A stretch of DNA of 64,000 bases from Oikopleura dioica. Lineage: Eukaryota > Animalia > Chordata. A program made the translations under genes and the position numbers. The notes beneath the pieces are model-generated. The model was not told the DNA's origin. It saw only the letters and a list, made by a program, of their open reading frames with translations, and did no database searches. Numbering within the stretch: position 1 is the stretch's first letter; each line of letters begins with the position of its first letter. The stretch is taken from assembly GCA_907165135.1 (NCBI GenBank), contig OU015566.1, positions 2,852,001-2,916,000 on the forward strand, given 5' to 3'. Below are positions 1-64,000 of this stretch, piece by piece.

Positions 1-591
1 AGCGAAAGTGGCTCAACGACGGCGCTTCATTTTGCATCGAGCCAAAATACGATCAGAAAACCGACGATTTCCTCGACAATGCAAAACAATAACCGACAAA
101 AGCGCATGTCTGAGTTCAACTCAAATCTTAATCTGATGGTTTTTCTTATGGTCGTTGCTGTCGTCGTCTGCTGGCTACCATTTCACGTCTTAAATCTATC
201 CTGGGCATATGGCCTCCGAGTCAGGTTAAATCATTTTCAAATCGCCTTTCGGTCTGCTAATTATTTTCTTAGAACGGGATTGTGCGAGTTTCTTCAGAGC
301 GCTGCTCGATTTTTGACTTGGTTTCATCCTCTTGTGAATTGCTTACTGTATTCTTTCATGGGAAAGAAATTTAGGAAGGAACTGAGGCACACGATTTATC
401 GAGTCAGAACCATGAGAAAAAGAGGAATAGAGAATGACTCTCAATTTCTAAGGTAAAGAATTTTCATGCAGCTGAGGAAAAATCTTCGTGAAATCGATTT
501 AGAGCAGAATTTTCTTAGAAAAAATGTCTTTTATAGCCTGAAATCATCATTCAACTCTAGAAGACCTTCTGCTTCAAGACTTGTTCTGTAA
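1..591 (+). CDS. Class A (rhodopsin-like) GPCR, 3' part (TM6-TM7 and tail); 5' end outside window
   Basis: TM6 CWLPFH motif, TM7 HPLVNCLLYSFMGKKFR (NPxxY variant plus helix 8); short introns near 225-272 and 452-536; spliced stop near 591. Confidence 0.8.
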
Positions 592-678
592 AAAGTTTCA
601 AAGAAAAAATAGTTTATCCGAATGTACATGGTTCTTTTCATGGTTTTGTTGCTTTTTATTTGCCTAGAGATGATTAAT

Positions 679-1372
679 TCAATTTTTGCTGAGCAGAAGC
701 TTTTCAAGTTCGGGCAGGCTAATGAAAAATTCGATGATGGAGATTTTCCCGTCTTTGTTGTAGTCGGCGTTTTTGTAGAAAAAGTCGACTTTCTAGAAAA
801 AAAATTGAAAAACGAAAAGATTTTAATGGTGACAAACCTTCATGATATCGTCTTTGGTGAGTCCATATCGATCAGCTCGAGCTTCCAGGAGCTCAACGGT
901 TTCAATTACTTCGATTTGTTTGTCTGAAAAAGTCTAGTGATTTTTAACTTCTTTCTCGTTTACCTCCATCTTTGTCGATCTTGTTGAAAAAAGCATACAA
1001 ATCGGCCCAAAACTTGACGAATTCTTCTTCATTCAGCTCACCTGGACGAGTTTTGTCGTATTTGAGTTTTGAGATGTAGGTTTTCTTGAATTTTTCCTTG
1101 ATAAAAATTGCAAAAAAATACTCACAAGAGCGGCTGAAAATTCAGCTTCTCGATCACCAGGAGAAACTTCTCCCTTGGCAATCATAGCCTTCGTAATTTC
1201 GTCGACTGTCGCGTAGCCACTTCCGTCTTGGTCGATTGTCTAAATGGGAAGTGGATGAGTTTTCTTGTTCGTAATTTTCGGACCTGGAAAGCGGATTTGA
1301 GCCCAGCGCCGTATTTTTCCCGTGCTGCTTCTCGGCTCTTTTTTCCTTCTTCTTTTGCTTGTTTGATTTCCT
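679..1372 (-). CDS. Multi-EF-hand (calmodulin-like) calcium-binding protein; 5' end unresolved
   Basis: Spliced exons give TIDQDGSGYATVDE, YDKTRPGELNEEEF, KIDKDGDKQIEVIE and ADYNKDGKISIIEF loops; GT-AG micro-introns; TGA at 679-681. Confidence 0.8.
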
Positions 1373-1924
1373 GAAATGGAAATTGAAAAATATATTCTTC
1401 AGAATTCAAAAGCTTCCTCCCCAGCACTTCCGGGAATAAGGAAAAAAATCCGTATTTTCGTGAAACCTCAAATTTCTCGGTCTCGCTAGAGCGCCACCGT
1501 GTTGCATAACAACCGCAGACTCCTGCATTTTAACACGGCAGACCTTCTCCCTAAAATTAATTGGAAAAATAAACAATGATTTTTTCTCTTTTGCTTTCGG
1601 TTAAGGATGTACAGGCAATTTCCTTTGAAGCACTGGCTTTTGGGGCTTCGTCTTCCAGCTGGATAGAGAAAATGTCGCCGGAACAGTGGGCGCTTTTTAC
1701 ATACAGACAGGAAAAGGGATTCAAGACACTGATGTAATTTCTTATTTTAGCCCTGTAGAAATATGGGTGTCACTAAGAAATCTTTATTTCTGAATGAGGC
1801 TTATATTGTAATTTATCGTTTTCTCATAAAAAAATTGACAAATCGGATTATTGTCATCAAAAAATCTAGGTTTATTAGGGCCGGCCTCGAATCGGAGCAG
1901 AAAATTGTTGAATACATCTTACTA

Positions 1925-2560
1925 TTCATCGTAAAAATGCCAAAATGGTACCCCCAAAATCAAGTTCCCAGCGCTAACCTCGTTAACTTCTTCGTTTTCT
2001 TGAACTTCTTTTTCTTCTTCAGGGGCTTCTGGAGCTTTTTTTTCACATGTTTCTACTTCTACTTCTTTTTCTGGAATTGGTTCTTCCGGAGCTTTTTCTG
2101 GTGCCTCTTCCTCAGGAGCTGGTACTTCTTTGGGTTTTTCTGGACTTTTTTCTTGAGCGGGATTGAGTTGACATTTTGTTGGTTCTTCCTGGTTGGGTTC
2201 TTCTAGAATTGGTTCAGCCGCTGGTTCAGGTGCTTGTTCCGGTGCTGGTTCAAGTGCTGGTTCGGGCTTTGGGTCCTCCTTAGTTGGTTCGTGCTCTTGT
2301 TTTTGTTCGGGCTGTGGTTCGGGCTTTGGTTTGAGTTCTTCCGGAACCACGACTTGACCATCGACAGTTTCGATCCGATATGCTTTTCCGCCTAGATCTT
2401 CGATCAAATCGGCGAGCATGTTGTTAAGTTTAAGAGCGCCTTCCATCTCACTATCTAAAATAAAAGACTTCAAATAAGGACATAATAAATATCAAAAAGG
2501 CAGCAATAAACAGCAGCTTCTTTTTTTTTCTCTTGGCAATGAGACGATTTTCACGATATG
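1925..2560 (-). CDS. Probable type II membrane protein with short conserved motif and Glu/Pro-rich stalk
   Basis: Upstream KRKKKK-LLFIAAFLIFIM signal-anchor segment; ORF 1922-2473 with LGGKAYRIETVDGQVVVPEELK followed by EP-rich low complexity; 3' end uncertain. Confidence 0.55.
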
Positions 2561-3002
2561 TTCTTACGCGTCTTTGTTTCATTTGTGCGGGAAGCGATGA
2601 AAAAGCTCGTAAATTTACCGGATGTCGTGCGATTTATCCGCTTTTTATGATGAGAGCAAAACTATTCGAAAAACAATATGCAAGCAAATTTGTTTTTGAC
2701 TTTATCGCACTTTTTTATTATGCCAGATGATCAGTTTTTTTTATGATTTGTAATCAGGGTGGAAACATGGCGGATTCCCGAAAGATTAGGGCGTTATAAA
2801 CCGTTATTTCACTTTTCTCCAAATAAACTCTTAGAAATATTCACTTTACTTGAAAGACCCGCGCGTTGGTACATTGAATTAAATTGTTAATATTCATAAT
2901 CAAGATTTTTTTTTTACAAATTTATTTGAATTTCGGAGGAGTTCAGGAAGGAAAGTGATTGTCAAGCAGAAAGATGTTCATATTCATTTCTCGAGAGAGC
3001 GA

Positions 3003-3330
3003 TCATTGGGTTTGTTGAGTAACGTTTTCGTCTTGGGGATCCTTGTTTTGGGAGTCGTCGATGTTGGAGGCGTCAGTGGCATCGTCGTTGGCATCGTTGT
3101 TGGCATCGTTGGAATCATCCGACTTCTTCAACTCATCAGGAACAACAACTCGGCCATCCTCACCGACAACAATCGAGTAGGGTGTTCCTCCGAGAGAAGT
3201 TACAAGCTTGGAGATTTCCTCGTTCAAGTCGATAACAGCTTGCAACTCAGGAGCAGTTTGGGCGACCATCTCGATTCTCTGTTTTTTGGGAGGGACTCTT
3301 TTTTTAGTCTGCTGCTCTGCCGGCAGGAGA
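3003..3330 (-). CDS. Short paralog of the 1925-2560 gene with Asp/Asn-rich tail
   Basis: ORF 3003-3269 shares LN..I..L...LGG..Y.I....DG.VVVP.ELK motif; start uncertain. Confidence 0.55.
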
Positions 3331-3477
3331 ACTTGACGCCTCCGATCGTAAAATTATTTATGATATTCGCAAGTCGCGGCACTCCTCTGATTCGACGATG
3401 AGACGTCATTAATTGTGGCTTTTTAATTGCAAGTTTTTCCGAAAACGTAGCATTTCCAAAAAAATCCCTGAATAAAG

Positions 3478-5772
3478 AACCCCTGTGGGCCACTAGAAGA
3501 GCCTCGAAACGGCAAACTTTCCTGCAAACTTCGCCATGGAACTGCATTTTGCCGAGTCACGTGTTCCGATGGCTTCGACTTTGCGGACGACAAGAGCAGA
3601 TTCCAATGGTGTAAAAATAAACAGTGGATGCCGAAAACAAGCGCTTCTTGTGTTCCGAGCGGTGTTTTCATGCCAGAATCGGCCAGATCGAGAAATGTTC
3701 TTGGCTCGGCGTTTTTGGCGGAGTTGAGGGATTTATTTGGGGATGAGGTTGATTTTTCAGAAGAATTAGGAATGGATAAAAGATGGTAAAATGTCAGGTT
3801 CAAAAAAATCAAAAACCATAAGTTTGTTAAAAATTTCATAAATCTATATTTTCTACTTTTAAATCAGTTCGGAAACATAGAACAAGTTGTGTTAAGACGT
3901 AAATATCCAAACTCCAGAATGTCCGGCTCTAGAAAAACCCAAAAATGGCGTCAACTGGTGCGACGATGATAATAAATCCGGCTCTGTCTGCTCGACAATC
4001 TGTCAGGAAGGCTTTCATCTTGCCAATTCTGAAACTGGAAAGCGAAAATGCAACTGCACAAATGGCGAGTGCCGTTGGTCCGATTCTAGAGCCATTCGAT
4101 GCCGAAAAAATCCAAGTTGTCCTTCTCTCTCTGCGCCGGAAAATGGCAGCATTTATTGCCCGATTGATGATGTCTGCTTAGTTTCTTGCAATGAAGGGTT
4201 CGAAACTGAAAACGGCTTGGTAGAAGAAACGATCAAATGCGATTGCGACGTCTCTTCTGAGGAAGCAATGTGCAACTGGAATCAAAAAATGCCCATTTGC
4301 AAGGCGAAAAAAGGCTGCGAGAACGAATGCGGAAAGAACTCATCCTGCCGACTAGGGCCGAACGGATGGGGCTGTACCTGCAATTGCGGCTTTTTCCTCC
4401 GTCAGGGAAGGTGTATTCAAATAACTCCGAGTTGGAATAAAAATCGTTGCAGGAAAGGGTTTTCGATCGAGTTTTTCCAAATCTCAAAATTGTCGACCGA
4501 TTTTTTTCGACCGATTACGAACCCTGATGTAGAGATGGTTGGATAATGAAAAGTCGAGAATGTCAACTTGAAGACTTGTCGAACATCGGCCCTTGTTCAT
4601 ACGAAAAAATCGCCAGGCGAGTTCTGGAAGGGCAACAAGAGACGAACGAGAGCTTTCTGGACTGCAGCAGAAAAGACTTGTCAAATTTGAACGAGATCAT
4701 CATTCCAGGAAAGACGAATACGTTCATTGCTTGGAATTCAGGGCTCAACTCGACAGATGACTTGATGAAGAAATTTGAAAATCTTATCGACTTGGAAGGT
4801 AAAAATTAGTAAGAGAAACTTTTATAAAAATTTCTTTTAGTGACGAATATCGGCCAAAACGATTTTGAAGAGCTACCTGGAGATCTTTTCGCGTCTAACT
4901 GTCAATTAACCGGGGTTGGAATCGGTCCAGCGAAGAAACCACCGCGAATTTCACCTTTTCTCTTTCACAATAACAATCTTCTCAAGAAGGTCGATCTTGG
5001 TGGTCTCAAGGAATCGGGTTTATTTCTTATAGAAAAATATTTTTTGAAAAACGAAAACTAACCAAAAAAATTTCTAGAAATTCTTCCGACAATTTTGATT
5101 GGTCAAATTATTGAATTTAATCTTAAACTCATCAAAAGACGACGATCCCTCTTCTTACCTTGTCTCATCTCTCCAACCTCGAATGGCTGAGCCTCCGAGA
5201 AAACAACATTCCCGTCCTCACTCAAGCCGTTGCTTTTGGAAAGCGAAAGCTGCAATACCTCGATATTTCTAGCTCCAGAATCCGAGCTATCCTTGATGGG
5301 GCTTTTCAGGACTTGGAAGCGCTGGAATTTCTGGATTTTTCCAACAATCAGATCAACTTTCTGACGGCTGGGCAAATGAGAGGAATGAAAAAGTTGAGGT
5401 TTGGAGATTTTTCGGGAAATGAGATTCTTGAGCTTGGAGGCGATTTATTCATCGATTCGGTAAGTTGATTAAAAGCCGAATGAAAGATAAGCCTTTTTCT
5501 TAGCCCCTAATTGAAGATATAAATCTATCATCGAATCATCATCTTTCAAAAATCTGCCGGTCGACCTTTGTCAGACTTGAATACCTCCAAACTGTCGATC
5601 TGCGAGATTGTTCATCCCTACCGAGTGTTTTGCAGAAAAAATTTTGTCGAGAAGGTAATCTGCAGAGAAATTTGTTGGCTCTTCTGACAAATTAATTGTA
5701 GTTCGTCCTGAATGTGCCGGATCATTATTGTCCATGCAAAGAGCTTTACTGGACTTTGGCGAAGAATGCTGA
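3478..5772 (+). CDS. Extracellular protein: 3 Sushi/CCP domains, EGF-like domain, leucine-rich repeats
   Basis: CCP: CGPLEEPRNGKLSC..C..GF, CPALEKPKNG..C, CPSLSAPENGSIYC; EGF CENECGKNSSC..WGCTCNCGF; LRRs LEWLSLRENNI, LQYLDISSSRI, LEFLDFSNNQI; stop 5770-5772; start exon not resolved. Confidence 0.8.
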
Positions 5773-5930
5773 AGAATTTTTCACTGTATCATAAAAAGCT
5801 GTAAATAGAAATCCTATTTGTACACATTAAGAAAAAAGGGGCTTCGAAAAATCTGATGGGAAAAGTTTGATGTCATTGTTTTCATTTTCTGATGTATAAA
5901 AATTCAGCTCTGCTTCGTGCGAGTTTATTT

Positions 5931-6700
5931 TTAAGGCTATAACGTCCCTTTTGGCCTCTCTGGAAAACGGACTTCCCTTGGTCAATTTCAAAAATTAAAA
6001 AGACTCATATACTTGAAATCTATCGTAGATTTCAGAAATGCGATCAAAAATCAATTTTTCTTTTGAAATTTTGACTTTACAATCATTTAAAAAACGCCGA
6101 TCGGTTTTCCGAAGAATTTTACCATTACAGAGGTAGATTTTTTCGATCAATTGATAGATTAAAGCCTTCTCTACAATCCCCATGGAAAAAATCTTCGATA
6201 TCTCTTCAAATTTTCATTCTAGGGCCATGTTAATGCTGGCACCTGAGGATAAAAATGCGCGTGGACGCGCTGCGCGGAGTGCTATCCTCCAGGCCAAAAA
6301 GAGAGCGCTGTTGGCGAGCGTGTGAGTCAAGCGATTCATCGCGCTCTGATTGGCTGCGCAGATCTCAAGCGTCAGTCTATAAACAAAAGAGTTTTAAAAG
6401 AAGAGAGAACTATAATCATTATTTGGACAATTTCTTGAAATTTTTTCCGTGAGGATTATAGAATTTGCTCTGTTTAATATTATTATCGGATAAATTCTAC
6501 CTCAGAACTTCCAGTTTTCTCGGAAAACCGAATGGCGATTTTTGAATGATTCTAGAGCAAAAATTACCAGAGAAAAGTATTTCTTGATGGAATTTTTAAA
6601 TTTTTTAGGAGAAAACAAGTATGTTTGCCCTTTAAATTTTTGAAATCGACCAAGGGAAGTCCGTTTTCCAGAGAGGCCAAAAGAGACGTTATAGCCTTAA
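5931..6700. repeat. Inverted duplication (arms about 5931-6205 and 6425-6700)
   Basis: 5931-6000 matches the reverse complement of 6631-6700 at 67 of 70 nt; weaker similarity continues inward. Confidence 0.85.
6255..6390 (+). promoter_or_regulatory. Promoter-like cassette (inverted CCAAT box plus TATA box, CpG-rich)
   Basis: CTGATTGG near 6348-6355 and CTATAAA near 6377-6383 in a CG-rich island within AT-rich DNA. Confidence 0.45.
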
Positions 6701-6779
6701 TGGAAAGATATTTTTTGACGTTCTTTCTAAGGAAGAGTATAGTTGAACGAGAGAATCGAAATAAACTTTATAAATTAGC

Positions 6780-6972
6780 AAAAATAAAGCCCTTTTATTA
6801 TCGCTAATGATGATTTGGGAAATTGAAATCCGGAGAATACGCATTTTTGCTGTGCAAACAATGTTATATCCGTGCTACTTCTCTTGAAATAAACCGTTGT
6901 GAATAATAACACGACCGCTATCCATAAAACATTTTTATTTTTAGTTAGAAACCAATGGCGAATTTTATCCAT
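6780..6972 (-). CDS. Putative type II membrane protein, N-terminal exon
   Basis: MDKIRHWFLTKNKN-VLWIAVVLLFTTVYF signal-anchor pattern; downstream exons may include the 6425-6700 duplicated arm. Confidence 0.35.
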
Positions 6973-7457
6973 TTCGCATTTTGAGCTCGTTTTAATATAT
7001 TTTTTACATTTAAACTTCATTTTTATATATTTTTTTTTTAATTTCTAACGTAAAATGATTGAAGGAATTTTTAATTGCGAAACAAGACTTTAACCTTTTT
7101 TCAGTAAAATTTGAAAGTGTTAAATGTTATAATCGCTTTTTTAACAAATTTTGTTCATAAAACATGCAGCTGGGCCTAATTCCTAACAAGTTTCAAACGT
7201 GCGAAAAGAAACGTTTCTTTTCAAAAATTTAAAGTAATAACACCCCGCGAGTGCTGGAAACGGTTGTTATTTGTTCTCGATACATGGTTTTTCCAGCGCT
7301 TGTTGAGGCTCATCGAAACATTGTTTATGGCCAATACGATGTCCAGAGCGCCATCAAGGGTTCAATCAGCCGAGGCTTTTTAGAGGAAGACTTTTTGTCA
7401 ATTGAACTTATCTGTTCATTTTAGAGATACACTGAAGTGAGAAAAAAGAGTGAAGAT

Positions 7458-8506
7458 ATGAAGGTAAGAATTTATATTTTTTGGAAAAAGAGCCGCCAAA
7501 AGAGACGTTTTTACGATGTATTTTTTTCTACAACATAAAATTCTAGCTCCAGCTGGCACTTTTTGGCCTCTCCGCCAGTCGATCAACCGATCTCTGGAGC
7601 CCTGAAGAAGATCGTCTCTGGACTCCTGATGTCACCGAAATCATCGGCATCGATCTCACCGAAGGAGCCCCATCTCAATCCTGGACAGTTCCAGTCGACG
7701 ACATCGGCCGATACGCCCACGACCAGTACATCCGAGTCAATGTCAACGCTCCGGAATTGTGGAAGATCACCGCTTCTTTCGAGAATTTTCATCTTGAAGG
7801 AAAGGATTGGAGTGGCGAGTGTACAAACGATGCGGCGATTATCTACGATGGACCAGATGGAAACGAGAAGATTACAGAGTACTGTGGGAGTGGATCCAAA
7901 GCGCCAGTTACAGGTTTGTTTCCGGAGAAAAAGCGTTTGGGAACATCTTTTAGGAACGAACAACGTGATGACTCTCGTGCTCAAAACAAACGAGCCAACC
8001 ATCTCGTTCACTGGCTTCACCGTCACTTTCACTGCTGAGCCCATGCCTGATATCGAAGCAGCGTGGTTCCAGATTGTCGATGAAATGGGAAAACTTCAGA
8101 GTATGATTTTCGACGCTCACGCCCACAAAAAAGATCATATTCAGATGAAAAAGGCAAGATTTTTTTTCTGATTTCTCTTTTTAAAGAAATTCTTCAGGCT
8201 CGTCACATCCAGCTAATCTTCCAACGATACGCCTGGTTCCGCGATGAAAGCCTCGAGCTTTGCGAAACATACGCTGGCTCTGGCGATCCAAATGCCTTTG
8301 TCGCTCCCTACGTCGACACGAATGACAAGTGCGGATCCGTCGCCTCCTTTGTTCATGCTCTTAGGACCTTCCACGATGCCTTCGTCTGCCGAGACAACAC
8401 TCCTTTCTCGATGGCAGATAAAAGACCAATTAGGGTACAAAACAGGTTAGATCGACAGGAGAACTTCTTCCGAAAGCGAAAATTTGTCAACATGGGATGT
8501 AACTAA
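7458..8506 (+). CDS. Secreted CUB-domain protein with Cys-containing C-terminal domain (oikosin-like candidate)
   Basis: ATG AAG then GT-AG intron 7464-7546; signal peptide; CUB motifs IIYDGPDG, YCG, TNNVMTLVL; stop 8504-8506; paralog at 58836-59920. Confidence 0.85.
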
Positions 8507-8734
8507 TATGAAGACCTCGATTCTTCTCTCTTTTCTCTGAGCAATACTGTATCTCTGTACATATAAAAAACTATCAATAACTTTTTGACACAGGAAAGTG
8601 TGCTTATATCATCGTCTTCCTGTGGAAATATTTTCTAATAAAATTAAAATCAAAAAAAATTTCGTTTTTTTTTCTAGGAAAATTTATTTAAAAAAAGCTT
8701 TACAGAAGATAAGAAGACAATCTTTTCATATCGG

Positions 8735-9954
8735 TCAAATTAAAGTCCAGGGAAATATGTGCCAACACACATTCCAATTTCTTTTACTTCTTCATCGCAG
8801 CATTCATGAGAATCAGGACTAAAAGCGTCGTAATTAATCAGATTTTATTCAAAAAAAGAACCTGAAAACGCTCCCAGCACAGCACTTTTTCTCAACTCCT
8901 TCTCCGTTATCCGCGACATAGGGGAATCGTCTAAGCAGAACAATAAGCTATCACATTTTTCTGAAGAAACATTTTACCTTGGGTATTCTCCGCAACATTC
9001 ATGTTTAGCCGGATTGAGTTGAGCCATGAGTCGCGCACTCTTCAGCTGGACTTTCGGAGGCGTCCATTTCTCACAACTCTGATCTCCCTTGAAAGCTCCC
9101 CATTCGACATGATTCGCCAGCGACCAGATTCCCTGGGTATCGGCAAGATCGTAAGCGAGGGCCTTATCGCATTCGCACAAATTCTAGAGCCATTTTTTTA
9201 TCGGAAAAATACCTCTTTTTTCATACCTTTTCGCAGGAGCCCTCCTTATCTTCGCATTGAATGTATTTGACTCCAGTTAGCGAATCCATTCTTGCTTCGA
9301 ATTTGTATCCCTTCGTCGCTTTGCATTGATGTCTGAAATAGAGATTCTTGAGTTTCTAGTACTAATCTGTTGATGGTAAAATAGCTCGTTAGCGAGCCTA
9401 GCGATGTTCTTATTTTCGAAGTATAACGGTAAATATAACCAGCTCTTTTTTTCTGGACTCGATAAATTTAATTAACGACAGTTATTTTGACGAAAATAGA
9501 GAGGTTTTTCCTAGTGAAAGTTCACTCGTGATTTTTAACGGATGACTTACCCATAATCGAGCTTGATACAATGATGGCATTTCTGATGATCCTGGCAAAC
9601 TTGATCTGATCTATCTCGCGGTTTTCCAAAAGTAGGATTTTTCAAATAATCCTTTCCGTTGTCTTTGAAGCAGTGGCAGCCGTAATTGAAGTACTTTCCG
9701 AAGCGGGGAACGTCTTGAAGGTACATGATGAAGTTTTTGACCATTTTGATTTTCATCACTTCTTCCAGCTCATTTTCAGTCGTCGAGGGAGTCGTAGTGG
9801 CGTTTCGGTATCTTTCTTCAAAAGCGTGGAAAAGATCGTCGTCCGAATTTTCTGCTAGAATTCTCTCAACTGGAAAATTTTCGAAACTCCCTTCGAATTG
9901 TTTTGGTACAAGCTCGAAGGCCCGTGCGCCCAAAATTAAGCACAGAACTTTCAT
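8735..9954 (-). CDS. Secreted phospholipase A2-fold protein, probably inactive, with CC-repeat (galaxin-like) tail
   Basis: Signal peptide; YGCHC, GKPRDRSDQVCQDHQKCHHC and NLCECDKALA motifs; tail ECCGEYP..PY..KCCAGSVF..ECCDEE; 5 exons. Confidence 0.85.
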
Positions 9955-10336
9955 TTTACGAAATTATTACAAAAAAAATATAAAAAGAAAAAGGCAATTG
10001 TTCGTTTTTCAGAACAATTTTCCCGAATAAAGGGCTGAGATTGAGCTCCTGAAAAGCAGCGAAATTGATTCGGAGCATTGAGAGGAAAATATAAACCGAT
10101 GTTTATTTTGCTCTTGCAAGTTTGCGGGCCAAGAAATTTTGTTAGAATTAACAAAACGACGAACTCGAAAATTCCTGAGTAATTGCATGACGGTTAATTC
10201 TGTCAACGAAACAAAATCTTAATGTATTTAAACACACTTCTTAGTCACAAAACCAACATGGCACAGTTTTAATTTCTTAAAGAATTTTAATCCTATTCAC
10301 CAAATCGTCCGGTCCTCTTTGAATAAAATAAGCTTT

Positions 10337-11720
10337 TCAAAGGGTGCAGAAACCCTCAGGAACAAGAATTGCATGAGGATCATCCCAATTGTAAAGGGCT
10401 GGATGACGAAGTGTTCTTGCAGTTATATGAGTAAAGTCCTCGTTGAAAGTGAATTTGGTGAATTTATGAGCCTTTGCTTCGTTACCACCGACCAACATTA
10501 TCTGATGTATGGATAAAAGAGAAGAAAAATTATCTTATTTTACCTCGTTATTCGGAAAAAGTACCGCTCTTGCCCAAGGTCTCTCGGTCCATCGTGTTAA
10601 ACCGATTGTCGTCCACTCATTATTGTAAAGCCGCCAAATTTTTACATTTGATCTTTATACATTATTTTATTCATTTTTGCTAACTTCTCATTACCCTGAT
10701 GATCCCGGAAACACAACAATACCGAATTCTCCCCAAACAGAAGTGTAGTCTGTTATGAATTTGTCTGGAAAAATAAGCTCATCGTCTGCGATCCAGCTGT
10801 TATGATCACTAACGCAAGAATCAAATAAAATAATCAATGACGTCGTACTTAAAGATCTCGACTTTGTCGATGTTCAATCTATTCGTCGAGTCCCAGCCGC
10901 TTATGAGAATGGGTCTACCATTATATATAGGAATTTGGCCACCTGTGCTCCCATGAGGAAAGGTTGGACCATTGATAGACTCATCCAGAATTTGTGTTCC
11001 ATCGTATCGTATAAATGATTGTTTGTTTATTTTTCTTACTTAGTTATTTTTACCCTTTAACGGTAAAATCGCCGTCATATATCATAATGTTAGCCTCGAG
11101 ATCATCCCCTTCAGGAAAATATCCGACCGCTCCTAGCGCGCAATTATGGTGAAACTCTGCACCACTCGATTTAACGATATCACATTCGTCAAGAATGTGT
11201 GGTCCATACTCTTTCTTTCCATTTTCAAGAGCGAACCAACCACCAAAGAGATAGTTTCTTCCCTTGAATACCACTGAACATCCCTCCTCGGCAAAAAATT
11301 CCCGATTATAGGGTCCATTATTAAACCATGATATCTAGTTATAGTGAATATAAATTATTTTGTTTTAATTTCTTTACCTTCAGATCCTCTGTGTAAGTGT
11401 CAAAGCTAGCGAGAATCGGCACATCCGGAATCCTGACATAATCAGGATCTCTTCTAAGCAGTAGGACTGCTCCAAGCTTCTGAGGTGGTTGAGGATTGCA
11501 AATATCAGCTGGGCAATTCAAACACCCTTCAGGACACTCAATGTGGCAGGGGCACCCATCGATGCAGTGAAATCCGTCACGAATGCACAAACTCCCACAA
11601 ACATCATCATCGGGCTCGCAAAATTTTAAGCATTCGAGAGTCTCATCAACACAATCGGTCGCACAAAGCTCTCCAAGATCAAGGTCGATGCAACTCTCAT
11701 TAACTCTCAGAAAGGGGTAA
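10337..11720 (-). CDS. Cys-rich N-terminal domain plus Kelch-like beta-propeller (lineage-expanded family)
   Basis: CIDGCPCHIECPEGCLNCPADIC domain; blades NYLFGGW, PILISGWD, IWRLYNNEWTTIG, IMLVGGN; start not resolved. Confidence 0.7.
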
Positions 11721-12111
11721 GAAAAGAGTTCATTGTTCGAAAAATTTTCTGTTAGAGCAAAACTCATTTTATAAAAAGTCATTTTTTCTCTTTCCAAAGT
11801 ATCTCTTGACAGAAGGAAAGCTCTCACAATGAATATCTGACAGTTTTTCCTACAGCAGGAAATCATATTCTTTTGAAATCGTTCTAATGAAATCAAGGAA
11901 GAATAATTTTATTAACAGTTAGTCATTGGCTAAGAAGATCTTTGAGAAGAATTCGAGGCGGTTTCTTGTGCCGGGCGCAATTGAAAATCGAGTCAGGATT
12001 GTTTGTGTGTTTTCGGATTTTGTACAAAAAGTAGATCATGAACTTGATAAAGATGAAGAATCCTCCACCAAAAGACAAGGCAAATAGCTAAACATAAATA
12101 TTTTCCGTTCA

Positions 12112-12502
12112 TTAACTCTCTTTTCTTACCCAAAGCGTGACTATTCGACTGTCCCGACATTTGCACTGAAAAATTTCCCTTTTTTTCTTGTGACAAACTG
12201 GATCTTCTGGGCACTGTTTTCCGTTTATCCGGCAGTTTTTGATGCTCATTATTATCATATCTACAGTCTTTCGATCCGGATCTAATCGACGTTCTTCGCA
12301 ACTTTCAAAGCAAAATCGTTCTGTCATTGTACCGTTGTCCTTCGCTGTTACGAACCAATCGCCTCGGTAACATTTGTCTTCACTTAAAATTTTTTTGAAT
12401 ATCGAATTTTATATTAAAGAAATTCTTTTTTCGTCTTAAATTGAGAACTTACTTTGCAGAAATCTGTTGAAGCAAAAACATCAGCATCTGTAAAACCTTC
12501 AT
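12112..12502 (-). CDS. Small secreted 8-Cys protein (about 105 aa), cystine-knot-like spacing
   Basis: Signal exon MKVLQMLMFLLQQISA, GT-AG intron, then NEDKC..CFESC..C..C..C..CKC; stop at 12112. Confidence 0.7.
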
Positions 12503-13065
12503 CTTGATAGTTTTCTTGTTTTCTTTTCTCGTTTTTTTCTTTAATTTTTTTCTCAGAAAATAATCCAAATCCAATTTAAATCAGCCCTTTTGTGCGTCTG
12601 GCAAGGGGGCTTTTCACTGGTCAGTGTGGCCAATCCTTGCAGCTCGCTTTTGATGAGATCGATTTCGCCCTCGCTGATAGCATCTTACTCTCCCGTCGCT
12701 CATCCAAAAATCGGATTTCTCGATCAAGAAGAATTTTCGAGCAGCCTTACATACCCTCAGACAACAGAATTTACATATTTCTGGGGAGCGTTGGGCGGAA
12801 TTACGGGTCCCAGACAGAATTTGATTATTGATTTGACTCGGAATTTCTAGTTCTAGCTCGTTGATCAAATACTGTAACGGATTATTACAAAAAATAAGCA
12901 GAAAAATTATTTGAAAAAATAAAAAAAAATATTTTTCTAAAATAATTTCTCAATAAAATTATATCCAAGATTCGAGTCTTTACAAAAAACATGGCCTTCT
13001 TCGCCTTAGGCAACTCTAAGATTATTTTCATCCCGGCGCAAAAGAATTTTTCCCCATCGAAAAAA

Positions 13066-14012
13066 ATGAAGATTTCTAGCTTCTTATTTCTTTTTGACTT
13101 TTGCCATGGAAAATTGGACATGGGATCGGAGGGTAGAGGAAGTGTTACAGGCAGTGCGAAGCCGCAGATGAATCAGAAGGGGAAAATTTCGCAGCTGATA
13201 GAGAATGAAAAAGATTGGGAAGAACTTCAAGCGAAAGATGTTCCATTAGGTACGAATGAAAATTTCGAATAAGGGGGGGGGGGGAATCAACCTAAGGGGG
13301 GATGAAAATTTTCGTTTTGAATATTTTCTTTAAAATTTATTTTCAGTCGTTGGCTACTTTGAAAATTTCAACTCAAACACTGCCCGAACTTACATCGAAG
13401 CAATGCGAAAAATCACATCTGAGAAGAAAATCGATTGGCTCTTTGGCCACTGTATTGATAAAAAGCAAGTCGCAGAAATCGGCAACGAAAAAATCATCGC
13501 ATACAAGTCAGTTTAAACCTCTTTCTTTTTTGCTAAAATATTTTAGGCCACTTTCGTTCGAGTCTGATTTTGAGCCGCAAGCAGCTTCTTTTGATCACAA
13601 TAGTGGTTTAACTGGAGATTCACTGTATAAATTCGCGGTTCGAAATGTCTATGGATTGGTTCCAAGAGTGACAAAAGAAAATATGGCGATTTTTCCGAAG
13701 CTAATTGTTCAAGGAAAGGCTTTATATAGAAAATAATCTGTTCAGCAATTTTTGTCGAAGCAGTTTAATTGTAAGCCTTTGAAAGTTCTGAAACCAGATG
13801 AGGATGTCGGAATCGCTCGGGCCCTCCTCGCAAATGTCCGAAAAGCAGGCTATCAAATCGCGTTTGGATCTTTGTCAGACGATTTCGTGAAAGAAACCTT
13901 CATTGTTGCCGGATATTGGGAAGTTCTACGAGGCCAGAGGCCCTATAAACTCAATAGTTTGGATGAAATCGAAGATGCAAAGAAAAAAAATGATGCTAAA
14001 ACTGAACTTTGA
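13066..14012 (+). CDS. Redox-inactive PDI-family ER protein (b/b'-type thioredoxin folds only)
   Basis: Signal MKISSFLFLFDFCHG; VVGYFENF..FGH..IIAYKP..FEP..GLVPRVTKEN resembles ERp57/ERp72 b-b'; no CxxC; ends KTEL. Confidence 0.7.
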
Positions 14013-16272
14013 AACGAGCTCAAATAAATTAAAAAATAATGTTTTTCGTTCATTCTGAAAAAAGGAATAAAAACGAGGATAATCTGGGCTCTGATGAAAT
14101 AAATTCGCGCGGCGCTAACTATCAACTAGGTTTAAGCTCAATTACGTAAGGCAGGCAGAGTCACTAGACCAAAAGCGCGGTAAGCTGGAGCGCGCGGTTG
14201 CTGCTACTAGACCGGCCGATCGCAATATAACTACACCCGAAGCGCCAACTTACGTGGCCTTCTAATCACTATGGTGGAGAGCTTTCTTGAATGGAGCCAA
14301 TAGAGCGGATTAACCTATCTCCAAAGCGAAACCGTTTTTATACTTTTAACCAGCCACATTTCTTATCTTTCTAAAAACCGGTCAAAATCTTCACTGCAAA
14401 AATTGCTCTCATAATTAACAAATCTAAGATATTTTTAATTAAACCTTAATTAAATTATTTTTTTAAATTATTTCTTTAAAAATAAATCACTTTTTGTTTC
14501 CAAAACCAGAAAAATTCTCAAAAATTTTTTATTGAAAATTATTTTTATTTTATAAAAAATTTTAAAATTAAAAAATAATCAAATATAATCATTTAAATTT
14601 TTTGAGTGAGTTTTTATTAATTTTGGCTTCGCGATTTTAAATTTTTTTTTATTGAAAAATAAATTTTAAATTGAACCATTTTTCGGTCCGTTGGCCGAAA
14701 ATCACTCGAGCTTGTATTGAAATCAAAGCCTTTTTGAACCAGTTGGTTCGATTCTGAATTTTTCCGGGTTTTTATTTTTATCGGCGAAAAAGCAGAATTT
14801 GGGCTTTTAGTAGATTTGTATGTAAATATTCGCGTCTTTGGGAGAGTGACGTAAAAGACAAGAGTGGAAGAGTGTGGTGGAGAAGTGGCACCGGTAGAAA
14901 ATGCAGAAGACGCAATGGTACTAGACCGACCGGGGCGCTACCACACCGGGTGGTGGTGGAGCGTGAGTGGCTCAAGACACACCACTGGCCAGTTTATCGC
15001 TTTGTACATATTTCTCAGAAGCCCAACTTTCTCAGAAACACGCAACAAAACGGAAGAAACGGCGTAAACAGAGAATTTTTATAAAAGAAGATAGAAGAGC
15101 CTTTTTATATATTTTTAATAGTAAGTAAACATTTAATAGCACCATTCAAAATAAAAAAAATCTTAATATCTAAATTATGAGTAAATATATAAATAAAAAG
15201 TGAGATTCTTGAGTCTTATTAATTCAATAATTTTTTTTTTGAATTCCAAAGAAATTTTATCGAAAATTCTGACTTTTATATTGAAATTTTCTCTCGAAAC
15301 ATGTCTTATACTTGCATTTTTCACAATTTTTATTAATTTAGAGACCCCCTTAATTTTTTCCACAACCATTTCTCTATTTTGAAAAAGCGATCCAATTTTT
15401 TATTTTCATAATCTCTTCTTTCATTTTTCCTTCTCAAAATAATTTTTTTGCGATGACACCCTTAAATACTGGAAGATGGCCCATCAAAATAAATATTATC
15501 CTTTTCTTTAAATAATCATATTATAATGTGAACCTTCTTATCCAGAATCAAACAAGTCGATTCCTACTAGGAATTGTCTAAGACAAAATTGATAAAGAAG
15601 ACTTCTAAAAAGCTTTTAAAGAATTTTGTCAAGTTATGTTTTCGGCGGAGTTGTTTGAGTAACAAATGCATTAATGTTATGCTTGCGCCCAAAACAGAGA
15701 CTTATCGCTTCGTTTTCTTTCATTTTCGATGCATCAAATCAAGGTCCACCAGCAATTTCGATGACTCATGATTTTTTGGGAGCCCTAGAAACCGCAGGGC
15801 ACCCTTCAAAAGCCTTCCAAGATAGTCATTTTTTTTAAATAATTACCATAATGTTTCTGAGTCATCAAAAAGGCGGTTCAAATTATATTCACGAGTTCGA
15901 TAAGCCGCGGTCTAATTAGACGCTAGAAATGAACTTGGGTCCCCTCCACTTCCCTCGATTGCGGGAAGTCAAGGGCGGAAGTCAAAAGTGACACCTTGTG
16001 AAATTCTAGCGCCCGCATCTGCCTGTTTAAAGGGCTCGGGTGACTGTATAAATGACGTGTCTAACAAGTGCAATTCCGTTGCTACATAAGTTCTAGAACG
16101 ACTCGTGTTCCAAAAAGCTCTTCCTCGAAATTTCAAATTTGCAACTTTCAATTTTCAATTTTAGAAAAAAAGAAAACTCGTGCGTCATTTTTGAGCGACC
16201 CGTCATTTTTGAAGCACCACAACTTCCTTTCCTCCTCTTTCTCATTTCATGCATTTCAGACTACCCGACAAA

Positions 16273-18277
16273 ATGGCTTCTGACAAGCCAAAGCTAAACG
16301 GAATGGCCGCCGAGTTTACACCCCGTGGATTTGGCGTTCAACAGAATATGACGAACCAAACGCAAGATTTGAGCCAGCTTCAGAATATGATCAACCCGGC
16401 TGCGCTTCAAAATCTTCTTGCTTCTCCGGAATCAAAGGTGAAACACCTCCCTTTTTTACCCCCTCATCCTTTGTTTCAGCTTTTCCAACAGATGCAGCAT
16501 CAGCAATTGCAGCAACTACAGCAGCTTCATCAGCAAAACATGCGTCTTGCCGCTGCTTTTAGCCGGTCCCAAGCCGGTCTGTATAACGCCTTGATGAGCC
16601 AAGGTCTCAATGCAAATGCGGTGGCGATGAATGGGCGAAAAGTGCAATCAGTGGCCGACCAAACGAATGCTGAATTTGATCATTTTCCAACAAGAGAGGT
16701 CGATTCGCCTCCAGCTCCCCTTCCTGTCGCTCAACCAAAATCTAACTCTGGCCACAAATCCGGTCCTGACTCCAATAAAGACTCCGCCTTTGACGACATC
16801 TCCGACGACTCCTCCGACTCCAACGGCTCCTCCTTCCTGACTGGTGATCTTGAAGAGCGCGAAATTCCAGAGCCCGAAGTTTTGCGACAGATTTGTATGC
16901 AAGTTGAAGAGTATCTTTCTGATGCGTATTTGGCGAATGACAAATATCTTCTTCGCCAATTGCGGTCTAAATCGGAGGGCTATCTGTCCGTGAAACTTCT
17001 GACCAGCTTCAAGAAGATCAAAAGCTCACTCGTGACTGGCGAGTCACCTCTTACGCTCTTCGAATGAGCAACAAAGTCGAACTTTCCAGCGACGGAAATC
17101 GAGTGAAACGAATCGCCAATCTTCCTGACAACCTTCGCCGGGGCCGAACGATGACATCCATTCTCGCGATCCGCGTTCCTGACGATTGGGCGACTCTAGA
17201 AGCAATTACGAACATTTTCTCTGCGTATGGAAATATCACTTTGGCGCGAGTTCTTAGACCAGGAAGGCCGATTCCTGCGGATTTGAGGAATTATGCGACG
17301 CAGATTCCGGATATGGGAAATACCACCTGCGCCGTGGTTGATTTTGACTCAACTGATTCTGGTAAAACCCCTTTTAGAGAGAGTTTGACATCCAACTGAT
17401 AATTCTAGCGCACGAATGTTGCCGCGGACTTCGAGACCAAAATCTTCATGGAATGCGAATCGCTCTTCTCGGCCCTAGAATTCGACGAACTCTTTACAAG
17501 TCTGAGAAGAAGAAGTTTCCTGAGAACAACAAAACGCACCAGACTAATCAAGTCCAAGCCCATCATCAGCAAAAACAACATCAGTACGGAAACCAACAAA
17601 TGATTGACCAGCATAATCAGCGGGCTCATCTTCGGTAATTTTTTTTCTACCTCTTTCCTTTCTCAACCTTTTTCTCTAGAAATGTGACAAAAGAAGAAGG
17701 CCTCCGAATCATCCAATCGTACTTTCAAGCCAACCAGCCGCAAGTTACACCGAATGATCCGCTAGAATTTCCACCACTTGGAGCTCCAGCGCAAAATCCA
17801 ATCAACTCGCTCGAGGCGAATATGAAGAAAATGACCGTCCAGAAGCAAAAAATCAACCCACCAAAATGGCCGCTTCCAAATCAAAAGCCCAAAATGGCTG
17901 AGATTGTTGCTCAGGGCACTGCACAGGACAGGCTCAAAAATAAAATATTGCTAATCTCAGGGACACGGGATCGATCCCCGATTCGATCAATTTTTTTACT
18001 TTTGCAGAGATATATTTTGAACCTTTATGAGCGACACCCGCTGCGAGCTGACATTTCTGAAGATTCAGTTATCAGTCAGAAGTCAGGTGGCGCCCTTGGC
18101 TGGTCAACCGACCAATCTGAATCTTGGTCCCCCTGGTCGACTAGCTTCAGCTTTGATCGACGAGAGAGCAGCTCGTCCAATGCCAGTGATGATTTCGGAA
18201 GCCAACTGCTAATGGCTCCAACTGAGACGAAATTTGATCAGATCCCAAGGTTCTTGGGACAGACAGGATTTGATTAG
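16273..18277 (+). CDS. LARP6: La-related protein 6 (La motif plus RRM); 1-nt frameshift at 17020-17023
   Basis: QVEEYLSDAYLANDKYLL..GYLSVKLLTSFKKIK(K)LTRDWRVT matches the LARP6 La motif; RRM follows; 3' exon structure uncertain. Confidence 0.9.
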
Positions 18278-19180
18278 TTTTTGAGGCAGCTTTTATCTCA
18301 AATTTATTCTCATTTTTTTAGATTTTTTATCAAAAAATTATGCAAATTCGATATGATCTGCCTCAGAAATGGTTGTTTTCTTTCATCACTAATTCTGAAT
18401 TTAGCATGGGACTTGGCGACATCTGGAGCTCCACAAGCAATACCGAATCTAAGTGGTAGAAAATTGCAACTGATCACATTACGTCCGCAGGACACCCTAC
18501 CCGTACACACAAAATTTAACCCCCTTTAAAACCAATAAGAAACACCATCTCACCCCCTCCCCTCAATTTTTATAAGAAAATAATAAAAAAATAATGGTTT
18601 CTGTCAAAACTCTCTTTCCAACCTGTACAAAGATGGCTGAATTTTGGTGCTGGAAAAGAAGATACGGCCTGAAGAAACCGCAACACTGGAGACACAACAT
18701 TTTTTTAGCTGGAGACATTCGCCCGAACAACTTTTTTAAATCAACTTGTCTACGAAGAAGAAAAAAAAATCAACAAGTAGAATTTTGATGGCGCCAATTA
18801 AAAACGCAGCAGAAGAGGAGATTCGGCCAATCAAAAATTCTGATCGTTGGCCATGGGAATCATCATCCGATCGGCGCCGAAGAACCAATCAAAAATCGAA
18901 GAATTGAAAGATTGATCCAAAGAAGATTCTTTAGAAGACAAATGAGCCCGTTTTGAAAAGATAAAAAATGGGAAGAAAAGAAGAGTTCGTGTAGAATGAG
19001 GAATAAACTTTCATCATTATAAAGAACTTCATTTTTGTGTCTCGTTAGATCTCTCAGTCTTGAAAAAAAGAAAGAAAGCCTGAGTATTGATCAAATAAAA
19101 TGACGCATTGAGCAATGAAGACGTAATAAAAAACAAAATAAGATTTCCTACTAAGTTTTTTCAGAGAAACAAGTGTCAAA

Positions 19181-19800
19181 ATGAGCGATTTGCGTTTCGA
19201 GCGATGTGTTGACGGCTCAAGAAAAGGTTGTGTACATTTAAATTTTCGGTTCGAAACGGATTTTTAGAGGAAATTTTGAAGTTCCTTTTGGAAAATTTTC
19301 TTCAAAATACTTTACAGAAAGTTTTGCCATTTTCTGTTGAACAAGCGCGGTTCCACTGGGAACGAAGGTAATAACTCTTTTGATCTTGAGAGGAAAAATC
19401 GATTTCAAGCATCGCCGGCTGTAAAAATGCCCAACTTGTATTTTCGGAGAATGATCTTGTTGCAGTTGAGACTGGAGATTTAGTCAGCTATCGTGAAACG
19501 AAAGAGGAATCTACTGACGTACTGACAGGTTCAAAAATTGGTTCAAAGAGGTGATAAATTTTCTTCTAGAAAATGGCGAAAATTCAAAAAGAACGGAAGA
19601 ATTTCTTGCTGAAATGAGCAACGTAGACTTGGAAAAATTCGGCGTTACTGATCAATCAAAGATTTATAGTAATGGAGTCGTCTGTGTTTCGGAAACAATG
19701 GCAAGATCTTCAATTTTTATCATTTCTAGACAATTTTTTTCTTCAGCGAGGGAAGAAAATTGGTTCAAAACTTGTCAAAAACTCGATTGAATTCGCCACA
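19181..19800 (+). CDS. GNAT-family N-acetyltransferase, apparently truncated after motif A
   Basis: GC-AG intron 19701-19746 joins VCVSETM to RGKKIGSKLVKNSIEFA (acetyl-CoA motif A); TTTTCAG acceptor just upstream of ATG; one internal junction unresolved. Confidence 0.65.
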
Positions 19801-19802
19801 TA

Positions 19803-20222
19803 ATCACGTGATACAGGCCCTCAAAAACTTGAAAAGCTCGTCAAGCTTGATCCCCTTATCACAGGTGATTACTTTATCGCTCAGAAGAAAGAGCTCGAAA
19901 AGTACTTCTGAATGGATGAGAAAAATTCTTGGGCCCGCGATCATGTGAGTCCGCACGGAGAGTTTTAACGTGAAAAATGACCCTTTTTGTAGCATTTTTT
20001 GACAGAAATCACCCAATGATGTCCATTTTTTACCCGAATTTGACCCATTTTGAGGCGTTCTCTTGCTTCTAGCGCCTAACTACAATCGGGCCCAAAGAAT
20101 TTTTTGACTCTCTAGGTAGTACTCTTTATGATCTTTCTTTTGAGCTATCATGTGATCGACTACAACCAGGAAATCGAGCTCGTCAAGCTTTTCTAGGTTT
20201 TCGAGGGCCTGTATCACGTGAT
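19803..20222. mobile_element. Foldback/MITE-like degenerate palindrome
   Basis: ATCACGTGATACAGGCCCTC terminal inverted repeats (about 45 nt imperfect); nested inverted pair 19921-19941 and 20086-20104. Confidence 0.75.
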
Positions 20223-20392
20223 CACTTGACCAGACCAAAAAATTTTCTATTACAATTTTTATGATTCGCTTAAAATCTATATTGTCCCGAAGTTTCAGCC
20301 CTTTACCTCAAGGGGTTCTGCATGCTGATTTTTCACGCGCTGGCCCTAGGTATATTTCAGTAAATGTATAGAGGAGCAAAATGATTTGAAGG

Positions 20393-21244
20393 TTAGATTT
20401 CTACAGGAGAGTTTTGAACGCCATTTCTTCGATAAAATGTCTGATTGACGATCATCTTAAAAAAAGTAAAAAAGGGGGTCGGTAAGTAAACTTACTTTTC
20501 TAGCAAAAGGAGAAGGTTTGTGAAACTTGAGAGCATCAGAAACATCCCATCCATAGTCCCAGCTCGAAAGCGCCTGAAAAGAGATAGTGAGTTCATTTTT
20601 TGAAACAAAAGACGAAGAAAAAAGTGTCGAACTTGATAGTTGTATTTGTCTTGAGGAGCGAGCATCTTTCGCGACGCCAGATAAGCGTGTTTGCCGAGCC
20701 CCTCTTTTGAAATGCCGTTGAGTATTTGGCCCCTGACACTTGCATCCACTGGCTTCATCAGATTTACAGTCACGTTTTCCTTCTGAAAAAATGACGTGAT
20801 AAGCACTTTGCTTCCATCAAGAAAATTTGCTCGAAATAAAATTTTTATGGAAAAATTTTTTCGATATTTACATTTTGGCCATTATCGCCGTTTCTCGAAA
20901 GCGCAGGAAGCTTGATTGGGTCCGATTTTTGGATCTGCTTTTCGAGGACTGGAATTTCCACTTTTGGGCTCATTTCTCGCTGCCGAGCGAGGCGTTTTTG
21001 ATGAGCAGAGTTGAATTTTGCCAGTCGCTCTTCTTCTGTCATCCCTTTTTGATAAATAGAGTCTTTTTTAAGCGCCTAAAAAGTACCTTCTTCTATTTCC
21101 CGCTGTCTCGCCAGAAGTCGATAATGTGCTTCTTTTGCGATGCTAAAATTTCCCGTAATATAACTGCTTTTTCGAACACTGCTAGAATTACTTTTCTTTG
21201 TAGAAATTCAAGACTGCAGTTGTCATTCCCAATTCTCTCGACAT
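20393..21244 (-). CDS. SPMIP1: Sperm microtubule inner protein 1 (ATP6V1FNB)-like
   Basis: MSRELGMTTAVLNFYKE..; MKPVDASVRGQILNGISKEGLGKHAYLASRKMLAPQDKYNY; SWDYGW; TFYRRNGV; matches the family as recalled. Confidence 0.75.
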
Positions 21245-21695
21245 TTTGATAAGTTTTTTTTTTAAATTAAATGTTTCAAGTTTTTCTCCTCTGAATCAAG
21301 CTCGAACTTGATGCTTCTTTCTTTCTGAAAAAGTTTGTTTGAGAAATCCGGTGACGTGCTCTTCAGATTTGAAAAAGTAAAGACAAGGAGTACTGTATTT
21401 GCTCGCATTTTCGCGGCTTTGAAACAAAGAGTAAAAAAACGGGAGATTCGCAAGATTCTCAAATAAATTTCAAATAAACGAAAAAAGGTCTCCTTTCTCT
21501 GACAGTATCTCTTAGAATACAGTGTGCCCGGTTCATTGTTGGCGAAGGTCTTTGTGCGTTGCGGGCGGTTACCTTGTGTTCTGACCTTTTAATAATCTAA
21601 AGGCAGGTTTTTTTAAATAACATAGGTTAAATCCTGAAAGTTTTCCAGACATTCAATTTTCAATTTTTTAGGAAAATGATATTATATCATTGATA

Positions 21696-21768
21696 TACAC
21701 TGGTGTGAGGAGTTTCCGCACCCTTTGTGAGTGCTGCGTTCCGGCACCCCTAGCCCGCAATTTTTCTA
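21696..21768 (+). mobile_element. Diverged half-copy of the 26669-26829 MITE family
   Basis: TACACTGGTGTGAGGAGTT..GCACCCTT.G.GAGTGCTGCGTT..GCACCCCT aligns to the 26767-26831 arm. Confidence 0.7.
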
Positions 21769-21949
21769 CTATTTTCTTCTAAAAGTAGCAAAAGTTTGAC
21801 AGAACAAACACAAGACAAGCTTACAAATGCAAATGATTTATTTTCATTGTTTTTGAAGAATTTTGGTTTTTTTTAAATAACAAGAAGACAATATTTTTTC
21901 TAAGTAAAGTTCTATGGAATTAAAATTAGATAAGGCAAAAAGAAGGTTT

Positions 21950-24030
21950 TTGAGAAACAAAGGCTACTGGAAATGTTCCTTCGAATGCTGATCCAAACTC
22001 ATCAGTTGATATAAAAAACAAATCGGAGTCTGATTCGAATTTTTAAAATAAATTCAAACTTGATTAATAATTTTATTTATAATAATTTTTATTAAAAAAA
22101 CTCTGACCTAAATTGATTCGTTGAATCCGAGCACTAAAGCTGAACATCACGCCAGGAATAACAAAAATATTGTCATTGAAGAGAATAAGAGACATGCCAT
22201 AATAGCTCTTTAATTAATTGAAATAAATTGAAAATAATTTGGGTCCCAAAACCTTTGCAAGGAAGCCATAAATCGTCCATTGATTATTCATTAATTGCCA
22301 AATTTCAGGAAGTGGATCAAATTGAACATTAAAATCATTTCCTCCAACTGTAAGTAAAACACCAGAAGGGAGACCGATTGCGTCAAAGCATGACAGAATT
22401 CTGTAATATTTTAACTGTATTTTACAGAGTTTTTCAAGAATTATCCCCGAGAAAATCAAAAATCGCCAGATATGATGGTCAAAATTTGCTGATCAGCCAA
22501 TCAAAGCCCTGGAAGGTCTTTGTAGCAGGGCTTCTCGGATTTTCAGTTTCAAATACTCAGTTTATGCGTTCAAATACCTTGGGTGCTTCTCAATATGAAT
22601 CCAACCATCATCTTTCATCACTTCAACAAGGCCATGAGTTTCACGCCCGGCTACTGCCGTTGGCAGACCATTGTAATATGCCAATCCACCTTGGTAATGC
22701 GAAGAATTTGTTGAGAAAGTCGAAGTAACATTCTCTCCATCAAATATTTCACAATTTTTGCCAGAATCCTGATCTGCCCAGTATTGAAGATTATAATTGA
22801 AACAAATCATAGCTAAAAAGGATAAAAAAATAATTATTCTTCGACTACCCTCATTTCCATCGTTAATTGTCAAGACATCATGTCCATTTTTATATTGTTC
22901 TAAAAGATATACATCAAGTGAAGAAAACATACATCCATCCAATCGAACAATCTAAAGCGCCATTATTGAGTAATTTTAAGGACCCCCCCATCAAGAATCA
23001 TGAATTAAGGGCTGTTAAGTGAAAGTTTTTCTCAGAAACTATCTTAGGTAGACCCTTAATTTCAATTGCATCCTTAAGGTCCAACCCTCGACTGCAACAA
23101 TTTCCCTTATGATGATCTTTCGATATCAAACTTAAGGTTTTACAGGCTGATAAGGGTAAGGTTGCTAAGTGAAGGTTTTTTGCGGGGTTTTAACGAAGGT
23201 ATGCCCTTAATTTTTTTCAAAGGGAAAGTTTAGGCCGTAGGCTACGACAGTTTACCTTGACAGAGTTTTTGGTCATTAAATTTAAGGAGGGCAGCCCCTT
23301 TAAAAATTTATAAAGCAAAAATTTCGCAAATTTTCAGAGATTATTTTCAGTTTTTTCTGCTTGAATTGCCCTCAATTATGTTTTTTTAATAATTTTTATG
23401 AAAGAAATGCATTTTAAGATATGTATACCCTTAATTTTAATTAAAAAAGAGCATTAAAATGAGAATCTAAGATTTTCATAAAAAATATAATGCGAATTTT
23501 CAATTTTAAAACCCAATTTTTGCAAAAATTTTCTATAGCAGCAAAAAAATTTTCAAGACAAAATTTTCTCCTCGTTCTCTTAACAACCCAAAAAAATCAA
23601 CAAATAATGAAAATTTGGACATAACCAATTGGGGGGGGTCCTTAAAATTATTATTTCACACGAAAAAGCCACTCAAAATCAAAAAAAAGTGAGATAATAT
23701 ACCTGATGCGCATTCTTATCGCCTCCGAAAACATAAACTTGATCTTTAAGAAGAGCTTGTTGTGCCCCATAAAGAAATCCATGGATAACGTTTTCACTCG
23801 TTAAGCCATCAATTTCGATTGAAGACAAAAATGATGTCTCTCTGTTGATTTTTCCGTCAGCAAGTAAAGCATAGCTCATGACTCTTCCCCGACTATAGAA
23901 AGAATCTCCAGTAACTAAGACATTTATTTGGGTGGAATCTTTAGCGCCAAAGACGAAATTTACGATTTCAGTAACCCGATCAAACTTATAAATCTTAATT
24001 TTCTTTTCGTCAATTTGTCGATACTTGTTA
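21950..24030 (-). CDS. Kelch-like beta-propeller protein (lineage-expanded family)
   Basis: Blades VYVFGGD, CEIFDGE..YQGGLAYYNGLPTAVAG, LLTVGG..IWQLMNNQW, YGMSLILFNDNIFVIPG; large intron contains a TTAA element. Confidence 0.7.
22980..23641. mobile_element. Non-autonomous TTAA-target DNA transposon (Kolobok-like)
   Basis: TTAA|GGACCCCCC ... GGGGGGTCC|TTAA; 662 bp; internal direct repeats; intronic. Confidence 0.7.
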
Positions 24031-24149
24031 AACTTGAAGTTTCTTTCAAAGTCAATATTTTTTTGATGATTCTTCAAGAGTTTACTATTTTTGTCTAAAA
24101 TAGGGCAAAATTAATATTCGGATAACGAAAAAATTAAAAATTTTTTTAA

Positions 24150-24829
24150 GGGGGTCCCCAACGATTTTTCTGGAATTGGCCATTTTCGACCGGCGCTCAC
24201 GCCGACACGGACTTATATTTTTCAAAAATTTTTTCTTGTTCATGTTAAACAAACCTTGATCTAGTGAAGCGTGTCTCAGATTTTTTTAAACCCAACCACA
24301 TCTGGCGCTACGGCGCAGAGAAGGAGAGCATCTCGCAGAAAATCGCGTTTTTGGACACTTTTTCACCTGAGATTACTCCAAAATTTCGGGTTACAAAAAA
24401 TTTTTTTCCTTCTGTTTCCGAAAGTTCCAACACTAAACTAGTGAAGCGTCTCTCAGATTTTTCAATTTCCAAAAAATGATTATGTAACAACGACGATCAA
24501 AAAATGTACGATTTTTGAAATTTCAACCCTGTGAATTGTCTTCCGGGGATAACTTAAACACTTATTTTCGGGTATAAATAGAAAGATGAGCTCATAGCCT
24601 TTCAAAAAATATGGCATAAGAGACCCTAAGACAACAGTAAATAGGAGTTTATTTTTTGATTTTTCTGCAGATTCGTCGAAATTGGCCACTTCAGATTCAA
24701 TTTTAGACACTTTTTTCTACAACAATCGAAAAAAGCTAGAGACCTTTTTTGCAGCTTTTTGCATGAGGAATTCAAATCTGAAGAGAAAATATTCTAATTC
24801 GAAAAATCGAATAATCGTGGGGGACCCCC
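24150..24829. mobile_element. Non-autonomous TTAA-target DNA transposon (Kolobok-like)
   Basis: TTAA|GGGGGTCCCC.ACGATT ... AATCGTGGGGGACCCCC|TTAA; 680 bp; internal repeat CTAGTGAAGCGT.TCTCAGATTTT at about 24261 and 24439. Confidence 0.8.
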
Positions 24830-25448
24830 TTAAGGACTATAAAATTTGAAATAATCATCAATCTATAATCAATTTTTTTAAAGGTAAGTTATTGCCCAAA
24901 ACATCACTTAAAATGGCCATATTTTATGATGTGACGTTAAAATTTAGTTTTTCCGATTTGTACAACTTTTTTAAGCAGTTCCCATAAATAAAATGTTATG
25001 ATTCTTAGCTTTAATAAAAGCTCAGAGCCTCTTCTTAATTGCAAATTGAAAAAAATCGGAGGCTCCGAAAATCGTGTTTTCGTCTAAATTTTTCACTCTG
25101 GTTTTTTAAGTTTACTCGAAACTTGAAGGATAAAGCCGACACAATTTTTGCCACAAAAAAGAGACTCTTAGCTTTTATATGGGCTTTTTTAATAGATTTC
25201 TGCACAAAAAAACCTTGCGTAATCGCGTGTTCAAAGATAAGTAAAAAAATCAAGATATTGAGGCAATAGCATGAGATGGGAATTTTTCAAATATTTTATC
25301 TAAAATCCGACAATCGATTCTCACGATTCATCAATGAGGTTTTATTTGTTCTTGAAACTTTTAAAAATTTTGTAAACTATATTTTCATGTCCCAATTTTC
25401 CTGATTATACCATGTAAACCTCATTTTTATTCAATGCCTCTAGCCTTA

Positions 25449-25608
25449 CAGTGGCGTGCATGAGTGCCGCCCTTTTCGAGCGTGAATGACTCGTGCGCTA
25501 TCAAGAAGAGCTTTTTGTTTTAGTTCCTTCTGAAATTAGAAAAAATCGGGCAGCGTTTTCGCTCTGTCTTGAAGAACTTCGAAGGGGCGGGACCCGTGCA
25601 TGCCACTT
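25449..25608. mobile_element. Tc1/mariner-type MITE (degenerate)
   Basis: TA|CAGTGGCGTGCATGAGTGCCGCCC ... GGGGCGGGACCCGTGCATGCCACTT|AT; imperfect TIR of about 28 nt. Confidence 0.6.
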
Positions 25609-25611
25609 ATA

Positions 25612-26520
25612 CTGAAACACCAGGAATTTTTGATTTGAAGATATCAGATGTGGATGAACAGAATTCGTATGATGTTATTTTAATCACTCATGAAAATTCG
25701 TTTATATCTAACCCCCTTTAAAAATAATGCATTTACATCGAAGAGAGAGAAAATATTAAACTTTTGTTTTCCTTGAATTTTATAAAGATCTCGGCTGAGG
25801 ATTCTGATGAGTTCGATGTTATTTCCATTTCCATTTTTCCGATAAGAGTGGTGTTAAAAACAAATTTTTCCGGATTATAATCAGAGTAGATCCAAAAGGA
25901 GCCATTTTGAAAAAGACCAAGACCAAAAAATATTTTGCCGTCATTAAATCGCCATTCCATGATGTTTGTCTTTTTGGACTTTGATTTCGTTTCCTAGAAT
26001 AACATGATTATTCTTTAAATCTAAAAAAAATCCTATGTGGATCATTATAGGCATCAACCTTTTTGCCAGTTTTGCCGTTCTGCCCCGATGGTGTTTTACC
26101 CGAATACCGTTCTGCCCGTTCAGGGCAAAACGGAAAAATGTGCTGAACGGATTTTTGATCAAAGCGTTTTTTGAAGCCTTGATTTCGGAAATAATTATGA
26201 ATTTGATGATAAAGGGGAAGTAACTTAGCTTAGATGGAGTTAGCGAAAAATGCTATTTATTTAAGAAGCGTAACGAAAATTGAAAAGATTCCGATGTTTT
26301 GTCACCTCAAGAAAAAAGCATATCTTATAAGGTCATGGTAAATAATTTCATAATGTATTCTTAGTCCGTTGTTAACGCCCGGTCCAGAGGAAAGTATACA
26401 ATTAGCCCGGGTGTTACTTGAACGAAAAATGCGCTAAAAAAAGGACTCCTAGTACCATCAGATATGCCTCTTGGACGGGGCCAACTTCACCGGAATTGAT
26501 TTGAATCTGATTCGGGCCTT
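25612..26520 (-). CDS. Uncharacterised multi-exon protein (fragmentary model)
   Basis: Spliceable segments GPNQIQINSGEVGPVQEAYLM, MEWRFNDGKIFFGLGLFQNGSFWIYSDY, VIKITSYEFCSSTSDIFKSK; no family recognised. Confidence 0.35.
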
Positions 26521-26668
26521 TACTTTATGATTGTAATTTTTCAAATCTGGAACTCCAAAAATAGATATGATTGAACGCGATTTGGAAGTTAATTGATGTT
26601 TGAACGTGAGAAAAGTCTTCAAGTTTCAATAGTGAATATTTAACAAATTGCGTCCTCCGCCTGGCGTA

Positions 26669-26829
26669 CAGTGGTGTGTGGAGTTGGTGCACCCCTAGAT
26701 AGCGGGCAAAAGGTGCACAAACGCAGCACTCACTTTTGCTACTTCTAGAAGAAAACAATAGAAAAAGTGCGGGTCAGGGGTGCACCAACGCAGCACTCGC
26801 TAAGGGTGCACCAACTCCACACACCACTG
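26669..26829. mobile_element. Tc1/mariner-type MITE
   Basis: TA|CAGTGGTGTGTGGAGTTGGTGCACCC ... GGGTGCACCAACTCCACACACCACTG|TA; perfect 26-nt TIR and TA TSD; 161 bp. Confidence 0.9.
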
Positions 26830-27211
26830 TACCTTGATACTGATCTCAAAATCGAAGAATTTTGTTCCATGAGAATTAAAATTGAGACTCGATATATGCT
26901 CGAACTCTGCAAGAGAGGAAAATTTTTTCTTCTTGAAACTGTCTGGAATAATTGTTTTTTTGTATGATCTAAAAACTGCTTTCGTTGAGAAAGGAAAAGC
27001 TGCTTGGCGGGCAATATTTTTCGCGAACGCAGGAAAAACATCATCGTGAAATGCGAAATAAGGGTTGCTTGTTACGTGCATTTTCATGCTTGAGTTTTGT
27101 TGGATGAAGTCAATCTCATGCAATTCTCATTTTTGGAATTTTTAACAGTTTTTCTTGAAAATAAGAAAGTCATTTTTATAAAAAAACACCTTTTAAAATA
27201 TCTTTCTTTAG

Positions 27212-27556
27212 TCAATCCCTTCCAAAATCATACTCTAAGTAAAAGGTCGTATCAAATACATAGTTTTGAATCATTAATTTGTCGTTCACAATGAATGCAT
27301 TCCCATAGTACTCGCATTCATCGTTGTTGTTTCCAAGTCGGTCAGTGTAATTCGGATCATTCGAAGCCATCAAGCTAGAAACACAGATAGAAGTTTTATT
27401 GTATTCAACAAGTGAGCCAATCCATTCAGTGCCGAGTGTAAGATATTGTCCTCCCGCTTCTAATAGAATAGAATATTTCGTATTTGAGAGAGCGATGCTT
27501 CGAGTTATTAAAAGAATAAGAAGACGCTCATCATCAATCTTCCGAGGATTTATCAT
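27212..27556 (-). CDS. Putative secreted uncharacterised protein exon
   Basis: 114-codon ORF with hydrophobic LLILLITRSIALS then a globular-looking region; may join 25612-26520. Confidence 0.35.
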   Translation of the reverse strand: MINPRKIDDERLLILLITRSIALSNTKYSILLEAGGQYLTLGTEWIGSLVEYNKTSICVSSLMASNDPNYTDRLGNNNDECEYYGNAFIVNDKLMIQNYVFDTTFYLEYDFGRD

Positions 27557-28229
27557 TTTTAAGAAACAGAGATCCTTAGCTAAAAAAATCCTTTATGACC
27601 TTTTCAAAGGTACAAGATGGACTGGATCAAGATCTCTGTATTCTGCTGGAAGTTTAATCTCGGTTTTCCGCCAGCCTTTTTCGATTTCTTCGCTACGGCG
27701 TATTTTATTTAATGCAATTGTTGTAGATAACTTGATAAAACTGTCACCAATCATCACGCTCATCAGATGAAAGACGCCATGGAAACTTATTGATGACACT
27801 TTTACATTAAAGTGATTGCTTGCTATGTAACCTTGTGCTTCCTCAAATCGCTTCAAGTTATAATCTGGGGCGAAGTAAAAACACTTATCAGATCTTTTTG
27901 TAGGAGAACTAGAAAATGCTCAAAAAATTCTCATTTGAGTTATAAAAAGCAATTTCTTTATGATTAATAATTTAAAAGATTAATAAATCAATAAATTATT
28001 GTCGTCAAATTAATATATGACGAGTTTTTTGACCTTGATCAAATAACAACGACGGGAAAAACTTTTTTACCATTGTCCAATGGACGGCGAATTTCTATAA
28101 AATGAGTACCAATCGATGAGCCAAAGTGAAAAATAAAATATTTCCTTAAGAATAATAAAGAAGACATATAAAGTTGTATAAATTTTACATATTGATATTT
28201 TTGTTTTGAATAAATATCGGAGAATCAGT

Positions 28230-29583
28230 TGATTCTGAGATTGTCAAGATATTTCCAAGTGCGTCTACGAGAAAGTGCTCTCCTGCCAGAAATGTTGCAC
28301 CAGTTGACTTTTGTGATTTTTAGTATTAATTGGCGCCGGACGGTGCCAATACCATTATGGTTCCTTAGTCAAGCATTTTATCTGACTCATCAAAAAACAA
28401 GTACTCGCTTTTCGGCTTAACTGCAAGGATACTCTTACAACGAGTATTTTGGATTGATACCGGCACCATCCGCCCCCGAATATAATTCGATTAAAATAAC
28501 AACAAGTTAATTCTTATAAAAAACCGTTCGTAAGAAAGAAACTCTTTAGGAACATTCATTTTTAAATCGCTTGAATTGTTTATCATATTTGAAAGAAATA
28601 CTGGAAAATTTTTAATCCGTGATTGACGCCCTTCCCAGCGCCCAGTTATCCATTCGATAGATAAATTCTCTTCACTTGAGTTTTCAGATAGAAGCTTCAC
28701 TTCACCATTTTCTAGATCGAAAACCGGGATTAACTCCTGGCGTGACTCAAACTTTTCACAGTCATAATAAGGACAAGGGCATCCATTTTTGCAATATTTT
28801 TCAAACGGACAAACTTCTCCAGCAGAATCAAACGATCTTGATAGCTGATAGCACATTCTCTCACAGGGCGTATTTGAAATCATCCTTCTTGATTCCAAAA
28901 CAAGAGTTTTTTTGCATAAATGCCGGCATATTTTGACGTCGTAAAATTTTTTCTTTTTACAGCGTTGAAGGTTGATTTCATTTTCCTCGGAGGTGAACAA
29001 AGGAGAATTTGCCTTAACTTGCTTGATCAATGAAACTGGCTCGGGAAGGCTAAAATTTTTCGTTTCTTTGCATTTTTTCATCAAGTATCCGCAGTAATCA
29101 GTGTTTGCAATCGTAACACATTTTTTATAATTTCGATTGCAAGTCGATGTCAGAAAAGTTGTTACTCCTCTTGATTTTTCCAACGAAGAAACATTGGCTT
29201 ACAAATTAAACTTAATTTGAATTAAAGATAAGTGTACCTAAAATCATCACAGTTATCCAGAATAGAGAGCCAAAGCCTAAATAACTGTATTGCTGTTTCT
29301 CTGTAGCGAATCCATGTTTTGACAAGCTCATTTTTTCTGTCACTTTTTTCTTCCACGTTTCCTTTTTTAAATCAGCTTTTTGAGTGTGAATACTTCGTGT
29401 CGACAAAATATCCTCAGTAAACAAATAAACGTTTCCCCCTTTTTGCTTCAAAACGCCAAAGCAGTGGCAATCCAAGCACTGATATTTTTTTATATAAGGA
29501 TTATCTATATCTTCATCTGAAACCTGAATTTTTATCTTTGGCAGCTGGGTAAGAGAACCTTCGTCATCTTCTTCGATACTCAT
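28230..29583 (-). CDS. Type II membrane protein with Cys-rich ectodomain
   Basis: TM YLGFGSLFWITVMILG after cytoplasmic N-terminus; CRHLC..CERMC..CPFEKYCKNGCPCPYYDCEK motif; 3' end approximate. Confidence 0.6.
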
Positions 29584-29965
29584 TCTATCAATTCAAAAAT
29601 GAAGTGAAGATTTAACTTGAGGGTCTTCTTAAAGGTCCCAAACATTCCTCGGGAAATGTCGACTGTCATTTTTGTTCCTAGTTGGTGTTATTTGTGTATC
29701 AACCGCATTTTTACGAGACAAGAAATATTGTATTTGCTCGTAATTTCGAAGTTCATCAAAAAAATAAGCTGATTCGATCACCCGAAACTCGCAAAAAAGA
29801 CTGTATTTTTGCGCTTCTCACGCTTTTCCGTTATTTTTTTCTAATTAAATGCAGTAACAGCTCGTAACACTCGTGTAAAATGATATCATCAATTAAAAAT
29901 TATTCTTTTTTTTTGGTTTATTAAAATAATCAAAAAGATTTGACAATTCATGATTTCAATTTATT

Positions 29966-30294
29966 CTAGTTTTTCGAGTTTTCTTCTTCTTTGTTGACAA
30001 TATTTTTGAGTTTCTCGGCCCGTTCCAAATACTAAGAAATTTATTCAGAAAGTCGTCTCATTTAGGACTTTACCTCTTCGCATTTTGCGCGAATCGTCTC
30101 TTTCGCTTTTTCAGATTGAGCTTCGTACTTGATTGCATGAAGAAAGTGCTCGACGCCATTTTGATATAGCTAAAAATGAAATAAATAAAATTAGAAGGAA
30201 CAAAACTCACTTGGAAAGCCTTAGCGTAGTTTCCTCCTTCATCTTCTTCGGTTGCTTTTGTGACGATTTCGATAGCTTTTTGTAACATCGTCAT
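29966..30294 (-). CDS. Stand-alone VPS4-type MIT-domain protein
   Basis: Three exons: [28 protein letters not shown]|[32 protein letters not shown]|[21 protein letters not shown]; AATAAA directly after stop. Confidence 0.85.
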
Positions 30295-31586
30295 TTTCGA
30301 CTAAAATGAAAAAATATTCACTCTGTTTTTCGTCCAATAAAAGTTTACCTTTTCACCTTTTCTCTGATTTATTTTATCGAAAATTTATGTTTAAAATACG
30401 ACTGAACAAACAACTCGTTCTCGAGAGGTCAATATTCTCGAAAAATTTTTATTATTCGCAATAATTGCTGTTTTACACCCAATTTTTCGAAGAACTCTTT
30501 ACACCTCATTATAAATTAAAGACCCTTGGGTATGATTTGGAACACGACTTTACAAGCCTTTTAAATGCTGAAATCTTAAAGGGCTGTCTAGTCTGGATTA
30601 TAAAAGAAGAAAACATGGGCTCGGCGGTTGCGCTGTGAAATATCTGTGGTAGCGAGATTACATCAGGGCGCGAAATCGAAGCCCAATACTTCCTTGTTAG
30701 GACAACTCAAGGCCACTTCCACCTCTAATCTCCTTAAAAACGGAATTATTTCCGCTCTCGCCCTTTCCTCATCCCCTTAATCTCGCACTCAAAATTTCTT
30801 TGAAGAGAAAAAGATCTTGAGGTCTTCTCGCGGAAAATCATAAACACCCGCATTTTCTCCTAATCGACCTCGAGAAAACCGCTTCATAATAAGTCCACGG
30901 TCTTAATTAATGCCGTCTTCGGTTTCGTGATTTTGTGGTCAATTTTGCACTCATAAACTTTAGAAGATTATCAAAGGGTAAAACACCCGGTTTTTTTTTA
31001 ATATTTTTTCTTAATTTTTTTCTGAAAAAATATTTTTTTGATTTTTTTTTTGAAAAATTATTTTTCAATTTTTTTCCCAAATTATTTCTTTTAAAATCTT
31101 TTTTTTTTCTTCAAATTTTTTTTTTGAAAATTTTCGAGGAAGCCCAATTTTCCTCGAAATTCCTGTCAAAATCTTTGGTCACAGCGGTCTTCAAAAAAGG
31201 CCCTTCGGAAATAATAGTCGGCAGCTGGTGCCAAAAACATTTCCGGTCTATTTGGTTCTACAAACGGTCGAGCTTAGAACGCTGGCCACAGTTGACAAGC
31301 TTGGCATGGTGAATTTTCGCGTTTGGTCCATTCAGAATTTTTAATCGAAAAAAGGGCGAAATTCTTGTTAAGACTTCTTTCTGGCGTAATCACGTTTCTA
31401 GAGCTATGATCGAGGCGTAATGAGCACCGCAAAATGACAGATGATGAGACACGGGTTCATAGAATACGTAATAATTGGAAGCTAACCGGACAATTGACGC
31501 TAATGAAAGTGAAAGAGACGATAAAGAAGTCATTAAATTTCATAACGAAATGATGGGTTAGATTCAGTTTTTATTCGGAATGCCTT

Positions 31587-31770
31587 TGTTATGTCCCCGA
31601 ATGTCCCGAATGTCCCGAATGTCTCCGAATGTCCCCGAATGTCCTGAATGTCACTGAATGTCTCTGAATGTCTCCGAAGGTCCCCGAACCTCCCGAATGT
31701 GTCCGAAGTTCCCAAAATGTCCTCGAATGTCCCAAATGTCCCGAATGTCCCCGAATGTCCCCGAATTTTC
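31587..31770. repeat. Minisatellite, 9-10 nt unit (GTCCC(C)GAAT)
   Basis: Tandem degenerate copies of (C)CCGAATGT(C) across about 180 bp. Confidence 0.9.
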
Positions 31771-33907
31771 TCAATGTTCCGAATGCTCGTTCTTATTCGA
31801 TCTTTCTTTTCCATTAAAAATGCTTGTTTTTCGGCTCAAATACCGAAAAACCCCAACTTCACGGTTTTCGCCTTGTTACAGTCAGTCAAAATACCACTTG
31901 GCTTCTTCGAGATCTTCACACGTCAGTTTTGATAAGCTCATCACGCTTCAAATGCCAGAGTTGTAGCACCAACTTGGATCAAACATCGATCCTTTTGCAA
32001 ACGATGATATTATTTTTTTGCAGAAGATAAGATGGTGAGTATATTTCTAAAGAAGCGTGACGAGCAAGACACGGGTGAGCAATTGCGCAAGGAGCATTAA
32101 AAGACTCTCGTATCGATACCGCTAATGGCTTGTCGAAGATCTCATTTGGAACATGAAAGGCCCGCGCTGCAAAATTTTCTTTTTGAAAAGAAAATGTGGC
32201 TTTTTTGTTTCAAGCTGAAACAGTCGTTACAAGAATATCCAGTCAATTGCCACGAACAGGGAACAAAATTTCGAAGAATCGTTATTTCCAAAATCGAAAG
32301 AAAGTTACTCCCTTATTTTTCTTATTTTAATGCTATTCCAAGTTCAATTGAAAGAACTTAATTATGACCTAATTCATTTGACCTCAAAAAATTCATGAAA
32401 TGACGGGGCTGCAGTCATTTTATGTAAATTTAATATAAGCTTTCTGGAGCCCTAGGATAGAGGCGACCGATTAACATTGAAAGATGATCTTCTAAAATTT
32501 AAGTTCTAAAACGAAATTATCGATTTTTTTTTCAAAGTTCAATTTTTTGATTTCGAAATTAAATATTTTTTCTGAAATAATTATTATACTGGAATATTGA
32601 ATAATTATTTAAAAAAAAGGAATAAAATAAAAATTTTTCTTAGAAAATGAAAAAAAAAGAAAAATTGCAATTTTCTTCTTTTCAAAATCAGGTTTTGCGA
32701 ATTTCAAGTTTTGAAATCGGAAAACTGCCGTAATAAGCAAAAACGCGTTAATTTATGTATAATTGGTAATTGTTAATTTCGCAGCTTTCACGCGGTGCTC
32801 CCAACAGTCGACCACTATTGCATTCATCAGAAATACCGTTTTTCTCTCACTGATTCGGAAACTCGCCTTTTGAGCATGACGGACATTTCCTGTGACATCG
32901 TCGAAGATGGCCATTCTAAACTCTGAAGAAATGAACATGACTCGCGACCGGAAGTCAATTCCAAAATGCATTTGCGACGGTCGATTTCGCTTACAAAAAT
33001 TGAGTTTTGAAATTTGCCGATTTTCTTGAAGTGCCGAATCAATCAGGTACAGTTGATTTTAACATAACGAAAGGTGATTTTAATATTATAATTTTTATCA
33101 GATAATGATTCATTGGGCCTTGGACGTAAAAATAAACTCGGGTTCATGGGGTCGTCTAGGACTAATCTGCACAAAAAAATTAAAAAAACAACGTTACCTG
33201 TTATATATTTGAAGGAGCTTATTTTTTACTTACCCAACGGTTATTTTGAAGGGGAAATGGAAGGTGAGTCGGCCAACCAGACCTCCAAGACTTCTGAGTG
33301 AAATCCTTACCCCCTATTTTATTTGCTCATTGAAAAGAGCGTTAAAAGTTATCCCAGATGCGCCCGGAAAAAGATGAAATTTCCGAAGAAATACCTTCAT
33401 GGCACGTGACTGAAGTCCCAAGTACCAAAACTTTCCCGCCCGAGCATTTTCGACTCGTCTAAGATACAATAGCTTGTGATAGCTCAAAATGATCGTCTTG
33501 GCGAGCATCATATTTTCATCCTTCTTCAACCCTTTTTTATCCCTTTATCTGTTGCTCGAAAGCTGATACTGACAGTATCAATGATATCAGTGTATTAGTG
33601 ATACACTGTCATCCTCCTTCAAACTTATTGCCTTTATCATTTTCCTAGGACGAACGGCCCGAGGAGCTCTTTACTACAGGAATAAGCCTCCCCATCGAAA
33701 AAAATGTCCGATTTCGCGGCGTGGCTTTCTCTAGCGCCGAACAGCGCCCCTTTCCGCTTATCATTTTGACCGTTTCTTATCACCTCAGCACTTATCTTTT
33801 TATTTCGGAACTTCAATCAGAATAAATTTTGTAAAGTTTTTTATTCAAAAATTTTTTGTTTTGTAAAAGAGAGAAAGAGAAAGAGGAAACATAGAGGAAA
33901 ATCAACG

Positions 33908-36500
33908 ATGAAGCTTTTCGCGCTTCTCTCATTGGTTACAGGTTCTTACAGTAATTTTTCTAGCTTACAAAAAAACATCTGAAAATGTCAATGAAACCAT
34001 TATAGCAGTTAAAATTAAAATAATCGCTTCAATTATTCTTTAATCTTTAAGGCTTTCAACAATCGGAGAAAATCGAGCTTGGGCCACCAACATATGATAA
34101 AATTCAGCGGCGTCCTGCCGCGCTATCATCCGAAAGAGACGCTTTTGCTGAAAAAGGAAATGGAAAAGGAAAAACGCCACAATTGTCAGTAAACGATTTG
34201 GACATTGCCAACAGATTACCACGTAAGAAAATACTGATTTGAAGAAACCATAATTTTTTTTCTTCTTTTATGTATCGGATTTTTATTTGAATTATTATTT
34301 ACGATGATTTTTAAAGACCTTGATTATTGATTAGCAATATTCCTCTAGTAACGATGACCCCTTTTTAACAATTATCAAAAATAATCGTTCGACAAACATA
34401 AATTCAGCAAAACTGAAATGCCACACTCCACTGGTGAAAGAAGGACTGGCCGAGCGAATCGTCGGCGGCTACGATGTCCAACGAGAAGCCTGGCCCTTCA
34501 TCGTCAAAATTCGAATCGGCTGCGGCGGGAGCATAATCGCCAGCAACTGGATCCTGACCGCGGCGCATTGTTGCAGGCAGGGCGCGACATCTTTTTTTTC
34601 AATCAGACATTTCTTCGAAAAATGACTCAATCTTCAATGATTCGATTATTTGGTTTGTAGGTCATTAAAGTTGGGACTCCCAAGCTTGCGAAAATTTCAA
34701 ATTGGAAGGCTTTAACTTTAATGACCTATTTCAAATTATCAAAATTAAGGATTGACTCAAGTAACATTGAAAATCATCCAAAATGTCTTGTCGAACCCAT
34801 TTTAAAGAGTTTCAGATAATCGATTCTTGCAAGTGACCGTCAGCGAATTTGATCGAGCGAAAATTGACATGGGAGCCAGGACGATCAATATTAAAGAAAA
34901 ATACCTTCACCCTCAATTCGACCAATTCACCCTCAAAAACGACATTTGCCTCCTCGAGCTCGAAGATTCCATCAACTTTCACGTCTTTGCTCAGCCAGTC
35001 TGTCTGCCAGACAAGGGCTCGAGAATCGACAAAATCCCACTAGGAAAAGGGCCGCTTTGCTACGTCGCCGGCTGGGGGCGAATCGGAGAGATGGAAAATA
35101 CCGCTAGAATTTTGCAAGAAACTCAAGTGCCGATCGTCAACAATACAGTATGCGATGCGGCTTTTCCGAAAAACGAAGTTGTCGAAGATAAAATGATGTG
35201 CGCCGGATATGCAGAGGGAGGAATCGACGCTTGCCAGGGCGATTCTGGAGGACCGCTGATTTGCGTCGAAGATGATAAGCCGATGCTGCGGGGGATCGTT
35301 TCTTGGGGAATTGGATGTGCAAGAGTTGGGCATTACGGCGTTTATACCAGGACATCTTCTTATATCGACTGGGTATTGAAGAGCATTTAATCTTTATGAA
35401 AAAGGCCTTTTTTGAAAAAGAAAAAATAATCAGCCGAGTTTCTAGATAAAATCGATCGTCGTTCCTGATGAAGTCAAAACCACCCTTCCGCCAACAACAA
35501 CGACTACAGAACGAAGTCCCGTTGTCGGCCTCACCAAAATGCATTCCTTCTGCGGTTCGACCCATTTTTCATCCCCTCTTCCCAATCTCATTTTAAGGAA
35601 ATCCGAAGGAAAACTACAAGATAGCAAAAAACGTCCAGGTCGGCTGCAACGAAATCGGATGCAAGTTTTTCTGCCCAAAAAGGATGAAACCTTCTGTCTC
35701 GAAAGTCGGGTGCAATAAGAAGTGGAAGAATTTCGTGCCGAAAAGACTCAAGGTAGGTACTGTTTATAACGCAGGTAGGGACTGAATTCTAGCGACCAAT
35801 TTTCTGCATGGAAGAAAAGAAAAAATCGATCAAAGAAGAGGTCATCCAAAGAGGTAAAAAAAGACAAAATAGATGATGGCTGGAGAAACTGGAGTTCAAA
35901 AGACAAGAGAGTTAATCGAGATTCTGACATTTTTTAGGAAACGAAATGACAAGCTGCGGTAACGTGACGAAAAAGTTCAAATTGCCAGAGTCGATTAATA
36001 TTGACTGCAAAAACGACAAATGCGATCTCACTGTAAGCAAGTTTACCATAAAAAAACTGATGACAAAAAAACTTTTAGTGCGAAAATCCAAACATGGAGC
36101 CTACGCTGTCTCAAATCAAATGCCAGCGATCAACAGGTAAGTCGAAAAAAGGCAAATTTATTCCTAGACGCGCTCGGGTCAACTGCGTCGTGAAGAAAAA
36201 TTCGAAAGCAATGAGATCAATGGGCTCAACTGCCGAAGAAACATGCGGGTACCTTCCTGTCCAGATTGCTCAGCCAGCCAGCTACTTTTGCGAGGACATG
36301 TCCTGCCATTTTTATTGCCCTGATAATCTGACGGTAAAAAATGGAAGCAGAACTACAGTTATAAAGCTGCTTTCAGCCAAATCATGCAAAAATCACTTGC
36401 AATCCTTGGAAGCGATCCTGGTGGCCAAAACGATTCAGCGTTTTCTGTGAATAATTCAAACTCTCAAGCCTCGAAATTGAGCTTTTTCCGAAAAATCTTA
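33908..36500 (+). CDS. Secreted trypsin-like serine protease with Thr-rich linker and three C-terminal Cys-rich repeats
   Basis: Signal MKLFALLSLVT; R-IVGG; TAAHC, NDICLL, DACQGDSGGP; repeats FCGN..GC..GC.FFC, SCGN..DC..KC.LTC, TCGY..FC..SC.FYC; 3' end approximate. Confidence 0.9.
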
Positions 36501-36850
36501 AAAAAGAGAATTTTCGAAATTTAACTGTAAATATCAGCTTGCAATCACTTGATGAAATGAACAACCATTTTCGCTTGAAAAACCTCAAGCACGACAATAA
36601 ACTTGTAAATATTCTTTGAATAGCTTCAAATTATTCATATATAGGACTTGAAAATAATCGAGAGTTGTCTTTTGGTGATCGTTTGTAGTATCTATTCCAG
36701 TGCATCAACTCGTCTTGAGTTGGAATGATCAAGGATGGGAAGAAATCGATAAGTAAAATTAGGACACTGAAGCCATTTCTCTGAGCTGAAGCTTCATTCG
36801 AGATATTGCTGGTAGAGCGTTTGAGCTTGCTGATTTTCATAAAAATTGTA

Positions 36851-39800
36851 ATGAAAGAGATTTCTGAATTATCAGCTGGGAGGCTCCTCCTTTTCGACTC
36901 GATTATCACAAGATGTTCAAAAGATGATATGATTCTAGCGATACGGGTGTATAGAAAGGTGAAGGATCTTATTGGCGAACATCACGAAGGCTGCCTTGAA
37001 GAAGAATTATTCCATGATCTCGAGAAAGAACTTTATCGCATTGACCCAAACAACGAAACACTCTACCTTCCCGGAGGATATGCAGGTTTGACCGGTTCTT
37101 TATTCAGTTGAATCAACATCAATCAAAGGTCTATATTTGGTCATGAATCAAAGCAATCGTGAAAATGAGTTCAAGCCGCAAAACACTGATCCGCATATTT
37201 TCGAGGAACTCATGAAGATTGACATAGAAAATGGTGCCGTTCCAAGCCATTTCAGAGTTGTTGCAAGCTTCACTTACAATTTCTCGATTCTCAAACATTC
37301 TCTATGGGAAGAATGTAAGCTGAAATTTTTTCATAAAAAAAGTGATTAAATTATGTTAAGACACGATGGACTGGGCGTACAATATTGGCGGATACACTAT
37401 TTTCACAGCCCCAAACGAGTTCGTCGTAAGAGTTATCATCGGAAATTGTTCATATTCAAAAGATGAAATTCGCGAAATGCAGCTCTCGAATGATGAAACC
37501 CTTATTTACTTGATAAAAGAAATGCTGAAAGATCTGTCGATTGAGGAGGGGCAAGAAGTTCTTGAGATTCCAACTCAAGTTGGACTGACATTACCTTATT
37601 ACGCCACGCTTTATTATTATGGATGCTCGAGCTTTCTGTTGGAAACATTCCCAAAACTCGAGTTCAACTGCTGCAGCTACTTCAATCAGACTCCCTACAT
37701 CATGTACAAACCACTCATGAAAAAAATACTCCAAAGAGGCTTGAATCCTTTCATTACTCCACATACTTTGCCTTCCTTTGGAAACTTCTTCAACTGGTAC
37801 TTCACGGAATATGCCTTCGACGCGCACGAGGATCTGCAAGATTGCAAACTACAGAAAGATATCTTCTTCATTTCCTCCCCATACATCAAAAACAAAGAAG
37901 AAATCGAGCAACTTGGTCTTTACGATGAGCTGGTTGAAAAATACGTAACCGAATTCGCAGCCGATGGAGCTCCTTTAACAACAACGTACAATTCCTGGTA
38001 CGATATTGCTTGCAACGAAAAGTGTCCCGAAAATTGCAATCAAGCGATTCCATCCCTCCGGTATTTCATTGGCCAGCTCATCGAGAAAACCAACCTCCTC
38101 GGAAATGGCGGGCAAGGATCCGTTTTCGAGTGCACTTGGCATGGAAAAAAGGCGGCAGCGAAATTCATCCCGAATCGACAAATAACTGAAAAGTTGTTCA
38201 AAATCATCAAGGGAGCGCCGCAAAAGCTAATGGACCCGTTGCGCGAAAAAAAGATGCGACAGCTTTTTACAATGCAAGCTTCGGAATTCTACATCGCCAG
38301 GGAAATCAATCATCCTTATGTTTTGCGAATGTTCGATTTTTATCTGCAACATCGAAATGGAAAGGACGAGTTCGTCATTGTCTCGGAGCTCTGCGACACG
38401 ACATTGAGCAAGATCGACTTCAATATGGCTTCCTTTTTGAATTATTTTCTACAGGTCACTTCGGCTATCAAAGCAATCGGAGACCAAAATTTGTCACATG
38501 GCGATGTGAAGCCAGAAAATATCCTGCTGAAGCGAGAGGGCGACACTGGAGCGCTTTCTGTTCGACTTGCAGATTTCGGAATGGCCGGAATTGTCGGAGG
38601 TACACCCTTATTCATGGCGCCTGAGGTGCTGACCAGATCGATTCCTTATGTATCTGATATCTACTCGCTCGGCATGTCGATACTTTTTTCTGTTTACGAC
38701 TTGCAGCTGGCTTTTAAGCTCTTTCTTCTTCCAGGTAAAGCAGTCGAATCCCGTTCGTTTTTGAATTTTCTATTTTTAGTGGACAATGATAGCCTTCGAT
38801 CGGCGAAAAAAATTGTTCAGAAGCATGAATTGACGAAATTCATTTCGAACATGATCTCGGACGATCCAGCTGTCCGGCCTAGCATCCGGGAGGTAAATGA
38901 TTTCTTGACGGTGGAGCAACTTCTTTTCACAGATGAGAGCAAAATCACGATAAGAGATCTTGGAATCAACGATGATTTGGAGGCTTCGGAGACGAGTATT
39001 TCAAATGATCTGAAGAGAAGAGCAGAGGTTTTTGAGAACTGTCCGTTTTCAACGGTGAATATCTTGAGTTCAATCAGTCATTTGACGTCATATGAAGAAT
39101 TATCAAAGGCCGGATAAAACAAGATATAGTCTGAAAACTGAATAATTACGTTATATTCATCCTTAAAAGACGACGAAAATGATCAGCAAAACAATCCATG
39201 ACCAGGTTTAAAAACACTCGAACTATAAGAATTATTCAATAGGGTGATTCTTTCAAATGCTGGGCTTTTTCGACCGCAAGTATGCTTCGATCTTCACTTC
39301 GAGAAATGATCAAAGGCGTCGTTTTGAAACTCAGTTTCTTGATTTTTCGAATATATTTTTTCTAAAACGGCTCAAAAGGATTGGAAAATTTCTCCGATAC
39401 CGCGAAAGAAGGTTGTTTCGCGGTTCTTGATGATCCGTCGCATCACAAGGTTTCAAAGAATATATATTTCGACTTACTGTTTTTTGTAGACGCTTAGATC
39501 TGAGTTGATGATGACCGTGATTCCGACGAAAATCAACGCAAATGAAAGCGAAATTCAAGCAGCGCTTCTCTATCACGTGATGCAAAGACTCGCCAGACCG
39601 ACATTTCTGCAGCGAGAAGGTGCAGTGCTTCATTCCTATAATTAAATTCAACGATTATTGAGGAATTCATCTTCTTGGAAGCCTGAAACCGATACTTGAT
39701 AAGATCGGACAAGTTCAGCCTCTTCTTGAAATATTTTTCCACCCAACGGAATATGACAAAGTATCCGAAAAGCTTAAACAATTCGACGTTGTTGGCGATT

Positions 39801-40042
39801 TCTTCAGTGCTATTGATCAGAAAAAGACCCTCGTCTGCCCGGTCAAGTACGCTCTTTCCTTTTAATTTCAAAAAACGATGATTTTTAGTACTGGATTGGA
39901 AAATATGAAGCATGCAATGTGCTTGTACGGATTTGATGAAGAGGACAAGTCATTCATTTTCAAGAACAGCTCTTCGGAACAGACGACGATCCATGTTCCT
40001 CTCATGTCAAACCAGGTCAAGGTCGACTATTCGTTGAAGTAG
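36851..40042 (+). CDS. Protein kinase fused to a C-terminal papain-like (clan CA) cysteine protease domain, with a large uncharacterised N-terminal region
   Basis: Kinase: GNGGQGSVF, AAKF, HGDVKPEN, ADFG, GTPLFMAPE. GC-AG intron 39109-39169 joins in frame to IHDQ|GDSFKCWAFS ... KHAMCLYGFD..FIFKNS; last exon uncertain. Confidence 0.8.
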
Positions 40043-40765
40043 AAATGAGATGTTGCAGTTTTTTGTCGCTCCCTGACAGATTTTCTTTACAGAACGCGAC
40101 CTTAATTTAGCCAAATCTTGGATATCACATTTCTTTTGTGCAAAAATCTTATTGAAACCGAAAATTTTTTTTAGCTTTTTTCTTGTTCTTTGTCATTTGT
40201 TTGATAATTTATTTGGGAAAATTATTCATTCAATCAATAAAATTCTAGTAAAGAAAATTCTCCACAACTTATTTTTTTAATAATAAATATTATATATAGC
40301 TAGCGCCGTGTGATGAAAAAAGGTTTAGTTAGTGAAATCGATCGTCGGATCTCTTTTCGAAAATCTGGCTTATCCGGCCGCGCAAGTCTAGCGCGCATTA
40401 TATCGATGCAAAAGACGAGATGATCGCCAGGCCCGCCAATTCGCGGCCCCATTCAAAACCTTCATTTTATATTCCTTTCGCATTCATTTTTCGAGAAGAG
40501 AAATTATTGAAAAAACACTTCTGAAATCAAGAAAGACCCCATTTTCTAAGGGAAAAGTCAAGCAATGGGCGCGACGAGCAAAACTTCAAACAAAAAGTCA
40601 TCCCGTTTTGTTCGTTGGCTCATGCTTTTCTTCTCGCTTTTTCTCGACAAAAGTTAAAGCATTTGCATAAAAATTCATTTGCGAAGCAATTTCTGTTCTT
40701 TGTCGCCATAGAAACTAGCCATCAAAACTTCAAGATCTTGAAAACAAAATCAAAGAGAAAGAAAA

Positions 40766-41116
40766 ATGTCGTATCACTACAAAGATTTCAATATGATGTA
40801 CGACAGGAACCTTTTTACGGCTGCCAAAATGGGCGATGTCCAGGTTCGTTGTTTAAAAAATCGGAAAAGTAAAAATTGAAGATGGTAAAAAACCTCCTCG
40901 AAAGTGGATTTCCTGTGAATCATCGGGACAAGTACAATAAAACGGCCCTTCATCATGCTGTGGAAGGGTTGAATTTTGAGTGCGTGAAGATTTTGCTCGC
41001 TCATGGATCCACTCAGAATAGGGTGGGTCACTTTCAGGGTTGGTCTTTCGATTTCGATTTTTGTTTGTAAGATGCTTGTTCTTACCCCAATAAAGAGCTT
41101 TCCATGGAAAACTGAT
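40766..41116 (+). CDS. Small ankyrin-repeat protein
   Basis: LFTAAKMGDVQ|MVKNLLESGFPVNHRDKYNKTALHHAVEGLNFECVKILLAHG; 3' end uncertain. Confidence 0.8.
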
Positions 41117-42607
41117 CAAAAAATTTTTTCATCCCTCATTTTTGAAAAAAATTTTGTCGAAAAAACGGTTTTTCTAGAATAACACCGGAAGCCGCTGACA
41201 GTACACGTGATCTTACTGTATCATCATAAAGAACTCGTTAAGCCGGTCATTTTGGTACCCGAAACTTCCCCGGGAAATGGCAGGAAAAAAAACTGCTGAG
41301 ATTTTGAATGCCCAAATCCAGCAAAATTGAGCCAAATTCGGCCCAAATTTCGCGATTTTCACGATTTTCTAGAGTCTGTAAAAGTACTTTCCCGGGAGTG
41401 CACAGAGGTGTTCGGGTGCTCAAAATGATCAGCACGGTGAGAGCTTTCAAATGAGCACAAAAAGAAAGTGCGGCTCGAAAAATGTTTAAAAAGTGACCCA
41501 CCCTAACTCAGAACGTTACCGGTAAATTCTTTTATTCGTAAGAAATGAGAATAGTTACTTGAAGATAACTTGCACCGAAATCCGATGGAAATTTTGGACT
41601 ATCTCTCCGCCCGGGCCCCGGCAAGACGACAGCGACAAATTGATGATATCAGAAGATGCTTGGAAGCCGACAGATCTCAAATTTAAAACCAAAAAATCTG
41701 TTTTACAAATACTGTTTGTATTTATAGTCTGCAGATATTTCAAATGATAGAAGACCATAAATAATTTATGAATTGAATAAATTTGAGTTTTTTATTTTCT
41801 TATGCACAAGAAGACACAATACAATCGTTATCAAGAAAGTAATAGTAAGTAGAACCGCTGGACGCACTCAACAAAGATTTATACATGATGATTTTTCTTT
41901 AATTTTATCTATCTAAAGGAAGTTAAATTCAACAATTGTTTTTCCCAAAAAACCCCTCTCTAAATAACCCAAAAATAGTTTGCTTGAGTCATGACAAGTG
42001 CGCAACACAAATCAAGCATGATTCTAGAGCTGAAGTGTATTCAGAGGCACTGGGGGAGTCAGTGCTTGGGCGGCGATAAGCCCCACCTCTGCGAGGAAGA
42101 ACGAAACTCACAACGGGCTTGTTCTTCTTTTTCCCTTGAGAAAGAGACTCGCACAGGTAGATTTTTAAGAATTTGTTTTTCCTGAAAAAATCCTCTTTGA
42201 AAAATTATCTCTAGACATTAATTTTGGCAAACATAAAAAAATAGATGATTCTTCTTGGTCTGAATTTTGGCGGGTTATTAACTGTAAAACCCGGTCTAAT
42301 TTCATTCGATCATAATTGTCTCTATCTTCATGCATTATAATTTATTATTAATAAACAACTCATCAACAGTTGAATAATCTCAAAAAAACTTAATTCCAGC
42401 TCAACGCAAAAAAATATGATCCTCGAAAATTCCTACATCAAATTATTTAATGAATATATTAAGGGTATCATATAAATAAACAATAAAAATATGGGCAGCT
42501 TTCTTATGAAATTCAGAAAATTTCCTCTTCATCAAAATTGCTTCTAGCTTTCTACTCGGAACAAGGACCTCTTTATCCTTTCCTCTCTTTTGAATACAGA
42601 ATAAGAA

Positions 42608-43441
42608 ATGGACGAGGATTTTGTCAAAAAGCGCCTCGAGAAGGATCTCTCTGAATTGAAGAGAATCATCGAGGCTCATTTCATCCAGCGAAAAAAGGAT
42701 GAAGAAGAACTCGAAGAGCTCAAGACCCGAATTGAGAAGCGAAAAGAATACCGAGAGCAGCAGCTCAAGCAGCGAGCCGAGCGAGAACGACTTCGACAGG
42801 AAGCCGAACAGCTCGAAAAGGATCGACGAGCCGCCGAAGAAGGTTTGAAAAGATCGATTCTAGAGGGGTTTCTGACGGATTATTTAAGCCGCTCGAAAAG
42901 AAGAAGAAGAGCGAAAGAAGAAGGAAGCTATGCAGGCTCTTTCTCAATCCTTCGGTGGATACAAAGCTCAAGCAAAACAGGTGAATTCGTTTTTATACAA
43001 ATTGACACCCTTACTCAAAAAAAAAATTTTTTTCAAGAAAAATTTTCGAAGAATTTTGTTGTTCCATCAATACTTTCAGATTTATCTGATCTTTTTTCTA
43101 ACTTATCCCTAGCGAACTGGCCGAGGCGAGCGAGAACGAAAGAAGAAGGTTCTCGCCGAGCGAAGAAAGCCGCTGAACATCGACCATTTGGCCGCCGAAA
43201 AGCTCCTCGAAAAGGTCAAGGATCTTTACGAGCACCTCAACCGAGTCGAATCCGAACGGTAGGACTCTCTTCTCATCGCTCCCGCAATATTCTTTCAGAT
43301 GCGATTTCGAGCAGAAACAGAACCACCACAAGTACTACGTTACGATGCACCGCGCCCGCGTCAACCAGGTCATGTCGCAGCTTTCCAAAAAGAAGAAGTA
43401 ACTTTTTCTCACGATTTTATTCTGACCTCTCTAGGTGTTGA
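42608..43441 (+). CDS. TNNT: Troponin T
   Basis: [40 protein letters not shown]; [14 protein letters not shown]; [19 protein letters not shown]; an upstream exon may exist. Confidence 0.92.
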
Positions 43442-43640
43442 CATACAACTCTGCTTCAAATACATTACTATCGTGTCTTTTTTAAAACCTCGACTCATCA
43501 CAAAATTTATTTACAAGCTCTGAAAAGAAGGAACTTTGTAAAAAGCCGCTTGCGGCTTTTCGTCATTTTTCAAACGCGGCTTTTTTGAGCTTCGTTTTTT
43601 TCTACTCCGATTCAAAGCAAATACAGTTTTCGCACATTTC

Positions 43641-45193
43641 ATGAGCGAGGGCAAACTGGCTATCTTGGAAGAAATGGAAAACCCGAATTTTTTCGAAGAG
43701 AAAAAAGGAGGTGCATCGACGATATCGGAATATGAAGAGTTTCAGGGAAGAGAAGATTATACCAATTGTCCGACTTGTCAAGGGATCGGGCGAGTAGCGA
43801 GGAAGAATTTAAATGAGCTTGTCGCGCTCGTTCCTGCAAGGTATCACAAATGCTATAGCCTATAGGGTGTTGTAGGTATGGGATTTAGCTAGAATTGAAG
43901 ACATTCTTACATAGTTAACTTCGGCGAAAACACATAACTAAAAAATCAAGAAAATAGAATTAAAAAATATAGTTATGATCCTATTTTTCTTGATCTAGAA
44001 ATTTTTTCGATTTGATTTTCTAGTGACGATCGATTAAAACCTCGCAACGACAAGCGAAATCTCTTTATCGGCGGGATGGTAGTCCTCGTTGTCTGCGGCC
44101 TTGTCGGAGGCCTCGCTATTTTTTTCCTCCTCCCTCGAGTCGTCATGGTCTCAATGCGCACACCTTCCCGTGACTCCGTCATCGTTTGCCCCCAAAATGG
44201 AACGGAGCCGCCCTGCACTGAGCCGACCAACGCTCATGGCGCAGTTTTGATGAACCTGACCGTGCCATTGCATTTGGACAATTGCAACTTTCGAACAGGA
44301 GAAATTTCTGCGGTTGATTTTGAAAGTAAGATTCTTTTTTTAATTAATTTTTAAAAAGCTCTTCTTGAAAAAAGAAGGCGTTTCTTGAGCTCGGCAAGTT
44401 TTCTTCCAGTCGTCGCAATTTTCGCCTTAGATTTGTGTGAACCAGGGCGAACGCTTGTTACGTAATAAGGGTAGTTGCGAAGGAGGCGGTTGAATTTGAT
44501 TCTGTAGATCAGGTCGGATTTACTAAAGAAAGTGTTTCAGTTTTCAGTTTTTTTGAGTCTCTCTACCTGAGCTGGGCAAAGCAAAATGAAAAAAATAAGA
44601 AAAAAAGATTCATTTTTTTGTTCTTTTTTCAACTTTTTCAATTGAGAATGGGCTCGGGTTCTTTGAATCATTCATTTTATAAAGCATTCGTTTGGCCGAT
44701 ACCCTGGCCGTGCGTCAAAAGTGAGCAGATTTATCTCGACGCGCGCTGCTTTCTTAATCTGTAGAATTGCGTGAACTGTCAGAAAAAATGAAAAACAAAC
44801 AAAAAATAACCCAAGTCGGATTATACCCGTACAAGACGCTGACTAGACTTTATTCAGTTCTTTTTGGAGGAGTCATCATTGGATCAAATAAGCTCCTGAA
44901 ACCTGGTCATGTGAATTCCAGATCTGAAGGAACCTTCAATACGACCATTCCTGCCGCGGTCACGAGTAAAATCAGTGAGTTTCTCAACGTTTATTCTCCT
45001 TTATCTCGCTCTTTCAGACCCTTATGCAGTAGAAGCCTGCCAACCGGACGCGAGCGGACCTCATCTGATGGTCATCCACTTCGAAATCACAGTGAACGTT
45101 ACAGTCCACGATACAGTCCAGCAGACGGCATTGCAGCAGTATTGCTACATAAACTGCAGCCCGGCAGTTTCTGATATAACATGTGTTTTATAA
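43641..45193 (+). CDS. TMEM106: Transmembrane protein 106 family
   Basis: CPTCQGIGRV..ELVALVPA|SDDRLKPR; TM ending AIFFLLPR; luminal domain to YCYINC. Confidence 0.9.
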
Positions 45194-45315
45194 TTTCCAA
45201 TAAACGTTTCCTTTTGAATGATTTTCGTCATTACTTTTATTCGTGAGAAAAACTCCGTATGGCAGAAGAATCGGCAATTTTACTTGGCTTTGACAAGCAT
45301 ATCTTTTGAAACAAG

Positions 45316-46115
45316 ATGAAGGTAAGGCGAATTCGATAAAAAACGTATCTAGAGAATATTCATATAAATCTTAGTTCGCCGCAGGAATCCTCGCCGCCAC
45401 CAATGCCCTGTCCCCCGTTCCCGTCATCATCGGCGGCAGCATTGTCAAGCCCAACTCTGAGCCATACATCCTCTCTCTCCAGCGAAGTGGATCCCACTTC
45501 TGCGGTGGCTCCCTCGGCACTTTCGTCTCCAAGGGTATCACCGCCGCCCACTGCTTCTATAACAGTGGCGTCACCGCCGTCGCAGGTGCTCACAACATTC
45601 GAGTCAACGAGAACACCACCCAGAAAAGAACCGTTTCTACTTTCCGACGACACCCCAACTACAACAGCCGAACTTTGATCAACGACATCGCTGTTCTTCT
45701 CTTCTCCTCCGCCTTCACCGTCGACACCTACGTCACTCCAATCTCCCTCCCTCCTCACAGAAACGAGGAATGGATGCCAAACGGCGCTCAGGTCCGAGTC
45801 TGCGGCTGGGGCAACACCTCGACCTCTGGATCCGCTTACCCAAGCGAACTCCACTGCGTCAATGTCAACATCATCTCCAACGACATCTGCAACACCAAAG
45901 ACCGATACGACGGAGAGATCCTAAAGGGAATGTTCTGCGCCGGTATCTTGGATGTCGGAGGCAAAGACGCTTGCCAGGGTGATTCTGGTGGACCAGTTAC
46001 CTACAACAACCAGGTCGTCGGTGCCACCTCCTGGGGATACGGCTGCGCTCAGGCAAAATACCCAGGTGTCTACACTGATGTCGCCATGTTCAAGAACTGG
46101 ATTGATGCCCAATAA
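45316..46115 (+). CDS. Trypsin (digestive type)
   Basis: ATG AAG, intron, signal; IIGG, CGGSL, TAAHC, NDIAVL, DACQGDSGGP, YPGVYT; strongly C-ending codon usage. Confidence 0.95.
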
Positions 46116-46328
46116 AAACAATAACAGTTCTTTTTCTAAGATGATAATAAATTTTAAAATATAACTTTCGACGAATTGCCATTCGAAATATTTGCATTCG
46201 ACACATTTGGAAAGTTCCTCGGTAAAATGTTGCATATTTTATTAACTTGTCAAAAAAGAGCAGGATAGTGATTTGCAGGAAGTTTGAGTTTTGTTTCAAA
46301 AAAAATTTTGATACTTTGAGGTTTTTTC

Positions 46329-48570
46329 TTATTGCGGTTTCAGTTGATCCAAGATTGCGAAAACCTGGCGCCGAAGTTCCTTGAAAAAAATTTACAGAGA
46401 ATCAAGTGCGTTTTCTTACGTTTGAGTCCATATAGCCAGCTTTGCCTTTTGGTCCGTTAGCGCCAGGCATTCCCTTAATTCCACAGCGACCAGATTTTCC
46501 AGGTGGCCCTTGTCGTCCGCAATCACCAGGTTCTCCGGATGACCCGGGAAGTCCTTTGGGTCCTTGCTCTCCGGCTGGTCCTTTCTCGCCTCTCGGTCCG
46601 TGAGCTCCATGATCAGCGAGTTTGCCCGGTTCACCTTTTGGTCCTGGGAAGCCTGGTTGACCATCGCGACCGGGAACACCCATCGGGCCGACGGGACCAA
46701 TTGGACCTTGTTCACCGGGAAGACCATCTTCACCAGTGCAACCGCTTTCACCGCGTTTTCCTGAATGAGAAAAACTAAGAAGAGTTTCAAAGTCAAGACT
46801 CGATGGTAGCAAGAAAAGAAAAGAAACGCTCTCAAATTCACTCGTCAGCAGGAGTAACACAAGTCCGTCGCGTGGATAACCCGGATCAAGGGCAAAGCCG
46901 CAGCTGGAGTTTTGCATTTCAGGCTGAAGTCTACTCCGCGGGATCAAGCAACGATTACAACTTGTGAAATTCCTGGAACAAGGAGCCCTTGTGTAACACT
47001 TATGTGCTTTTATTACCTTGTTCGCCAGGAACACCGGCGGGTCCTCGCTCGCCCTGGCAACCAGTAGGAAGGGGGCATTTGCAGTCGCAGTGGATTTGCT
47101 CTTTTTCGCGCTTGGGGCACAAGCTGATTACGTTGTCGACGAATGTTTTTGCTGCCCATGCATCTGTGTACCTAAAAATCGGGACAAAGGGTTTCGGGGG
47201 AAAAATCCTACTTGTCAATATGCGGGTCATTTCCATTCAGATATCTCAGCGTAGCAGCCCGTTTCTTGCAAATTTCAACTGCTTGAGCAGAAGTCATGTG
47301 CGCAGCACACTCATTTTCCGTCATGATAGAATGGTCTCCTCGGGCGATTGTATGGACATCAACCTAAAAACGAGTTTCCACGAGCAAAGGAGGGGAGAAT
47401 ACCTCCATGGCGTCATGGAGCAGTTTCATTGCCCCTTTGATGTCAGCCACGGAAACAGATGGGTGATTGTAGCCGTCTGTGATTGTTAGCAAAACTCTTC
47501 AAAAAAGCAAAATTATCAATAAGCAATTATTCTAGGAGGACATACCGTTTTGAGTTTTCTCTTGCGTCGGCAAAATTTTCAATCACATTTTTCAGTCCAT
47601 TTGTAACGTAGCTTCCTTGAGCAACAAACTTGTCCATTTCCAGATTTCTCGCTTTGTTGATCAGCATATCTGGAATGTAGCTCGCTGCTTCGACGAAATT
47701 CGTAACGACTTCTGTATCTTTTGAGTATTGGATGATGCTGATTCGTGCCTTTTCGGGCCCAATTCCGAAATCGCGGTCGATTTTTTTGATCATTGTCTTT
47801 TACCGAGTTTCAAAGGAGAAAAATTTTTGAAAAAGTGGAACTTTGAGAAACGGTCCTGAAGGTAGCTTTTCATCGCGTTCCAGACATCGATGGAACAGCT
47901 ACAGACATCGACGAGAACAGCAATGTCAAGTTCGCAAGGCAATGGCGGCTCCTTAATTTTAAGGAAAAGGGGGGTCATTTGAGCCATAAATTTGAGATTT
48001 TCTCGCTTTACCTGAACACAGTCGCAGGAGCAATCCTCCTCCTTTTTCATTTCCGCGGTGCACGTTTGCATTTCCGGCTCGCAGATCGGAATATGAGGAG
48101 AGCAGATTTCATCCCTCTCAAAGTCCGAATCATCAAAAGAATCCGAACTGGAGACACTGGACACCACTGGCCCGTGCGATGAAAAATCCTTAAATGTCAC
48201 AGGGACAAAACTCGAGTAGTCGGAAGAAAATGACTCTGGATCGTCGTTTTGAATGTCTATTTGGTGGATTCTTTTTCGCCTTGTGATTTTGCCGCCGTTT
48301 TGGAGGAGTCCATGAGCGAGGCCGATTTGCAAACAAGCCTAAATTGAAGAAGTTCTCGAATGAAAATAGTCTCTTTCTCTCACCGTAATTTTCATGATCT
48401 TGACTTCTCGAAATCGCCGAAAAAAGTGAAATGAAAGAGATTGAGCCCAGTGCCAAGGGTTCAACCTCAAAGCGATCGTAAAAGGTATTTTTGGACGGGA
48501 AGTTGATTGAAGCCGGTAATAAACGGGACTTTTTGAATTTTGACTCGTCGGTTTTACGGGAAGTGAGGAT
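46329..48570 (-). CDS. VWA domain plus short triple-helix collagen (FACIT/COL21-like architecture)
   Basis: VWA: LDIAVLVDVCSCS, ARISIIQYS, ITDG; CDCKC then Gly-X-Y exons; C-terminal ELRRQVFAILDQLKPQ*; start unresolved. Confidence 0.8.
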
Positions 48571-49039
48571 TTATCAATCATTTTCTCGATTTTTTTGATA
48601 AAATATTATTTTTTGATAAATAATTAAAAATATTCTTCATGGTTTTTCAAAATTTATTTGTATTTTTTTCATAATTTATTTTTCATTTTAACAAAAATTC
48701 AATTTTAAGATTTTAAATTACATTGTAATTCTAGATTCAAAAAAATGAAATTACTTCTGGAGAATTTTTTCATATAGAAAAGCCAAGACGGGCAACGTTA
48801 TTTCCGGTCAGCGCATTTTGTTCATCTCCCCAAGTAATCGCGAGATATCCCTTGTCCAAGAAGAAAAGCGCATGTTCAAAGTGCTGAGTGCGCAGGTAAG
48901 CGATACGTCTTTAGAGTCTCCAAAGTCGCCGATTTTTTGCAACGTCTGAAGAAATGAAATGCGACGGGGCGCGCGCGCTCCAACTCACCGAGGATTATCA
49001 GGTGAGCCCCTTTTTGGGCTTCTATTACCAGCCACTTCG

Positions 49040-49055
49040 AATGTATATAAACCCA
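49040..49055 (+). promoter_or_regulatory. TATA box of the 49176 gene
   Basis: GTATATAAA about 130 nt upstream of ATG, preceded by a CG-rich tract. Confidence 0.5.
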
Positions 49056-49175
49056 AGCGGCAACGGTGTCAAAGCATCCAGTTCTTCCAACAACGGAAAA
49101 ACGAACCAAATCGTATCTTTTTAAAGACTCAATACGAGTTAAAAAAGAAAGCAACCAACCACCTCCCAGATCAAG

Positions 49176-50209
49176 ATGAAACTCTCCGCCAGTCTTTTCG
49201 CTCTCGCCAGCGCCGATATTTGTGGCCAATGTGAAGGTAAACAGAGATCTAAAAATTTTCGACGGCTTTCTTCATTTTTTCAAAATAAAATTTTTATGTA
49301 CTGATACCCTTATTATATCAGACGAATGGCGTTTCAGACGTTTTCTTAGCTTTTTGAGTCGAAAATTTTGACTCCAAAAATTGACAATTTCACAAAATTG
49401 ACAAGGTTTTTGTTGTTTTGGCTCAAAATCATCCTCAGAATCGCCTTTTTTAATATTTTTTTCAGACCACGTCGCCGCCGTCAACGAGTGGCACAATCAA
49501 GACAACATCGTCTGCTCTCGATACACTCATCCCCGAGACTACGCCCAGTTCAACTCCCGCGCCGCCTGCAAAGAATGCAAGATCAAGTGCGTCCCCACCG
49601 AGGATGCTTGCCCCGGAACCGACGATCTCGAAGCTGGATTCTGGAACAAGACAGCGATGAAGATCCGAGAACAGTACATCGAGAGAGCCGCGCAAATGCA
49701 GGCTGAGAAGGAGAAGGAGAAAGCCGAAGCTCGATTGGCCAGAAACTTGACCAAAGAAATGGCCAAGGTAAGTGATCTTAAGAAAAAATTGATCGTTAAC
49801 GGGTTTTTCTAGTACGAGAAAATCAAGAACAAGGTCGAAGAAAAACAAGCCAAAGAAGACAACAAGGCATGGAAGAAGGCCGACTGGGAAGCCTGGCGAC
49901 AAAACAAGCGCGACGAAGCCAACGCTCGACGCGCCGCCGCCAAACAAGCCAAGAAAGAAGCTAAAGCCGCTGCCAAGGCAGCTAAAGAAGAAGCTAAGGT
50001 AAGCTGGAAGACCCTTTCCTAACCCTAACCCTTCCTTCTAGCGCAAGCGACTTGAAAAACGAGCACTCGCAGATGAGAACAAGGTCCTCTTCGCCTTCTA
50101 CGCCGATTTGGAGGAGCACTACGATCCCCTCTGCCCCGACATGTTCCTGATCAAGGACAACAAGAAACTCGCCCGACAGTATTCCGATTGGTTGATGCTC
50201 CAGGCTTAA
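49176..50209 (+). CDS. Secreted Cys-rich plus Lys/Ala/Glu coiled-coil protein (oikosin-like candidate)
   Basis: Signal MKLSASLFALASA; 4 exons with GT-AG introns; CGQC, CKECKIKC; KQAKKEAKAAAKAAKEEAK; strong codon bias. Confidence 0.8.
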
Positions 50210-50911
50210 ATGAGCCATTATTCCTAGGCCTGTGATAAGAACCTGTTATCACCAACCTTTTTATACTATTTTTTGAGGATCCCGCGACTGAGTTATATTC
50301 TAGAGACATCTCCTTAATATGATAATCAGGGCGGGATCCTTATTTTCAACCGAGCACAAAAACATCTATTTCTAACTAACTATCTGTTAATCCAGCGAGT
50401 TCCCTTTGCTCCTACTCTATCAATTTGTGAGTTCTTGAATTGCGGCATAAGTGGGAGTGCCGTGGTATTCAGTCTTATACTTGTACAGTCTTCTTCCGAG
50501 GTGAAATTAATAAACAAAAGTACTTTTATACCAATGATTTTTGATTGCCCTGAAAACTAAAGCCCGAATAAGCGACACCAAGCGAGCATTTTTCTCTTTC
50601 TTTTCTGCCTGGAGGACCCCTCCTACTGGAAGAATTTCAAATTGAAAGAAGAATAATCTCTTCCAAGGAATTCTTCACTTATTTCTCGTTATTTTAACAA
50701 AATTGTCGATTTTTCATTTGAAATAATTAAAAATTTATTTATTGCCTTCAGAAATTTTTCATTTCTTCATAAAGCGGGTTGATTCGTGCAAAGTGTACAG
50801 GTCCTTGCTTTTCATAAATTTCAAAGAACAGTTGTTTTGATTAAAAAGGGACGATGAAGATACATTTTCTACAGGTCACATGTTGTACTGTTATGCTGGA
50901 AGAAAAGATGT

Positions 50912-53240
50912 TCATTCGTGGTAAATGAATTTGAATAAATAGTTTGCGACGAGGGCTAGAGCAAATGCGAAGTAGAATTTGTAGCGGTTGTCGTTGATGA
51001 TTTCTGACCAGCGTCGCTTGGTTTTTCGCTCTTTCATCAAAATATCCACCGCATCAGAAAACTTTTAAAATCAGATTTGAGAATTCTAGCGGCTTTTAAT
51101 TTTACCTTGTAGTTTCCGGGTCGATAGCCAAGCTCATTTTTCGCCGCAGTGATATCGCAATAATGCGACAAACACACTTTTAGGCACTCGTTTCGAGTAA
51201 CAATGGGCTCGAGGCGAAATCCAAAAGCCACAAGTAGGAATGACGTTAGCTTTTCGCTTAGATACGCGAAGAAGAATACTGAAAGAAAACGCTTGAATGC
51301 AGGAATTGGAAGGAATGCGCTTACCTAGGTAAAATGGCAAGCTGATTTGAGGTAGTGGTTGCTCCATGGCTTTGAACAAAGGAAAAAGAAAAACATATGG
51401 GTCGGATGGCGCGTCGTCGGAGATGTTGTACGCTGATTTAGTGCTCATTTTAGTGCTGTTACTCATTTATATCAGCAGCTCGCAAGCCTTACCAGATTTT
51501 TAAACGAATTTCTGTCTGACAGACAGAAAAAATGACCAATTCCTTTTCCACAAGAAACATCAATCCCCTCCTTCAACTTCCTGTCCGCACAAATATGCGC
51601 TTCGACCAGATTCATCACATGACACCAGTCAAGAATACAAGTCCCAATTCCAAATTTGAAGATTGTGACGCCTTGCTCTATTCTAGACGCGATCCGGGGC
51701 AGATGTTTCTTCTCGTGCTCGCTTTTAAAAAGGTTCGGAAAAGGGGGATGAGGAGGGATAATCGGAGTTTTGAGGTTTTTGAAGATTAAAGTTTTTAAAA
51801 GAATTAGATTTTTGCTGATTGATTGCTTTAAAAGAATTTGTAAATGCTTTTATATTTTCCGACCTAAGCCATAAATTCCATTCGGTCGGAGGGCACAAGT
51901 CCTAAAATCCTCGTTGTTTGCAGCGAGAACCATTTTTTCAGCCTCTTTCTTTGTCTTCGAGTACCAATCATATTGATCCTTATCGTCTGGGTAGGGCTCT
52001 TCTTCTGTGACATTGACAAGCTCTTTTTTGCTGAAGATAACGTTGTAGGATGATGTGAAGATGAATCGCTTGACGTTGTGTTTTTGCGAAAGATTGAGGA
52101 TATTTGAAGTACCGTTGACATTTACTGAAAAAAAGAGGAAAATGTTTATCTTGTGATTCAAGTCTTCCTGTTTAAAACTTACCTTTTTTATTCAAATTTT
52201 CGTCTAGTTGATAGCTCCCCGTCATCCCCGCACTTGCTGTATGAAAAATAACTTCTGCTCCTTTGATCAGAGGCTCCATTTCCTCCTTCGAAAGCATGTT
52301 CGCACGGTGGAACACGCATTTCTCCGGGAGTTTTGATTCGGGAGGGTTCAAATCTGAAGAAAAAGATCATCATTGTGAACTTTTTGTTTATAATTTTTGC
52401 CAGTTGTGATAATTGACCACGTGATTAAAATAAAGGAGGGGCAAGATTGGAGATTTGTTTGTTCTTCTGTGGTATTATTTTGGGTTCAGGAAAAGAAAAC
52501 AATTAGGGTCGATGAGGGGGTCGGGGTTAAACCATTCTAGTTTTGATATATAGGGGGCTATAGCCTATAGGGGGTGTTTTTGGGCTAGGGTTAGGGTTAG
52601 GTTACCCTTATCTTAACCCAAACCAAACCATTCTTTTCCAGAGTTGGATACTTTTTCCTTCGAAATTTCTAGCAATGGAGAAAAAAGAGCCTGAAACATG
52701 TCATAAAGAACTCCGGAAGAAAATCCTTCTGACATTTTCAACCTGTCTTTATGTCTACACTGCGGCCAGAAAACCTGGTTTTCCTCGTTTTCTTGAAGTC
52801 AAGTCGAGAATTATCAATATTCCATATTGACGGCTTTCGCGATGGAACAAGGCTTTTTGTAATCAGTGCTTAGTGGCTTTTGAACAGAACACAATTATCA
52901 AATGCCAAAGGATTATTGAGCGAACGTGATCAACTTCGCTTTTTTCCGAAGAACGATCAAGTTTATGCCAAACAGACGTGATAACTTAGTGATAAATACG
53001 ATGTTCGTAATTAAACTTCTGAACAATTTTACGATGAGCAACATTTCAAATTGATGATGTGAGAAAATCGTTTTTCGGGAGGGAGATTTTAATGGAGAAA
53101 AAGAGGGATACCCTTAAGTTTGACTTACCAACACATCTGACGACATAACCTTCTTCAGCCAGCGCCTTCACCAATCTCTGTCCGAAATAGCCGCTCGATC
53201 CCGTTACCAGGGCGATGCTCTCTTCCATGATTTCAACCAA
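50912..53240 (-). CDS. SDR42E1: Extended SDR, 3-beta-HSD family (SDR42E1-like)
   Basis: LVTGSSGYFG, IFHTASAGMTG, FTSSYNVIF, YSKTK, RTCALRPNGIYG, HLPRI; C-terminal TM helix. Confidence 0.85.
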
Positions 53241-54245
53241 TTAATTGAATCAACTGACTTTTAAAAATCGAACTTCAAATTGATATTCTAAATATTTAGA
53301 ATGCAGAGTTATTTCCTGATTGAAAGGAAAGAGAAGGGGAAATGCGCCGGCGCGCCCTCGGGCCGCCAACACCGCGCCTGAAGTTTACTACTTTATCGCG
53401 AAATCACGCCCGACGCGGAAAAGAATTTCGCTCTGAGATTCGCATTCCGATGGACAAGCTGTTCTTCGACGACCCAAAAATGAGCATTTTTCAATATCTT
53501 AAAAAATAGAAAAAAGAGCACCAAAAATCCACAAAAATCGCAAAATCCCATCAAAATCACAATAAAGACAGAAGCCAATCAAAAATTTTCATTGATCAAA
53601 AGGCTAAAGATCTATTTCGGTTGATTAACAGCTTGAATTATTTTTGGTTCAATTTTGATTTATTCGAAACAAATTGCTTTTTTGTTCTTTTGATTGAAAT
53701 CATTCAATTGCCGGCTTGTTCTTTACTGTATGTATTGTTCGTTTCAGGACAAATAGAAGTCTTTTCGTCACGCAACGTTTTCGTGACGCAAAGAAATTAA
53801 ACGACCTTGAATGATGGAACTTGAAATCAAGATAGAGCAATTTCGATGATTTTTTTTATTTGAATAGATTGTTCTGGCTTGGGTCAAAGTAAAAAAGTTC
53901 GTCTGTTAAGCCAACAACAAGAAAATCGTTTCAATTAACTTACCAGTAATCAGAAAAGAGGCACTGTCAAACACGTGATTAGATAAATGGATTCGTGGTT
54001 CTGGACAGACAAGGTGTCTGACAGTATTCATCGAAATAAGCTTACTCAATCAATTTGTAATTGACAATTTAAGGTCGAGTAATAAAGAATGTCGAAAATT
54101 TCGATTCAAAAAAGAAGTGTTCTTTTATGTAAAAATAAGTAATATCGCCTGAAATTGTAAATGGTTCGATTTGGACCGAACTTGTTAAACAAATTGTCAG
54201 CTTCATTTTTCAGCGAGATTTGCACTCGTAGGTTCCCACGCGTAA

Positions 54246-54710
<465 letters not shown>

Positions 54711-54815
54711 AAACGCTTTTATTCAACTGTAAAGACGAGAATAAACCATTTTCGTGAATTTTCTTATCAACCGGTTCAATCGGGCCGAACCAATTTTGCG
54801 AAACTATCGTGTTAG

Positions 54816-55273
<458 letters not shown>

Positions 55274-55399
55274 CTTTAAAACGGGGCGAAATGAAATTTT
55301 TCTCTTCCTTTTTTTCAAAAAATCTAAATTTCACTTTTTTTCGCGTTCTCCTCTTTTCTTTATCATTGAATTCTTATTTCAACATCATCGAAAACAGGG

Positions 55400-56226
55400 C
55401 TCTAGAAAGCAGAGTTCGAAATCTGGTAGAAAATCCGTGCTCCCGCTCCCTCCCTGCTCCTTCACCCTGAAAAAAAGGGAGCTCCCTCGTAAAAAACCCG
55501 TGCTCCTGCTCCCTCCCTGCTCCCAAAAAAGGGAGCTCCCTTTGGGAGCTCCCAATTTTGCTCCCTTTTTTCAAATTTCAAAAATTTTCGAAAGTTTTTA
55601 ATTTTATTAAGTAAACTCTAAGTAGCAAAACCATCGTATGGTTATTATATAGCAATGATAAAGAAAGTATAAATAGGCATAATGCCAAATAGGCGAATTT
55701 CGTGAATGACTTCAATATTTTCTTTTTAAAATTACATAACCAAATTTAGGTCAATTTTAGGCTATTTATTTATATCAAATTTCAGAAGAGACATTTAAAA
55801 ATAAATCTAATCAAAAAACGTCTCTTCTAATGAAAATCTGAGCAATCACGGTATCATAATTAATAATTATGCTTATAATCTGAGAAAAATACATTATGTT
55901 GAAATTATTAAAGTCAAACTAGATGTTATTTTGGCTAGATATTTATATGATAATTTAAAAGAGACGTTTATAAATATATCTAGTGAAAAAAACGTCTCTT
56001 CTAAGAGAAAAACTATAAAGTTAGCGTTTCTCATTTTTCGGTGCGCAGATTAGATTCTAGACTAAAAATTGTTGATTTTCAAAAAATTTTTGAAATTGGG
56101 AGCAAATTGGGAGCTCCCAATTTACTCCCAGCCCTGAAAACCTGTGCTCCTGCTCCCTCCGTGCTCCCAAAAAAGGGAGCTCCCTTTGGAAGCTCCCAAT
56201 TTTACTCCCATAGATTTCGAACTCTG
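55400..56226. mobile_element. Non-autonomous hAT-type element
   Basis: Exact 8-bp TSD CTAGAAAG (55392-55399 and 56227-56234); TIR CAGAGTTCGAAATCT; subterminal GGGAGCTCCC arrays. Confidence 0.9.
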
Positions 56227-56913
56227 CTAGAAAGCACCAAAAACTAAAAGTAAATGTTCTTAATTTTTTTTCTCGAAAAAGATTGGCGTTTTTCCAGCCG
56301 AAAGACGCAGTAATAAATCTATTGATGAAATTCTACTCGAGGCTGAGCTGAAATCAATGCCGCTGCAGGCAGTCTCGTCCATCCAAAAATCGCCAAGGGC
56401 GGCTTGTGTTTTCCCGCTGCGGGCTAACGACTGGATTATAATTGGGAAATTTAATTAGTTCTCCCTTTTTTCATCCCTGGGCAATGCTTATGTAGAGCGG
56501 TTTTTAAAGAGATGATTTTGAAATCAACGAAGAGACTTTGATCAAGCAAGTAAGCCTTTTTGATCGTTAAAAACTTAAAACCGAATCTTTTATATTTAAC
56601 CGATTTTAATTGCTTTCCTGACCTTTTGTTCGCATATCCTTTGATATACTATTTAAATGCTTTGCTGCAATTAACAATTGTTTTTTTTTCAGCGTCTCTT
56701 TTTCTTGTCTCATTAGCTTTGCAAACAAAAGATTTTGGAATTTACTTTCCGCGAAAAAGTGCAACTCTTTCAGAATAACGAAAAATGCCGATGGAGATGA
56801 TAGATTGAGAGAGATTCAAGAGGAAAAGATTATGGTGATTTTGGTCGTCGTTGGATGGCCTAGGATTAAGTTCAAGGAGAAGAAGAAAAGGTGAGTTCTT
56901 TCATATGTCTGAT

Positions 56914-57252
56914 CAGAATTGCAAATTTTGCTTTATTTCTGCTGAGCTGAGCTGAGTTGAGCTCAGTAAAATTTCTCTGAACTGATCGGGCCTTTTTCAG
57001 ATGTCATTGAGCTGAGCTGAGCTGAGCGTTCTTTTTTCAGAGTTTATTGAGCTGAGCTGAGCTGAGCAGGCATTTTCTAAAAGTAGTTGAGCTTTTTTAA
57101 GCAGACCCTTTTTAGAGCTGAGCTGAGCTGGAAGTTTATTGTCTGAGCTGAGCTGAGCAGGCCAGATAATTTTTGAAAATCACGGAGCTGAGCTTAGCTG
57201 AGCGTATGCTTAGCTCACTAAGCCAGCTCAGCTCACCAAATTTGCAATTTTT
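56914..57252. mobile_element. hAT-like MITE with (GCTGA)n arrays, in a probable intron
   Basis: 8-bp TSD TGTCTGAT (56906-56913 and 57253-57260); TIR CAGAATTGCAAA with 2 mismatches at the right end. Confidence 0.75.
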
Positions 57253-57577
57253 TGTCTGATTCATATTCTTTTTTATGCTTTAAAATTTTTAGCTTTGATG
57301 AGGAAGCAAATAAATCACAATATCTCTACAGTTCCCAAGGACCGCGAGTCATGAATGTCCTTAATTACTCGCATCAATAAATTAAACCCTGTTTCTCAAG
57401 TGCATATTTTCCAGCTGCATATTAAAGATCGCGTCAGCACTTGAGAGTTCTATTAGCTCATGTGATTGCCTCTCGCCGATGATTGTCGGGCAATTTTGGA
57501 GCTCACTGAGCCGCGGCAAATTGCTCGAGCTACTTGTTGGAAACAAATTGTAGAATTCAAGGCTCAGAGTTTTTTTA

Positions 57578-58085
57578 ATGACCCGCGGGAAAGAATCGCT
57601 TCAAGAGAGCTCTGATGATGAAGTGTTTGAAAGAATCAGTCCGCTGCCGAGGAAAATTGAGAGTGCTGGAATGAGAAAAGATAGTCTAAGAAGATCGCCC
57701 AAGGTAAAGTTTTTGGTGACAAGATGCGTCGAAAAAACTGCTAAAATTCTCGGGAGATTTTTTTTTGATTTTTTTCTTTTTATGATTTTAGGACATCAAA
57801 GAATTCAAAACCCTCCTCCTGAGTCAAATCACCAGCTCAAGCGGCCTAAAACCTCGCCTCTCCGCCGCCGAGCGCTTGAAAATCCAACCGGGAAAGAGCC
57901 TCAAAGAACTGTACAAACCTCAATCTTCATCAATCCAGATCTCCGCTCGATCATCAAACTCTAGAAAGAGCAGCACAAAACAGAAATTAACCTCAATCTC
58001 AGAAGAAAATAACGATGTGAAAAAAGCTCAAAATGATGATGGATTATTACGAGCGCCAACAGTTTCTCTCGATTCTGATCTGTAA
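57578..58085 (+). CDS. Ser/Lys-rich low-complexity protein, uncharacterised
   Basis: ATG 57578, GT-AG intron after RRSPK, continuous frame to stop 58085. Confidence 0.45.
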
Positions 58086-58296
58086 ATAGATAAAAACGCT
58101 GTCAAGATTTTTCGTTATTTCTTTCTTCGACAGATGTGACACTGACCTAAATCAGGCTGTTTTTTTCCCGAAACAGTCCACTTTATCGGACAGTTTGCGA
58201 TTGTCTTCTTCGTGAACGACAAACTTCTGCGTCTTTGAATAATTCAATCCTTCCAGGAATAAAAGCAGGACGCAAACTTGGAAGTCCGAAAAAGCG

Positions 58297-58599
58297 ATGA
58301 GATTTGTTTGTTTCATTTTTTTCGCAGCTGTTTTTAGCCGAGGAGTAACAGTATATGATCTTCATAATATCTTCAATTTCTGTATGAAAGGTAAATACAT
58401 TCTCTTTTGCAATTCCTCGAAAGAAATTCTAGGGCTGCTTTCAAATGATAAGCGATACGCCAATCTCATGGCGGAACCGAATTCGCAATCATTCTTCAGC
58501 CTTGAAATAGCCTGTGACCAGTACATCAGCCTTATAATGATGAAAAAGGATCTCTATCAAAAACCAGTCCATACAATTGATGACCATCACTTCGCGTAA
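58297..58599 (+). CDS. Small putative secreted protein
   Basis: Signal-like MRFVCFIFFAAVFSRG; 100-codon ORF, possible micro-intron. Confidence 0.4.
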   Translation: MRFVCFIFFAAVFSRGVTVYDLHNIFNFCMKGKYILFCNSSKEILGLLSNDKRYANLMAEPNSQSFFSLEIACDQYISLIMMKKDLYQKPVHTIDDHHFA

Positions 58600-58835
58600 T
58601 AACAACAAACACTTATTTTGATAAAGAAAGAAACAACAAAATTTATATTTGATAATTTTTATTTAAAAAGAAAGTATAAAAATGCAATATACAATGGAAA
58701 TTTAGTGGTTCTCCCATTTTCCAAAGCGTTTGAGGATTTCCCGGGAAGGATTAAGAGGGTTGAATGTACAATTTTTTTTCTTCATCGTTGTTTGATTTTG
58801 CTTCGTGAGAGTTGGCTTCAGGGTGCATCATCGCT

Positions 58836-59920
58836 TTACAATGGCTGGTCGCATCCCATCAAGTGGAATTTTTTTTCGACGAGTCGGTAGGTCAGATTGT
58901 CGAGTTTTCGGTTCGTGAGTTTTGGTCGTCGGAATCGCTGTTCTTCGAATTTCAGATCGGCGTAGGTGTCGAAGCAGACAAATCTGAAAATGTTGAAGAA
59001 AAATTCTTGATTTTTCAATTATACCGTTCATAGAAACTTCTGAGCGAAGTCATGAAATTGTTGATGGAGACGCAATGATTGACGGAATCGATGACAATTG
59101 GGACGAATTCAGCAGAATCCCCAGCGGCAGCCCAGTTGGTGCAGGAATCGGCAGCCATTTCTTCGAACCAGGCGAAGTTGAAGCTGAATTTTCGCTTGAA
59201 CAGCTCGGTTTTTCGGGTCTGGATGTGGTCTTTCTTGTGATCGTGTTCGACGAAAATGGTGGACTGAAATGAATTTCGATAAAAAAGTTTCGAATCGAGA
59301 AAATCGCCGAAGAAGATTTTCTGTCCGGGAACTTACTGTAAGAGTATTGAAAGCATCCATGATCCTGATCCAAGCAATTTCGTTTTCTTCCAATTCGACC
59401 GCCTCAAATTGCGCTTCGAAACCTGGTTGCACGATGATGTCTTCATTCGACTTGAAAACCAGCGTCATGACATTGTTCGTACTCAAGAAGCTGAAGTTGT
59501 CCTGTCCATCAATGCCGCAGAGCCTCGCCGCTTCGGCGTTTCCGTCCGGTCCGTCGTAGATGATCACCGCGTCTTGATCGCACTCGTTGGTGAATCCGAC
59601 GCCGTCGAGCTTGAAGGAGTTGAAGGTCTGGACGATTTTGAAGCCCTCGGGTGCTTCGACGTTGATTCGAATGTACTGGTCAGGGTAGTAGTCGCCAGAA
59701 GTAGGGTCGGTTGGAAGCGTGTAGGTTTGAATGTCGCCGGGGCCGGTTAGAAGGATGGTTTCGCGGGCGGTCGTGTCGGGGGTCCAGATTCTGACTTCAT
59801 CGAGGCTGGAAGCGGATGAGTCTGAAGATGGGATGTCTCGAGCCAGAGCGATGGATGCGATTAAATTGAAGGCCTAAAAGGGTCGTTGAATAAATAAAAT
59901 GAAATGTTTTTTGCTTTCAT
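58836..59920 (-). CDS. Secreted CUB-domain protein, paralog of 7458-8506
   Basis: ATG AAA, GC-AG intron 59914-59874, signal; VIIYDGPDG, LCG, TNNVMTLVF; shared HKKDHIQ..FVC..MGC C-terminal domain. Confidence 0.85.
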
Positions 59921-62157
59921 GGTGACACCCTTATTTCTCAAATTTATTTTTTCATTGATTTTGATTTTAAAAATTCGCAAAAATTAACTTTTTCTGAGTA
60001 AGAAAATAAAGAATAAGGTGCGATCGAAATCGAAATTCCTTAAGGGTATCGCGATGAAAATTTGAAAAAATAAAAAAATTGATAGTTTTTCTTACCTTCA
60101 TATTTAGTAAAAATTCTCTGATGAAGAAAAATGATGAAGAATTCGTAGATCTGTCGCGATTTATAAAGAATTTTTTGCTGCTCTCCGGCGGCGCCAGACT
60201 CTCAAAACATTTTTTTCCTGGATGCGGGAGCAATGTTCGTTTGAGGATCTGTTTGAGACGATAACAAGCGCCAAGGATGGAAATTCTTGCGTAAATGTGA
60301 GACATTGTTACGCGTCCAAACAGCTTGGCTCAGACAGTTTTCTAAGTCGAATTAGGAAACTTAATTCTGTATGTTTCCGGATAGTTGTTGTGTTAGCTTC
60401 TTCTCGAGAATACGGAAGAAAAAGAGCATCCGGAATACTCATTACTGCGTTTGTTTTTCGAAAGAACGGAACTTGACGAAACCAAGTCCTCAAGTCTTCT
60501 GGAAACTTTTGACGTACTGTTAGGTAAAATAAATTAGGTAAAAAACAATATTTTTACTCGATATCGGGCGAGAGTCAAAATTGAACGCCATAAACAAAGA
60601 AAATTCGGTGTAATGTTCGATTTCATTTGAAAGCGGCTGTTTTAACCGTCAACACAGGGGTATCTCAAGTTCGCTTGTTTTTCTTACAAATGACGTTCAG
60701 GGCGCTTGGATTACGAAGTTGATTTGACCAAAATAATCAAATTCATTTATTTTTTTTTTTGAAAGCAAAGTAACTCAGACTTATTTTGAAAATTTTCTTT
60801 GATTTAGGGATCATTTAGGAAAAAAATGATTTTTGACTTATGAATCTGCAAAAATCATCCTAAAATTTTTTTTTTGGCCCGAATCAGCCAAAAATTATCA
60901 AATTCGAGGGGAAATTTAGAATCATCAAAAATAAACGGGAGCTTTAACAACAATTCTTTATTTTGCTCACATCAAAAAAGTTACCCCCGCGCCATGGACA
61001 TGTTTTTAAATGAAAGCAAGTGAACTTGAGAGAACTCTTTGTTGATCGTCGAAATAACGACTTCATAATGAGATTGATCGGCTCCAGAATTATTACTATG
61101 GTTTGTAGAAAACACGAAAACAAGAAAATCTTATCGATCAATTTTTTTAAATTTCGAATTTCATCAGAAAATATTTTGAAAAATTTTCGTCAATTTTAAC
61201 TAAACCAATTTTTTATGGTTTTCTAAAGTTATTTTAGAAGAAGAAAGTCTCGCTTGATGTGTCATCAAAACCTACCGGTGCATAATTCTAAAGAAATGTT
61301 CATGTATTGCGTTTTTTAGCGACAATGTTGAGGGTCTAAATTATTTAAGTGTAAATCCGCGGTTCAAAGAATGAACAAAAGACATAACAGTCTCTTCGAA
61401 ATTATCCAGCTTCGTTTCTAAATAAAGCTGTTTCCTCCGCAAACCGGTGTTAATTAACTTTCTTTATTATAGACATGGGAACAAGCGGCTGTGTTGGCAG
61501 AAAACATCAGGATTCAATCAAGACGGGTTAGTAGTATTGAAGATAAAACATTGTGGTATTGCAACACTTTGTTTCGATGTAGTAATTCGCTGATTCCTCG
61601 ATTCTCACTAATAAAAGAACTTCCACATTAACCTCATAAGACTCGAGATGATCTTTTTAGACATTGCAAAACCCAGTTTTGCAGATGTAACATCTCATTT
61701 TGCAGCATTAATGACCATTGGCCGTAAAGTCTATAAATAAAGAGATCAATTTCGCTGCTGACACGTTATATTAACACATTTCAATTAACGCCGTGATACC
61801 CTTATTAATTTTTCCATGCAATTTTCTGTTCTATACGGGGAGGTGTCAGAAACCGACAAATAATTTCGGCAAATTTCGCGCGGAAATTTTCAACCAATCA
61901 AAAGCCCTGGTTCGGCTAACTGGCCAGTCAGTGGCCGATGAGCCGCCCACGCATAATTTTTCGGAATTTTTGTGTCGGTTTCTGACGCAACCCTTAATTA
62001 AATTGGGAATCTTTGAAAAAAAAAACGATTTTCTCTCATAAAGACGGCGTATTTACATTTTGTCAATAACTGCTTGCTTAGCTCTCACGTTTATTTTTTC
62101 TTGCTGATCCTGGCGAAACGCGTCCGTGAAAAAACCGCGAGAAAAAAAAAAGAAAAA

Positions 62158-63372
62158 ATGAGGGAGAAAAACGAAGAAAAAGATACATTAAATTTCATGC
62201 TTTGGAATTTTTCATTTCTGTGTTCCTGCATAAATGGGATCATTATTTTGAGCTCGAGATGGATGGTGACGAACAGGAAGGAATCCATGAGTTTGGCAAT
62301 TGGAAGTGAATATTGGAAGGGGATCTTTGCTCAATGTGTCAGGTAAAATTTCCTTATAAAAATTTTTATTACGTTGCAATTTCAAAAAGCGGCTCTGTAA
62401 AAGTTGCAATAAATATTTCGTTTTTTTTTAAATCTGATTGGTCTACATGCCAAATGTGCAAATCTGATTCGTCGTAACTTTGGCTGAATATTGGTCCAAT
62501 TTTTCCGTCGATTCATTCTGCCTCCTTCTTATTTATGAGCAAAAGTAATAGCCACTTATCCAAGAACTTACCATAATCTTATTGATGGAGAGAAATTAAG
62601 AGTCTCACTATGTTAGCCCTTGTATAAACCTTGTAAGTTGAGTCCGATTCCACGTTTTGAAAACATTAACTCTGGGTCTCTCTTGAACAACGAAAATCAT
62701 ATTCATTATTTTAAAATGAATTTTGAATTTTAAAAACCTCTAGCGCTAATGAGATGAATTTTCACTGCGATAATTACGAGGTCCCGTGGTTTCTATTCGA
62801 CTCTTTGGTCCTTTCATCCAGGTTTTTCATGGTTCTAGCCCTCGTTTTCGTTATTATCGGCCAGATTCTTATGTTTGTCTGCGGTGGCTGGAATCATTTG
62901 CTTTCAAGGTTAAAATTTCATTCCCTATTATTTTCGCTTAATCCCTTTTTCAGGTCGAAAGAAGAAAATCCCCGAATTTTCAAAAACCTTGTCCGGGTTT
63001 CTGCCTTTTTCTTTTTCCTTGCTGGCGTTTTTCTCATCATCGTTTCGTCTCTTTTCACCGATATAATTCTCAAGTCATATTCGAGCGACACGAAATTCGG
63101 TCCCGTCAATGGAAATATCGTCGTTCAGCAGCAAAATCAAAATACTGTCAGATACGAATTCGGAGTTTGTCTCTGTAAGATATTTTCAGAAATTTTGTTT
63201 TTTGAAAATTTTAGATCTCGGCTTCATTTTTGGGTTTTTCGAGCTCTCCCTTGGTTTGGCAACGCTCTGCCTGAATCCATATTTAAAAAGAAACCAAGAA
63301 GAGGAAGAGCCAGATGAAAGATCTGATCTTCAATACGGCTACGATGGCGAAACTTTTCATTCTTATCAATAA
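62158..63372 (+). CDS. Claudin/PMP-22 family four-TM protein
   Basis: ECL1 W..WKGIFAQC..C; four hydrophobic helices; RYEFGVCLYLGF before TM4; ends SYQ; start codon uncertain. Confidence 0.85.
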
Positions 63373-64000
63373 ACGCTCTTATCATTCCAACTCGTCGTTT
63401 ATTTTTTCCGAGATTGATGGTTTTAGTGAAGGTCATTTTTGAGTAAATATTCTGAAGCTTCTTTGTCGCATTCTTCCTCTATTTCAGCGTATATTTCTGC
63501 TGTTATTTCATCGCCATACGCATCCAATTTCTCTGAAAAATGAAGCTTAACCTTAGCCGGTCAAGGTACTCCAATTTTGGATCATGGGTCATTCGATCGC
63601 ATTTAGCTTCAAAAGTTGAGGAAAAAATTTTATTTGAAATTCACTTTGAGGAGTATTTTTCGATCGCCTTTCGACTGGTAGGGGTTTTAACCCGTTTCAG
63701 ATTGACCAAAATGTTGGCAGAGCCTCATTTTCACGAGAACTCAAGGCTCCATATATGGCGCCGGGTAATAAAAGGAGGTACTCCATATATGGCGTCCTTT
63801 GACCGGTACCCGAGCTTTTTCCCGGCAGCGGGCCGATAAGTTTTTCTCGAAATAGATATTATAAAACTAGTTTTTTTTTTCATAATAATGATAAAATATG
63901 ATTTTCATCCGGAAAACAAGCAGAAAAAAGCATTATTTAGCGTTTTTCATCCGAAATCAGTTTTTGACTTTTTTCTCGTCAATGATCATCAGCGAGAAAA

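Follow-up and report, generated by a model that had tools for sequence, protein, structure and literature searches.

Cysteine peptidases of the papain fold include the C1 enzymes, as well as bleomycin hydrolase/PepC (C1B) and the calpains (C2), which are cytosolic and lack secretion signals. Calpain carries the motif Q-G-x-x-G-D-C-W and acts as a regulated signalling protease. A kinase module precedes a hydrolase in IRE1 and RNase L, where nucleotide binding and dimerisation of the kinase or pseudokinase module switch the effector. Both domain types are familiar; for a kinase joined covalently to a papain-fold cysteine protease, our searches brought up neither a described family nor a Pfam model nor a publication. 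Searches of Pfam, NCBIfam and the literature agree in this respect with an earlier sequence-only reading of the DNA analysed here, which knew of no characterised animal protein with a kinase plus papain architecture, and literature searches on that architecture or on the Oikopleura kinome returned nothing pertinent.

The window, a stretch of 64,000 nucleotides from Oikopleura dioica (contig OU015566.1) to which all coordinates refer, contains on its + strand a gene model of 11 exons (36851–40155) that translates without a stop into 929 aa. We consider it probable that this interval is one gene, encoding an N-terminal region, a protein kinase and a papain-fold cysteine peptidase in a single cytosolic chain. 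The N-terminal region spans about 380 aa and is conserved in the family. Exon 1 (36851–37085) opens it with the start ATG at 36851 and translates cleanly, and tblastx conservation with five related loci starts at about 36854. Following a GT-AG intron (37086–37128), exon 2 (37129–37314) shares 71–79% identity with its orthologous counterparts in L001, L002 and L003, and a further GT-AG intron (37315–37360) leads into exon 3 (37361–38734), which comprises the remaining N-terminal region, with a G-L-N-P-F motif and, at the region's end, a W-x-C-x3-C-x3-C motif, together with most of the kinase domain. The part of exon 3 that extends from the Cys motif across the kinase aligns with the metagenome homologue P0203 (E = 1e-25). 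The naive kinase open reading frame (37366–39117) terminates in a TAA, as had been claimed, but is not coding without interruption: it conceals an in-frame 45-nt GT-AG intron (38735–38779, GTAAAG...TTTTAG), at the position of which the copies in L001, L003, L004 and L005 have stops or a change of frame. Exon 4 (38780–39108), conserved in all copies, encodes the end of the kinase C-lobe and the linker (R-R-A-x-x-F-x-N-C-P-F-S ... E-L-S-K), and about 45 residues separate the kinase from the protease domain.

To judge by its motifs, the kinase is divergent, catalytically complete and of the Ser/Thr type. It scores 101.7 bits against Pfam Pkinase (PF00069; cut-off 31.7, E = 5.9e-29), matching profile positions 2–257 of 263, and the catalytic motifs previously described as intact are all present in the translation: G-N-G-G-Q-G, A-A-A-K, the alpha-C E of A-S-E-F, H-G-D-V-K-P-E-N, D-F-G and A-P-E. 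The Arg of HRD is replaced by Gly (H-G-D), indicating a non-RD kinase. Its closest solved relatives are CDPK/CAMK-type kinases (1e-12), and the kinase region matches the Okinawa gene models P0005 and P0006 with E values of 2.6e-57 and 6.3e-57.

Between the kinase and the tail lies a GC-AG intron of 61 nt in phase 0 (39109–39169), which includes the TAA at 39115–39117 that ends the naive frame. Exon 5 (39170–39205) reads T-T-K-M-I-S-K-T-I-H-D-Q and supplies the oxyanion-hole Gln; after the intron at 39206–39242, exon 6 (39243–39315) carries the catalytic Cys (39258–39260) in G-D-S-F-K-C-W-A-F-S. The second non-canonical intron (39316–39378) is again GC-AG and 63 nt long, and in L001 and both L003 copies GA-AG takes its place at the same position and phase. 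The GT at 39318 was considered as its donor and rejected, as the frame then meets a stop in the next exon. Exon 7 (39379–39449) encodes a helical insert of the L-domain, and exon 8 (39490–39619), reached across the intron at 39450–39489, contains the best-conserved block of the family (L-R-S-E-L-M-M-x-V-I-P-T-K) and is 81–84% identical to the L003 copies. The introns at 39620–39662 and 39847–39888 flank tail exon 9 (39663–39846), and exon 10 (39889–40015) provides the catalytic His (39911–39913) and Asn (39965–39967).

The sequence-only reading had placed these six introns, both GC-AG ones included, exactly where we find them, and the exons as it joined them form a 648-nt frame with zero internal stops; its three catalytic residues, in Q-G-D-S-F-K-C-W-A-F-S, H-A-M-C-L-Y-G-F and F-K-N-S, are likewise correct. 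Its 3' end at 40042 had to be revised, the last 9 residues being read-through into a last intron (40016–40110; GT-AG, 95 nt, phase 0, GTCAAG...TTTAG), beyond which exon 11 (40111–40155) encodes P-N-L-G-Y-H-I-S-F-V-Q-K-S-Y followed by TGA, giving a true end at 40155. The G-Y-H-I-S-F motif of this exon is shared across the family, both by O. dioica copies in their tails and by several metagenome fragments: G-Y-H-I-S/C-F occurs in P0005, P0006, P0121, P0122, P0127 and both L003 copies, and one-residue variants in P0128 and P0129.

Operons in O. dioica are defined by intercistronic distances of ≤60 bp, and a single spliced leader serves them (PMC7986045). Under a two-gene arrangement, the kinase would end at the TAA at 39115–39117 and the protease mRNA would be trans-spliced to a spliced leader at the AG at 39168–39169 and translated from the ATG at 39179, either as the sole product or as an isoform beside the fusion. 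With 52 nt between stop and acceptor and an ATG 9 nt past the latter, the locus matches this operon pattern (PMC7986045); the Okinawa annotation divides the orthologous locus into two models, and in a structural model the residues ahead of M-I-S-R form a low-confidence helix not obviously needed by the fold. Comparison of the copies points the other way. The junction ATG is present in the window, in L001 and in L003 copy b, but L003 copy a has GCG in its place and reaches its first in-frame Met only beyond the catalytic Cys, yet this copy is under purifying selection (dN/dS 0.11–0.12); a start codon after the acceptor is therefore not common to every functional copy. The three codons preceding the ATG (ACN-ACN-AAA) differ among copies by silent changes confined to third positions, which also argues against an operon. 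The ends of the intron are conserved in four copies (5' AAG/GCCGGAT, acceptor AAG/ACNACNAAA, the slash marking the splice site), and its interior is unalignable among them, with lengths of 61, 75, 68 and 94 nt.

Homologues in which the junction lies inside one open reading frame weigh further against two genes. In the O. dioica paralogues L004 (two copies) and L005, ...E-L-S-K-M-I-S-R/H-T-I-H-D-Q runs through one stop-free frame, and in the distant metagenome homologues P0205 (640 aa), P0203 (659 aa) and P0157/P0240 Pkinase is followed by the protease domain in single frames. The split Okinawa model, OKI2018_I69 chr1.g3426 (P0121), has a tail 73% identical to that of the window and is probably the orthologue of the window gene; it is separated from its kinase, and because the exon with the catalytic Cys is missing from it we regard it as a mis-annotation rather than evidence for two genes. 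Scans of the junction for bacterial promoters and terminators gave no match and are irrelevant to a eukaryote. We therefore favour the fusion proposed by the sequence-only reading, which the comparative and structural evidence supports, and consider the two-gene operon distinctly unlikely.

The protease domain of about 215 aa keeps the order Gln (H-D-Q), Cys, His, Asn and is covered by no Pfam and no NCBIfam model. Sequence searches gave faint signals. A Pfam scan of exons 8–10 of the window tail returned zero matches, single-sequence searches with the tail domain gave sub-threshold papain hints (Pfam E = 0.085; ervatamin C in the PDB, E = 2.2), a profile compared with PDB sequences placed cathepsins B, K and S first without significance (E = 0.09–2), and the Pfam C1 models scored a paralogue domain below their gathering scores (Peptidase_C1 PF00112, 13.4 vs 20.7 bits; PF03051, 11.8 vs 22). 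An AF2 model of this paralogue domain, 58% identical to the window tail, was obtained from a 124-row alignment with a pLDDT of 85.3 and a pTM of 0.84, replacing an earlier run on a 16-row alignment (pLDDT 57) whose Foldseek matches were uninformative; short pieces misplaced in alignments A1–A3, which were made from separate exon fragments, were left out. In the model, helix 34–53 begins at Cys34, so that the Cys lies at the N-terminus of a long central helix, His begins a strand and Asn ends the following strand. Foldseek alone gave weak matches, but in structure comparison the top 13 matches were all C1 peptidases (Z 9.8–11.7, 165–177 residues aligned, rmsd 3.4–4.3 Å). For the 58% identical paralogue domain, the papain fold assigned to the tail from its letters is thus borne out with C1 peptidases as the best matches, and the model supports reading the tail as a divergent cysteine peptidase domain of the papain fold (clan CA), nearest to family C1.

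Several features set the domain apart from secreted C1 enzymes. A secretory signal, an inhibitory propeptide and the Asn-Ser-Trp motif are absent, with N-S-S instead of the latter; cysteines at disulfide positions are not conserved in the family alignment A5; and the domain is internal, directly behind the kinase in the 929-aa chain. From the absent signal peptide and propeptide, a cytosolic location is predicted. The missing propeptide and the missing Trp of Asn-Ser-Trp would also suit a real fusion whose papain-fold domain is a ubiquitin or ubiquitin-like isopeptidase, or an amidase or transferase with the same Cys-His-Asn set, since the papain fold hosts such activities and the structural matches include C39 peptidases (Z 9.8), ATG4 (9.2), phytochelatin synthase (8.9), UfSP (7.3) and ZUFSP (6.9). 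The 13 best matches, together with Q-x5-C-W-A-F, H-A-M and K-N-S, favour C1 and not any deubiquitinase family, and we regard such an activity as unlikely and a C1-like peptidase as the better reading.

High divergence and the lack of a Pfam match above threshold could instead indicate a decaying or non-catalytic remnant, such as a binding-only pseudo-protease, or an exon chain assembled by chance. We hold this to be very improbable. Once spliced, the seven tail exons, which are spread over the three reading frames, make up a single open frame, and a family profile built without the window sequence recovers the tail (residues 705–926) with 174.9 bits and an E value of 7.7e-56. In about 100 sequences the Cys never varies and Gln, Trp and His seldom do (in A5, Cys 103/103, Trp 101/104, Gln 90/102 and His 20/23); the family as a whole conserves the Gln/Cys/His/Asn set. 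Both L003 (O. dioica Okinawa) copies match the window in the boundaries of all seven tail exons, and L001 does so for the first three, where this metagenome contig stops; tail dN/dS against the two L003 copies is 0.10–0.12, indicating purifying selection. Because boundaries are shared with relatives and dN/dS is this low, the exon chain is not a product of chance, and we retain the peptidase domain under selection.

By its family-profile match and its domain order, the window gene belongs, as an intact copy, to a large, multi-copy and undescribed family of kinase plus papain-fold proteins. The Okinawa models P0005 (OKI2018_I69 chr2.g4886), P0006 (PAR.g11741) and P0121 belong to the same family and are all unnamed predictions. 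P0005 and P0006 are uncharacterised predicted kinase-protease fusions, the former merged with a neighbouring 7TM gene and the latter beginning in the middle of the kinase; a word-indexed homologue search with region 470–700 of P0005 returned the self-match only. Automatic annotation splits or shortens genes of this family because their introns are non-canonical (GC-AG, GA-AG), and since the model of the Okinawa orthologue lacks the exon of the catalytic Cys, current gene sets list too few of the family's members.

The sequence of events we propose begins with cis-splicing of the 61-nt GC-AG intron, which would remove the stop of the naive frame and join kinase to protease, both of which would be active enzymes. 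If IRE1 and RNase L are taken as analogues, the kinase module may switch the C-terminal hydrolase by binding a nucleotide, phosphorylating itself or dimerising; alternatively, the protease may cleave either the linker or a bound substrate. The suggestion of the sequence-only reading, a protease gated by phosphorylation that acts in defence or cell death, stays a hypothesis, and the tandemly expanded, fast-diverging family may serve a lineage-specific signalling or conflict/immune role. Multiple copies, purifying selection in a chordate and recurrence as single open reading frames in other eukaryotes, represented by metagenome contigs, argue for a real, selected function. Should the two activities be coupled, they would constitute a new wiring of phosphorylation to proteolysis. 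More speculatively, and with low confidence, the family could be an undescribed class of single-chain kinase-protease switches in which a non-RD kinase gates, or is released by, a cytosolic papain-fold protease, expanded in tandem arrays in larvacean tunicates and present as intronless genes in other eukaryotes known from metagenome contigs, and acting as an innate-immune or cell-death effector with a logic like that of IRE1, RNase L or paracaspases.

Among known systems, the domain is most like the papain C1 peptidases (cathepsins B, K, S and X, Der p 1, xylellain), which are its best structural matches and share its two-lobe fold, the Cys opening the central helix in Q-x5-C-W-A-F, the His at a strand start, the Asn on the next strand (K-N-S) and a G-Y-x-x-x strand close to the C-terminus. 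Unlike them, it lacks a signal peptide, an I29-type propeptide and conserved disulfide cysteines, has N-S-S for N-S-W, carries a helical insertion behind the catalytic helix, is fused downstream of a kinase and falls below the PF00112 and PF03051 thresholds. Bleomycin hydrolase/PepC and the calpains resemble it as cytosolic papain-fold enzymes without secretion signals; in contrast to calpains, it has no calcium-binding or C2-like domains, and in contrast to PepC, no hexameric PepC-type C-terminal tail. Among the structural matches listed, PepW ranks 46 (Z 6.8) and calpains are absent. The effector of IRE1 and RNase L is a KEN ribonuclease, that of the window protein a cysteine peptidase fold, the sequences are unrelated and the coupling is purely an analogy; what they share is a design, in which a kinase-fold module stands directly before a C-terminal hydrolase in one chain.

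On the plus strand, the naive kinase ORF at 37366-39117 stops at a TAA in the ORF listing, as the sequence-only reading had claimed. Rejoining by script the tail exons that it had proposed (39170-39205, 39243-39315, 39379-39449, 39490-39619, 39663-39846 and 39889-40042), separated from the kinase and from each other by introns of, in order, 61 (GC-AG), 37, 63 (GC-AG), 40, 43 and 42 nt, gave 648 nt with no internal stops, in which the Cys, His and Asn codons fall exactly where they had been placed. The observation was confirmed, with two corrections to the gene model. The end had been set at 40042; considering that all related copies finish with P-x-L/I/V-G-Y-H-I-S/C-F, which is missing from that tail, the stop at 40040-40042 and the final nine residues are intron read-through, and a phase-0 GT-AG intron (40016-40110) leads to a last exon carrying the motif (40111-40155). 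A hidden GT-AG intron of 45 nt also lies inside the long ORF (38735-38779), unseen in the ORF track because it is in frame and free of stops; its equivalent changes frame in metagenome contig L001 and in copy b of the O. dioica Okinawa locus L003, and contains stop codons in the Okinawa loci L004 and L005. Two upstream exons (36851-37085 and 37129-37314) complete a model of 11 exons, 2790 nt and 929 aa, with cross-species conservation starting at about 36854. The introns span 37-95 nt, the DNA has a larvacean tunicate appearance, and the closest named proteins, from O. dioica (Okinawa assembly OKI2018_I69), are only 44-75% identical, which places the window in another lineage or species.

Fusion and operon were weighed by comparing the kinase-to-tail junctions of relatives. 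Operons are numerous in O. dioica, where they have gaps of 60 bp or less and share a single spliced leader (PMC7986045), and such spacing would be expected if the tail were a second gene; in the window, 52 nt separate the stop from an AG, with an ATG 9 nt past it. A trans-spliced, protease-only isoform may exist alongside the fusion. However, three Okinawa paralogues, two of them in L004 and the third in L005, carry the junction within a single ORF, without stop or intron, the kinase C-terminal block R-R-A-A-K-F-...-E-L-S-K passing directly into M-I-S-R/H-T-I-H-D-Q. Across the orthologous group, which consists of the window, L001 and a tandem pair in L003, the junction intron (61, 75, 68 and 94 nt) keeps its 5' end, AAG/GCCGGAT, and its acceptor, AAG/ACN-ACN-AAA, around an unalignable interior, and the three codons from acceptor to ATG show third-position changes only. 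L003 copy a has GCG where the ATG is expected and its next in-frame Met lies past the catalytic Cys, implying that an active domain is only possible if spliced to the kinase; yet its tail shows a dN/dS of 0.11-0.12 against both other copies. An exhaustive profile search further recovered distant relatives in which one unbroken ORF holds Pkinase followed by the protease domain (P0205, 640 aa; P0203, 659 aa; P0157/P0240; P0216), on metagenomic contigs of eukaryotic appearance. Paralogue ORFs, copy a and distant relatives together support the kinase-protease interpretation put forward earlier, at the architecture level only, and from these sequence comparisons a cis-spliced fusion appears quite likely.

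The intron at 39316-39378 has GC-AG ends in the window; L001 (4015-4076) and both L003 copies (1995-2056 and 5967-6028) have GA-AG instead, with position and phase unchanged. In all four, AAAG precedes the donor and AAAG stands at the acceptor; a nearby GT was ruled out as donor, as the frame meets a stop. GA-AG and other non-GT introns are abundant in O. dioica (PMC7072748). Okinawa model P0121 (chr1.g3426, L003 6001-6779), whose tail is 73% identical to the window's, is judging by sequence a probable orthologue; it lacks the Cys exon, found unannotated at L003 5894-5965 on chr1, and is separated from its kinase. Its annotated start falls after the Cys exon, and the model upstream, of 1480 aa, seems to merge an entire fusion gene with the kinase that follows. 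GC-AG and GA-AG introns probably account for these errors. Another Okinawa model, P0005 (chr2.g4886, L005 3001-9459), joins a kinase-protease gene to a downstream 7TM receptor (Pfam 7tm_1) and is probably a chimeric prediction.

The family has one copy in the 64-kb window. Trypsin-like serine protease exons with G-D-S-G-G-P flank it at a distance (34827-35390 and 45675-46115, plus strand), and downstream lie an ankyrin-repeat-like ORF (40876-41070, plus), a strongly charged Glu/Arg/Lys-rich ORF of coiled-coil type (42608-43441, plus) and a collagen-like Gly-x-y ORF (46402-47034, minus); no functional link with these window neighbours was seen. Intronless kinase-protease genes and more kinase ORFs occur on two sparsely coding metagenome contigs of eukaryotic appearance (L006 10001-11923 and 15877-17316; L007 2331-4310 and 9456-9899), with a second kinase ORF in tandem on L006, indicating that the family also has several copies in one or more other organisms.

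The window kinase has the full set of catalytic motifs, with H-G-D in place of H-R-D, making it non-RD; P0005 and a further Okinawa model, P0006 (PAR.g11741), have H-R-D, and P0203 has H-R-N. In L002, a metagenome contig with a related copy, the catalytic-loop His is Gln (Q-G-D), and an intron absent from the window follows F-L-Q within the kinase (2975-3014). The nearest solved kinases are of CDPK/CAMK type at only 1e-12, which places the window kinase on an orphan branch. A W-x-C-x3-C-x3-C motif just ahead of the kinase is common to the window, P0203 and P0205, and the approximately 380 residues ahead of the kinase match no Pfam family.

For the tail domain, taken from a paralogue, Pfam Peptidase_C1 reached 13.4 bits, below its cut-off of 20.7, over the Cys region only, NCBIfam gave no match to the protease domain, and the family profile ranked cathepsins B, K and S first among PDB sequences, but at E 0.09-2; sequence methods by themselves are insufficient to call a papain fold. 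The window tail matches a family profile built without it at 174.9 bits (E 7.7e-56), and the alignment conserves Cys (103/103), the next Trp (101/104), Gln (90/102) and His (20/23). Residues 235-474 of P0006, 58% identical to the window tail, were folded with a 124-sequence alignment (pLDDT 85.3, pTM 0.84). Foldseek by itself gave weak matches to this model; in a structure search against representatives the top 13 matches were all C1 peptidases, led by xylellain (Z 11.7, 174 residues, 3.5 A) and followed by Der f 1, Der p 1, cathepsins X, C and B, calotropain, falcipain-3, caricain and rhodesain, the rest being two parasite cathepsin B zymogens and Blo t 1, in line with the papain-like tail first proposed. 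Below them came other clan CA families, namely C39-like, Cwp84, staphopain and ATG4. In the model, Cys begins a long helix, His begins a strand and Asn closes the next strand.

The window gene encodes a single chain under selection, in which the kinase is complete and so is the papain-type catalytic set. The protein would be cytosolic and both enzymes may be active, their activities possibly coupled as in IRE1 or RNase L, or through linker self-cleavage; tandem expansion and fast divergence suggest a lineage-specific signalling or conflict role. A ubiquitin-like isopeptidase is a live alternative for the tail; the domain is filed as clan CA, C1-like, outside Pfam-defined C1. Unlike classical C1 peptidases, it has no signal peptide or propeptide, as noted at the outset, and no conserved disulfides, and it carries a helical insert and N-S-S in place of N-S-W.
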